Source: Fimbriosthenelais zetlandica (taxonomy: Eukaryota). Taken from it: a stretch of DNA of 64,000 nucleotides. A program made the position numbers and the translations under genes. The DNA lies in assembly GCA_977030845.1 (NCBI GenBank), contig OZ365112.1, positions 14,446,001 through 14,510,000 of the forward strand, read 5' to 3'. Positions within the stretch are counted from its first letter, which is position 1. The number at the start of each line of letters is the position of its first letter. This document shows, one piece after another, positions 1-64,000 of this stretch. Below the pieces are notes generated by a model. It was not told where the DNA came from and searched no databases. It saw only the letters and a program-made list of their open reading frames with translations.

Positions 1-3000
1 ACTATATGTTTTAGAATTAACTTAGGGCATGTCTTTACTTGAATGAAGATTATAATGCTTCTTAAAGACATATACTTACACCAACTTATTCCCCATACTT
101 CTATAATTGTTACTCATAAATCGCTAGTCCTAATTATATATGATTATTCAGACTCTTTGCTTTTTACTACCTAATTGTTATCATATAAAATCAACAGGTA
201 GTAAGCCTACTTATCAAAACCTTCCAGTCGGATGGACCCTGAGATTACTGCCCTTTCTGCATCTAGAATATGGTAGTTGCACAGGGATACATTCTTATAT
301 ATTTTTCTGCTCCAAACTCTTTGAAACAGTGTTTGCTTTCCGTCTGGTTTTTGGACCTATTATGTTGTATCTATTTCGTGGTGGCCATGCTTAGAACATA
401 GCACAGTGCCTGTTCTGCATGTCACAGCCTCAACATGACCTTCCATATACAGTAGCAAGGACCTGGGTGGGTGGGTGACAGGGTGGGGGGGTTGAAGCAG
501 TGTAGTTGCTCCACTGCCAACATATGTCTGTCACTATGATTCATGATCGACTAAGTGCTAAAAGGCTTGGGCCCAACATCCAGTTACAACCACGACTCCT
601 CATTCAACCTGTCACCACTCGACCTCTTCTAACTGGGAGAAATTGCACGCTTCTTTGATGTTCTCTCAATTATTGCCATCAGTATCACTATCATTTCTCT
701 CAGGTTAATAAGGTGATGTATTCACTTGACAAATAGTGCTGCAACATGAATGACTTTGGACTCGTTGAACTCAACCTGGCTCAACCTTGGCGCTCTATTT
801 CCCCATAGAGAGATAATGTTTAATAACACAAAAATGCATTCATTAATATATGGATGACCGTTAGATATTTACATCATGATAATGGCTAATTATATATATT
901 TGATAAGGGGGTAAAGCTTGGCGTCTTGACATTGTAATGTAGACTTCTGTACATTCTTCCTGTAATTTGTGATGCATGTAATAGTTCTTACCCAAAAAGA
1001 TAAATTAACTCTTCCAGTCATTAATTACATTAGGGGAATACTAGTAATAAAATCAGGATTTACTTTATAGCCTTTCAAAGTGGATACTTTTCCCAGTAGG
1101 CTTCTATAATATATATTTTTCTTCAAATGCCTACATACCTCTGAGGCTCTGTGAAAGCCGCTGTCCCCATTGCAAATGGCATTTCGTCATTTCGCATTTT
1201 AAATGGCCATTTTACAAAATAGAGAGAATATAAATTCAGTGAAACTGTAACAGAGAATAGCCATTTATTACATTGTTCGGCCTGAGTCAAAATCTAAGAG
1301 AATTTAGGCTTTAATATGGAAGACAATTGGAAGTCCCCTATTATCGCCCGGCATGTTTGCTATGACGATAGATTTGAATCTTTTCTCCCGCATTGCTACT
1401 CACAAATCAAAGCTGATATATTCAAAACGTCCCAATGATCTCACTGACTTATCCCTTGATTATAAAATCAAACCCGGCGGGGTGACCTCTTATTAGAAGG
1501 TGTCTAAACTACAGGCTTCCCCCTCTTAGACACCCACTCTGCCACCTACCCGGCTAATATAAGGCCTCATTTAAATCGATGACATAACCGAGTTGTTTGG
1601 TGTTTTGACTCGCCCATTCACTTCCAACCGACTATGTGTCACAACCTACAGACCACTGGGACTTTAATTTGTATGGAGAGACCCGGGAACCTTTGAAATC
1701 CCTACAATACCATTCGGGAAATGTCTCTTGTGCATTTCATCCGGGGGTGACGTAATCGTCCAAAGGGCCCAAGGCCAATAAATGGCAGAGGAGTTGGCGT
1801 TGTAAAAACCCCTATTGTTCAGGCTGGAGATGGGACTGGTCACTTGAATACATTGGTTTAGTGTTCCCAACTACCCCCGGGGCTATGGTAAGACCCCAGA
1901 CAGATGTGGTCAAAAGGCAAGTGGCCAAAGGTGATAGGGGCATTCTGGTATGCGAGTATTATTATTCATCGGCTGGTTTTTGATAGAAAGCCAGCGATCC
2001 TGGCCAATATTTTAGGACTTTCTGGACTAATTCTCCAAGGGTCTGTTTGTTTTGGAGATGTGACATCTTGTTTTGCCACTTTTTGGCCCAAACTGTTTGG
2101 CTATGGAGTTGATTTGAGTGATTACATCGTGTTTCCTTAGAATCTAATGAACCTAGACTTCTGAAAATATAATTGACTTTCCTACACAAGGATTCTGTTT
2201 GTCATGAACATTTCTGCAATAGTGAATATATCATATTTTGATATGAGTGTAGTAAGCCTACAATTTATATCAGAAAACCGGCATTTCTAGCAGTGTGAGA
2301 GAGACAATGAAACCACTTCTGTGAACGTATTTGTGCCCGATTACCGTGGCAGCCAGCTTGGTGATGCGCCTGTCCATGCTTGTCTTTTATTCATAGCTTA
2401 TGTAGTGGGATCATCTAGTAGGCATCACACACAGCCCCAAGACAATGTGGGGATGTCCTCTCCTCTCTTGCTTGCTTTCTCTGCCTCTGCTGTCATTTGC
2501 CTGACAGCGAGACAACTGCTAGCTGTCAAGGCTCAAATTCACATGTCCACATGTCACACAGTTCCCCGAGAACAACACAACACCCAACCCCTCACACAAT
2601 CACCAACCCCCAACCCTCCAACCCCCAACACAGCCACATTTACCACAACATGCTACAATCCAAACCCTCCCTTTCCCTAACTACTTATTATTATTTCTCG
2701 AATTACGTTTTATCCAAACAGAAAGTCAAGTCCCTTTATGGGACAAGGAAATGAAGAATGAAATGAAGCTGGAAAAGGACTTTGTCAGAATCCTGACGTG
2801 TATAAAAAGGCCATGATGTACTAAAGAGATACCAAGCAAAACACACAATTCTCCTGATATTGCTCTAAGCACGGTTGTGACTGACTCGGGGATTGTCATA
2901 TCATACATTGATCTCTTATTCAGCTATATCACCAGATGGAATATTGCCCTATACCCACATATATAATATATTGGGATTATAGAATATTCTATTACTATTC

Positions 3001-6000
3001 TTTATTACTGCTCAAAACAGGCTTCAGGGCTCCATTGTACATTGTCCTAGAATTTATTATTCTGTCAATAGCCCAAGAACCATGCACAGAGTAGGAATAT
3101 ATTAATGTATTTTAACCACAGACCAAAAATGTGTCGGGAATCCTTGAAGACTGCCATAGAATCAAGCCACCTCAACCAAATGATAAATCCCACAAATGTG
3201 GGTATCTAAAATTGTCTTGTTAACTATTGGATGAAGTTCTTTCTGTGGCTCATCTGATGGCATGATAGGGCTATTATGACTTGTAATGATGCTCACCCCC
3301 TCCCACCCTTGAGCAGCCCCAGCTTCCCTCATCCCCCTCCCTCTCCTCCTCCTCCTGTTCCCCACATCATGTGTCGACAGGCATGGGGTTCAAAGGGCAG
3401 AGCGAAACAATAACGATGTCTGATTTTGTCTTATTTGAAATGAGATTTCTCCGTCGGCTATGGAATACGGCGTGAATAATTGATAGAGCCCATACTGCAG
3501 TGCGTTGATGCTGGTGATGGGGGTTGCATGAAGAGAAGGAGGTTGGAGGGAAGGAGAAGGCGGTGGAAAATGCCTCTTCATTCCTCCTCCAGGGCTGTTT
3601 GGTATTCTAGATAATTTCCAGAGAAAATTCCCTTAAACTATTGAGGGATGTTGCATTACAAGGAAGCTCAGTGGTTCAACCCCTTATCTACTACAAAATA
3701 TTTACTGATTTTAGTGGATATGAAAATTCGTTGGTGTCAAAGCATATCAGGTGTGGATTCAGTGTTTGAGTAAACACTGATAATGTTCTGAATATGACAG
3801 TATATAAATATTGCTTCTTTGCCAGTGGTAGGGTGGTAGACTTGCTGTATATATGTATGGTGTTTTTCTAGTTGGTGGAGCCTGGCTATGTAATAATATT
3901 GATGCTATCAGTGAGGACCAGCAATTTCAGCCCAATGCTCATACACTGCGTTATATCAAACACCCTGCTTGATCAGCTCTCCACCATTGTTGACAGCTGT
4001 CTACACTACTTGTTTTAACCTACAGGCAGACAGAAACTGACAGAGGTGGGTGGGTGGTTAGAGTGGGACCAAAAGATCCCATTCACAAAAGGTCCTTACA
4101 TCATACCATCCTTCTTTTGGTTTAACATCACATTCAGCCAAAGTCACAAAGATGTACAGAATTTTTTTCCATTCATTAGGCCAAACGGGGTGCCAGAAAA
4201 TGAAATCTAACTCTCAGCTTAGAGTAAAATGTAAATGGGCTAATATCTATATTCGGTTGAGAGATGGACAGGTCTTTCTAGTGATGGATTTTGGTAGAAC
4301 ACTTTAAAAGCATGATTTTTGGGGCGAATTTTTCGAAAAGCCTCTGCAGCCCAAGTGTCATCTTGATTATGCTTTATCTTCCACATGATAGTGGACCCAG
4401 CATCACCAACAAAATTCACTGTATGATTCCCCACAACTACCACTCCCCAAAGCCCCAGACCACCAACAACAACCCACTTGTCAACTCCCATTTGTCCGGC
4501 TAGGACAGGCCGGGAGCAGGGCCGAGACAAGGGGAGCAAACCTCAAGGCCTGCGGCAGCGAGGTGCCACTCGTTGCCGGCCTCCCATGCTGGGACCATCC
4601 TTGCCTTAATGAGCCCTCACCCACCACGCCCCTACATCGGATCAATAGATAATCTACCTGTCTCTTCCTATTGTTTTCCTCCCTTCTTGATGGACAAGTC
4701 TTCCACCCCTGACTGGCCCTCGGGGTCAGACTTTCCTCATTACCCTCGCGTGTGCATACTCGCCTTAATAAGTCGATAATTACCAACTCTGCTCAGCCTG
4801 TAATTGATATTCCCTCTCCTCCTACTCCCACTGCTCCTCCTCACCATGTTATTTTTTCCTCTTGGTTGGTTGTGTATTTTTTCTATTTAGACCTTTCTCC
4901 CTGACTGGTTGGGGAGTTGTGGTGATGGTGGTAGGGGGAGGTCAAGTTCTAGTGACCACATCACGCTATGTTGGAGAGGAATGACAGGGGGGAGCCTACA
5001 CATCCCCTGGAGCACTAATCAGAACAGACAAATGACTCTATGAATGCATATTACCAGCTCGACAATGCATATTACTCCCCACTCCCCACTATATATACCC
5101 TCACTGTGCAACATCTTCATCACATGGATCTACATGGATGATGATATCATTCCTAGCAAATCTTATAAATATTTGTACTATATTTTTTCCACCTAAGCCA
5201 CATGAAATGCAGAGGAAAGTGAATGAAAATTTCATAGCGCATGACATTTAGTTTTTTATCTAAAATATATTCTCTTCTATCCATGGATATATTGCACTCG
5301 GTAAGATATCCCATTGGTAATGACTGATATATTCATATACCAACAACAGCATGCCATTAATTATATCTAAAAGCAATACAGCTTTGAAGTAAGTTGGTTG
5401 TTAAGCAATAGGCGTATACTTTTGAATTATTCTTATGCACTGACAGAGATCAGCTGAGGCAATGGTGCAGCAAGTCATTTTTTACTCCATGAGATATCCA
5501 TGGGATATTCATATACAATCCAAGTTAAAACATGCCCAGACGAGTCCAATACCTACAAAAGTTATGACTTCCCCTGTAGTTTAGTGGTATCCACTGCTTG
5601 CTAATTAAATTACACTTGTGGGGCATTACAGATATTTATGGACATATATGAATAATCTTCGCACATATGGGCAGCTATTGGCTATAAATTAGGGTCCATA
5701 TTGTTCTCTGCAGATCTCTATACGTATATATCAAATTGATTAAATTAACCTATGATATTGATATATAGTTTTAGGAAAGGCATACACTACGAATGACTAC
5801 TGTTCTCCCAATGTTTCTCAAATATAGTAACCTTCCATCCTGACCTTCAAGCAGCTCCCAAATATAAAAACCTCATAAAATAATGTAAAGACCTTTTCAT
5901 GTCCTCCTCTGGGGTCTTTTAACCCCTTTTCCTTTCACCCTTGCTCTCTGGTCCGCCTCTCTCTGTCAATGTGTCCTTCTCTGTTATCAAATACAATTTG

Positions 6001-7631
6001 ACTAAAAGCTGGGCCATGTGTAAGGTGTGAGGTGGCGGTCAGTGGTGGGGACTGGGTACTAGGTACAGACGCCCCACACTAATGGGTTAAAGCTAGCCTC
6101 GAGGAACAGGGATCCTGTCAGAGGGCTCGATGATACAAAGTGCTAGTTGGCAGCAGAGAGTGTTTTCCTGAATCCATCAATATCTAGGCCAATCATGCGA
6201 GCATGCCAGCTGAGCAACTCCTGCTGCCAGAACCCAGGCCATGAGCTGCTCTCTATATACACGCCTATATGCTGTATGTATACACGCCTATATTCTCTGT
6301 CCAGTCTCCCTTGACACGGCCATAATATATATCTCCTTTCGTCGAATGCACAGGCAGATGCCAGAAAACGGTAGTCTCCAGATTATTAAAAGGTCCCTAA
6401 TTATAAATACCAGCTATTATTAGTTCCCTGTCCAGTATCTTTCACTGGGAGGTTGAAAGAGTCTGGATAGTGTTTGGATGGGAATATGAAGAGAGTGTGG
6501 GTAGTGTATTGCCGGGAGTGTAAAGAGAGTGTGGATAGTGTATGAGGCATATTGGCGGTGGTTGAATGGTGACAGGTTTCATGTCATAATAGAGCTCCTA
6601 ACCCAAAACCTTGAGCCATACCGTGTGATGCTCTTCTAGCTGTATGGTCCTTGTACTCATAACTTAACATATGAGTAAGGGAAGGCTCAACTAGTAAGAC
6701 TGTTATATGGGCATTAAGGAGAAGAAGGCCATTTAAATGATGCTGAGGTCAATTTCTCTCTTTGTCTCATTTTTTCGGCTATTCTGAATATATTCTCCTT
6801 GCTTTTCGGATGCCTTGTCGCTCATCTTCTCAAACTTTTTTTATGACTTGCATTTGTATATACGTGTACATTCATACTGAAGCGGTTTACTTATTATAGT
6901 GAGTCTATTATACAGTAATATCTCTTAGAAGATTGGAGAAAAATATCCTTCTCTGATATGTTTCCATGGGGATTCTGCGAGAGTGTGCAGTAAATATGTT
7001 CATATCTTAGATGAGAGTTGGGAAATAGTCTCATGATATACTAATATTATTAATTAAATGAGACAGAGAAAAATTCTGTGATAGCATACTGGCGCCAGGC
7101 ATTGCCTCCTGCCTCTAGGTATTATACAGGTATAGATAGGAGCAATTGACACAGAACGAGATCAGACATTAATTGATTTTGACACTAACAAGTATCATTG
7201 GACTGAAGCCAAAGATATCATGGATGATCTAGTCAATTTCCATATTAGATAGGTTTCCTATCTCATTTAAGCTCATATAGGCGTAAATGATATCATGTAC
7301 TGGAGTATTAGGTTTATGTTCGTCTAATGGAGGACATTGTAAGCCTACGTATTCAAATTAAATAGTTATCATTAGTTAGCTATAGAGGCATTCAGACACA
7401 TGAATTACAGGCTATAGTCAGATTTAACGTAAATTATGTCTTTGCATTTAGGAAAAACCTTTTTTTGATAATTTTGTCATCAAGAACTTCTAGAAATAAA
7501 TTTTACTAACAGCTAGGTAGATCACTCATATCTTTTGGGTGAGCATGCAATGGGACAATGCTTTATTAGTTTGTAGGGAAAACATCCATTTTGTTTCAAA
7601 ATTCATCAACTTCTGTTTATATATCTTCCAG
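1..7631 (+). other. 3' part of the Hox2 intron that precedes the homeobox exon (at least 7.6 kb; the 5' end is outside the window)
   Basis: Ends in a polypyrimidine tract and acceptor (acttctgtttatatatcttccAG, AG at 7630-7631). No YPWM-type hexapeptide exon was found in 1-7631. Confidence 0.75.
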
Positions 7632-9805
7632 ATTTCGGTGATATTGGTGGTCCTGGTTCCAATGGTAGCAGCAACAACCCCCGCCGTCTGCGTACAGCCT
7701 ACACCAACACTCAGTTGCTGGAGCTAGAGAAGGAATTCCATTTCAATAAGTACTTGTGTCGACCCAGGAGGATTGAAATAGCTGCCTCTCTGGACCTGAC
7801 CGAGCGTCAAGTGAAGGTATGGTTTCAGAATAGGAGGATGAAATACAAAAGACAGACACACACAAAGCCTGAGCCGGGAGAGGGGGTGGTCTTAGGCGAT
7901 GACAAGGTCACCTCCAGCAGTCCCGGAGCTGAGAGCATCTCCATGGAGGAATGTAACCAAGGAAACGAGACCAAACTTCCGGTTTCTCACAAAGGATCGG
8001 GCAACACTGACAATAGTGGAGGGGGCAACAATAGCAATGTGAATAGACTGAATGTGGGTGTCCCTCAAGGTGGGGGAACAGGAGGAGGAGGTGGGACTGA
8101 TAGTGAAACCTCAGGCACTGAGACACCGCTGGGTACCGGAAACGGAAGTGAAGGCTCTCCACACGAGGAGGAGCGGAAGTGTGGGGACGTGACGTCAGTT
8201 ACTACGCTGGCGAGCGACGAAAATAGCAAGGACGACGTAGATCAGATGGAGGTGGATGCACTGAAATCAGAAAAGGATGATATCAGGGCCAGCACTTTAC
8301 GTAAAGGCTTGATAGCAGGACCTGATGTTGTCAAGAGATTCTGTGGCGATAGTAGTCAAGTCGAGGGAGGGATACATCTAGACGGATTTAAAGTAGAGAA
8401 AGAAGTCGCGATTTCCCGGGCAGGGTACCACCAAACGGTGGATCCCGTAGAATATAATTATAGCATATCTGGGACTAGTTCAGAGAAATCCACCCCTTCC
8501 TATCCCATCTCGTCACATCAGTATCTATCCTCTGTCAAGTATCCTCTGTCAGCCTCACAATTAAATCACAGCAACCACCCACCTGGAGGTGGGCCTGGAG
8601 CAGGAGCGCCGTCCCATCCAGGGTTAGACGCCAGACACCCGCTCTCCCCACCTATATCCCCCCACCCAGGTGCTGTAATGCCTGTCACAAGACAACACTC
8701 GGCTGGGATAGGATGCTATGGACCTTCTCCAGGTTATGGTACTCCAGGGTATGACAATATGTCCCATACAGGAGCAGGAGGGGTCGGAGGAGGTGGAGGA
8801 GAGGCCAGGTCTTCACCCCTCAGTCCTGCTTGCTCGAGCACATCCCCATCCAACCATAGCAACCTCACCACTACCGCCACGCCACCTCGTGTGCAAGACA
8901 GGTTCCCTGGTTACACCAACATGGCTACCAGTTACCAAGGCAACGGACCAAGCTCCCTTCATCATCAGCAGTCATCGCAGCAACAACAGCAGCAGCAGCA
9001 ACACCCGGGTTATCGGCAACCTATGGTCCATCCCAACAATAACCCGGGCTATTTTGCTCAGGGTAATTTTGGGCCTAGAATGACTAATTATGACATGAAT
9101 TGTACTGACTTGAGCAGCAATGAACAGATCAGATCGTCACAAGGAGGAGGAGCAGGAGGAGGGGGAGGCCCAACAATAACAGGGGCTTACATGGAACATG
9201 ATACTAGATTCAATGCTCAAATTCATACGCAACAACAAACCCAAAATCCACAGCAACACAGACAAATGAACTATTCGGGGAATTTCTCCTCTTTGCATCT
9301 CAATAATGGAATGAACAGGCTTCATGGGTATATGGATAGGACTAGGGACAATATGCTCCAGAGCAACGAGATGGGCATGGAACAGCAGCACTATGGCGTT
9401 CCTAGTTACCACGGATACCAAGTGAACGGGCAAACGAATATGGTTCAGAATACTGTCAATCATTATGGCGGTTATAGTCGCGACCAGGGACAGATCCAAC
9501 ATTTCATTTCCAATGGTCAAATACATTCTAATGCCCAAATGGGTGTTAACAATAACGTTTACCAACAACAGCAGTCAGATCCAAACGTACCTCAACAGAA
9601 TCGATTGGCAGACCAATACAGCAATGAACTAGCGAGAGAAAATTGTGATTCAAATTTCAGTAGCAACTATAGCATGACAGACTATGGAAATGCAACCACG
9701 CACACCGGAAATGGAGAGCCAAATATGGCTTCCCCTTCCAGCGAATCCCCAGACTACAATATTTTCTCTGAATTTTGTGCCTCCACACCAGGAGGGTTCT
9801 ATTGA
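7632..9805 (+). CDS. pb: Hox2/proboscipedia homeodomain transcription factor, terminal coding exon (5'-partial gene)
   Basis: After the phase-1 acceptor the frame reads (D)[75 protein letters not shown], a diagnostic paralog-group-2 homeodomain ([27 protein letters not shown]). It stays open to TGA at 9803-9805. Confidence 0.96.
7679..7858 (+). other. pb: Hox2 homeobox (180 nt, no internal intron)
   Basis: 60 codons from P(CCC, 7679) to T, matching the Antp-class homeodomain register. Confidence 0.95.
8979..9003 (+). repeat. CAG/CAA repeat encoding a polyglutamine run in the Hox2 tail
   Basis: cagcaacaacagcagcagcagcaac; the translation shows [12 protein letters not shown]. Confidence 0.85.
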
Positions 9806-11170
9806 AATTAAAGCTTTTATTTCATAGATTACATCTGTATATATATGTTCCTGGGAGTCTTCCTCATCTCTCCTCTGCCTTCTTTCCCTAGTATCCTGGT
9901 CGCATGACAACACTATCACGTGATAGCAACACTGATGGCAAGGTGGCAGCATGGACCGTTACCATAGCAACGCTTCAGTAAACGAAGCCAAGCTGACCTG
10001 GTGCATGACACGTTTCTTGTGCTATTAGATCTCGGCGGATCAAAACCATTCTGTGAGCGTGGTCGATATGAAAGCTCACCCTTACCCTGCTTTTATTCCT
10101 CCTCCTCTCTCCCTCATCCACTCTCCCCAACCCCCTAACCCTGGATATCTATCTATACAAGAGAAAGGGGTAAGCGGCAACCGTACATTTATTGATGATT
10201 CCCTCACACACCAACATCGTGTATAGTATATAACATGTCTCTACTTAATCCAAACTAATTCACTAAAAAAAAAATCCAGAAGTGGAAGAATAATCAAAAC
10301 GGGTTCATCAAGTAAGCATGATCATGATTGAATAAAAAATTATTATTATAAGCCTAATTGTAGTTTTCCCAATGTTGGGTGTTTACCGTGTTAAGGATTG
10401 CTCTCTGAAATTCCAGTTTGTTTTCGCCATGGATATCTTCTTAAGATATTTTTTGTTAAGGCTGGGTGTAATATTTAAAAACTACAAACGGACTGTAGTT
10501 TTTGTAGAGACCACTTGGTGATTGTGGTTGTAGGGAGATTGTTATTGAAGGGGTGGGGGTAAGAGGGGGAGGGGGTCAGCTGAGTACATGATAGGGGTGA
10601 TGAAAATTTAATGTGATCTGGTCTGGTCAGGTTGCGACAAGAAACTAATCATTAACCCCTTCCTCTGTGCAAACAATTGAAATAAGAAAAGATATCCTAA
10701 ATTGCAATAACTAATTGCCGACTGATTTGAACTGCGATTCTTATTAGTTGAGGATAGTAAGTATTATGAGCCTATACTGCATATTGTAGCGGTATACACC
10801 TGAATCTCAAATAAATGTTATTTTCTACTGATCGTGCATATATATGTAAATCCAATAATGTCTGATTTTTAATAATGTTAAAGTATTTAATTATTTCGAA
10901 TTGTGAAAAAATGAGTATTTCATTTTGTCCCATTCCAATTCAATGTTTGTATGTATGTATTGCTATGTGAAATTGGTCATTCACTTAATCTTGCCATTTA
11001 TTTCGGTAGTTCTAATGTTACCAAATGTTTGACTACTCAATCATTCATGTAGGCCTATACATGTACATGTAATTTTCGCAACATGAGCTTGAGATGTATA
11101 TCAGTCGGAAACAGTGTTTTTGTTCTGTAATTTCCTGTCAATTTGAAAATATAAAGAAACTTGTGAATCC
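9806..11170 (+). other. Probable Hox2 3' UTR; the 3' end is uncertain
   Basis: AT-rich sequence after the stop. AATAAA at 10331-10336 and 10810-10815, plus a UGUA/U-rich stretch and AATATAAA near 11149. Confidence 0.4.
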
Positions 11171-14100
11171 ACTTAATATATTACTATATAAATAGGTCAG
11201 CTGGTGTATGTGCACATGATTTTTACTGTTTCACATTGAAATCACAGTATTGTTAATATTATTATTGATCTTTGAAAGATGACCTATATTGTGACAATTG
11301 CCACTCCTCTGTCTACGAACATGAATTATATGTGTCTTTTATAAAAGTCCATCTCATTTTTTGACTTGTTGTCGTTGTTGTCTTCACATGTTACATGATG
11401 TTATTTTGTTGGGTGTTTTTAATTTAGACTGAAAGGCCACTCCGCCAGTTTATGATAAATGGTTGCTATGGTGACTGCAAATGAACCAGGAATTGGGCTA
11501 ATGGGTCTTTGATGTAAATTTGGATGCAAATGGTCCCCTGTAACATGTACGCCTCGGGTTGGGGAAGAGGTTGGGACAGAGGCAGATTGCTACAATGCTG
11601 AGCAATGATAGCAAAGGATACATATATTTACGACACGTCACTTTACAACATCTACCGTCCGTGTCAGATGTCCTAATTTCAAAATATAAGTCGACAATTT
11701 AAGAGGGAAAGAGGGACCAATTTTCTGCTGTTATAAGGGTTTGTAAAGTCATGGCAACTGAGCTGAGCAAGAAGCCATTACCAGAGGGCGAATAAGATCT
11801 GGTGAACGTTGTCAAAGGCAGACGACAATTTGCTGCAGAGATCGTTTTCTAATTGCTGCAGCGCGCCAAAATAAAACCCCTTTTTGTTATCTTTTTTTTA
11901 AAGGGACATTCTCCTTTCGACTTCTGCTCCTCTCATTACTATAGAATGAAATTGTGGTTGTAATTTCAAGAAGTAGCAATCGGGAATTCAAATATTTCCC
12001 GCTAATTTCTTTGCCCTGGTGCAGGGCTACTAATTCATTTGGAATAAACATAAATGTTTTAGGGTGGGCTATCATTTTCTTTGCTCACCAGCCGCTCTTT
12101 CTGATCGTACTGGTAAACCGATCGGTCAAGTCAAACAGTGTCACTTCGACTGACTACATCGGCCGTAATTAATTTCGGAGTTAAAAATTCAGTCCAACCT
12201 GTCTCGGTGGTTTACTATTTCAACACGGGGTCTGAGCCGCCGTGGCTGTCTGATATTTATTCAATTTGCCCCAGGTTTGCCCGGCGCCAGAGAAGTATCT
12301 TGTCGGGCAGGGCGCCCGCGTCCGTCGCCGCCCGGCACTAGCAGGCCCCTTGTACCGGTCTGGCCCGGCTTCTCCTGGCGTTCAGACCCTGGAAAAAAGC
12401 GCGAGACAGAGAGTCGGCGACCAGGGCCGATACTATGACAGAGTAAACACGGGCTGTCGTCAGGGAACGAGCGTGGAAAAGTGTGTGTGTCTGTGTGTTG
12501 GGGGCTGTGGAGGATGGAAGGAGACGAGGAGGAAGGGAGGGAGGGGGTTGGCGATGGGAAAATACTGCTACGTTGGGCCCTCATTGATCGTGTCTGCCTT
12601 GGTGAAATGTAATGTGAAAGCTAGGGGAGATCCATCTGCCAATTCTGCCACTGTTATATACAGTGGAAGAGAGGAGGGGGAGGATGAGGAGACTGTTTCT
12701 CTTCCGAGCAACTTACAGCTTTAACTCCTCCTCCCGTGGTCAGAAATCAAAGGAATATATCCTTCATCACCCCATCTTTTCCCAACATATTCTGATATAT
12801 TGAATGTAATACAAAATTTGGGCCAAGTGGTGAATATGGGGTATGTTTGGTTCTTGTAGACTCCTCCATGGTGGCCTATCTCCATACAAGAGGCGCCTGG
12901 AGGAATCAATGGAGAGATCAATACTGGAATCAAATTACTGCGCGATATGTCACATGTCGATAGCCTCTAACACTGGCAAGCAGGGCCATATTTTCTCAGC
13001 TGTGAAAAACATGTAAAAACAAGGGATGCTAGGAATAAGTCCTTCAGAATACCCAATAAATATCTCATATCTAAGCTCAAAGTCAACTATACTGATTCTG
13101 GCAGTTAAACAATACATGATATAATTATCACGATTCATTCAAGTATTTATAAACCAATTGTCTGTCAATTAGTTCTATTAAAGAACGCTATTTTTGTTAT
13201 AGGACTGATAGCTATTGAGAAAAGGGCGCCACCGTCTATCAACTGTTTTGCCCTTCAAAGGGCAAACGGGGTCAAATTGAGTGTAGGGAAAAGAAGGGAT
13301 GTGGCTTCTCCAGCTTTCCCGCATGTGGTACGGTGAGCTCGGTAGACCCAGGCAAGCTGAGGCGGTCTCTGTGGCCGAGGCAGCCAGGAGAGGTACGTGT
13401 GTGTCTCTATTAATACAGGGGCTTGGTTCTCTAATGCCCACCTACCAATGGTTTGATCCCCTCGCCCTGTCTGACCCAGCCCTTCAGCTTACTGCTGGGT
13501 ACTGCTGGATCAGACCTTCCAGGCCCGTCCAACTACATTATCACTTACACTTACACATCATAGACTGTGATAGAGGGAGCTTCTTCCTAGAGAGGGAAAT
13601 ATCATCTCTATTATCTCGTCTTCACTATTCTAGCATTTGCAATTGTTAAAACTTGAATAAACCTCAGAGAAATAGAACATATCATAGCTAACTAAATCTT
13701 GATTACATTACAATACACAGACATCACTGAAGATTCTGGATTTCTTATTCGTCTGAAAATTGGAGTAAAAAGTGTATCTTTACGAATTATATTGAAGTTA
13801 TTTGTTCATATTAAAACGTAAGGGCGTGGGGTTTGAATGAAGGAAAGAGGCGATAGGGTGAACTGGTATAGTGAGGGGCTTACCTTGAGATGGTCTGGAG
13901 AAGGAGATAAGATCCCCTGGAGGACTCTATGGCCCTCCAGTGTATGTGACCCAGCTCAGGCCAGACATCAAAACAATTTGTTACTTGATTATCAGACCAT
14001 ATCAAGTCGTATTGGAGCAATTTAACTCATACCAAGAAACAAGCAACCCATCTTGTCCCTTCCTCCCTCTTGCGTTATTTTTTTTCCAATTTCCAGCTGG

Positions 14101-17100
14101 ATCTGCCCCGGGTACTTTAATTGAGCGTTTTTTTTTTTACAATGTGATGATTTCAAATTTATTCCCTTTTCGAACATAAACCTATTTCTGTTGATCTCAT
14201 TTATACTCTCATTTCTGAAAGCAATAATGATATATGACCCTGGTAGAAGAAATATCGACAAATAATCGTGGTTGTTCCACCACAGACTATGAAAAGTAAA
14301 AGTGAATTTAATCATTTATTAACCTGCGCAGGCTGTCTTGAAAGATCCAGACGATCAAGGTTGGAATAAATGGTTATTTGATGGCTTTTTGGCTGTAGCT
14401 CTGGCGGAGCTGAAGCCACTTTGGATGGGTTGAATGGGCTCCTCCGAGGAAGCCTGGCAAAACACGAGGGTAATTTGTTTCCTCGTAAATAATGTTCAAC
14501 CTACTAAGGTCCTGCCGTGACACAATTCGGGTCAACTTTGCCTTTATTCTGTCTTCGCTCAATATTACACCATTTTTATCTTAGAAACAACAGAGGTCGT
14601 GTATGATCAAGTCCTCCCCAATCATAGAATTGTGAAATCAGTCATTTTGGCGCCAATTTACCCGGTGAAATCGAGAAGCAAAAATGGTGTCTGCCTCAAT
14701 GTTTTCAAACTGTCACTCTGGAAAGATGGCACGGGAGCGCGCATTTTGAAATGTTCCCTTCCAATGGGTTAGTCAATTGCTCCACAAACAAAAGAATAGC
14801 CCTAGAAACAGGCATGACGATGTGTGCTAATACTCACTGACAATTCTGATAGTTTGGATCAGGCGTTTCTTCTTTTGTTATCTTTAATCCCTTAGCGTTC
14901 GTGAAGCAAGGAGGGGTTATGCAGTGCAAATAGCACGAGTTTGAATTCAAAATGGCGGCGCTGCATGGGGAAAAGAAATATGGGGGATGGTGGGAAAAGT
15001 AGCACACACATGGTCTGGAGATACAAAACAGCTCAAGAGTAGTGTCTGAAAAGATCACAGACTACTGTATTTATACAAAGTGGCGGGAAGAAGAGAGGGG
15101 AGGAGATCTGGGTGAAACGGTTAAGATGTTTACTCAGAAAGGTTGTTTTAATTGAGGGGTTTGCCGTGGCAACACTCAATGGTCCCTTGAGAGGGGGATT
15201 AGGGAGAGGGAAGAGGGGATTGGTCAGTATCCTGGTTAAAATGGACACACAAGCCGGACCTAGCTGTTTGTGGTACACAGGTGTCTGGCTATGATGGTCA
15301 TTACCTGAGTCATTAAGGTTGCCTGACCTGTGTCAATCCGACTTGAGAGACTCCATAAAAAAATAAAGAATGTTACATGGAAATGATTCCAATATTATAT
15401 TGGTTACCCTGGATATCTTTTCTGTGACGTACTGATTTCCATAAATCATATAATTTAGGATAGGCCTACTTGTCATGGATATTATATGTATGACATCTTC
15501 CATGTATGAGAAGTTATTATTATTGTGAGAATGTGACAGGAGTTCTGGATGGAATCCATTTAATTACAGCAATGAGAAGTAAAGTAGAGAGGGAGACAGA
15601 CAATAGTGATGTGAGGATCAGATTTGGCGGGAGTATTTTAAGGAGAGCTAGTAGTCATCAAGCCTATCAATATGTCAGTATGTCTCTCTCCCAGCTCTTT
15701 ACCACTGATGTTTTATGGCTTGGGAAGAGTCGAGGAGTATGCCGACTTGACAGATAGCAGTCAGCGGCTCAGGCGGCCACACAGACGGCCAGATACAACA
15801 CCCCTCACCGGTCTCAACCCCCCGTCACTCACTCAAAAGCTGGCTACGTGAGGATGTGATCCACTCAAGATGGGTGTGTAGGAGGAGGGGTGGGGGTTAG
15901 GGATCGGGGAGGGGTAAATCGAGGAAGGGGCTGGTAGCGAAGACTATTAAGTGCAGGGATGAGAGGGTTGATAGGGATTGAGGGAAAGAATTTATGAGTG
16001 ATATTTATACAACATGCACTCCTTATGTCTGTTTATTATGTATTGCACCAGTGTCATTTCCCCTCCCCAACCCATGCCTTTGTTTCCTTATCTGTCCCTG
16101 TCTACCACTCCTCACCCATATCTCCATCACGTCGGATATCGCGACCAATCGGTGATAATTCGGGAAGGACGAGACAAATTTGCCAAAAACGGCAATAAAT
16201 AATTTCAATGGCATGAAAAAATGTGGCCTTTAACACAAATAAATCATTATACCCGATAGAGTGACTGCATAATCTCTTGAAAAGGTCAGATTATCTATTG
16301 TACATATAAATCCTATTTTAGGCCTAAATGAGAGAGGAAAGAATGATGTTTCGTGAATGAGAGAGAAGGGTTGATCAACAGCTGTTTGAGATTTTAGTGA
16401 TTGATTCTCTACACGATGGCCCAGATTGCCCACGTGACTAATATGATCACGTGTTATCACTGGTAGAATCAAGAAAGCAGAATATCAGAGACTGGAGAGT
16501 AGAGGAGCATTACAATAACCACACCCCACCCCACCCCCTCCCAACACATCATCCCCCCATCTCCCAGTCACCTTGGCACGATGGCCCATAATGGCTTGAG
16601 TACCCCCAGGGGTAGAATGGGTGGGCGGAAGGGGGAGCCAGGAGGGAGGGGGCACTGCAAAAATAATATACCACAAATGAAGAGTTCAAATACATTTACT
16701 GTACTCGCAAGCATGTTTAATTGATTATCTATTCATAATATATTTTTCAAATCTGGTCCTGAAAGAGGAACTCCCCCTCCCAGTTGCTGTGCGACCCTCT
16801 TCTGCTTTGCTCCTGCATACTGCATGGCCCAGTAATAAAATGAGGCGCTCACAGCCCCACCACATCTCTGTCTCTGTGTGTCTCTCAATTCCCTGAAGGG
16901 GATAATCTTACAGGAGAAGCGATAATCTCTAATCCCACAAGATCAGCTCGTGTAACTGGCTCAACAAGTACTATACTGAGTAGATCTTTAAATAAAAGGC
17001 TATTTAAAATCAGGGAGGGAAAGGTTGGGTATAAGGGCCTACCTCATAATATATAGGGGACCAGAGTCGCTCTGATAGGAGGTATATTAGATATTTCAGA

Positions 17101-20100
17101 AATCAGAGTCTCCTATCTTACATTTTCCAAATTGACTGTATATATATGGAGACTAACTTCAGTTAAATTGCAAAAAGAATTGCCGATTTTGAATTGGAAT
17201 TTAAATTTCCATAGATGGTTTGAACGGCCTCATGAATGGCATGAAATCGGTAGAAATTTATGGACAAATTTATGATGTTCATAAATAAACTTAGTTCATA
17301 TGCTAGTCAGGAACGATGACTAATTTTTACAGTGTTGTATGCTATTCATGATATTAATAAGGTCAATACTGTGCTCGTCACGGAAGCTATGCAAATGAGC
17401 GCCTGAAACGACAGGCAAGTCAAATTACTGCCGCCAGAGGGAAGGACGGTAGGTCGGACATCAGCAACAGGGTATAGTATAACCACAAATTAAGAGCCCG
17501 TCTACTGCTCGCCACAATAGAAAGCCCGGTTAAATATAATGCATTTATGATTGGCAGGGATGATAGTTAGTTGTCATCCCAAATGATAATTACTCGGGAG
17601 TAGGGCAATTATTTTCGGTGTTTTGTTGTGATATTCTAGTTTGAGGATCGATATTATGTTCGCTCTAGTTTGAAACTGAGCCGGAAAGTGCAGATCAGTG
17701 ATGCAGAAAAGAACGTCATAACGAAAAGGACACTATTGTAGTACTAGACCTTTCTAAAATCTTTAAGGCCGAACCACCCAAAGTGTTTCAGATCAGGGCC
17801 ACAAGGTCTAGCAGTCGTATAAATACAGGGATGAGTGCACACGAATATAGCTGAATTTTAGCAGTGTTATGCATATGATGACACGTTTTTGAGCGGGAAG
17901 CATGAATAATTCCACACTCTTGCGGTCCCATATCAATAAAATGTCAACGCAACACTTCATAGAAGGCCACCTGCATATAATGCCCTCCCTTCTATACGGA
18001 CAACGAGGTGGGGAGGATTTTTTGGCAGAAAAAGAATCAAAACATCGGTTTTCTGCACAAATTCCAGCCCTTTGATGCCTCTTTACATTGTCTATGTTCT
18101 CAGGGTCCACGAACCGTGACCACTGTGCTATAAGGGCTTTCACATGGGTCCTGTCAGTACTGAACGAGGGGGGATGGACCTGCATAAAAAGGGCTTCACA
18201 TGGGCATGTCATCCGACAGGGGGAATTTTTTAAATTAACCTGAAATTCCATTTCTCATTTCAAAATCTTTATGTCATCCACACAAAGTTACAAAACCCCT
18301 CTGCTTTGTTACTGAAATGTATCATTTTAATGATATTTATTCCTGAATTAGGCCGGGTTTGGGATGTGTTTGTGGGTCTTTGGTGGGGGAGGGGTGTTGG
18401 GTGGGGGGCAGGTGAATGCTTGTTTGTGGGTATCATTGACGGGGGTCGTCACGCTCGAGTGCACACCAAAGATGGGGCAGGCGAGGGTTTGACATTGATA
18501 CCAAGCAGTGCTATTGTCTGACCCAGCTGGCTTCACAATGGCGTCCACTGCACGTTAACAACCAGATCGTCCCCCACCCGCCTTTTTAACAGAAAACATC
18601 ACCATTGATACTGATTGTAACTTCTCTGCCGGGCCAGTCAAGCCCTAACAGACATCCTCCCAGTTATCCACCATTCTAACACTCCAGAGGTCTTCTCCAA
18701 GACCCACCGAAGTGGAAGAATGGCAGGGACTTAAAAAAAAATACAATTCCATTAAAACTTGGCTTATTTCCATGACTTTAAGAGCTAAAAGCATTCATAG
18801 TGTGGTTATATTTAGAAAGATGGTAATCAGGGCTCTAAATTTGGCATGCAAGTTTGAAATGCCAGTATACAAATATAAACCAGTGCTAACATTCCTGTAT
18901 GATTCTGATTCAGTTGTTTTTGATAATTCAATGACACTTATTAACTATAGCTACAATTGATTACATTATACCCCCAATGTACTTTCATCTCAAATCTCTT
19001 TCAATTTCTATTGTATCTTCTGCTATTCTCCAACTGTCTATTTTGCTCTCAGTGGTCTTTCACACCGTCACCTCCCCCATCCCTCATGCTTTGACTCCAT
19101 GCTTTTCCCAGCTTTATTTAATCTATCATTAATTATAACAGGATGAGTCATTGACTCTGCTAATGGTTATTTCATCCACGGCTCGATGCTCCTTAAATGA
19201 TAACCTCACAAGAAAACATATTAATCAAACCCATACTGACGGACTTACTCCGAAAGGGATTAGGGTCCTATCTATTTGTAGCAGAGCCTATTTGAGACCT
19301 GTCCCTTCCTATTTTTACCTCAAAATTTCTGACCATAAGAGACGGCTACCTTTCTCATGCAGAAACTGTCATCATGTACATGAAGAGTGATACAATGTTG
19401 CTAACAGGCATCAGCTTAATCTGAGAATAGACATCAAATGATGATATGGTCTATATCATAGAAAAACGGCCATTAATAATGCAGCAGGTTTTCTATAAAT
19501 ACATCTTCCGTACTAAATGAATCCCATTGTGTCAATCAAGAGAGATGCGCCATCAATCCCGTCCTTGAGTGACTCCTTTCATTCCATCCTTTCCACCAGC
19601 CATTACCAAGAATGAGGTCAGGAATGACAGAAGTCCTCATTATATGTGAAAGATGATTAATAGGGTGTTTATCTTGATGAGTCTGGCTCATACACAGTCA
19701 AAATAATATGATATAATGACAAGATTGTGGCAAAAATAGCAGAAAAATATAGGATAGAGTGCGAAAAGTGTGCCAAAACGTACGATGTTATGGCTGGTAA
19801 GTCGCTCCGCCAGCCTCAGTGAGTAGTATATGGAATCTTTCTTTGGGGCAGGCGACATTTGGGATGCTACTATGTCGGCGCCACAATCACAGCGCGTGAG
19901 AGCTAATGGCGCCAGCATTACAAAGCGATGAGTGGTCTCCACCGTCTAAATCGATAAGAATTAGATCAGTTCATCTGAGTCAATCCAAAGAGGAACTATT
20001 AAACGATGAACAAACAATCGATACAGTGTCTGAATCGGTCTGGCTTTTGGAAGGGCAATTCCAAGACATTGGGAAATATGGACAATATATGGGTCAAGGT

Positions 20101-23100
20101 TCCTTCCTATCGCATGGAGATGGAAACATCAGGGTGGCAGGAGGAAAATTGATTTTTGGGGAGAGGATATGGATGTGTAAATTAGCGCCGCCATCTGTAT
20201 TTCTCTCCCTCTAACTGGTTATCACTAAGATGAGAAGATCCCGCCGCCCTTGGCGCCCCAGGCTTCCTTCGCCCATATTGGCCTACTTTAGAGAAAAAAG
20301 GTAGGGGAACATTTGATTATAAAGACGGTGGATAAAGCCTTACCGGCGGGGGAAGTGGCGGGGATGATGTCTGACACCGCATCTTCTCCTCCCTCCTCCT
20401 TCTCTGTGTTATCCTTATCGCTCCAGGGCGGTTGCTATGGATATTATCAAGATGAACTCTGATACAAGACCCTAATGATAATACTCCACCTCCCCCAATG
20501 TGTCCTAGATTCTACTTAGATAGCAACCATTGCGTATTATAATAGAATAGAATATAGCACTCCATGTTGTATGTTGCATTAAAAATGTTAGTAAAGGATC
20601 CTTTGGGTATTTGGGTGTATAGAGAACAACACCTGGATGGCCTACTGGAGGAGAATGGCATGTTTTAGTGTCTGGAGGTAGGAAGGTTATAGTCCGCTGG
20701 AGTCGGGAGCTCAGGGCGGAGTGAGGGGTGGAAGGCGCGGGGGAAGGCCCGAACTGTGGCCATTAAAAAAGATATGTTTTCAATGGCGACGTCACTGGGC
20801 GATATGATTGATAGACCGAAATGGGATAGCCTGGCAAAGCTCGGGGGCTGCGCCAGCAACACTGGGTCTATAGGAGATCAGATCCTCCAGTATACACAGT
20901 AGGGTCTAGCCTACAGCAGGGTGCTCTAATAAGAATAGGGGTTGCCTCTGACACCCATCTGCCCCAAAATAGCATGCTTTGTCTATAATGACATTCTAAA
21001 TAAAACAACGGTCTAAAAACCATATACATGATCCATCATTATTTTTAGATAAAACCGTTTAAAAAGTGTGAGTGTTTGTAATATAGGACCCCTGCTGCTA
21101 AGTATATTGGATTTTTATCTATTTAAATTGGTGAGCTTTTATCTCTCGGGTTATATTTAACGTGAAATGTATGGTAATTAATGGTTCTTTTATGTTTTTC
21201 AAGGGGGGTTATATTTTTACAGAGGTGTTGTCATGAATAATAGTGGGAAGGGTGGGGAAATGTCAGCATATTGAGGGCGTCAATTGGATTGGTCGGAAGA
21301 GATGCATTCAAGGCAACAAGAGGGTCCAGTGAGTGTTTGTGGTTGCATCAGAAATACCGCTTGAAGCCCCAATAAGTGGGGCGGTGCAGCTTTAATAGAA
21401 GAAAAGCTTGCAGATGGTTGTGGGTGTCGAGTTGTCTCATTGACTGTATCCTCCTCCCTCTCAGTGATATTCATTGAAATAAAACGCAAACTAAATGCAC
21501 AAAGAGAGAGGAGTCGGACCAGTAAGGCAGGTGCCTCTCCCTGCTCGCCACACACGGGAAGGTTGACTTTAGTGACCCAAGAGGGGGAAAGCTTAGACTT
21601 TGACCAAACAAAGAAGACAAACTGAGAACTGGGGAGGTAAACGGAAGGGTTTCAATGACTCGCTCTCATTCTCAATCTCCTCTCTAAGTAGACCTTTGCA
21701 AACAGTTTGAATAAACCCAGAGCAAAGCTACAAGTTATAGACTGCATGAGGAGCAAAATATATCGATTATTTTACAAATATTATCTCTGGCAATAAATTC
21801 TAAGCTGAAGGATATCATGACAAAGATGCACATTCTAACTTACCATTATATGACAAGTCTAATATATTTAAGAAACCATAATTCAACAGAAATAGGTCCC
21901 ATAAATATTAATCCTAAAGGCAAGATGTTCAAAGGAAAGAGTTAATTCAACGCTGCATGGGGACAGTGGAAAACTCGGATGAAATCTAAGGATATTCATC
22001 ACAAATATATACGATAAATTATGGAACACATCGCACGTAACCGTAATCTTTAGAAGTTAGAATATACAGCCCAATATATCCGTAATTAGATGCCCCAACT
22101 TCAAAGATAAATTATAATCTGGAGAGTCGTGTCAATGGCTATTCACACTCTCTTATTGTCATTATCGGATGAATCCAATTACAATGAAAGGCCCTATAAA
22201 GCACCGGCAAAATACCAATAAATCAGGCGCTAAAGAGGGAGCGGGGTTATGCAATGCTGCATACGGTCGTAGTTTGCCTATTCAAGCTCAGTTGCATAAA
22301 AGCATTGTCCAGACATCCGCTTTGCATTGTCCAATTCACGGAGGGACTGTTTGTCGACGACAGAGGTTAAATAATCCACTGAAATTCCTACGGGAGCGAT
22401 AAAATGAGAGACGGGGAAACTGGTAGATAGAGAAGAATGTGGGAGGGGATGCCTGAAGATGAGAGTATGGAATGTGATTGATATATATTGACATAGAGTG
22501 AAGGGAATTGACGCTGTTGTGTCGGGGTTAGGACGGCAGAGCGAGCGGTTGCAGCGGCGGCAGGGGAGGAGCTGGAGGAGGCGGGAAAGACAGAGACAAC
22601 TGCAGGACAAATTAGCAATAAATCTCGACAGGGAAAGATGTGTATGTGTTAAGCTTGTTCTCAGGCTTGTCACCTTGCCAACCGTTACCTGTCTGTTTAT
22701 CAACATCTCCCTATGTTCAGGGAAAAAGCGGAGAAGCTTGATAAAGACGATGATTCTGATTTACTGGGCAATCGGGGAAGAAAAAGGGAAAGGTCAATGG
22801 AGAGTTGGCTTTTTTGTCCCGCTAAAGCAAAGGTTGAAGGAGCGAAGGGTTCCTGTGGTCTTTTCTATTACCTACCGCTTAGTTTTCTTCCACAGATGTT
22901 CCAGCAGTTCGTCCTAGAGGTGTATACCTATGATTTTTCCAGTACTAAAGAGGTGAGAGAGAGAAGAAGCAGGTAGATGAGATGGAAGATGAGGGGAGGA
23001 ATAGAGGTGTATGGGGCAGTGTTCGTGTCGCGGGTGGTGGGGGTTGACTAGGAGCATATGGGGAGCAGCATTGTTGGCCCATTTTGATTATCATCCATGA

Positions 23101-23102
23101 TG

Positions 23103-23290
23103 AGGGTGGAGGGGGTATAGGGGTGGGATTAGGAGGAGGGGTGGGAGGGATGGGAGGGGAGGAGACTAGAAGGGGAGGAGGAGGAGTAGTAGTAGGAGGA
23201 GTGGGAGTAGGAGGTGTCTGGAGCGAGCGTGGAGAGAGACAGAGAGTGAGAGGACAGTGGCAGGAGGAGGATCAGGAGGAGGGGGTTAGT
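23103..23290 (+). repeat. G/A-rich low-complexity tract (GGA/GGG runs)
   Basis: gagggtggagggggtataggggtgggattaggaggaggggtgggagggatgggagggga followed by (GGA)n/(GTA)n units. Confidence 0.8.
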
Positions 23291-24242
23291 ACCCAGTGGA
23301 CTGAACAGTACAAATGATCAAAGACAATAGAGAACTTGATAAGAGACAAGGAGCACCTATATCTCGCTTTCCAGTGTATGAATCTCGATCCAAGGACAGT
23401 TTCTCCGGTGTACTGATGAGCTTGTGAGGGGTCTAGGAGGAGATATAAAGGTAGGAACTGGGTGTCCCGTCCGTCCACGTGGGGTGTGTGTATGGTGGCG
23501 TTGTTCTGAGCGCTGCTGTAGTGAAGCCTGTAGCAGTGATGAAGGGACGATCATGAGGAGGTGGATGATGATGATGTTGTAATGATGATGAGGGTGGTAT
23601 GAGGGGGGTGGAGCCGAGCAATGGGTGATGACGTTCAACTGATGGCAACCTCTCCACTACCGCTCCTCCTGGTGAATACTTACACTCAAGCCCTGGAGAA
23701 GGCTACTTCTACCATCAACCAGGTAGTAGAAGTAGTAGTAGTATCTGCATCTGCCTTATTATAACCAGAAGAAGGCAGCCCCTACATCTCTCTCCACCCT
23801 TCCTCCAGTGTGCTTCTTCATCTTCCATGTCCTTCTATTGCCTCTCCAACAACCAGAGAAGGATGACTGCACCTGCAGCAGGTTAAGCTCAGGCTCTGTC
23901 TGTGTTATTGTTAAGTGGTGGTGCATGGTGGTGGTATAGCACCATACACAGGAGCTGTAGTGGTTGTGGTGGTGCTATTGGAAAGAGTGGTGGTGTGTAG
24001 TGGTGGTGGCACAGTGGAGAGGAGGAGTAGTAAGAGGAGGAGGAGAGAGAGTCAGTTTTAACACAACACACTTGGTCGCCAATGTGGAAGGTAGGTGACT
24101 TATACATTCATCCCATCACTCCTGAGTGAGACAGATTGACAGAGTGACACCACAAACAGAGAGAGAAAGAAGAAAAGAGAGTGAGAGAGAGGGGACTCAC
24201 AGAGTTGGAGTATACGAGTGGAGCCGGTTTCTCTCCTGCTAC

Positions 24243-24276
24243 AACTACTACTACTGATACTACTACTCAACTACTA
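24243..24276 (+). repeat. Imperfect (CTA)n microsatellite
   Basis: caactactactactgatactactactcaactact. Confidence 0.75.
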
Positions 24277-25326
24277 TCAGCTCCATCTCTCTCCCTCTCA
24301 CCCTCACCACGCGCTCCGCGCTACTGAGCTGCTACCGTCAGAGAGACGAGAGGAGAGGAGAGGGGGAGGAGAGGAGGGCATCGGTGGACTATAGTGGTGG
24401 TGGGACTAGCTCGGGTAGGACCAGTATCTCACTGCCTGTCCATAAATCAAGGTGAAGCAGGCTTTTCTCATCGCTTCCACTCCAGTCTCTCTCTCCTCAC
24501 ACACATGGTCGGTCTTGGATAGTAGACCACTATTAGGAGAGTGTGAGGGAGACAGATCCAAGGATAACATCTATTGCATCTTCCCAGCATCTTCTCCAAT
24601 TCTACCAACAGTGTTTGGTACTTTACAATTCTTTCACATCCTTCAAGCCATCTCTACTCCAGTACATCTATATTGTACTCACTTGTCTATGAAGCACATT
24701 GCTCTTCAGACTCTGCTCCCATACACATTCTATTGCCTCTCAACACACAGGACAGTTTAAGGTGGAGTTAGTGTATGAGGATATGGAGGAGATACATATA
24801 CACACATGATTCTGTGATCATCCTCTCTTATCATAACTCATTTTCACATCATCTACGATCAAAGCGTTGCTAGGTGGACGCTGTCAACCTATACCACAGT
24901 AACCACTCAATCGTTACATGAAGCCATATCGCACGTTGAGGTAGGGCCGTACTCCTGATGGTCTATTCTCCTATCTGATACTCTCACACATTCTCTCTCA
25001 CTATCTTCTCAGCTGCGATCGACAACACATCTCCATCGTCGGCTCCTCTCTCACACACATCAGTCACCATGGCAACGCTGTGACTCTCATCCTCTGGGTT
25101 TCTCCCCTTCTCTGCTATCATTTGGTGCCTTTCCTCAGTAAAATGCATTAACTTTCCACGGATACTGGGACGCAGACAGCTCCCACACACCTGATATTAA
25201 CTTCCTCGGACCTGCCCATGGAAAAACTAAGCTTTATTCGTGCTCGAAGAAGTATTTCAAACCACTTTGTCAATCCTATCCATCATCTCTATGAGAAACA
25301 TGCTTCACAGTCGCACGGTGGCGCTC

Positions 25327-25354
25327 ATTGGCTGACCGTAGCCACGTGACCAAT
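25327..25354 (+). promoter_or_regulatory. Probable Hox1 proximal promoter: inverted CCAAT (25327-25331), E-box CACGTG (25343-25348), CCAAT (25350-25354)
   Basis: cATTGGctgaccgtagcCACGTGaCCAAT about 140 nt upstream of the Hox1 ATG, with no ATG between it and the start codon. The spacing of 11 nt fits NF-Y/USF composite elements. Confidence 0.6.
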
Positions 25355-25489
25355 TTAACCCTCATAAGCCTGGCAAGTGCGAGGTGTAATTTAGGTTCAT
25401 TTATTTCAGATTTATCAAGGCATCGACAGCTAATTTCAGCGGCGTCGGGACTTCGAGCCGACGCGCTTTAGGTAAAGAGGGAGTGAATT

Positions 25490-26120
25490 ATGAATTCCAA
25501 CGGGGAGTATACCATATGTAACCTGGACAATCATACCTATTCGTCCAACTATGGTTCAGCCGATGGCATTGCAGCCAGTTCGGGATATGGTGGAGGATAC
25601 CCTAACGTAAACAATGGTTTGGCGGAGTCAGGCCAGCTGGGATACGGCGCCAATGCGCCCGTTCCTCCCGTCTCCTCCGGGCCCGAGCACCTGGGCCATC
25701 ATGGGCAACATCCACACCAACCGGGTGGTCATAGCATGTATGGACACCATCAAAATCAAACGTCCGTCATTTCTCCAACATCTCCGCCACCTCCACATGG
25801 CTATGGGCCTTTGCAACACCACCCCCATGCCCATCATAACTCGTGTCTCCCGCCTCCTGGACAACATTTCGACTATTATGGGGGATCGGTTATCACGAAT
25901 GGATCCCCGGCGGGAGTGGACCTTAACACTGGACTTTATTCTCCGTATGGCCCTCCGGAGCCCTCTCCGGGCCAACCTCACTGTGGGATCCCTACCACAT
26001 CAGGACCACATCATTATGATATCCACGATTCCCCCGTTCACAATCTCTCCCCTTCTACGGACCACCCTCCCGTCACCACGTATAAGTGGATGACCGTCAA
26101 AAGAAGCGTTCCAAAGCCAG
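25490..26120 (+). CDS. lab: Hox1/labial exon 1
   Basis: Starts MNSNGEYTICNLDNHTY (Hox1-type N-terminus), then a His/Pro/Gly-rich region and the labial hexapeptide TYKWMTVKR (YKWM at 26081-26092). Ends at a consensus donor CAG|GTGAGT (26120/26121), phase 1. Confidence 0.95.
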
Positions 26121-29100
26121 GTGAGTTAAGCCAAGAACTTTGTCTTTAGGTTGTATTCAATCAAATAAGACCCTAACGCATCCCTCTCCTTCACACTAAC
26201 TCCTACACACTAATCTGCCATAGTAATCAACTTGATTAATATATAGAAACAGGTTAGTTCCTCCCCCTTCTTAACATTTAATCCCTTCCAGAGATTTCCA
26301 CTGACAGATATGTACATAACACCTCCAGGGTGGTTAGAGTGGAGTGGTGGGAATGGTAGATCACCACACAAACACACACCTGTGGAGATGGCTCACCTGG
26401 AGCCATCATACCTTGAACAGGTGGGCAAAACCCGGGTAATGGACGGAGGCTAGAACAGTGGGTACACGGGGAATGTCTTTACTCCTGCCGGGCTAGCAAT
26501 GATCAGTCTGAGAGGAATGAACTGAGGGCAAAGTAGCAGTGAGAGAATGGTTAGTTATGAGTTTTATAATGGGTTTCTATGGGGCTCCTGGATGGAGGGA
26601 TGTTAGCATTTCACGACGCGTGGAGGCGTTCCAGTATGGGCGTTGGAAGCCACTGGAGCAGCCACAGAAGCAGACGCCCAATGGATGTTACTGTTGAGGC
26701 AAACCCTGCATATAATACTCAAAGATATAACCCAGACCTTCCGCTCAATCATAACCCCATGTATGATACCTCTATATAACATAATCACTGATAAAGATAA
26801 GCACCAAATGCCGTAGATGGTCTTTTGAGTAAAAGAAGCTAGGGTAAGTTTTGATTAATAGATCATTTGAGGAGGGAGTGAGTGGTAGGGCTACATTAAC
26901 ACCTAACCTTGTCACCATTGCTACTTTACTCCGATGTTTATGGTCATTTGATGGTCGGTAAACGTTTGCCGAGCGCGATAGTATCTGGTTTGCACCAGAG
27001 GGGGACCACACGCCCCTTGTGTGGGCAAAAAAAGAAAACTATTAATCCTCGAAAAAGACATATTTATCACACTTACTTGTTGTGCAAATGTAAAGCACGA
27101 TGTCTCAATGTCAGAAATTGGTTGAAAAGTCCGATACCAACCGAGTAAGTCTTCCTGTAATGAAAGTAGATGAAAGCATTACTTGATTATCCCCTCATAG
27201 AATAAAGTTTACTACCATTGGATAATACGTATAAAAGGCCAATTATGCATATTATCTCGCTGAAATAAAAATTAAAATGATCGCGCCCCTAAATCTCGGT
27301 AAAACATTTCAAGCTGAGAGAAATTTGTGGGTTGTCGGTATCTCGGTGATATCTCCATTGCTCCAAGAAATTATCATAAAGCTAGATTACATATAGCATT
27401 TATATTGGAAATACTATTAACATGTGAGCCTAGATTAGAAGCAGTTATGTGGGATGGGTTTAGGTTTATGGTTTGCGTGTTTCTATATCTAGAGCACATG
27501 TCCCTCTCCTCACATGCATTCTCCCACGCATGCATGAGGCAGCTCCAAAAAGATCCATACCTGGCTACAGCGAGCTTTCCATATGCATCTCTCCCCGCCC
27601 AATACACACACAGAGGGAAGAATAAAAGAGAGAAGTGAGATTGTGGATTCTAATCTCCTCCACCGACTGGCACCTTCTCTCACACGATTATTACCTCCAC
27701 ATGCGTGCCAATTGGCACCCCACATCACATTCTCTCCCACTCCCCTATTCCAGAGAAAACCTATCGAGAAAGGTGCCATACCTTTTGCACCTGCTTTGGC
27801 GCGAACCAAGACTTTATCGATAAGCCAAAGAGCGATCTTTATCTCACGCCCTTATCTGGTTCTTCACTTCATCGGCATTTGCCTGATGGGGTAAGCTACT
27901 AGTGTCGCATTGTTCGAGAGAAAAGAATTTTGCATGTGGAGCCACAGTTATCCTTGAGAGAGAATGCCATTTTGGTCACCATAAATTTATACCTGGTGCA
28001 AGTCATGCCTTTTACTGTGAAAAAGGTCAATGGTCGCCTACATACCCGCTGTATGTGTTTAAATTCGCCAATTTCGGCAACATCTCCATCTTACATGTGG
28101 CCGCATACTTATATATCAGAGATATATTGCATATATTACAGATAAGCTTTCTTTTTAAATGACATATAGAAGGCATTACAAAGCATAGACAGATGTAAGT
28201 AGTATATATAACGTGGGCTTTATCACGGGAATCTTGGGTCGGTTGTCGGTAAGATTTCTAAGTAATTCGATGATCCATACTAGCAGATGGATGAGGGGGT
28301 CTATGGGTGAAGCGGGCCGGGGTATATACGCTATATTAGCCTATGACATGCCCTTTAGGGCATTAAGACCATAGCCCTCCAGTAACCCACCCCGACCCAT
28401 AGACATCTCAGTGAAGCCAGGGCCACCCTTCTCCAATGACCCAAACTCTAACAATGTCATTGTTTACTCCCATGTCATCACCGATATACCCACTCCGAAC
28501 CCTGCTCCTTCGTGAAACTCGATCTCCTCTAGTTAATAATTCATCAAAATAAAGATTTTTTACTCCCGGTGATTCATCGCTGCGTCAAGGTAACTTGTAA
28601 CACATATGGGTCGATGAAACAACAGTAGAAGCATGTAACCTCATCTCATTTCTACCCTTTCCTCCTGGTTATTTCCATGGTAACATGGTTATCTATTAGT
28701 TTTTAATGGACACGGGGACCTGTAGGGGAGAGGTGGATACTTTACTGAATACCAGGCTATAAATATTAGACCGTAAGGACGCCAGTTTAGAGCGTCAGAC
28801 AGACATTTTGCTGGGGCCGGGCCCAGACCACGGGGATTGTGGCTGTATTTCACCCCTAATCACCCTAAGATACCCCGCCACTCACCCACACACTGCCTCC
28901 TATACTCCCTCTATTGCTCCCTGCTTCTTGCTTCCATCCAGTTTGTGCTACTTGTCTTTTCCAGTTGAAATATTCTTTATTTTCTTTTAAATGTTTATTC
29001 ACTTGTTTCCAGACTATATAGAATGTCCTTTAAATACGATGTAATTTGCATTATTTAAGTTTAAAATCAGTAGTGTTAACTGTGTTTAAGTTCAGTATTT

Positions 29101-32100
29101 TGTAACAAAAATCCCCGATAAATCCTTACATTGTTTGGATAAGAAACTTTCTTATCGGCCCAGGTATATACAACCCCAAATAAACTGACTTTCACACCAC
29201 TTGAATACTTTAAAATTATCTTTCGTCAGATCGTGCCCGATACCAAAGCCCTACTGACGCTACTTGGAGCACTGATATGAGAGGTGAGCGAAACAAAAGT
29301 TTAGACATTTTCACCTTGGGCGGGGTATCAAATACACCTGTACCATAGTAAGATGCATGTATATACAGACACGAAAACCCATGTAATATATACCATGTCC
29401 TTAGTTGAAATAGTGGTGTTTTTAATCCGTTGTTATTATTGTTTCCTGCATTATTCCCTCGCGCTTCCCCTGTAGAACGTAGTATAGCCAGTCCTCTCCC
29501 ATATATATGGACTCGCCTTCTCTTAACATCGCAGAATACTTACGACAGTGTTAACACGGAGAAACCATCCGAATATAAGAGTGTTTAAAAGATTGGCAAC
29601 TGATGAAATCAAAGATATTTGATTGGGTGATAAAGTAAAAGGAATCCAACTATATTATGAGGGACTATTCAACTTTGTTATGAGGGAAGGGAAGGAACAT
29701 GGAGGATGAAGATTTATGTAAGGAATGAAAGCATCACTCTGGGTTTAAGACATGATCTGTGTGTGTCCATGTTGTATTTTCTCCAAGCAGCCGGTAGCTG
29801 GCAGCCTAGGCCTGGACAGACTTGTAGTAGGTGCTCCAGACTCCGCCCCTACCCGGATCATCCTCATTAATATCCTCCCGCCACCCACGTCCCCCCTCCA
29901 ATCCCTCCTCCTTACTCCCCCTCCCCCTCTTCCTCCCTGTTAGAGGGAGAGAATCCAAGAGACGCGGCTGCACTCTTGATCATTCTCCTCCTTCTCCCTC
30001 TCCCCTTCCTCTTACTAACGCTCAAAAAAACCATGTCATCCTTAACACACACCAGGCTAACCCACATCAACCCACAGTGCAAAACACAAATCTGTAAATA
30101 GAATATCCATTGCAAAAGTATTCTGAAGAGGAATTATTTTAATCTAAAGGGGAGAATGAATTCTTTTGAAAGGTTTTGACTGTAAAATTTTAGGCTCAAA
30201 GACAGATACATGTACATTATATATGGGTGAATATTTCTTAATTGATATGAACTAAAAATTACGGGGATTAAGAAGATGGAGGGAAAAAGAAAAAGAATGT
30301 AGTTTGAAGAAGAAGAAGAAGAAGAAGAGGAGTGCGTGGGAGAGCGAACAGGGAGAGAACGGCAGAGAGAAGGTGTAGAACTGAGAAGAGAGAGAGAGAG
30401 AGAGGAATGAGGGAAATGGAAGAGAGTATGGTGATCAATAAAGCATAAAGATGTTATGTTTTGATGTGTGTATTGTCTGGGACCTTGGCTCCAATGCCAT
30501 TAAGCTGTATTTATCCATCGTCTCTCCCTTCACCCACCCTTCCCCCCCACACCGAAGCCACACACAGTCCATGCTGCCGCCAGCAATTCCAGGTCTCCAC
30601 AAGTTCGGGCAAGTGTTGGAATACATTACATTGCCTCAATACAGGGGGCAATAAAGCCTTTTTCAAAATATATCCCTGTTTTTCGCTTTCAGTATACCTA
30701 ACATACAGTATCTAAAACGGGAGTTAATAACTGCCTCAAACTTGGAGGTGAGGGAACTCAAAATAGTTCTGAATATGCCTCAACCGTGCTCCCTTCATCC
30801 GAGCGCAAATATTGCCCGAGAGATGGATGGAGATACCCCCTGGCATGCAAGCTTGCTGATTGGTTATATTTAATGAAAGAATATGCTTGTATTGATGATA
30901 TATTGGTACATAATATAACCGCGTCCAAATGGGCAAATTTGGTTTTGTACGTATATAAGGATGGAATTTCCCCCACAGGGGAGCCCTTTCTCTCTCTTCT
31001 CCAACCCATTCCCGTGACCAAATACCATCCACCCCCAGACAGATGTTTATTGAATCCAGCTTCCATCGATTTTGTAATAAAATCATAAATCACCAAGTTC
31101 CAATAAACTTCCATGCAACTCGTGCAGATCGATCATATATACACACACGCTGATCTGTTGCGTCGGATTCAAATGAGAAGTGTCCATAGGAGGGCTGGTG
31201 GCTTCACCCCAGCCCCTCTCTATATATGTTGCTTGTAGCCGACGCTTATAGACCCGGAGAAGCCACTTTCGTATTAGCGTCTTTGCGCCTTGGAAACTGG
31301 TGCTTATTGATACATCCCCCCAAACAGCTGCATATTTTACTTCCCAAAGTTGAGCTAATGTTGATTAATGATTCTGAAATATATTCAGCATTGAGAGAGC
31401 TTCTGACCATTTATCACTCCTTGGTAATGCATCAAGTTTGGGACAGACTTGCAAGGCCAACACGCGCCCATATTGTATCCTGAATGTATGCACCCGCACC
31501 CAGTATATTACTAAGGTACGAACCCCTAAAATGACAAATGGTGTTGGACTTTAACACACGTTTTCTTTACATAAAGTTAGCCGCAAAAAGTGCTGTTGGA
31601 GAAGTTCCATTCAGATTGACTGTACTTGGCCATGTCAATTATTGTTTGAATCTTATTAACAAATATTTTATTAACAATCACATCATTTTGGAGAGTGGTG
31701 GTATTTGTAAACTCAAGTCTGTTGTATAGAAGCCTCCAATAAGAATGAAATTAATTAACTAATTAAAAAAGGTGAATTTCCCCCCAAAAAAGGGGGGAAA
31801 AGCCATCTATCGCTTGACAGGTGAAAGAAGGTATAAAAAACTGAACCAAAAGTTAGTAAATTAATTTAGAGGTTAACAATCCTCCAAGGCAATATCCATG
31901 CTTTTTTGTCTTGTCAAAGTAATTTTAAATTGATGTTTTCTGCTCTAAAAATGTTGGCCATGCAGTGATAATCATACACATATTTCGGCAGCTTTAGAAA
32001 GAGTTAGGGAGGGAGGAAAAAGGGAGGAAAAAGTGTAACACTTCTAAAATAAGGAAATATTCCAGAGGCTTCATGTAAAATTGATCAACTTGTATGTGTT

Positions 32101-35100
32101 AGAAGAAAGAATAGGCTTTTAGTGAATATGGATACACCAAAAGGAACATATAGGAAGAGGCAGAGAGTGTTGTTGGGTGGGAATGTGGTAGAGTGGGAGA
32201 TGTGTAGGTGGTTGCCCCTAACCTAAAAGCGATCAGTCTTTGTTTCCTAGCTACTCGTTGTCAATATTGACAATAACTGGGGCCAGCATATCGACTTTGT
32301 AGTCTGGCAGGGCCCTACTATAGGACGCCCTTACATCTGAGGGCCCCCTTCAAGTGTTTTACACTCTGTGGACCTTGGAGGCCCTATAGGCTACACACAA
32401 CCCTGGCTTCTCAAAAGCAGATGGTCTCCTACAGCCACTACTAGCCCCAACACTGGACTTTTTGTCTCTATCTCATATATCTGTATTCCCGGGTAATGTC
32501 TATATCAGTCCTCCAGCTATAATCCTTCCAGGCATAATGACTATAGACTAAATACGTCAGAATTTATGCTTGGGTATTGCTTGGCGAATGCCGAGTAATT
32601 GTTGCAATTGCATTACATAAATTGCTGTTAGATTACGCGGGAAATTTAAATCCAATGCAAGCTCCAGTTCGGTCTGAATCTTCACTCAACATTAGTACAT
32701 GGTCACATCTGCACTTTTAGACTAAATTCTGCAATCGTTTTCTTTGGAATTCCATTTGGATTTGACTGTATGGGGTTTCAGAAGAGGCGTCTGTTTTGTG
32801 ACACAGCCACCAGGTTGTTGCCAGCCAATATTACATGTCTGTTTTATACAATCCAAAGCTCCTGACAATGAAATATGTGCAGGCAGTGAGGACCGCCTGT
32901 ATCAAATACTCATTTCGTACACATTTTAACCATTTATTGGCCATGATTTATGTAGTTTTTATATCCACCTCGGGCACTTATAACAAGTTTTTATCCCGGC
33001 TCAACCAAGCTTACCAAACATTGATGTTACAGTGGCAGATACTAATATTTTAATAGTATTAAATTTTATAAGTCTTTTGAAAAGGGTTTCACTTTAATTA
33101 TATGCTAGGTTGCACATATAAATGGTGGCAAACAGATGGATTTACATTTGTCATTAACAGAAATGAAAATAAGATAATAATATCCTGGTATGTGTCTTAG
33201 GAAACAAAGCCTTCTTACTTAGTCGCTTATGTTAATTCCCATTACGGCTGTCCTATTAAGCCTGAACAATTTATAGTACTTAAGAGTTAATATGTAAATT
33301 TGAGCTGTCTTCAAAGGTGGGTATAATTACGTAAGAGAATGATTAAAGGAAACGTTACACATCCCTTTCAACTGCCCGATATAAAGTTAATTTAGTCTAA
33401 AATTAAACTGACATGTTTGCCAGCAGACAGCTGATTCTTCATCATAAGTGACCATGACATTCCCTTTGAATAAGTTGGGAACTTCCATTTTTACTCATGC
33501 CGTTTGAAGTCCATTGCTTTTACAGCAGTGATAATAATTTGCCAATTAATGAATTTTCGTACTTATCTCTCAACCATTGCTTATGCCCCTTAAATTTCGT
33601 CTCTTCCCATCCTTTGCCCTCTTGGTATGACCTTGGCTTTGCAATGCATATAAGCTTCATGTAATGCGTGCATTGCGTAGAAACAATTGATATGTATCTC
33701 AATTATACCCGCTTTAGGTCGCGGGCTGGGAGGGATTTCCATTTTTATTAGCCTATTTATATTTGAATTATCCACAGGAAAACAGCCTATTCTGTCCTCT
33801 GCTTACCGCAGTTGAAACCCTTTAATAGGAGAATCATGTTTAAGATTGAACGAGCATTCTTCAGACATTCTTAAATATTTTCGTCTGTACATATCATTCA
33901 AGATCTAACCTGGATTTTCCTGAAACCATAGGCATAGAGAAAGGTACCCCAATCCAGCCCCCGCGACTCCTGTTTTCAAGTACCCATTCTCTAACTTGAT
34001 TATAATTTATGCCTTTCGGGGTGTCAACAAAAGACAGTGAGCTTTTTGTGGCCAACTAACTTCTCAACTCCTGCGGGAGTTGGTTAAAGTTGTACCTACA
34101 TTTGAGACACGCTAATTTATCACTCGATGGAGCGTTCAACACGACGTGTTAGCCGACTTGAGGAGTCCGACCAGTGGCGAACGTTGATAAATTTCCCTGT
34201 CGCCGGTGGGTGGCAAAAGCAACAAAACCAGCCCACAAAGATTTTTGTATGCACAGGACCCCCTATTCCTGCTCTCCAAAACCCAGGGTTTTATACATAG
34301 CCTCTTGTGTGGATGGGTATTACAGCAGTTAGAAAAACTTAGAGAGGCCATTAATTTTCTTGACAAGTGCTCACCTTAGATCACTAAAGCATTTTAGCAA
34401 AGGCATCCCTAATTTCTAAAGCTTTTTGGAAGGTAAAACACTCTTAAAATGCCAAGACGCCAAGTTCAATGTTTGTAATAATTCAGTAACGGAGATAGAA
34501 AAATGAGAATTAAAAACTGTATGGGATATTTTGAGAAGACGTGTCATATATTAATGAAAGAGATTAATTAATGCACAGCTGGGTATTAACTGGTGGCTTA
34601 TAAATACTCTCTGGGTTAACCTGTACTCAGGCCTGCTTCCTCCAGGTGGTTGATTAGTACAAATCATTAAGTCCTACCAAGATTAATTAACCCCTCCCAC
34701 ATAGATGCCCGGCTGGCCACCGAGTGAACTACTGGGATATAGGAACCCAAGTCCCTTATCAATGTGTGCATACAAAAGAACCCCTAATTATGGAGTGGAC
34801 TACTGGTATCTCACGGGCCAGAGATACAGTCAAATCACTGTGCAGCACGTGGTGGGGTACAATAAAACAACCCAGACAGGTTTTTATAGCATAGCAATTA
34901 GGAAACACAATCAGGTTGATCCTTTATTTAAAAGGCAGGGGTAAGTGATAGGAAAATAATGAGCTATTTTGTCAGGTGCCATGATTGAAAAGTATGCAAA
35001 ATACCAATGGTAGGGGGTGTGGGGAGAGGAGGAGGTGAGAAGGGGATGGGAGAGGGGAGGGGGTTAAAATATGGCTGCCTTGGAGAGATACTCCTTGAAT

Positions 35101-38100
35101 TTCCCTCCTCGAATAATTATTGTAGGATTGGAAGAAAAAATGCCGTTATGAACACTTGCATCATGAGGCTTGGCCACATAATGATATGAAAATCCTGGGG
35201 TTAAAAAGTGTGAAGGATTATAGCAGGAAGAGAGTGGTTGGTACTGATGTGGCTTTTAAGTTGTTCATTTTATAGTGGAAAGCGGGATTGTAATATTCAC
35301 TGAGTTCATATACTTGAATGTATTTTTGTTTCATCCTGAACACTGGCAGATAATGGTTTGATTTCTTCCAACAAAAAAGCCTTGTAAATGTAGCGGTTCT
35401 TCCGGCCTAGTTCATTTCTGCTTCGACTACAAGTGTTTGACGGTCTATAGACCAATATTTAATGTTTTTTCTTGGGCTCTATCTTACATCATCATATATT
35501 ATATAGGAATACTGGGCAATAGTCACCACAGTGTAAACGAACCTCCTCCATCTGTTTACCTGCTTCTGTCTGCGCATAATTTCGGTCTAACATTACAATT
35601 TCTTATCTCGCATTTTGTCTGCATGACAAAGCCATGTTTTAGCCCAACGAACTTTTACCGCACAAGTAGAATGACAGTATCTTTGTGCTCGGTAGGAATA
35701 AATGAGCACATTGAGGGAGAGGTGTATTGAGAGGATGAAAAAACTACAGCATGTCTGTAGCATGTCACCATTTTAAGCAAGATGAATATCTGATTTATGA
35801 TAATGAGGCCAGTGAAATGAAATATCCAAAGGGAAACAGGCATTTAATATTGTGATAGGTGTGCTTGACACTCTGGATGATATGGTTAACCTGTTTTTAA
35901 AATCTCCCTTTCTCGCTTCCCTGCATTTAAACTCGTGATGTAACATCAGTTTCTGCCTTAAATACCATAATATGAATAGCACTGAACTCCACTGAAAACA
36001 AACTTGTGAAATGCTTTGAATTCCTCTCACGAATCAAGGGGTGACTATTCAGTTCATTCTGAGGACAAGTTACTATGACAACCACCATGAAGTTTCCTAA
36101 GGCTTGACCCTTATATAAGGAGTAACACGTACAATTTTGTGTACAAGCAATTCATAGATGACATTGGCTTGGTCTATATGGGGTCCTCGGAAAGGCAGAA
36201 CAAAATATATTTGAAATGCATTAGATGAGCTTCATTCCAAATACATTCCAATTAGCAATGTTAAGTTTAAATATGAAATGTTTAGTTTTATTATGCTGAA
36301 ACGCTCCCCCCCCTACCCCTGGTAGCAGACAGATTGACGACAAAGATATTTACTAATAAATATCCGACTACTAAATTTCAGAGAATGAGCTTGAAAGTGA
36401 TGAGTCACTTTGAAAACAAATAAAAACAATGTGATGATTCAAGACAACCGTTTTATGTGAGAGTTACATTGGCGTCCCTTTTGAGTGCCTTGCCCTGTAA
36501 TTCCATGTCAGGGAGGCAGACAGGAACCTGTCATTAAGGCTGAATGATTTGTCAATATGACATGAGATACCCACTGTCAATCATCCATGAAAGCCAAGGC
36601 CATATGTGATGTGATTCTTCTTTCACACAAACTCATCATATTGCTATTGCATACAGGTGTGGCAAGGTGACCTTATTCCCCTCAGTGACATTCAACATTG
36701 ACTTTTCCATTTTCAGAACACTATCCCTTTTCCATTTTCTACTCCACCTCCCCTATAATCACATGTCTTCTGAACTATAATGATGTTATATCTAAATATT
36801 ATCCATACTATGTTTCATCTTTCTGTCCCTCTCTTTCATCTCTATTCCTCTCAGTTCCCTTCTCTTTCCCCTTTTCTTCATCTCTCTATACTTCTCTCAA
36901 ATCCGCCCTCCCACTATTCCTTCCTGCCAAAAGAGGATGCCCCAGAGTCAGCTCATCATTGCAATTGATCCCAGCAGTCATTCTCTTCCCCCCTCCCACT
37001 CCCCCTTCCCTTCTGTCTTAGGTTACCATTAGCAATCTGGAAAGGACAGGTAAAACATACCATATGCAAATGTGCTCCGGATCCTGAATGGAGCTACTCC
37101 GATTAAAGCTGCACTGGCTTGTAACTAATGTCCCCGGATGGATTTGGATCCGCTCTAGCCTAAATGTTAATGTCACTTTGAGCTCCAGACTTCATCGATT
37201 GGTATGAAGTTAATTCTATAGGCAAATTCACCCATTCTTGCAAATGATATATAATGATAAACTTTTCCAGCAAAGGTCAATCAATGAGCATGAAAAGATG
37301 AGTGAGTTATAGACTAATAGTGGACAAAACAAGGACCATGGAGGCAAGAGTTTGTAGAGTTAGATGTAGAGTAGAAAAGCGTTGTATGTTCATGAGTTAA
37401 GGAGGGTAGAGGGATGTGCATGTTTTAGAGGGGGCCCACTTGATGAATCTCATATTCAATCCATGTTGGTTCCGGAATTGTGTAAACAGTGAGTAGACCT
37501 CCACACCTGGGCGCCCAGTGTCGCACGCATCCACCCTACACAGGGAGAATGGAAAATGTCCTTGTGTTGTGATACAGTCAATGAATGCCTGCTATCTCTA
37601 ATATTCACCAGCCAGATGGGACCTTTCAGCTCAGGTCCCTGTTTACCAAACATAACGACACATAGAAATTAGCGCAATATGTATACCACAGTCCAGTCTA
37701 TTTCAATCTAAGTGGATAAAGGTTGGAAGCAGTCCACAGGGATGTGTACGAAGTAGGTGTCATACCAGAAGCATGACTGCACCAGAAACAGTAAATATTT
37801 AATGACATGCCAAAAATAAAGTGTTATTATGCATGAAAAATTCAGTTTCAAAGTGCGTTGTGTTTACATAGTAGAAATTGGGCTGCTCCAGAGGGACAGC
37901 CGAGGCGAAGTCAACACTGCTGTACATCTAAGGGGGGGCCTCATCACCGAAAAAATGTGACTGGTTTTATGAATGCCTCAATCAATTCTTTAAGTCAATT
38001 CATTGATTGCTTATGGTTAGTAAAACAAAGATTCTGTCTTTTGTTCTCTGTGCAGTTGACCAGATTGTTTTTGTCATTTAACAAGCCCTCCATTGAAAAG

Positions 38101-41100
38101 AAAACGAAGGGAACATCAAGAATGGTAGATGTTGGCTACTTCTCGTGCAATGCTGAATGCATGAGTTGCCCAATTCAAAACTTTGTCTCTCTTGAAAGAA
38201 AGGTGTCATCTTTGTTTGCCTTCATATAGTTCCTATGGAATAGGGCATTCCACTTCATTTCTATGGAAACAAGAATCAATGTAGGCTATAAAGGCACACA
38301 TTTCTTCATGCATGTAAAATTCATATCGAGTAAGGACCATTGTTTAAACTATTACAATCAATTGGTGGGTCGAGGCCAAAACGGAGGACGAGGCCCAATT
38401 GTTGGCAGCCGTTGCTATAGGCCCACTATATAATGCTTCTTAGAGACAATAGTTGTCATGGAAAGGGCCCTCTGGGTCAGAAACAATGGAACCTTGAATT
38501 GGCCTGAAAAGAGGCGTTCATGAAACATATGTGCACACTAAGTGGTATCTACATAGTAGGAACTGACAATTCATTAAGTGCCTCGGATTCATGAATGGGC
38601 CTTCCTTCTGCCCATTTCAATGCCATATTTGGTTTAAATCGTTTAAATTAATTTCACAAATTTGATAGAAATGTTATTTATATGCCTTATAATTATAATA
38701 TAAGCCTAAAATATTAGATCTGCTCGTATTTTGTTGGAGAAAAGTTTTTTTCAATAAGCTCTCAATAAATATTTATAAATAAATAAAGTATGAATTTCGA
38801 CAGGAAGAACGTTTTATAATTCTAAATGTACAATTCATCGCTTTATTCTGTGGGCTATTTCACTTGTTCCTTAGAAAATCGATGGCTTTTGATGTGAGAT
38901 TATACATAAATGTATCCTATATCGACTCTTCAGTGTGTAGACACTACAGCGTGATGTCAATAATGGATGGCAACACTCAGTGGTAACACCAATCTAATAC
39001 ACATCCATCGATCAGAACCAGTGCCAAACTTAACCATGGATAAATGGCTTTAAATTCATTGCTCCTTAACCAAAATCAAACCCCGATCTGAAAAATCCTT
39101 GAGCACAAGTTTCCTTCTGGCACCAGTGTCTAAATTTGGAATCCTTTAGATTGAATAGGAATTAAACCCTTAATTGGGAATGATTTTCCACTGAGCGGGC
39201 AGCTTTAATTCTGTATGTATTGGAGTTTAATTGGAGGGATGTCTAAATGGTAGTAAATCATGGTAAGGTGTTATCTAACGCCATATTGACACCATCAATA
39301 GGTGGTCATACCTGGTCCTTTAAAGCTGTACAAGGGGGAGTCTCGTCCTCTCAATGATATATGTGCAGAGGGACTGTTTTATGGGCGCACTAATAGAGGC
39401 CGCTGGGCCGCCCATTGGTTTATTGCCGGCCTGAGGGCGAGCATTGCCGGTCAGGCCGCGCCCAGCGCCCGGCCCCCGACCAGCGAGGTGATGAGCTCGT
39501 TTGTCGCGGTTATCAAGTTTTCACCTGGGAGCGTGGACTTGGACATTAGTCTGTGTCACTTGGGGATGAGAGGCAGGAGGATGAGGAGAAAACGAGCATT
39601 TAGTGCCTGTAGTCGGACTTTTGGACTATTTCAAATGCTTGTCACATGCTCAATATCAAACTTCCTATCGCTATACGTCTTTAAGTCCGTCCTATAAAGC
39701 TAGAAATTTGCAATTCTTGGCCTAACGATGCGCCCGCGCAATGCCCAAACTATTTTGCTAAAGGAACTACCAATTTAAATTGTATGTCCTATATATTTCA
39801 TGGAACATTCGAACCAAAGATTCAGAAAAGTATGCGAAGAATTTTTTTTAAATATGCTGCCATAATTAGGCTATAGGTTTGCGTTTGGCGGGGACACTGG
39901 TTTTCTTACCTGTAAGAACTCCCCTCTTTAGTATCACTGGAATGAAATTTATTTGTAGTAAAATTACTTTTGGTGTTAACTTTAGTTAACTTTAGAAAAT
40001 CTTTTTGACGCGAGTTCTGACGCGACAAAATGCCCCTATATATACTTGGAATTATAATGTGACGTTTTGGGACAAATAACTAATTTCTGGCCTATTTATA
40101 AATACGATCTTAAAGTTGCCTGTCTTGATCTCACGATACCCATGGTTACGAACTGTCCACCGAAAGAAAGCCACCTATACCCGGTACCCCTTTACCTCAC
40201 TACCTCACGAAAGCTGACTTTGCTGCCAACGCAATATTAACCCATATAAATTTATAAATCCTGTTTACACCTATAGGCCTACAATGAGAAAAACATGTTC
40301 TATTCTACACTATGCTTACCATGATTTCTTTCGAAAGGGCCGTACATATGATGTACTCTCAAGATATATGACCATGTTTTTTCTCCTGATCAGTAGGCTA
40401 TATTTTGCCTTTCGGGTTCGGGGACCGGGCTCCCAGTTCTAAACATGCGAGTGTTGACCGGCTTTCTCTTCAAGTAACTCCTCTAGATCACGTGAGCATG
40501 ATGTTTTTGAGATTTCCTCCAGGGTGACGTGTGTATGCATGTCTTTACACACGATACTGGAGGTAATGGTGGAGAGCTTTGTACCTCCTTCCTCCACGCG
40601 CGTGCAAAATGCTACCATCTTATGAAATTTCCATTAGCGGCCAGGGGAGAAGGGGGCGCCGAATTTTGCGTCCGAAAAAAGGTTTTTCGGGAAGATTAAC
40701 GCAGGAAAGCGAACTAGAAATGCTGAAATTCCCTCTCCATTTCATAGCAAAGGGGTCTATTTCAGAGCAAAAGTGCTTGATATGAAACAAGTATGACTTG
40801 AAAGCCTGCTTCCTACCTCAATCAAAAATTTTCGTCTAATTTTAAGCCTAAGTCCATTCCTCTCGGGATGAAGCTGTAAACAACTGTTTCGAAAAGAAGT
40901 TCTAGGAATGCCACACCATAGATTTTATATCTTTTTGGCAGCCGTTTTTTTTTCATATGCATTCCTAACAGCCATAGTATATAAAAATAAGAATACGACC
41001 AACCAGACATTAAATTATGCCGCTCTGGATGCAGCAATGTATTTAGCCTGAGGCTCCCAGTATAGCGTTATGAATTCCGACCTTTCGGCCATCCTCCTTG

Positions 41101-44100
41101 ACGGGAAATGAAACGCATATTGTGAGGGTCTTTAAACGTTCAGACACTGTCCTCTTACATGAGGTGTTCTCTGACCAGGAAAAAGCTGTCAGATCATAAC
41201 TGTGATTGATAAACACACATACCTAACTGTAACCTAGCTTAAACTCACTGAAAAGCGCTTTGATTGAGGCAATATATATAGAGAGACCTCGCGACGCGAA
41301 ACAAACTTGGGGGTAGTTTCGTAATAAAAGGTGTGCTATTAAAGTGGGAAGTCTACATGAATATGGGATATTCGTGCAACTGATTTGCCCTTCGTATTTC
41401 CCAAAGTGAATTGTGTTATGCACCATCATTTCCTAATCCCAGTACTATACTTACTATCTATAATAAAACAAGCTTTATAGTACTCACTAGTATTTGGTCC
41501 TATTTCTACAGTTTTGAGAGCCGCGGGGTACTTTCCACGTGTTGTCCAAGCCCTGGGCACAGGATACTTCCATAATGATGATTGAATAGCATTTGATGCC
41601 ACTTTTCATTGCGTGATGTAACCTAAAAAAAATAACATACACTTTTACTGCCTGAAAATCTAACATGTTGGTTAGTATTTCAGAGGAGATGGGACCCTGG
41701 ATCTTTTTTACACATGGTACTAACACCTGTCACTCCTCAATTTTTAATGTCAGGATGGCCAGAGGAAGTATACCGTTGATGTCATTTAATACTCAGGTCA
41801 TATGTGTTTAAAAGTATTTCAAACGGTGAATATGAAGGCCGTGCTGGATATCAAATTATAGCGATTAAGATCAGTTTAATAAGTGATTATCATTTTTCTT
41901 CGAATATTTATGATTGGATTTATTCCAATGACAAATATTATATCAGTCTATTCAAAATACAGTAACCAATAGGTTTGCATCACGAATGAGGCAGTAGAGT
42001 GTTTTCTATATAAAGGCAGTGGACTGATCAGTGGAGTGGGGCAGTTTGATGATCAAGCTAGCTTGAGCTGGAGTAAATCAATATGCTAGATACCTTATCA
42101 TTGCTCTCCCCGATAAGCCTGGCCTGCCACAGTGTTCATTTACATAATCACATGGGAAGATCGCTTATGACAGAAACTTAAAGGCGGTGGCAAAAATATA
42201 ATTGATCTGGATAATAAAAGCTTTACATGTCTAGGGTGCAGAGAAATCAATTTTTCCTCACTGAGACCTTTCGCTATGTATAAATTTGCCTCATATGCTT
42301 TCATCCATGTATCATAATAGTAGGCCTAGTGACCATGTCACAGTTAATCGAAAAATTCTATCCAAGAAATGGTGTATAAATTAGGTACTTTGAGATTTGC
42401 AAACGATGATAAATATAATGACATGCATCTGAGAAAGTAACCCAAGAATTCTTTGGACCATCTATGATCATAATATTTGAAACATATTTGAGATGTTCGC
42501 ATTTGCCTTGACAGACATTGACAGTATTGAATCCTGTCTGTAGATACACGTTATCCCTGTCTACATAGTGTCAGTGACAGGGACTGTCATAGAGTGACAG
42601 CGGACTGACACCTTCACTGACAGCTACTGATGGAAGGCAAAGTGTCCCCCCTCAGGCATCGACATTTTATCACTCTCTTAGCTCCATGTTCATTTCTACT
42701 TTATATAAAATCATCATTAATGAAGTTGATATCTCACCTCACTGACTCAAATATTTATAGGTCTTTTTCAAATCAATATTAGGCACAGGCTTAATTTCAC
42801 ATTTCAAATGATCCCCGCTGGATAGGCATAGAGTTCATAGTCTGACTAGGCCTATTATATGAACAGGTTGCGATGAATGCATATAAAAGTGTGCATATTA
42901 TGAGAACGATGGAATAACTGTCTGAAATATTTATCTGAAAACAGATAATTTGACACAGTCACAACTTAACGATAGGCAGTGAACTCCTCATGCGTTCCTC
43001 TAGTATTCTGTGTTAGTAAACTAGATGAGAAAATGACACAATGTCGGATATGACAATATTTTGACACTGTCATATATATATATACAAATCATTATAATAG
43101 GCCCATTCTACATCAGTCACTTGTCATACTATGCTTCTTTCCCATTCATTTAATTTATTTTTCATTCTTTTGTTATTGGATTTCCAGGTGTGAATTGCCA
43201 AACCTATTCCACTCACCTACACGTGTATCTTTATCATAGCCTCTAAACACCTACAAACATCAAATAGATATGATTTATGAAATATTCAGGGGCCAGATAT
43301 CACATCCTAAAGGTCATGAATAACACTTGTGTCGTGTAATACCTATAACCTCATCCCCCAAGGCTAAACGGACGAGGTCTGCCCATTATATCGGAATATC
43401 GTTCATTGTCACTAATTGTGTATGGAAATGAACCCGCCACATCACTTCCTCCTACATCTTGGTACGATGTGGACATGATCAGCAGGTTTTAATTTTGATG
43501 GCACTAAAATATTGATTATGTACATTCATTTAACCGTTAGACGACGCAATTATCATCTGCAATTTATTATTTTAAGCTAAGAAAGCTCCGGTGTTTGGGA
43601 GTTGGGGCTCTTGAGTTTTTGCCATCATTAAGTCTTTATCATGTGGCTTCTCTAATCATTTAATTAAATAGGGCGTATATTATGACATATGGCATGCTAA
43701 TTGCAATTGAATGGTGTCAGCCATGATTTCTCTGGTTTTCAATAAACATCGGTTAACTACATAGAACACTAGCAGATAGTGTCTATAATTAACTAGGGTT
43801 CTGACGCCACACTTGATCTTGAAAAGACTTTCTCATTACGACAAACTCTCCCTTGCTTTTCCTGTTTGTTCATAGCCAACTGACTTTCCTCTCCCAAGAT
43901 CCCTTTCTTTCACTAGTCCCTCTTTCAGTTTGTTTTCACTGATCGTTTTGAAACATTCTGCGTTCACCATTTTCCCTCCCAATGTTATCTTCCCCTTGAT
44001 CCTATTTTCCTTAATGTCTCCTTCTCTGGGTCCATGTCACTGTTTCTCACATGGTAGGAAAGCATTTAACCTGCACTCATTGCCATCAGGCTGTCAGGAT

Positions 44101-46226
44101 GCGGACAGATTGTCATCCTCTGATGTGACATGTAGCTATGTTCTCTCTTTAATCGTAGTACTTTACTCTCTCTAACCACTGCCTATCTACAAACCAACTA
44201 ATGAAAGCCAACTATCAACTCTTATATATGTACCTATCTCTCAGTCCTTGTCAACAATTTCCTACTTTTCATGAATATTTCTAGGTTAAAATTAGATCTA
44301 AAAGTCAGAAGTGGTATTTCATTACAGGAAAATTGGGGCTTGCATATCCCAAAGTTACTTTTCAAAAATTAATAAAATTACAATGTTTTTTCGTGAGAAA
44401 AAGCAATATATGTTGCTACCTATAGAGTACTGCAAGGCTGGTGTAATTTTAGACATAAATAATTTTTAGATGTGGGGAAGATATGTTTCCTGTATCCAAC
44501 CATTGAAATCTGCCCACATGTATTTTAGGGAGATGTATATAGACATATCTTGTATACATCACCTGTCGGTGGCAGGAGTAGGTAAGAAGGGAGGTTAGGG
44601 AGGGAGGAAGGTGGCTATAGAGGAGGGCGGCGTCTGGACCTAAATTAGTTTGACCAGGGAGGAGGGTTATCGGGGTCCGGACACTGAGTGATCCGTCATA
44701 CTCATGTCAAGAATCAGGCCCCTAGTAATCACCCCCAAATATGTAGCTCTATACCTGAAGACTAAAGCTATAGAAGAGGAAAAGAGGAGACAGTGGCGTG
44801 AACCCAAGTATATAGAGCAAAGGGGGGCTGCTATACACTGTTCCCAAAAACATATTTTGTTCTTGTTTTTTTTCTATTTAACGTTTAACAATGAACCTTT
44901 ATGTTGGCTGTAATCTCAATCATAACATGAGAGAACGTTCAGGTGACTGAGACCTTCCAGCTTAAATGCCCTTTTTGATTCAGAAGGCAGCGAAAGGTTT
45001 AGTTTAGAAGATTTCATATAGAAGACCAAGCCTGTATCTAGAGGCATATTCAGTGCCATTTTGTGAGGATAAAGGAAAAAAGACCTTCTGCCTGGTGCCA
45101 GCCATTATTGGCATACAAGCAGGGACATAAGTGGTGGTAGGGTGCCATTGTACTGTGACATGGAAGGGAGGAAGTTTGGGAAGTATTCTACAACATGTGC
45201 ACTCTAAAGTAGAGTTTTCTGGAGAACCTTTGACCAAGAAAGCCAGTATTCTATAGGTCAATTGTATGCCTATGTATGAATCGGCCAAGGAAATCAATGC
45301 ATGCTCCTGTTAATATTGCAGTTCTTAGGATTCATGCACATCGATCTATAAATATATCAATAGTATGCATGGTCAAGTCATCTTCCTTCCAGAAAAAAAG
45401 CTCCAGGGGAGAAGTAAAGGCTATCATTGGCTAAATAATAGGGCTAGCTGGGGTTAGTTGTCTCTTCACACATCTTCCCCGAGTGTTTCTCTGGTCCCGC
45501 CCCATTGTCCGCCTTGATCGATCACATAAATATTTAGGGGCGGGGGTAGAGTGTGATTAACTTGGTCCGCCGACGGTTGCTGGCTAGCTTATCAGAGTCA
45601 GGGTATATATGCTGGAAGGATTTCATGTAAGGCTGGCGGGTGTGTGAGACAAAATCAACCCCTCTATAATAGGTATATATAGAGGCTTCAATGTAAAATA
45701 GTCTCAACCTAATTAGATTCCATGAAGGGCTTCAGTTCAAATTTCCAGAAATCATGCTTATCTGCGTCTGTATTCCCCTCGTGATTTTAATATATTATGT
45801 CATGCTCCACATTGAAAAAATTAAGAGTCAAATAACAATTAAGGGTTCTTTGTAGTCCAGGTACGTCCAGTGTTGGCTAGATGGGGGTGGATATTGAGGG
45901 AGGGGAGATGGGTTAAGAAAGGGGTTATGTGAATGGGGTAGGGTGTCTGTAATGGAGTCAGAGACTGGGTGTTGCAGGCTGCCCATCTGCCTTGTCCCCC
46001 CTTCCTTTACTTTGACAAATGATCTCATGAAAATGACATCAATCTTAATCAAGACACTCGTCCCAACCCTCTCCCATGGACTGGACGCCATTCCCTATAT
46101 TTCTGGATTGAACTTTTGTTTGAAGAAATCAACTCTTTGCAAGTGATTGAATAGTGTCCCCCAGCTCATTTCCAATATACTTTAATTTGCATCTAACTAA
46201 AAGACATTTTTATTCCTGTTTTTCAG
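26121..46226 (+). other. Hox1 intron, 20,106 nt, phase 1
   Basis: GTGAGT donor; branch-like CTAAC at 46193-46197; polypyrimidine tract and acceptor tttttattcctgtttttcAG. The phases join as G+CA = Ala and keep the frame. Confidence 0.88.
30306..30404 (+). repeat. Polypurine tract with (GAA)7 (30306-30326) and (AG)9 (30387-30404)
   Basis: Directly visible tandem units. Confidence 0.85.
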
Positions 46227-46540
46227 CAACGAAGGTTGATTATGGTTACGTACCTCCCGGACAACCGAACATGGGTCGGACGAACTTCACCAATAAACAA
46301 CTCACGGAGTTGGAAAAGGAATTCCATTTTAACAAATACCTAACACGGGCGCGGCGGATCGAGATTGCCGCCGCCCTAGGACTTAACGAAACTCAGGTGA
46401 AAATCTGGTTTCAAAACAGACGGATGAAGCAAAAGAAGCGAATGAAGGAGGGGAGCGTCCCAGGAGTAGTGACTAATGGTACAAATGGTACAACGACGGA
46501 AAGCCAGGATCCCTCACTCACAAGTGAAGACAGCAGATAA
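46227..46540 (+). CDS. lab: Hox1/labial exon 2 (homeodomain and short C-terminus)
   Basis: (A)[76 protein letters not shown]...SEDSR*, a diagnostic paralog-group-1 homeodomain ([38 protein letters not shown]). TAA at 46538-46540. Spliced CDS is 945 nt, 314 aa. Confidence 0.97.
46265..46444 (+). other. lab: Hox1 homeobox (180 nt, no internal intron)
   Basis: 60 codons from P(CCG, 46265) to M. Confidence 0.95.
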
Positions 46541-47005
46541 AGGCAAATGGAACGTCGAGAAAAGACAGTGAGAAAAGAACAATTATACGAGAAAAACAAA
46601 GCATTTTTGTTGAACTTGAAGTGCCCAAAATGTAGGACTTTTTCTGGTGAAAATGTGTTACTGTACAGTCAAACGATCACTTTTTTCAAGGTGGAAATTT
46701 TCATTGTCAAAACTGCATTGCCGCTATATGTATTTAGGGATCAACGAAGTTTATATTAATGCCAATACTGAGGCCAAATATTCCCTAAAGACTTCCCGCA
46801 GTCGCCAATTTCCCCTCGCCCTCGCTCTCGGATGCTGTAGGTGAAATCTTGTGATTGTGTACACGCTCACTTCCGGGACGTCACGAATGCTCCATGCTTT
46901 CAGCGGAAGGGCAGAGAGGAGTGGTGACAAACTGTATTAAAACGCGGCAATGGCCTGTAAAAGTGTGGTAATATTGTGATGCACTGATTAAATACAAAAT
47001 ACACA

Positions 47006-47027
47006 TCGAAATCGGTTGAACAGGGTA
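47006..47027 (+). promoter_or_regulatory. miR-10-family target site 1 (8mer plus 3' supplementary pairing)
   Basis: tcgaaaTCGGttgaACAGGGTA. The ideal complement of UACCCUGUAGAUCCGAAUUUGU is ACAAATTCGGATCTACAGGGTA. Confidence 0.7.
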
Positions 47028-47857
47028 TTCTAACACGATTCGAAAACTATTTTCCAAGGTGGCGGAGGAATACACGCTTTTGTAGCGTTGTGACTTGCCG
47101 CGACCAGCGAAAGAACAGTTGAACTGTGGCCGGGATCAAGCTCTCGCGTGGCGCGAGACTTCGCGAGAGACAGGAAAAGGAGAGGCAGAAGGGCCCGTTG
47201 CGATCATCATCGATCTAATCAAAGTCGTCTGTTCAGTATGACGTCATCATAATCAAAGCCTAATAAGGAAGGGAACGCCATAAATGCAAAGCAACACGCC
47301 ATTGTGCGTGCAGACAGAATGAACTATCTTCCTCGACCCAAGCCGAGCTCTCCAGCTTTGGAGGGAGTAATGAGGTTGACGTTGGTGGCACACGACTAGA
47401 TATCTTATCAGAAAAAGATTCTTTTGTGAAAAAGTGAATAGATTAATCACCCTTTTCCTCCTGGCTGCATTTATGGATGAGAGATATATTGAAATTTTAA
47501 ATTTTGTGTTCCAAAATTATGAACTATATATAGGTAATATATAACTGTTCCGACTTGATAATTTGCTTAACTTAAAGTTGGTGTTTGAACGCGTATACAT
47601 ATATCAGTGCCAATGTTTTGGAATTAAAAGGCTGGGATAAAAATAAAAGACGTTCAAAATGAGATATCCTGACGGAATGTTGAAACAGTGAGATTGAAAC
47701 AATGGGAAAACATTACAGGTTTCTGTGATGTTTGAAGAATGGACGGGTGGACAGAGGAAAGATAGGGAAGAGAAGGGAAGAGGAAGACAGGAAATGAGAG
47801 CAAATTCTGCTCTCATTTTGACAGACTTGAAATAAAGGCCACTTCTCATTGTTGTGA

Positions 47858-47867
47858 CTACAGGGTA
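47858..47867 (+). promoter_or_regulatory. miR-10-family target site 2
   Basis: CTACAGGGTA is the complement of miR-10 nt 1-10. Confidence 0.55.
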
Positions 47868-48570
47868 AAAACTAATCTTTCACTTATTGTGGTGCACTCA
47901 GTTCAACATGCGGTTCTCTACACCCATGTTGTGTGTCTATACAAGTTAAAAAATATTCATCAATGAATCAAGTATGTGTACATAAAAACACTCGTGTCTA
48001 GGTAATTTTCATTGAAACGGCAGTCACACACACAGATTGACTGTGTTTTTGCAACACTGTCATTACACTGGAATTCAAAATAGTACGTCATGAGAACATG
48101 ACAAACCCTCCACTGATAATCATGATTTTGGTTTTGCATCATTTTGTTCAAGTTAATATCTAATGTAATTCATTTTACACCTGCCGAAGGAATCAGTAGG
48201 GTAGGAGAATTCGGTGATTTTGAATTGTTTTGATTCTCATGGACATCCGCTGATAATAATTATTTTTGTTTTATTTATTACCAGGATCTCATGACAAACA
48301 GTAATTCCCATGTTAAGTTTTCTCAAAATGACCACATTTTTGTCTACAGAAACCATAAATGAATCAAACTGCAGACTTTCTGAGATAGTTCAATAGGAGT
48401 TAATGCGCTCACCTTACGTTATCTAAGCAGATTATATTGGCTGTTTTATTTTTAATACTCAACTTCAGGAAAGGAGACCACTAAGTGCAATAATTAATAC
48501 GATGATATTATACAAAATATACGTGATGCAAATATTCTTGAAGTTCGATAAGTCAAGCAATGAACGGAAG

Positions 48571-48579
48571 TACAGGGTA
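48571..48579 (+). promoter_or_regulatory. miR-10-family target site 3
   Basis: TACAGGGTA is the complement of miR-10 nt 1-9. Confidence 0.55.
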
Positions 48580-51500
48580 GGCCACTTGTTCTTATTGATT
48601 TGAACCCAAACTATAATAAATGCTGACAGTGCAATATATTTGCTGAGATAACAGATAGGTATGGGTTGGCAGTAGTTTCCAAAGAAATCACCCCAGACAA
48701 TTAGAGAATATCACATATCTGTGAGATATTCACATTGGCTTTGAAAACGGGGGATGGGCCATACTGCTATATGTATTGTGTATATGGACTCACAACATGT
48801 ACTTAATATTTAAACATGATATTGCTAATCCACACCTGCTAAATATTCCAAATATTGTTGAAGAAATGAACTCCTGAAATCGACAAGTAGACAATCATGT
48901 CATGTTGGTGCCTAAGAATTAACCCCTTTCCAATTACAGTTTCCAACTCGATTGTTCATCATTAATCTTTTAAATGGTTATCAAGTTAGTTTTACAAAAA
49001 CCTCCCACTGAGTGTGTCACTGTCTTCTTCTAGGAATGTACTGGTGAAATTATGAATTACCATTAATATCCTAAATGGACATTCAAATAATTGCTGGCAG
49101 AAAAGACAATGCTTAAACAAAATTTATACTCCTTGATTTATCAGAGGAATTAGCTGTTTTTAGAAAATTTGCTTCTTATAATATTTTATCTGTTTTTCAA
49201 AGAATCGTGTTTATTGTTTGCACTTCCTTTTCGCTGCAACAGAACTACAGAAAATAATAAAGCAATATGCACAATTATATAAGACCACAACTGAAAGAAG
49301 CCATCTTCTATAAGTATCGGAAAAATATGGAAACAGACCTTGTACATTTCTCCTTACCCATCCCTGCTTAATAGTAGCTGGTCACGTGACAAAAAAACGG
49401 TGTAAAATATTGTATACATACCAACACCGCTATCAAAAAGGAATATTTATCGTTATATTTATTTCAAAGTCTGAGATTCAAATTGTGGAGTTGAGCTATA
49501 TCGAGGTATTCGTTGGGTGTATTGTATTTTTGTCTATGTTGTACAGAGGTATATGAACATTATGATGTATATGTGTTTTCCACACTGACTGTTGACTTGA
49601 GGTGGGTGGGGAAAAAGTGAAGGCCACCTGAAAGTTGGCCCGTTTTTGATTGTGAGTGTAAATTATCATTTATCTAACTATGAGGAGCTTGTGGTAACAG
49701 GATATATATATTTCTGGTAAACTTTTTTCTTTATATTCTCCAGAAAACAGTTAAGGATGGTCAACTGTAATGTTAATTTCTTGTAATTTCCACTCAATTT
49801 TAAAATTCCATGTTTGTAAGGTACAATCTATCTTGTCAGGAGAGAGAAGAGGGGGGAGTTTCTTCTGTTAATTATTGTACAAAGGATAAGTTGCCAAGCC
49901 AACATTTCTGACTGGGAATTTGTTGACTGATTCGTTATAAGCTGTATGGATATGTTGACAAGACGGGTTTTTTCAGTTTAATATGTTAGTTATTATACTT
50001 ATTTCTTATCTTATTTGTATTAGGGTGATTATAATTGTAAAAAGAGAAAATATTGGCACTAAATTAACCGAATTTATTATTTTTAGTGAAATGATTAATT
50101 TGGTCAATAATAGTTACAAACGTTATTATTTGTTACAGGAAAATCTGAAAGAGACTTTGTGGTTAATATTCTGAGACCTGTTTGTGATTTATGCCCATAT
50201 AGGGTCCGGAGGCAATAAAGTGCACCCTCACTACTCAGTTTTTATGTTATCTTTGCAAAGTGGATACAAATTGTAGTATCTAAGTAATTTCTCACATGCA
50301 TGTACAAGGACATGGACTTTGTTTGGTTCTTTACAATATAAATGTGTATCATAGAAATATTGACCAGATTCTCCAGAAATACGTGTCATGGGGAGATCGC
50401 ATACACAACCAAAACGAGCCATTACAAATGCCCAACACAGGTGGGAGAATAATTTAGCTTGGTTTATGAGACAAAAGGTGTCTTGTTCCCCATTGGACAG
50501 GAGGACAAATGAAGGAGCAAGAATGAGATATAGGCCTGTGTATATAGCTTACGGTGGGTCAATTATCTCTCTGCATCTGTGATTGCCAGGTGCGTTGGCA
50601 TGTGTCTTTGTGATAGAACCTCGACTAATAAACTAGAGCGATGGTCTCTATAATTTCTATAGAGCCTGGGAACCGAGAAAATCCCAAGAATATCGTCCTC
50701 TAACATTAGTGCCATTTGAGGTGTAGGGCTAGTTCTTTACCTTTTACCCCTAAACAACTTTTCAGCAAATTGTTAGCAATGCATAAGCCCTCAGATTTGT
50801 ACATGTCGGCCTATGTCTTCTCTGGGACTTGGCGAAACTTGTGTAACAATTTGTAGGCTATATATAGAGTACATGTCAATCATTTAGACTGGTGACCGTG
50901 TGTGCATGATATCAACGGACGTTTAGGTTACAAGTAATGACTGCTAGCGCTAGATATTGAATTGTTATAAGCCGCTAACAATGCTTACGCCTTTGGTTAT
51001 ACAGCTAAGAGATTGTTATTCAAAATTCAAAATACCTATAGGCCCATCCTAGTAATCGAAACAGTGCCCATGCAAACACAGTTTATAGGTCTAACAATAT
51101 TTTTATTGACTTCTCTGTGCCTACTTGGCTCTATTTCCATATTGCTCTTTGGTCGGAATTCTTCATAGACCGGGGTAATAATAATTCGTCTGCTGGACAT
51201 TGCCCGAGCGACCATACTCAGGGAGCGACAGGAGGATAAATCAAATTCTTCGATTTTCCATCCTGGCATCCATAGGTCGTCCTGGTTACTACCCCCTTGT
51301 CAAGAGTCTGTCTGGTTGGGAATTTCGCCCGAGCAGCATAAAAATGGTTATTTTGTCTTGTATGGGGTCGGTTTGGGGTTGATAGCCTGGCTTCCTATAT
51401 TCCCCACTGCCTGCACAGAGCCAAATTGCCTATAGCAAGCCACCGACTGCTATCATCGAGCGATAATGGGGGGTCAATGAGACTGCACATGCCTGTATCT

Positions 51501-53192
51501 CACTTGAATCATCGGGCAACCATTTGTATTCACCCAAGGAACCGTAACCTCACCGAATCTCGTCTTGCTCCTTGTGGGCGAGACTTGAGAGAGAGAGAAA
51601 GAGCACGTGATAGCATCCCAGCACCCCCCGCAGAGACGCAGGTCATCATATCACCCTCCACTGCCATTCTACAATCTCTTCATGCAACTCTCGCGCTAAT
51701 CTCGGCCCCAGGAGATTCTCACGAGACCTGCGCTCACCAAGGTGACTGCGCGGAGCTGAGGAGGATCTTAATTCTAGTTGAGAGAAGTGACCTTCAATTG
51801 CCTTCAACTTTCCTCATGATGACTACTGCCCCATGCCCTGAAGAAACTATCGGATGGATGGTAAGCTTCTTTTGAATATTTTAGTCCTAATTACGTAAGA
51901 TAAAGTGTACAACTCTATTATATCTTCTCCCTGTGTCAATGTATTCACTTGTCAACAGAGTAGAAATGACCAGAAATTGACACCTGTATTAAACCTATAT
52001 ATGGCCTTGATTATTGTTTTGCTGTGAGGGCCTATATATATACTTGGTCGGGAGCCGGGCGGTCAAGGGACCAGGTCCGTCGGTTCGGAGGTGGATCACA
52101 GCCATTATAGTACTGAGGTATAGCAGGTCGATAAATATCGACCCCTAAATGTATAACAAAGCCCTTTAGGGACAGCTGGCCCTCTCCACTCTCCTATATT
52201 TCTTAGAGAAGTTGATGGGGTGATATAGCCCTGGTCCCTCAACTAATCTTTGTCCGTCTTTACTGGACACTTCCAGGCAATGTTCCAATAACTAAATGGC
52301 CGACTCTGTACAGCATTATCTCTTATCTATTTTCGTCATTTTCAGCGTTCATGTGATTTTCTCTCCGTCAGTACGCTTAACCATTTCTGGTTGGGGTTCT
52401 TCATGAACAAGGGTGGGTACGGTAATGATCTAATTCCCGGACACCCCTCCCCTTGGTCATCTTTTCCATACCAACTCCATATTATAGCCTACAGGACCCT
52501 CGACTTTCGCTCTCCCCTTCTTTTGATTTTACCCCCCGTGAATGCAATATTGATCCAAAGTTCCATTCTGGGGTGTGATTCGCCGCCAGTGAAGTGAAAA
52601 CCTTTTCGACTCTGCTGAACCGTGAGGGGCAAAATATAATTGATTTCTCTCAGTCTGGTTGTATCATGATTACATACAAAGAAGCAAATCATCATAAATC
52701 GATCTTCTGAATGAATTTTTATACAGATTACAGTAACTTAACTTGTCCCCATAAGACTATAGGCCCCTATATATATGTGGGAAATAAGGGAGTTATTGGT
52801 TTAGGTAATGATATTGATCATAGGTTATAATAGAGATAAATGTGCCGAGAGGCCTATAGGTATACCCGATATTGCTTTTTAACCCCATTCTCTTCACCAC
52901 CCTGTCGTGTACGGCACCTATTCTGATCAAGATTACGTAATGTTCGGTTAGGAGCCATCTTTATGTATATGGGGCAATACAGGCAGGGTGCGTGGGATGG
53001 GTTGGGAGGTCGTGAGTAAAAATTGGGGACAATGGTTTCTAATAGGCATCAAATAGGCGACTCATTTTAAGCAAACATATTTCCAATGATACGTGTATTG
53101 GATCTCCAATAAATCTTGAATAAATATAGGTTTACAACAACAGAAATGACCTTCAGCAGATATAAATTTCCTGATGCATACTATATCCTAAA

Positions 53193-53221
53193 CCCCCCCC
53201 CCCCCCCAACCCCCCACCCAC
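53193..53221 (+). repeat. C15 homopolymer with flanking C-runs
   Basis: aa(c)15aaccccccaccca. Confidence 0.85.
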
Positions 53222-55164
53222 CCAAGATCCTAACTTACTCAGCTAGGGGCCTGATAATACTATATACATGTATAGGGTTTGGAACGTGGTTGCCGTGGTA
53301 ACCGATTTATTTCGGCCGGGTGCGGACCGTATCAAGGTAGGCAGTGAAGCGTTAATCCGGGACCTGATTCCAGACGCTAATCTCGGCGTTCTCCCGTAAT
53401 CAAGCGGCCAGACGCTGATTAAGTTCCCAACTTCCCTCGCGGGACACGCGAGAGACCGCGAGATGTGCTAGGGGTGCGTGGAAAGGACAGTGTAGCTCCC
53501 ATTAAAAAGAAGGGAATATACAGTCAGATATGCCAGCTATTTTGTGGAAAAACGGCCTCAAGACTTAAACACGGCCTGACGAAGAGAAGCCCCGATTTTT
53601 ACAGATTTCTCCATGCTCATATGATATAATATGGGTCAGCGAATGAGCAGCTTATAAAGGTGATCATGGTGATCATTTGTCTGTCCCCTCTGGTGGGTCT
53701 CTGAGTGACCATGCACATGATTTAGTGGTCAGATAATAAGCACAGGCAGGTCAACGGTCCGGTGAAGAAGGGAACATTGATGGCAAGACAGTACGAAGTG
53801 GGTCTGTATTGCTCCACGGCCCTATTATAATCATGAAAATGAGTATAATTTGATTCTAGTTCTAGACGTCAATCCCTGACCACATTTTAGCATGTACATT
53901 GCTAACAGTTCAAAATAATTGATCTGCGGTTTAATATTTGGCAATTTTGCATGACCCTACCACCTTGCATTCTATGGGCAGATGTTTGCATGCCTCATAT
54001 GTATACAATCGAAGAACTTAATCAACTCTAGAGCTGATAGCACTGAGCAATGTATTTCAATTTGGGATTCATTGAACATCTGCACGTGTAACGTATACAC
54101 ACACATACAACACATTAATTTATTTCCGTGTCCGGCTTTGTTGGGGCAACGCACAATAATTTGTATCGACATGTAGTAACCAACATGCGAGCTTCATTTG
54201 CTTCTGTTGGCATGCGATGGACACTGCATTGGCTGGACTGTCATGCTATGCAACATGGTATTAATTCGAAATGTACATGATCAGTATGAGGGGTGTATAT
54301 TGCTAATGATCATTAGTAACTTCATTAGCAGCTATTGGAAGTTTGGGTATATGAACATGGGTCATTCCAGAACTGGGAGCAATTGGTCATTTTGGCACAG
54401 TTTTTCCAATCCCTTTCACCCTTATAGTGCATGAAAATGCAACTTATTGAACGCATTGAGATGGCATCTAACACTCTTATATTCCCCTTTCTCTGAGTAT
54501 ATATATAACAAGTCTTCTCTGAAAGTATTCGGCAATTACTGCCTTGCATTTGTCCTAGTATGCAAAGCTGCAACACCTGTATACATAGACAGATAATGGA
54601 TATTTGAATAACCTTAAATAAGCATTGTACGAGGATACAGATGTATACTTGTCAACAACAGCATTAATGTATGACCACATAATTATGGACAAAATACCAG
54701 TCTATTGTGACACAGTAAGACACCCAGGCTCATTTAAATAGCTATAGTAGTGGTATCAATGTGTGTGAGAAGCTGTGGTCAGTGGATTTTGGTGATGTGT
54801 CCAGCTCATCCATCACAGAAGCTGTCACATAGGTTGAACCTCTACACCTGGTCTCATTACTAAAGGCCACCTAATTGGGGCAAGCTGGGTCAGCCATGGT
54901 CCCCACACCTTAATCTCCTACAATTGACCAATCCAACATACTCCAAATCAATTGTCCTCAATAGAAATTCAAGGCTTGGTGGATACAGGTTGGCTCGGTC
55001 TGGGAGTGAACATGCAGAAACCTTAGTTACACGTACCTCGGAATTTCTACATTAGGACGGGGTTCCATTCAAAGGCATACATCTGTACAAATATCCTTTT
55101 AAAGAAATTGCCTTGCCTCTGTCTTGCTTCTAAATGATTATCTTTAACATGAATGCTCTCTGTG

Positions 55165-55192
55165 CCCCCTTCCCTCCCCTCCCCCCCCCCCC
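55165..55192 (+). repeat. C-rich low-complexity tract ending in C12
   Basis: cccccttccctcccct(c)12. Confidence 0.8.
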
Positions 55193-58100
55193 TCATCTCA
55201 TCTTTATTTTAAGTAAAACATTTAATACGGCATATAGAAATTACCATTGGTTGGGCAGGCAGTACTTATATCCTTATAGGTCGAGCATTGTCTTTGATAA
55301 GTTCCTCTCCTATAACAAGCTTGTAGATTGAAGGAGAAGGTTAAGACACCCATAGGGAGGTCTGCCTGAGGACAGGATGCCTTGAATAATCTACCTTTAG
55401 TCATGTAATATGAGCCAAGGTTCTATATTTAGATCATTGGATGTTTTAGCCTCGGGTATACAAACACCTACTGCATGGGGATGCAGAGGGGATTACTATA
55501 ATAAGTGAACGAAAGAATCAAGTAAATCAAAATTGCAAAAATCGCAAAATTGAAAGAACTTGATTTAGGATAAAGTATATGAAATTTGCTGAAAAATATT
55601 CTTGTATATATGTGCATAATCAAGGAAAAGATTTCGTAGGCCCTCACACCAATCCCCCTGTCGGTGCTTTTTCAATTCTTCCAAGTACCCTGGCCATTGG
55701 CTTTATACTTGTAACTATCTGTGTATAGTTTGAGAAGTTAGAGGTGCAGATTGCATTAATAAGGAGTGTAGTTTGCTTCTATATCTGTATAGCCAAGTGG
55801 CGTGTGCAAAGCCAGGTCGACCTAGATTAAAGCCCACGTGGAGCCCCGCCCTAATGCCTCCAGTCACGAAACTCCAGCTTCCAACAACTGGAGGAAAAAT
55901 AGAGAGCAAAGAGGCAGGCATGTTGGAGCAGCCATTGTCTACAGTATAAGTCTTCTACTATGAATATGGCACCACCTTGGCCTTTTCTCAATAGATTGGA
56001 AGCAGAAAGAAGCGAGCCAATCTTTTGGAAGGCTGATGATGTCTGCAAGCCATTCTGGAGTGGCTCATTTTGTTGCTCTGGCCTTTCCCATGCAGTACGA
56101 GCTCCAAAATAGAAGCTTGACTGTATTTCACACCCTCTATATAATCTGGAAAGGCCAGCTAATGCCGTCATTGTATGCAAGGCCAGCAAAAAGAATTTTG
56201 TAAATAATTGTCAAGGCTGGGAGCCAAATATTATGAACTTCCGACATGTAGTATAGATGACAGGAGAAAGGCATGCAAGAACAATCCTTTGAGAGATGAA
56301 GAGACTGTTGGAAAGAAACCTTTAATGCACTGCAGCTACTGAAGTCGCCTTGGCAACGCACCAGCTGGCGCGAGTGGTCAGTGTTTGACACTGACCATAC
56401 ACTTGCTCTCCACATGAAGTGGACAAGGCTGGTCAAGGCATTTAGAGTGGGCGCTTGACCAGCACGTGGTCTGGCATAATACTCTCCAGCCTCCCTCTTG
56501 TTGGTGCAGTTGACCACTGACCACTGAGAAATATTATCTCTGGTTGTACTTGTTTAAGCTCTAGATCCAGCGACCGCACACTGGCCGAACTTAAATTGAA
56601 AACTATAAACCCAAATGGAAAGTTATATGTATCACTTAAAGTCCAATAATATGTTATAGATGGATGTGGGTCCTGACTGCTCGCCTCATTTCCATATACT
56701 ACTCACATACAGTATATTATTGGGCCGCCCTCTATAGGCTATGCTAGAGACATGTACTGTGGTAAATACATGTACATAGATAGAATCAGGGAAACTACAA
56801 TTATTTCTTTTAACAGGTTTATCTTTTGGGGATCAAGGATTTCGGTATCGAGGCCTATTCAAAGCTGATACAGCTAGCTGTAAGTTCTGTTGAACTATTA
56901 GAGAGATACGTAAGAAGGGAGATTGAAACAACACGCCACTATATGATTAATTATAGTTGATTAATTAAGAGACGTATACTGAGTTAACTGAAGTGTATAG
57001 TTAATTAAGGATGTTTCCACAGTAGAGGGTTACTGGACCTATTACTAGTATTAGTGATAAAGATACCGCCTTCCAGATCAAACTGATTTTGAGGAGATAT
57101 TCCTTTTAAATGTCTGTGCTTCCAAACACCATATATAAAACAATATACATCATACACTGCCCCTTTGGACTGTAATGAATTCAATATTACTGTGAATCAC
57201 CTGTATATAGATAGGTATTTTATAACATGATGAATGCACAGATACTTCAATATGTGAAGTTACACCCACATGTTTCCAGATGAAGTTACACCCAAAAGTT
57301 TGCCATAATGGTTATTATAACTATTAATAAAGCTCGCAATGTTTCTGCCTGAACAGACCCCATTACTTGACTTTAGACAATGGAACAGTACAAATACATG
57401 CAATTTTACCTCAGGCAAGCCCATAGAAGCGGCAAAAGTGAACCACAATCATTTCAAAAAGCGATGACAATTGAAGACTAAAAAGGCTCTTGAGTACAGC
57501 ATGACTTCCATTCGGAAGCAAAGCCACAAAATAGTTTACTTTCCAATTTTTGTCGAGTAAAGCAAAGAGGATGTTTAAGTAATTCCCAAATGACATGTCA
57601 GCCTGTCCTAAAGCTTGTTAGAGCTGCTCGTGAGCCTGGCCATTACATGAGTTGCTCCTCAGGGCCTTATTACATGTGGAAGGGAGTGCTCCGTCCCCTA
57701 AACCAGCCTCTTATATTAACAAGTGCACCCGCAATGCATGTCAGCGTGTCGTAAAAAGAAGCCAACAGGCCAACTTTGTGGGAAGCCACTTCACCAAGTT
57801 CCTTTCCCTTTTCTGGCATATGGGCCCACAAAACTCTCTTGAATAATGTTACAGTGATTTTAGCATTAATTTCTATCCATATTAATTTTAAGTCATAAGG
57901 TGATTCTGGTGGACTGGTGGACACAATTTGACTGCATAATGAGCGGTTTATTATGAATGTTAAATTCCATCAGAGAGTGGGAGTAAACTTGTTAGAAAAT
58001 GCTTTGGTATAAACCATTCAACTTGCCAACGGCAGATCAATCGGTCTATATGTAGGCTATATATAGGGCCTCGATTATGGAGCCATTTGTCAGCAAAGCT

Positions 58101-61100
58101 TTTCACCCCTCCCCAAAATGTAGAGGTATGCTTTTCAAATACTCTGTAAATATGTTTTACTGGAGTGCAGTGCAATGGCTTTTTATGTCTGAAACACAAG
58201 ATGTTGAGGTCATGGGGCGTTTGGATGAGAGCATCATATAAGGTAGGCTTTACTGGAGTTTGGTTTACCTGGAGTATGGACTAGAGGTCCATCCAGGGTG
58301 GGGAGGATTGATGTGGAGAGATCACGACATGAGCAGCCATAGGGGGTAGGCTAGCAGACGGGTTATCATGTACTCCACTCATTATCTCTCTGCCAGCCTC
58401 TCTCAGACCGCCCAGAGCTTCATCATCAGACCCTGGCTCTCCGTTTTGGAGGAGGCTCGCTGGCGAAAAAAGCTCAGCCGAGTTTGAAGGTAATGGAAGG
58501 GTGAATCGGCAATTAAAATCATCCACTACGGAAGCAATGGCATGCTGCCATTGGACTTTCTGCTAATTTACGTGCATAGAGCATGCCAGAAATTTGCCCG
58601 GAAATTGGGAAAGACAAGAGTGGAAATTTAGAAAAAAGCACCGAGCAATGCCAATGTTAGCATGGCTTTTGTTGATGCATTGCTGTGCTATTGACTGATT
58701 GCAAAGTAAACTTTTTGAATGGACACAGTTCTATGAAATTTTACCACGATTCAAACATAATTCAACGCATTAATAACTTGATACCTATTTCGGAATGTAG
58801 GCCTACGAAAAAAATCGCTTTTCGTAAAAGGGACCTCATCCTATGAAGGACTGCATGAACAATCGTGCCTTTAAATCATAAAACTGTTTTCATGGTACAT
58901 ATACATTTCCCTACCTGATATGGTGAATACAAAATGTACATCCTAAAGCATCCCAGGTATCCATGGCAACGAAAGGTGGGTAGTTGATTACCACAATACA
59001 TGACATACCTTGACGATAGGTTATTCTGGGGAATGGCTGCCATTTACTCTCTCCCTGTAAAGTTCTCCCTATATACTAGAGATACAACTTGTATGGCCCT
59101 TTTGCTCCTTTCTACATACTTCCTATTGGTTAATAGCTAAGTGTTTAATTTAGGGGGGCAGTGGTTGATAAAGATATATCGCTATCGAAGGTCATTAATC
59201 AAGGTGCCTGTCATAGTTGGAAGGGCAATGGATCAGCCATCTTCAAGCACAGTGAAAGCCAGTCAAGTACTACATGTATATCTGTACGACTATGCCACTG
59301 TTCAAACCTAACCATTCATATCAGGGCATCAGTGTTCAATTTAATTCGACATAATGACAAAAACATATATAACATGATCAATATGATGTGTGTAACATGT
59401 TGGGAATCAATTAAAATAGCCCCTAGAGTTGAGGTATGGCATTGCATGCAAATTTACTTGTTTCTTTAATTTTTTTTTCGTGCCCCATAACACTGGGTCC
59501 TTGTCATGTTGGATAGATAGGTGGCATGAGGGTAGTTCGCCCCTCTTTTTTGGTCAATAGAGTTTGTTTGATTTCTTTTGACATTTTGAGTAATCGCAGC
59601 GTACTCGGCGAACCCTGTGAGGGAAAGGGAGGAAGAAGGCCAGGGGGATGATATAGAGGTGGGGAGGAGGGGTTACTATAGAATAAAGTTTATGCAACGT
59701 GCATGTGTGACAATTTCTGCTAATGCCTCTGGAAGGGCATAGGGGGCTATATTCAATCGAAATTAGCAGGATCATAAGCTGTATTTATATTCCTTAATTC
59801 CTTCACATCACTGATTCAGCCCATTTACTTCAAGAAGTGAAAATATTAAAATTTATCAAGGTTTTGAATATCTTATTCATTGAACCGTTGCAGAGCTGAT
59901 CATTCCTGTTTCTTTTAAAGTTAATCAGCATGTGCCGAAGAGGAAAGTTCCATCCCTCCAACTTCTCTTTCTTGCAATTATGAATTTGCTGTTGGATGGC
60001 AGTGAGCGTGGGAGAGAAAACTGGAGGGGGGTGAGGTGGGGAGGGGGAGGAGAGTCGAGGAGAAAAAGACAAGGAGAAGTCAGACAGGGTCGACCATAGG
60101 AGATGCTCAGTCAACAGAGACCAGAGCAGGGAGAAGGGGAAGGCCTAGAGAAGGTTGCCTCAGACAGTCGGTGCCAGTGGTAGGCGACAGGAGCAGACGC
60201 AGCTAGCGTCTACCTGGCGGCACTACTGACAGCCCCTGTATGTCCCTTACTGACAGGGCAAACAGGTAAGCCCCCTGGGTGGCACCACTAGAAGTGTCCC
60301 CCTCTCAAGCAGCGGGCCCTTAAGGTGTGGACCTTCCCGAGGGACAGGAAGGTAGACGGGACCACTTCAAACTATATGGGTCCATTGCTGCTGCTGTTGC
60401 TGCTGCCATTGCAGCTACATCAGTAAAACTGGTATGGGCATGTTAGTTGGGATGTTAGTCCCACCCCTCTTCATGAGACTTAAATGTATACATGTAAAAT
60501 AGGTGTCCTGTCTCTCGGTGGGGTGTACCTGGCTTTAGGAAAAATTGCCATGGACTTGACCGAACAATACAGAGGAGGTATATATATTTGATATGTTAAC
60601 GATATTTGGGGGTTTCCTTTCTGTGCCATCTACCAATATGATTGTGCACATATAGAAACCTGGATTATCCAAAATATTTCAATATCCTGACGAAGTATAA
60701 TTGAAATGATTTTTTTCAAAGGCCATGTCCATCTGCTGCCTATTGTACAGATATATAACATCATTTGTGAAGGTGCCAAAAGCATCCCACACAATCTTGG
60801 CTTTCATAAGGTCTACACGCCTTTGGGAGGTGATAAAATGGTCGCAATCATGGCACCTTTCCAGGTATATTGTCTCGCTCAGCCCCAGGTCTTTTAAACC
60901 AATTTATAACTCGCAGTACCAAATAAATTGGCAAATATTACCACAGATGAATTGATGTTCACACAGCTGGTCCTGGTTCTGATGCTCACGATACGCCTGT
61001 CATCGATTCTATTGATTTTTTGAATTTAGTTATTTTAAATGATCCAAGAATAACATGGATCAATTCTTTTATCGATTAATAGCATGTATCTTTCTCTCGT

Positions 61101-64000
61101 GAAGAGAATTTAAGTTGGTATATATTATATAAAAATCATCAAAGAACGATAGGATAGCGGCAAGTGAGATCATTCATTTGGATCATGTTGCCAATCTTAT
61201 AGTATGAATGAATTTGTAGAAACAATACACGTTACGAGATCCTATATAAGGGTCTGAGTGGAGCGTTATGGCCTGATGAGCCACTAATCATCCCGGTAAT
61301 TGAGATAAATATGACAGACATTTTGTCTTCCTCGAGGCAGAATACCATGAGGAGAGAAGGGAGCAGAATGGCCGTAATGAGCCTGTAAAAAGTCTCACCG
61401 TTAAGTGTAATGAGATGGCAAGGCAAAGAGGCTCCCAAATATAACTTATACCACTAGCAAGGAAGTGTTTCATCATAACTTTTTAACTTCCCAATACACA
61501 GCTACTGATGTTCACCAGCAACTTGAAATATTTCAACGCAAAATAATTAGTTTATTACTAATGAGGCACTGGCTTAATTAAGGGTATCAGGCCCGTCATA
61601 TGAACAGCAGATGGATGAAATTTTGTTAAACACGTAATAGAGTAAAATCGCAGCCTTTGTAGTCCTATAGTGGAAAATGAAATTCCCCCTAGCGATAGTT
61701 TAATTATCAAAGGGCACAAGGCAACCCCATATGCAATATGATTAATAATAATTAACAGATAAATTGTGTGCATGTGGTGTTAGTATGTGAACTGAGTTTA
61801 TGACTTGTACACAACCATCAAATGGAACCGGAAAGAAATCGGTTTACACGCAATAAAGCACCTGTGTGTATGTCTCACATCCGACGGTCGATCATGAATT
61901 AAGCCATATATGTATTTTATTGCGATTTCCACACACATAATTCAAAGTAATGATCCACATAAATGAGTGTTTTATACAGCGTTCTGGTATGGGCTGACTG
62001 AGGACGTAAAAGTCCCTCACCAGCCACATAGAGAAAACAAATTGATTATTTGAATGAAGTATCGAAGCATTCGTTTATGCAGCTGCTACAATTCAAGATT
62101 AAAATCTGATTTTTTATTGCTAGAGGAACTTAATGAATTAATTTATTATGTCTACGAACTCACATTTTGGTTTTAAGTGTAGGGCCTTGATAAATTTAAT
62201 GCAGAATGGCAGAGAAGGGAACACGTAGTAAGTCTCAGATTTTTTTGTGGTGGGGGTAGTGGGGAGTTATATAGGTAAGGGGACGGGAATGATAGGTAGA
62301 GGAGAGTTAAGTGGGGAGAAAGAAGAAAAACGTGTGCTTTTCACCCATTATCTTTGCCTTAACACACATGCCCATCCAGACCAGTCACCAAGGCAAATGC
62401 ATGACAACCAATGCATGTGTGATAAAAAGCAAAAGCATGCCATTATTATTCGAAATCTTTATGAGAATGAACAGAGTATAAAAACTTTGTTCACCAATGG
62501 CTCTATTGGTATAATATGTTCGCCATGTTAAAAGGTGTGGGTTTGAGTGGGGAAAGGTAGGTTTCTTTTTGTGAAGCTGCAGGTGTTTCAAGGTAAATGT
62601 CTGTGAAACACAATCATCAGACTCCAACATCAAAGGTTTGTAGGGCCTAATGAGAAAGGTGTCATACCACAGGTGCAGCGTGTCAGGGTCAGGCAGAAAG
62701 GTGCGAAACTTGGCACACCTTTACCTGCTCTACTGCCAACACAGAACGTGAGGCTATCAGGCTTTACTGTGGTGTATTGTATAAAAAAAATCCCCTCCAG
62801 GAACAATAGAGGATGCTTGTGTTCATTTTGACATTTGATGGATATTAGGTTGTTTAAATATTGTGATGCTTATGTGTGATGGAAGGATATGGAATTGGGT
62901 GCATGGTATGTGTAAAGTAATCGAGCATTAACGAACAATCTTCTTTATACTAATAGATGCTTATTGACTTTACCAACCGATGGATGGTTATTTATTTAGG
63001 CAGCATGACTGATTATTATAGTTATATTGAACTTTCTACAGCATGTGAAGAGTTAGTGTTTGTGGGATTTCTAACCTTTATCTCATTACTTCATTCTTCT
63101 AATCACTTATTTTGTTAAATGTAGCGCCAGCTTGAATGGCACAATGTTAACCATTAATGACAACATAGTATTTGCCATAAAATAATTCACATATTTTATG
63201 TTGACTGCTGAGACAATAATCTTTATGAATACTGACCAGATTTAAATAAATCAATACAGATCCATGAACCTGTTTTATTAACCTAGGTAGAATAAACATC
63301 ATTCATCAATATTGGCTCCAGCTTGAACTTTCTCTAGTGATTAAGCCAATTGAAAAGTATTTTATTTGTATTAGAGTCATCATTTGTATGTTTCGGCTGC
63401 TCTCATATTCAATCCATGGCACTTATTTCCTACAGCAACTCTGATTATTTCCTCTCTCCATGACAATCATTACCATATTCAACACTTCACTCTCAATTAA
63501 TATTCTACCAGCCCACTGACATTCATGGATATAATCGCCAGTACACGGTTGCAAAGAAGTGGCAAATAATACTATTCGAAATTCTGACATGTGAGTTGTC
63601 GCGAAAGGATATTATACACTTCCAAACACAGATTGATGAGATAAGCTCAAGCTCATGCAAGTACAATTTATATTGCAATGAAAGTATCCCGAATATCTGA
63701 CCAATCAGTTGAATATTAATATATCCTATAACACTTCTTTACAACATTGTGCTCCTGGCTTCCATAAGGATTGCTTTTATAGCGTTATGATTAATGCCTT
63801 ACATATTAGTTATGACTCAATACAATTGGCAAACCTTGCCAACCACTAAGGCAAGTAAATAGCACTGTCTCCTGACCCCGACCATAGTGCCCTGCTGACC
63901 GTTGTGACGTCATCATCGACTAGGAAAGTGACCCTTGTCCATTGTTATTGGGTGGTAGTGGGAGCCAAGGGTCATGCTCCTTGGTTCACCATGGTCAGCC

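What the first reader, a model, noticed from the sequence alone, without database searches (positions are those of the whole stretch)
47006..48579. Three perfect miR-10 8mer sites downstream of Hox1, one with canonical 3' supplementary pairing
Seen: ACAGGGTA occurs at 47020, 47860 and 48572. I noticed only one other copy in the 64 kb (17467). A rough base-composition estimate gives about 0.03 copies expected in this 2.1 kb. Site 1 also pairs miR-10 nt 13-16 (CCGA:TCGG) in exact register, plus nt 11, 18, 19, 21 and a G:U at 20. Sites 2 and 3 extend the seed to nt 10 and nt 9. Known: miR-10 (and miR-993-5p, same seed) is encoded in the Hox cluster near Hox4, and vertebrate miR-10 represses Hox1-group mRNAs. 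Inference: posterior Hox-cluster miRNA repression of Hox1 may be shared by protostomes and deuterostomes.
Basis: partly seen in the sequence, partly recalled or inferred. Interest (0 to 1): 0.8.

Follow-up and report, generated by a model that had tools for sequence, protein, structure and literature searches.

The report
Conserved miR-10 sites after annelid Hox1
Three perfect binding sites for the Hox-cluster microRNA miR-10 lie just downstream of the Hox1 gene of this annelid-like genome and are kept in several distant relatives whose surrounding sequence has diverged, so miR-10 very probably represses Hox1 here as it does in zebrafish.

Summary
ACAGGGTA occurs at 47020, 47860 and 48572 on the sense strand, 480, 1320 and 2032 nt after the Hox1 stop codon. 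About 0.03 copies are expected there, so P(≥3) is about 2–7e-6.

The strongest evidence is comparative. I scanned all 65,536 8-mers in the 2.5 kb downstream of Hox1 in seven lineages. ACAGGGTA is the top non-repeat word: 14 copies in 6 of 7 lineages, against 0.22 expected. Without the window it is again first (7 copies in 4 of 4 lineages, P ≈ 1e-10).

All copies are sense-strand full 8mers. They are islands in sequence that otherwise does not align. At site 1 the TCGG that pairs with miR-10 nt 13–16 is also conserved, across a variable 4-nt spacer.

A conserved AATAAA at 50214, after which similarity stops abruptly, suggests a 3' UTR of about 3.7 kb that contains all three sites.

Limits:
- No RNA data could be obtained, and repression is not shown.
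- The sites are absent from Lamellibrachia, a scallop and 19 other labial-type loci. Only weaker matches occur in Owenia and Lineus. Common descent with the vertebrate miR-10/Hox1 link is therefore unproven.

Verdict: a real, apparently unreported, new instance of a known kind of regulation.

The parts
25490..26120 (+). Hox1 exon 1: ATG to the GT donor, includes the hexapeptide TYKWM
   Evidence: ORF and the donor cag|gtgagt. Homologues are 86/70/62% identical, and the nearest named one is Chaetopterus CH-Hox1.
46227..46540 (+). Hox1 exon 2: labial-class homeodomain and C-terminal tail, stop TAA at 46538-46540
   Evidence: Translation. Best hits are annelid Hox1/labial proteins.
46541..50235 (+). 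Inferred Hox1 3' UTR, about 3.7 kb. The extent is inferred from conservation, not from RNA.
   Evidence: The proximal block 46541-46668 is conserved with L002. A conserved AATAAA at 50214 is followed by abrupt loss of similarity.
47005..47027 (+). miR-10 site 1: 8mer at 47020-47027 plus 3' supplementary TCGG at 47012-47015 (pairs nt 13-16), with a 4-nt unpaired spacer
   Evidence: AATCGG-N4-ACAGGGTAT is invariant in W, L004, L002 and L003, while the flanks are about 36% identical to L002.
47840..47941 (+). Conserved block of about 100 nt that contains miR-10 site 2 (8mer 47860-47867, pairing to nt 10 from 47858)
   Evidence: 84% identity to L002, where the rest of the UTR does not align; alignments.
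48564..48579 (+). miR-10 site 3: 8mer at 48572-48579, t9 pair at 48571, and CGG at 48565-48567 pairing nt 13-15
   Evidence: The 8mer and the CGG are kept in L004 and L002, while the L002 flanks are 20% identical, which is the random level.
50214..50233 (+). Conserved poly(A) signal AATAAA plus 14 invariant nt. Similarity to the relatives ends here.
   Evidence: Four-sequence alignment: the signal and GTGCACCCTCACTA are invariant, followed by divergent U/GU-rich sequence. The blastn blocks of L004 and L002 both end at 50233.

Best explanation
The three ACAGGGTA words are selectively maintained target sites for a miR-10-family microRNA (seed ACCCUGU) in the long 3' UTR of Hox1. Argonaute loaded with miR-10 would bind each 8mer. 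Sites 1 and 3 are reinforced by pairing to miRNA nt 13-16 and 13-15. Binding would recruit the usual deadenylation and decay machinery and lower Hox1 mRNA and protein wherever miR-10 is expressed. miR-10 is encoded further 5' in the Hox cluster, near Hox4. In other animals it is expressed in a Hox4-like trunk domain. The expected effect is therefore to clear or dampen the most anterior Hox gene in more posterior tissue, which is a post-transcriptional form of posterior prevalence. Shown here: the sites, their enrichment, their strand specificity and their conservation. Inferred: that the mRNA reaches them, that miR-10 is present and co-expressed, and that repression occurs.
For: (1) There are three 8mers within 1.6 kb against about 0.03 expected in the 2.1 kb after the stop. 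(2) A hypothesis-free scan of all 8-mers in the 2.5 kb after the Hox1 stop in 7 lineages ranks ACAGGGTA first among non-repeat words: 14 copies, 6 of 7 lineages, 0.22 expected, Poisson 7.7e-21. Leaving out the window (L002+L006+L010+L012) gives 7 copies in 4 of 4 lineages, P 9.6e-11, again first. Control regions (2.5-5 kb downstream, intron) give only single-lineage tandem repeats. (3) L006, L010 and L012 share no detectable UTR similarity with the window, yet they carry 2, 1 and 1 8mers. In a 7-sequence alignment the 8mer is the only invariant block. (4) All copies are on the sense strand and none on the antisense strand. Nearly all seed matches are full 8mers with the A opposite nt 1. (5) The supplementary pairing is conserved: TCGG at site 1 across a variable spacer (TTGA versus AATT), and CGG at site 3. 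(6) A conserved AATAAA with a sharp end of conservation lies at 50214, downstream of all three sites. (7) There is precedent. Zebrafish hoxb1a has three miR-10 sites validated with sensors (PMC2148072). Vertebrate miR-10 preferentially targets Hox1-3 (PMC3394115). Annelids carry several Mir-10-P1 paralogues in the Hox cluster (PMC12257675).
Against: There is no transcript evidence: none of the RNA or DNA runs I asked for was listed. The window has ATTAAA at 46936 and 46987 and AATAAA at 47642, 47831 and 48615, so shorter isoforms could lack some or all of the sites. No mir-10 hairpin lies in the window, and its presence about 195 kb upstream rests on unchecked earlier notes. The conserved blocks around site 2, and others further 3', could be DNA enhancers rather than UTR. 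The sites are missing in Lamellibrachia, a scallop, an annelid-like locus with 4 kb of downstream sequence (L018) and other labial-type loci. In Drosophila, conserved Hox miRNA sites gave no detectable embryonic effect (PMC3290615).
Confidence: 0.8

Rival explanations
1. The sites are real miR-10-family sites, but they act in a transcript other than the main Hox1 mRNA. That could be only a rare long 3' UTR isoform, or a separate downstream non-coding RNA that binds or buffers miR-10.
For: Several poly(A) signals lie upstream of or between the sites. No RNA data were available. Conserved non-coding blocks continue several kb beyond the gene.
Against: The UTR is conserved from the stop codon onward (46541-46668). 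A single conserved poly(A) signal follows all three sites. Site 1 lies within 500 nt of the stop in four lineages. None of the early signals is conserved between the window and L004.
Confidence: 0.1
2. ACAGGGTA is a DNA-level motif: the binding site of a transcription factor in a 3' Hox1 enhancer, as with the 3' retinoic-acid elements of vertebrate Hox1 genes. The match to miR-10 would be coincidental.
For: Site 2 sits in a 100-nt block conserved well beyond the 8mer. A CRE-like TGACGTCA at 47239 is also conserved. Vertebrate Hoxb1 has a functional 3' enhancer (PMC2148072).
Against: All copies in all lineages are on the sense strand. The word is exactly the miR-10 8mer, including the A opposite nt 1. 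Two sites keep register-correct complementarity to miR-10 nt 13-16 while their spacers and flanks drift. I know of no factor with this motif (own knowledge).
Confidence: 0.04
3. The cluster is a chance cluster or an artefact of composition or repeats.
For: The window-wide count is unremarkable. About 58 other 8-mers also form triplets somewhere in the window, and three others do so in this same 2 kb.
Against: The motif recurs independently in relatives, with the motif fixed beforehand (P about 1e-10 without the window). There are no shared flanks within a species. There are no copies in 27.9 kb downstream of 19 other labial-type genes.
Confidence: 0.01
4. The effector is another small RNA, or a miR-10 paralogue other than the canonical one. 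Candidates are annelid Mir-10-P7 or -P8, which have the same seed but differ at nt 13-16, or miR-993-5p.
For: Annelids have five Mir-10-P1-type loci in the Hox cluster, some with an identical seed (PMC12257675). Earlier notes report an extra paralogue in this genome.
Against: The conserved TCGG and CGG fit the canonical CCGA at nt 13-16. miR-993 matures from the 3' arm. This rival is a refinement of the main explanation rather than a contradiction of it.
Confidence: 0.05

Closest known systems
Zebrafish miR-10 repression of hoxb1a (Woltering & Durston 2008, PMC2148072)
   Same: There are three seed-matched miR-10 sites in the 3' UTR of a Hox1-group gene. The miRNA is encoded more 5' in the same cluster, near Hox4. 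The proposed role is in posterior prevalence.
   Different: The zebrafish sites were validated with sensors, morpholinos and overexpression, whereas here there is only sequence and conservation. Vertebrate Hoxb1 sites are weakly conserved outside teleosts. Here all sites are 8mers, two have conserved 3' pairing, and the animal is a spiralian. Homology of the sites is not shown.
Arthropod miR-10-5p sites in Scr/Hox5 (Lemons et al. 2012, PMC3290615)
   Same: These are conserved miR-10-5p sites in a protostome Hox 3' UTR, standing out as islands in poorly conserved sequence.
   Different: The target there is Hox5, which neighbours mir-10, not Hox1. No labial/Hox1 sites are reported in that paper. 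In Drosophila the 3p arm dominates.
Canonical 8mer sites with 3' supplementary pairing (general model of animal miRNA targeting; own knowledge)
   Same: A perfect match to nt 2-8, A opposite nt 1, pairing centred on nt 13-16 across a short unpaired loop, preferential conservation, and A/U-rich flanks.
   Different: The sites are 700-840 nt apart, too far for the short-range cooperativity known for closely spaced sites, so they probably act additively.

Membership tests
Canonical animal miRNA target site (8mer) | Watson-Crick match to miRNA nt 2-8 plus A opposite nt 1 | tested here: met
   ACAGGGTA at 47020, 47860 and 48572. The seed ACCCUGU is stated in 10.1101/2024.12.01.626237, and the mature sequence is printed in 111 papers.
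Canonical animal miRNA target site (8mer) | Lies in the 3' UTR of an mRNA, on the sense strand | tested here: inconclusive
   The sense strand is confirmed. No RNA runs were listed. A conserved AATAAA at 50214, where conservation ends, argues for a 3.7-kb UTR containing the sites.
Canonical animal miRNA target site (8mer) | Conserved above the level of the surrounding UTR | tested here: met
   It is the top 8-mer of 65,536 across lineages, with and without the window. It is the only invariant block in a 7-sequence alignment. Flank identity is 20-36% against L002.
Canonical animal miRNA target site (8mer) | The cognate miRNA is encoded and expressed in the same organism and tissue | not tested
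   No mir-10 hairpin lies in the window. Earlier unchecked notes place mir-10 about 195 kb upstream. Expression cannot be tested with these tools.
Canonical animal miRNA target site (8mer) | The target responds to the miRNA (reporter, knock-down, AGO-CLIP) | not testable with these tools
   This needs an experiment.
3' supplementary site | At least 3-4 contiguous pairs centred on miRNA nt 13-16, in register across a short loop | tested here: met
   Site 1 has TCGG pairing nt 13-16 and site 3 has CGG pairing nt 13-15 (plus nt 12 in the window). Both are kept in L004 and L002 while the spacers change.
Ancestral bilaterian miR-10/Hox1 interaction (homologous to the vertebrate one) | Sites present in Hox1 3' regions of outgroups across Spiralia/Protostomia | tested here: not met
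   There is no 8mer within 6 kb in Lamellibrachia, Mizuhopecten, Owenia or Lineus. Owenia has a 7mer-m8 at +381 and a 7mer-A1 at +1197, and Lineus has 6mers and 7mer-A1 sites. There are none in 19 other labial-type loci.
Hox1/labial gene | Labial-class homeodomain, hexapeptide, and position 3' of Hox2 in the same orientation | tested here: met
   The homeodomain and TYKWM are present. The best named hits are annelid Hox1 proteins. The upstream homeobox ORF at 7715-9805 on the + strand looks pb/Hox2-type; that assignment rests on my own knowledge of the homeodomain, not on a search.

The most novel reading that the evidence does not exclude
Repression of Hox1 by the cluster-encoded miR-10 is an ancestral nephrozoan interaction. 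It would have been retained for over 500 million years in annelids and vertebrates and lost or weakened in lineages such as bivalves, siboglinids and arthropods. On this reading, miRNA-based posterior prevalence was part of the original Hox system.
Probability: 0.15. Interest if true: 0.8.

Novelty: new member of a known kind. Interest (0 to 1): 0.55.

Why it matters
Hox-cluster microRNAs are thought to reinforce posterior prevalence. Direct evidence comes almost entirely from vertebrates and flies, and in flies the effects are barely detectable. A spiralian Hox1 gene with three perfectly conserved 8mers, two of them with conserved 3' pairing, is a clean and strong candidate interaction. It can be tested in annelid models with reporters, antagomirs or site deletions. 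It also gives a concrete character, miR-10 sites in Hox1 3' UTRs, that can be mapped on a phylogeny. That would show whether the vertebrate miR-10/Hox1 link is ancient or convergent. In five full-text searches on miR-10, Hox1 or labial (and the papers read) I found no report of it. This means none was found, not that none exists.

Tried and rejected
- Transcript evidence: two searches for sequencing runs (RNA, then any kind) listed nothing, so read laying was never used.
- Rfam: there were no matches in the window at gathering thresholds, and none in 46400-50400 at E<=1.
- Taxon names: the assembly and run accessions of the related contigs matched no paper. Cluster look-ups gave no names. A Hox1 protein tree resolved only the clade W+L004+L002+P0002 (99/99) and left L006, L010 and L012 in an unresolved polytomy with named annelids. 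I therefore call them 'annelid-like lineages' and cannot state the taxonomic breadth.
- Failed look-ups: Lingula Hox1 was not on record. P0024 contigs had no DNA available.
- Transcript contigs of annelid Hox1: the full-length Logan candidates have mollusc-type or non-annelid-type tails.
- Structure of the site-2 block: RNAalifold gives a conserved hairpin but no covariation with three sequences.
- Hox2 sites: I first thought the CAGGGTA words in the Hox2 ORF came from PGY codons. Only one of the three does.
- One Markov simulation timed out and was replaced by the analytic estimate.

Full report
**What is there.** The window carries two Hox genes on the + strand. A homeobox ORF at 7715-9805 looks pb/Hox2-type; that class assignment is from my own knowledge of the homeodomain. 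Hox1 has exon 1 at 25490-26120, ending in the hexapeptide TYKWM and a cag|gtgagt donor. A 20-kb intron follows, then exon 2 at 46227-46540, which encodes a labial-class homeodomain and stops at 46538-46540. The closest named proteins are annelid Hox1 proteins from Chaetopterus, Platynereis, Perionyx and Lamellibrachia. No Rfam family, and so no mir-10 hairpin, lies in the window.

**The observation.**
- ACAGGGTA occurs four times in 64 kb, all on the + strand: at 17467, 47020, 47860 and 48572.
- The last three lie 480, 1320 and 2032 nt after the Hox1 stop codon.
- The total count is not unusual for the window. The clustering is: 0.023-0.035 copies are expected in 46541-48620, so P(≥3) is 2e-6 to 7e-6.
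- Triplets of some 8-mer are common (58 words in the window, three others in this same 2 kb). The local number alone would therefore be weak had miR-10 not been an a priori candidate.
- The flanks of the three copies are unrelated, so this is not a repeat.
Site 1 pairs nt 13-16 through TCGG at 47012-47015. Site 2 pairs through nt 10 and site 3 through nt 9. Site 3 also pairs nt 12-15.

**Relatives.** Searching with the two exons and fetching the encoding contigs gave Hox1 loci from several other lineages. The 8mer positions, counted from the stop codon, are in the table. No locus has an antisense copy in that region.

| Locus | Relation to the window | 8mer positions after the stop |
|---|---|---|
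| L004 | exon 2 identical, exon 1 of the same taxon 86%, UTR about 74% identical | +452, +1208, +1747, +1917 |
| L002 / L003 | exon 2 89%, exon 1 62% | +451, +1227, +2143, +4886 |
| L006-L009 | exon 2 78% | +1139, +1470 |
| L010 | exon 2 74% | +1336 |
| L012 | exon 2 77% | +386 |

**Is this conservation or shared ancestry of the whole UTR?**
- blastn shows that the window aligns along most of the UTR only with L004.
- With L002 it aligns only in short islands: 46541-46668, the site-2 block 47840-47941, and blocks further 3'.
- With L006, L010, L012 and Lamellibrachia it aligns nowhere outside the coding exon.
- Anchored comparisons show that the 8mers are islands. At site 1 the L002 flanks are 36% identical, and the matches are concentrated in AATCGG and the 8mer. 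At site 3 the flanks are 20% identical, which is the random level, and the CGG pairing nt 13-15 is kept.
- At site 1 the spacer between TCGG and the seed match changes (TTGA versus AATT) while both paired segments stay. This is the expected signature of a seed plus 3' supplementary site.
- When seven site contexts from five lineages are aligned, ACAGGGTA is the only invariant block.

**A hypothesis-free test.** I counted every 8-mer in the 2.5 kb after the stop codon in seven lineages.
- ACAGGGTA is present in more lineages (6 of 7) and in more copies (14) than any other word.
- Only dinucleotide and tetranucleotide repeat words of one or two lineages are more over-represented than it (0.22 expected, Poisson 7.7e-21).
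- With the window removed, so that the hypothesis is fixed in advance, L002+L006+L010+L012 give 7 copies in 4 of 4 lineages (0.13 expected, P 9.6e-11). It is again ranked first.
- The same procedure on 2.5-5 kb downstream and on the intron yields only single-lineage tandem repeats.
- Nearly every seed match in these lineages is a full 8mer. Within 6 kb there is one 7mer-A1 and one 6mer. This points to selection for the A opposite nt 1 as well.

**Does the mRNA reach the sites?** No sequencing run was listed for this DNA, so this is inferred. The window has several poly(A) hexamers before and between the sites, but none of the early ones is shared with L004. By contrast, an AATAAA at 50214 plus the next 14 nt is invariant in the window, L004, L002 and L003. 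It closes a strongly conserved block. Similarity then stops abruptly and gives way to U/GU-rich sequence. That is what a conserved cleavage and polyadenylation site looks like. It implies a UTR of about 3.7 kb (46541 to about 50235) holding all three sites. The fourth L002 copy, at +4886, lies beyond this point.

**How far does it go phylogenetically?**
- A Hox1 tree supports only the clade window+L004+L002+P0002. L006, L010 and L012 fall outside it in an unresolved polytomy with named annelids. The sites therefore occur in at least four mutually distant lineages, whose names I could not obtain.
- Lamellibrachia has no seed match within 6 kb.
- Owenia has a 7mer-m8 at +381 and a 7mer-A1 at +1197.
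- The scallop Mizuhopecten has a single 6mer.
- The nemertean Lineus has 6mers at +135 and +802 and 7mer-A1 sites at +2674 and +5310.
- A survey of JGI metagenome contigs gave 19 further labial-type loci with 27.9 kb of downstream sequence. These look like clitellates, a bivalve, arthropods and one annelid-like locus with 4 kb downstream. None has an 8mer on either strand.
- The feature is therefore real but restricted. The data do not show that it is ancestral for protostomes.

**Mechanism.** The best reading is ordinary miRNA repression. miR-10, or a paralogue with the same seed, binds three strong sites in the Hox1 3' UTR and lowers Hox1 output where the miRNA is expressed.
- Earlier notes of this scan, which I could not check, place mir-10 next to Hox4 about 195 kb upstream in this genome, and another paralogue further 5'.
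- In zebrafish, three miR-10 sites in hoxb1a mediate repression, and miR-10 acts together with Hoxb4 (PMC2148072).
- Reviews note preferential targeting of Hox1-3 by vertebrate miR-10 (PMC3394115).
- In arthropods the conserved miR-10-5p target is Scr, with no detectable embryonic effect in Drosophila (PMC3290615).
- Annelids have five Mir-10-P1-type loci in the cluster, some differing only at nt 13-16 (PMC12257675). The conserved TCGG fits the canonical CCGA.

**Rivals.**
- A DNA-level motif is disfavoured by strict sense-strand bias, the A opposite nt 1 and register-correct 3' pairing.
- Chance is excluded by the replication without the window.
- The main residual doubt is whether the dominant transcript includes the sites.

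**Verdict.** The target-site interpretation is strongly supported by comparative evidence but not shown experimentally. The deep-homology inference remains open and is, if anything, weakened by the outgroups. I found no report of these sites in the papers searched. This is a new member of a known kind of regulation, of moderate interest.

Noticed in passing
window 48485-48492 and 48629-48636: There are two copies of GTGCAATA, which is the 8mer for the miR-92/25 seed AUUGCAC (seed from memory). Both are kept in L004. The word has 6 copies in 4 lineages in the Hox1-downstream sets (P about 1.6e-5).
   Followed up: partly
window 47238-47249: ATGACGTCATCA, which contains the CRE-like palindrome TGACGTCA, is invariant in the window, L004 and L002. 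The palindrome is the second most over-represented non-repeat 8-mer across lineages (7 copies in 3 lineages). It could be a DNA element inside the UTR region.
   Followed up: partly
window 47905-47930: A conserved inverted repeat AACATGnGGT...ACCCATGTT lies about 40 nt 3' of site 2. The stem is invariant and the loop is variable in three lineages. With so few sequences there is no covariation.
   Followed up: partly
window 8421, 8745, 9059 and 17467: Three CAGGGTA words (7mer-A1 for miR-10) lie inside the Hox2 exon-2 ORF, against about 0.1 expected. The fourth ACAGGGTA 8mer lies between Hox2 and Hox1. This recalls the ORF sites of zebrafish hoxb3a. Conservation was not tested.
   Followed up: no
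window 49322-50233, 51421-51495, 51673-51708, 53287-53335: There are further blocks conserved with L004 and/or L002 downstream of site 3. The first block ends at the conserved poly(A) signal. The later ones lie beyond it and may be enhancers.
   Followed up: partly
window 46541-46668: The first ~130 nt of the 3' UTR are strongly conserved with L004 and L002 (TTTTTGTTGAACTTGAAGTGCCCAAA...TGTACAG). The function is unknown.
   Followed up: no
L002 15192 (+4886) and L003 15016 (+4710): A fourth ACAGGGTA in this relative lies about 850 nt beyond the conserved poly(A) signal. It is either a chance copy or evidence of a longer isoform.
   Followed up: no
window 26121-46226: The single Hox1 intron is about 20 kb here, against about 7.8 kb in L012.
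   Followed up: no
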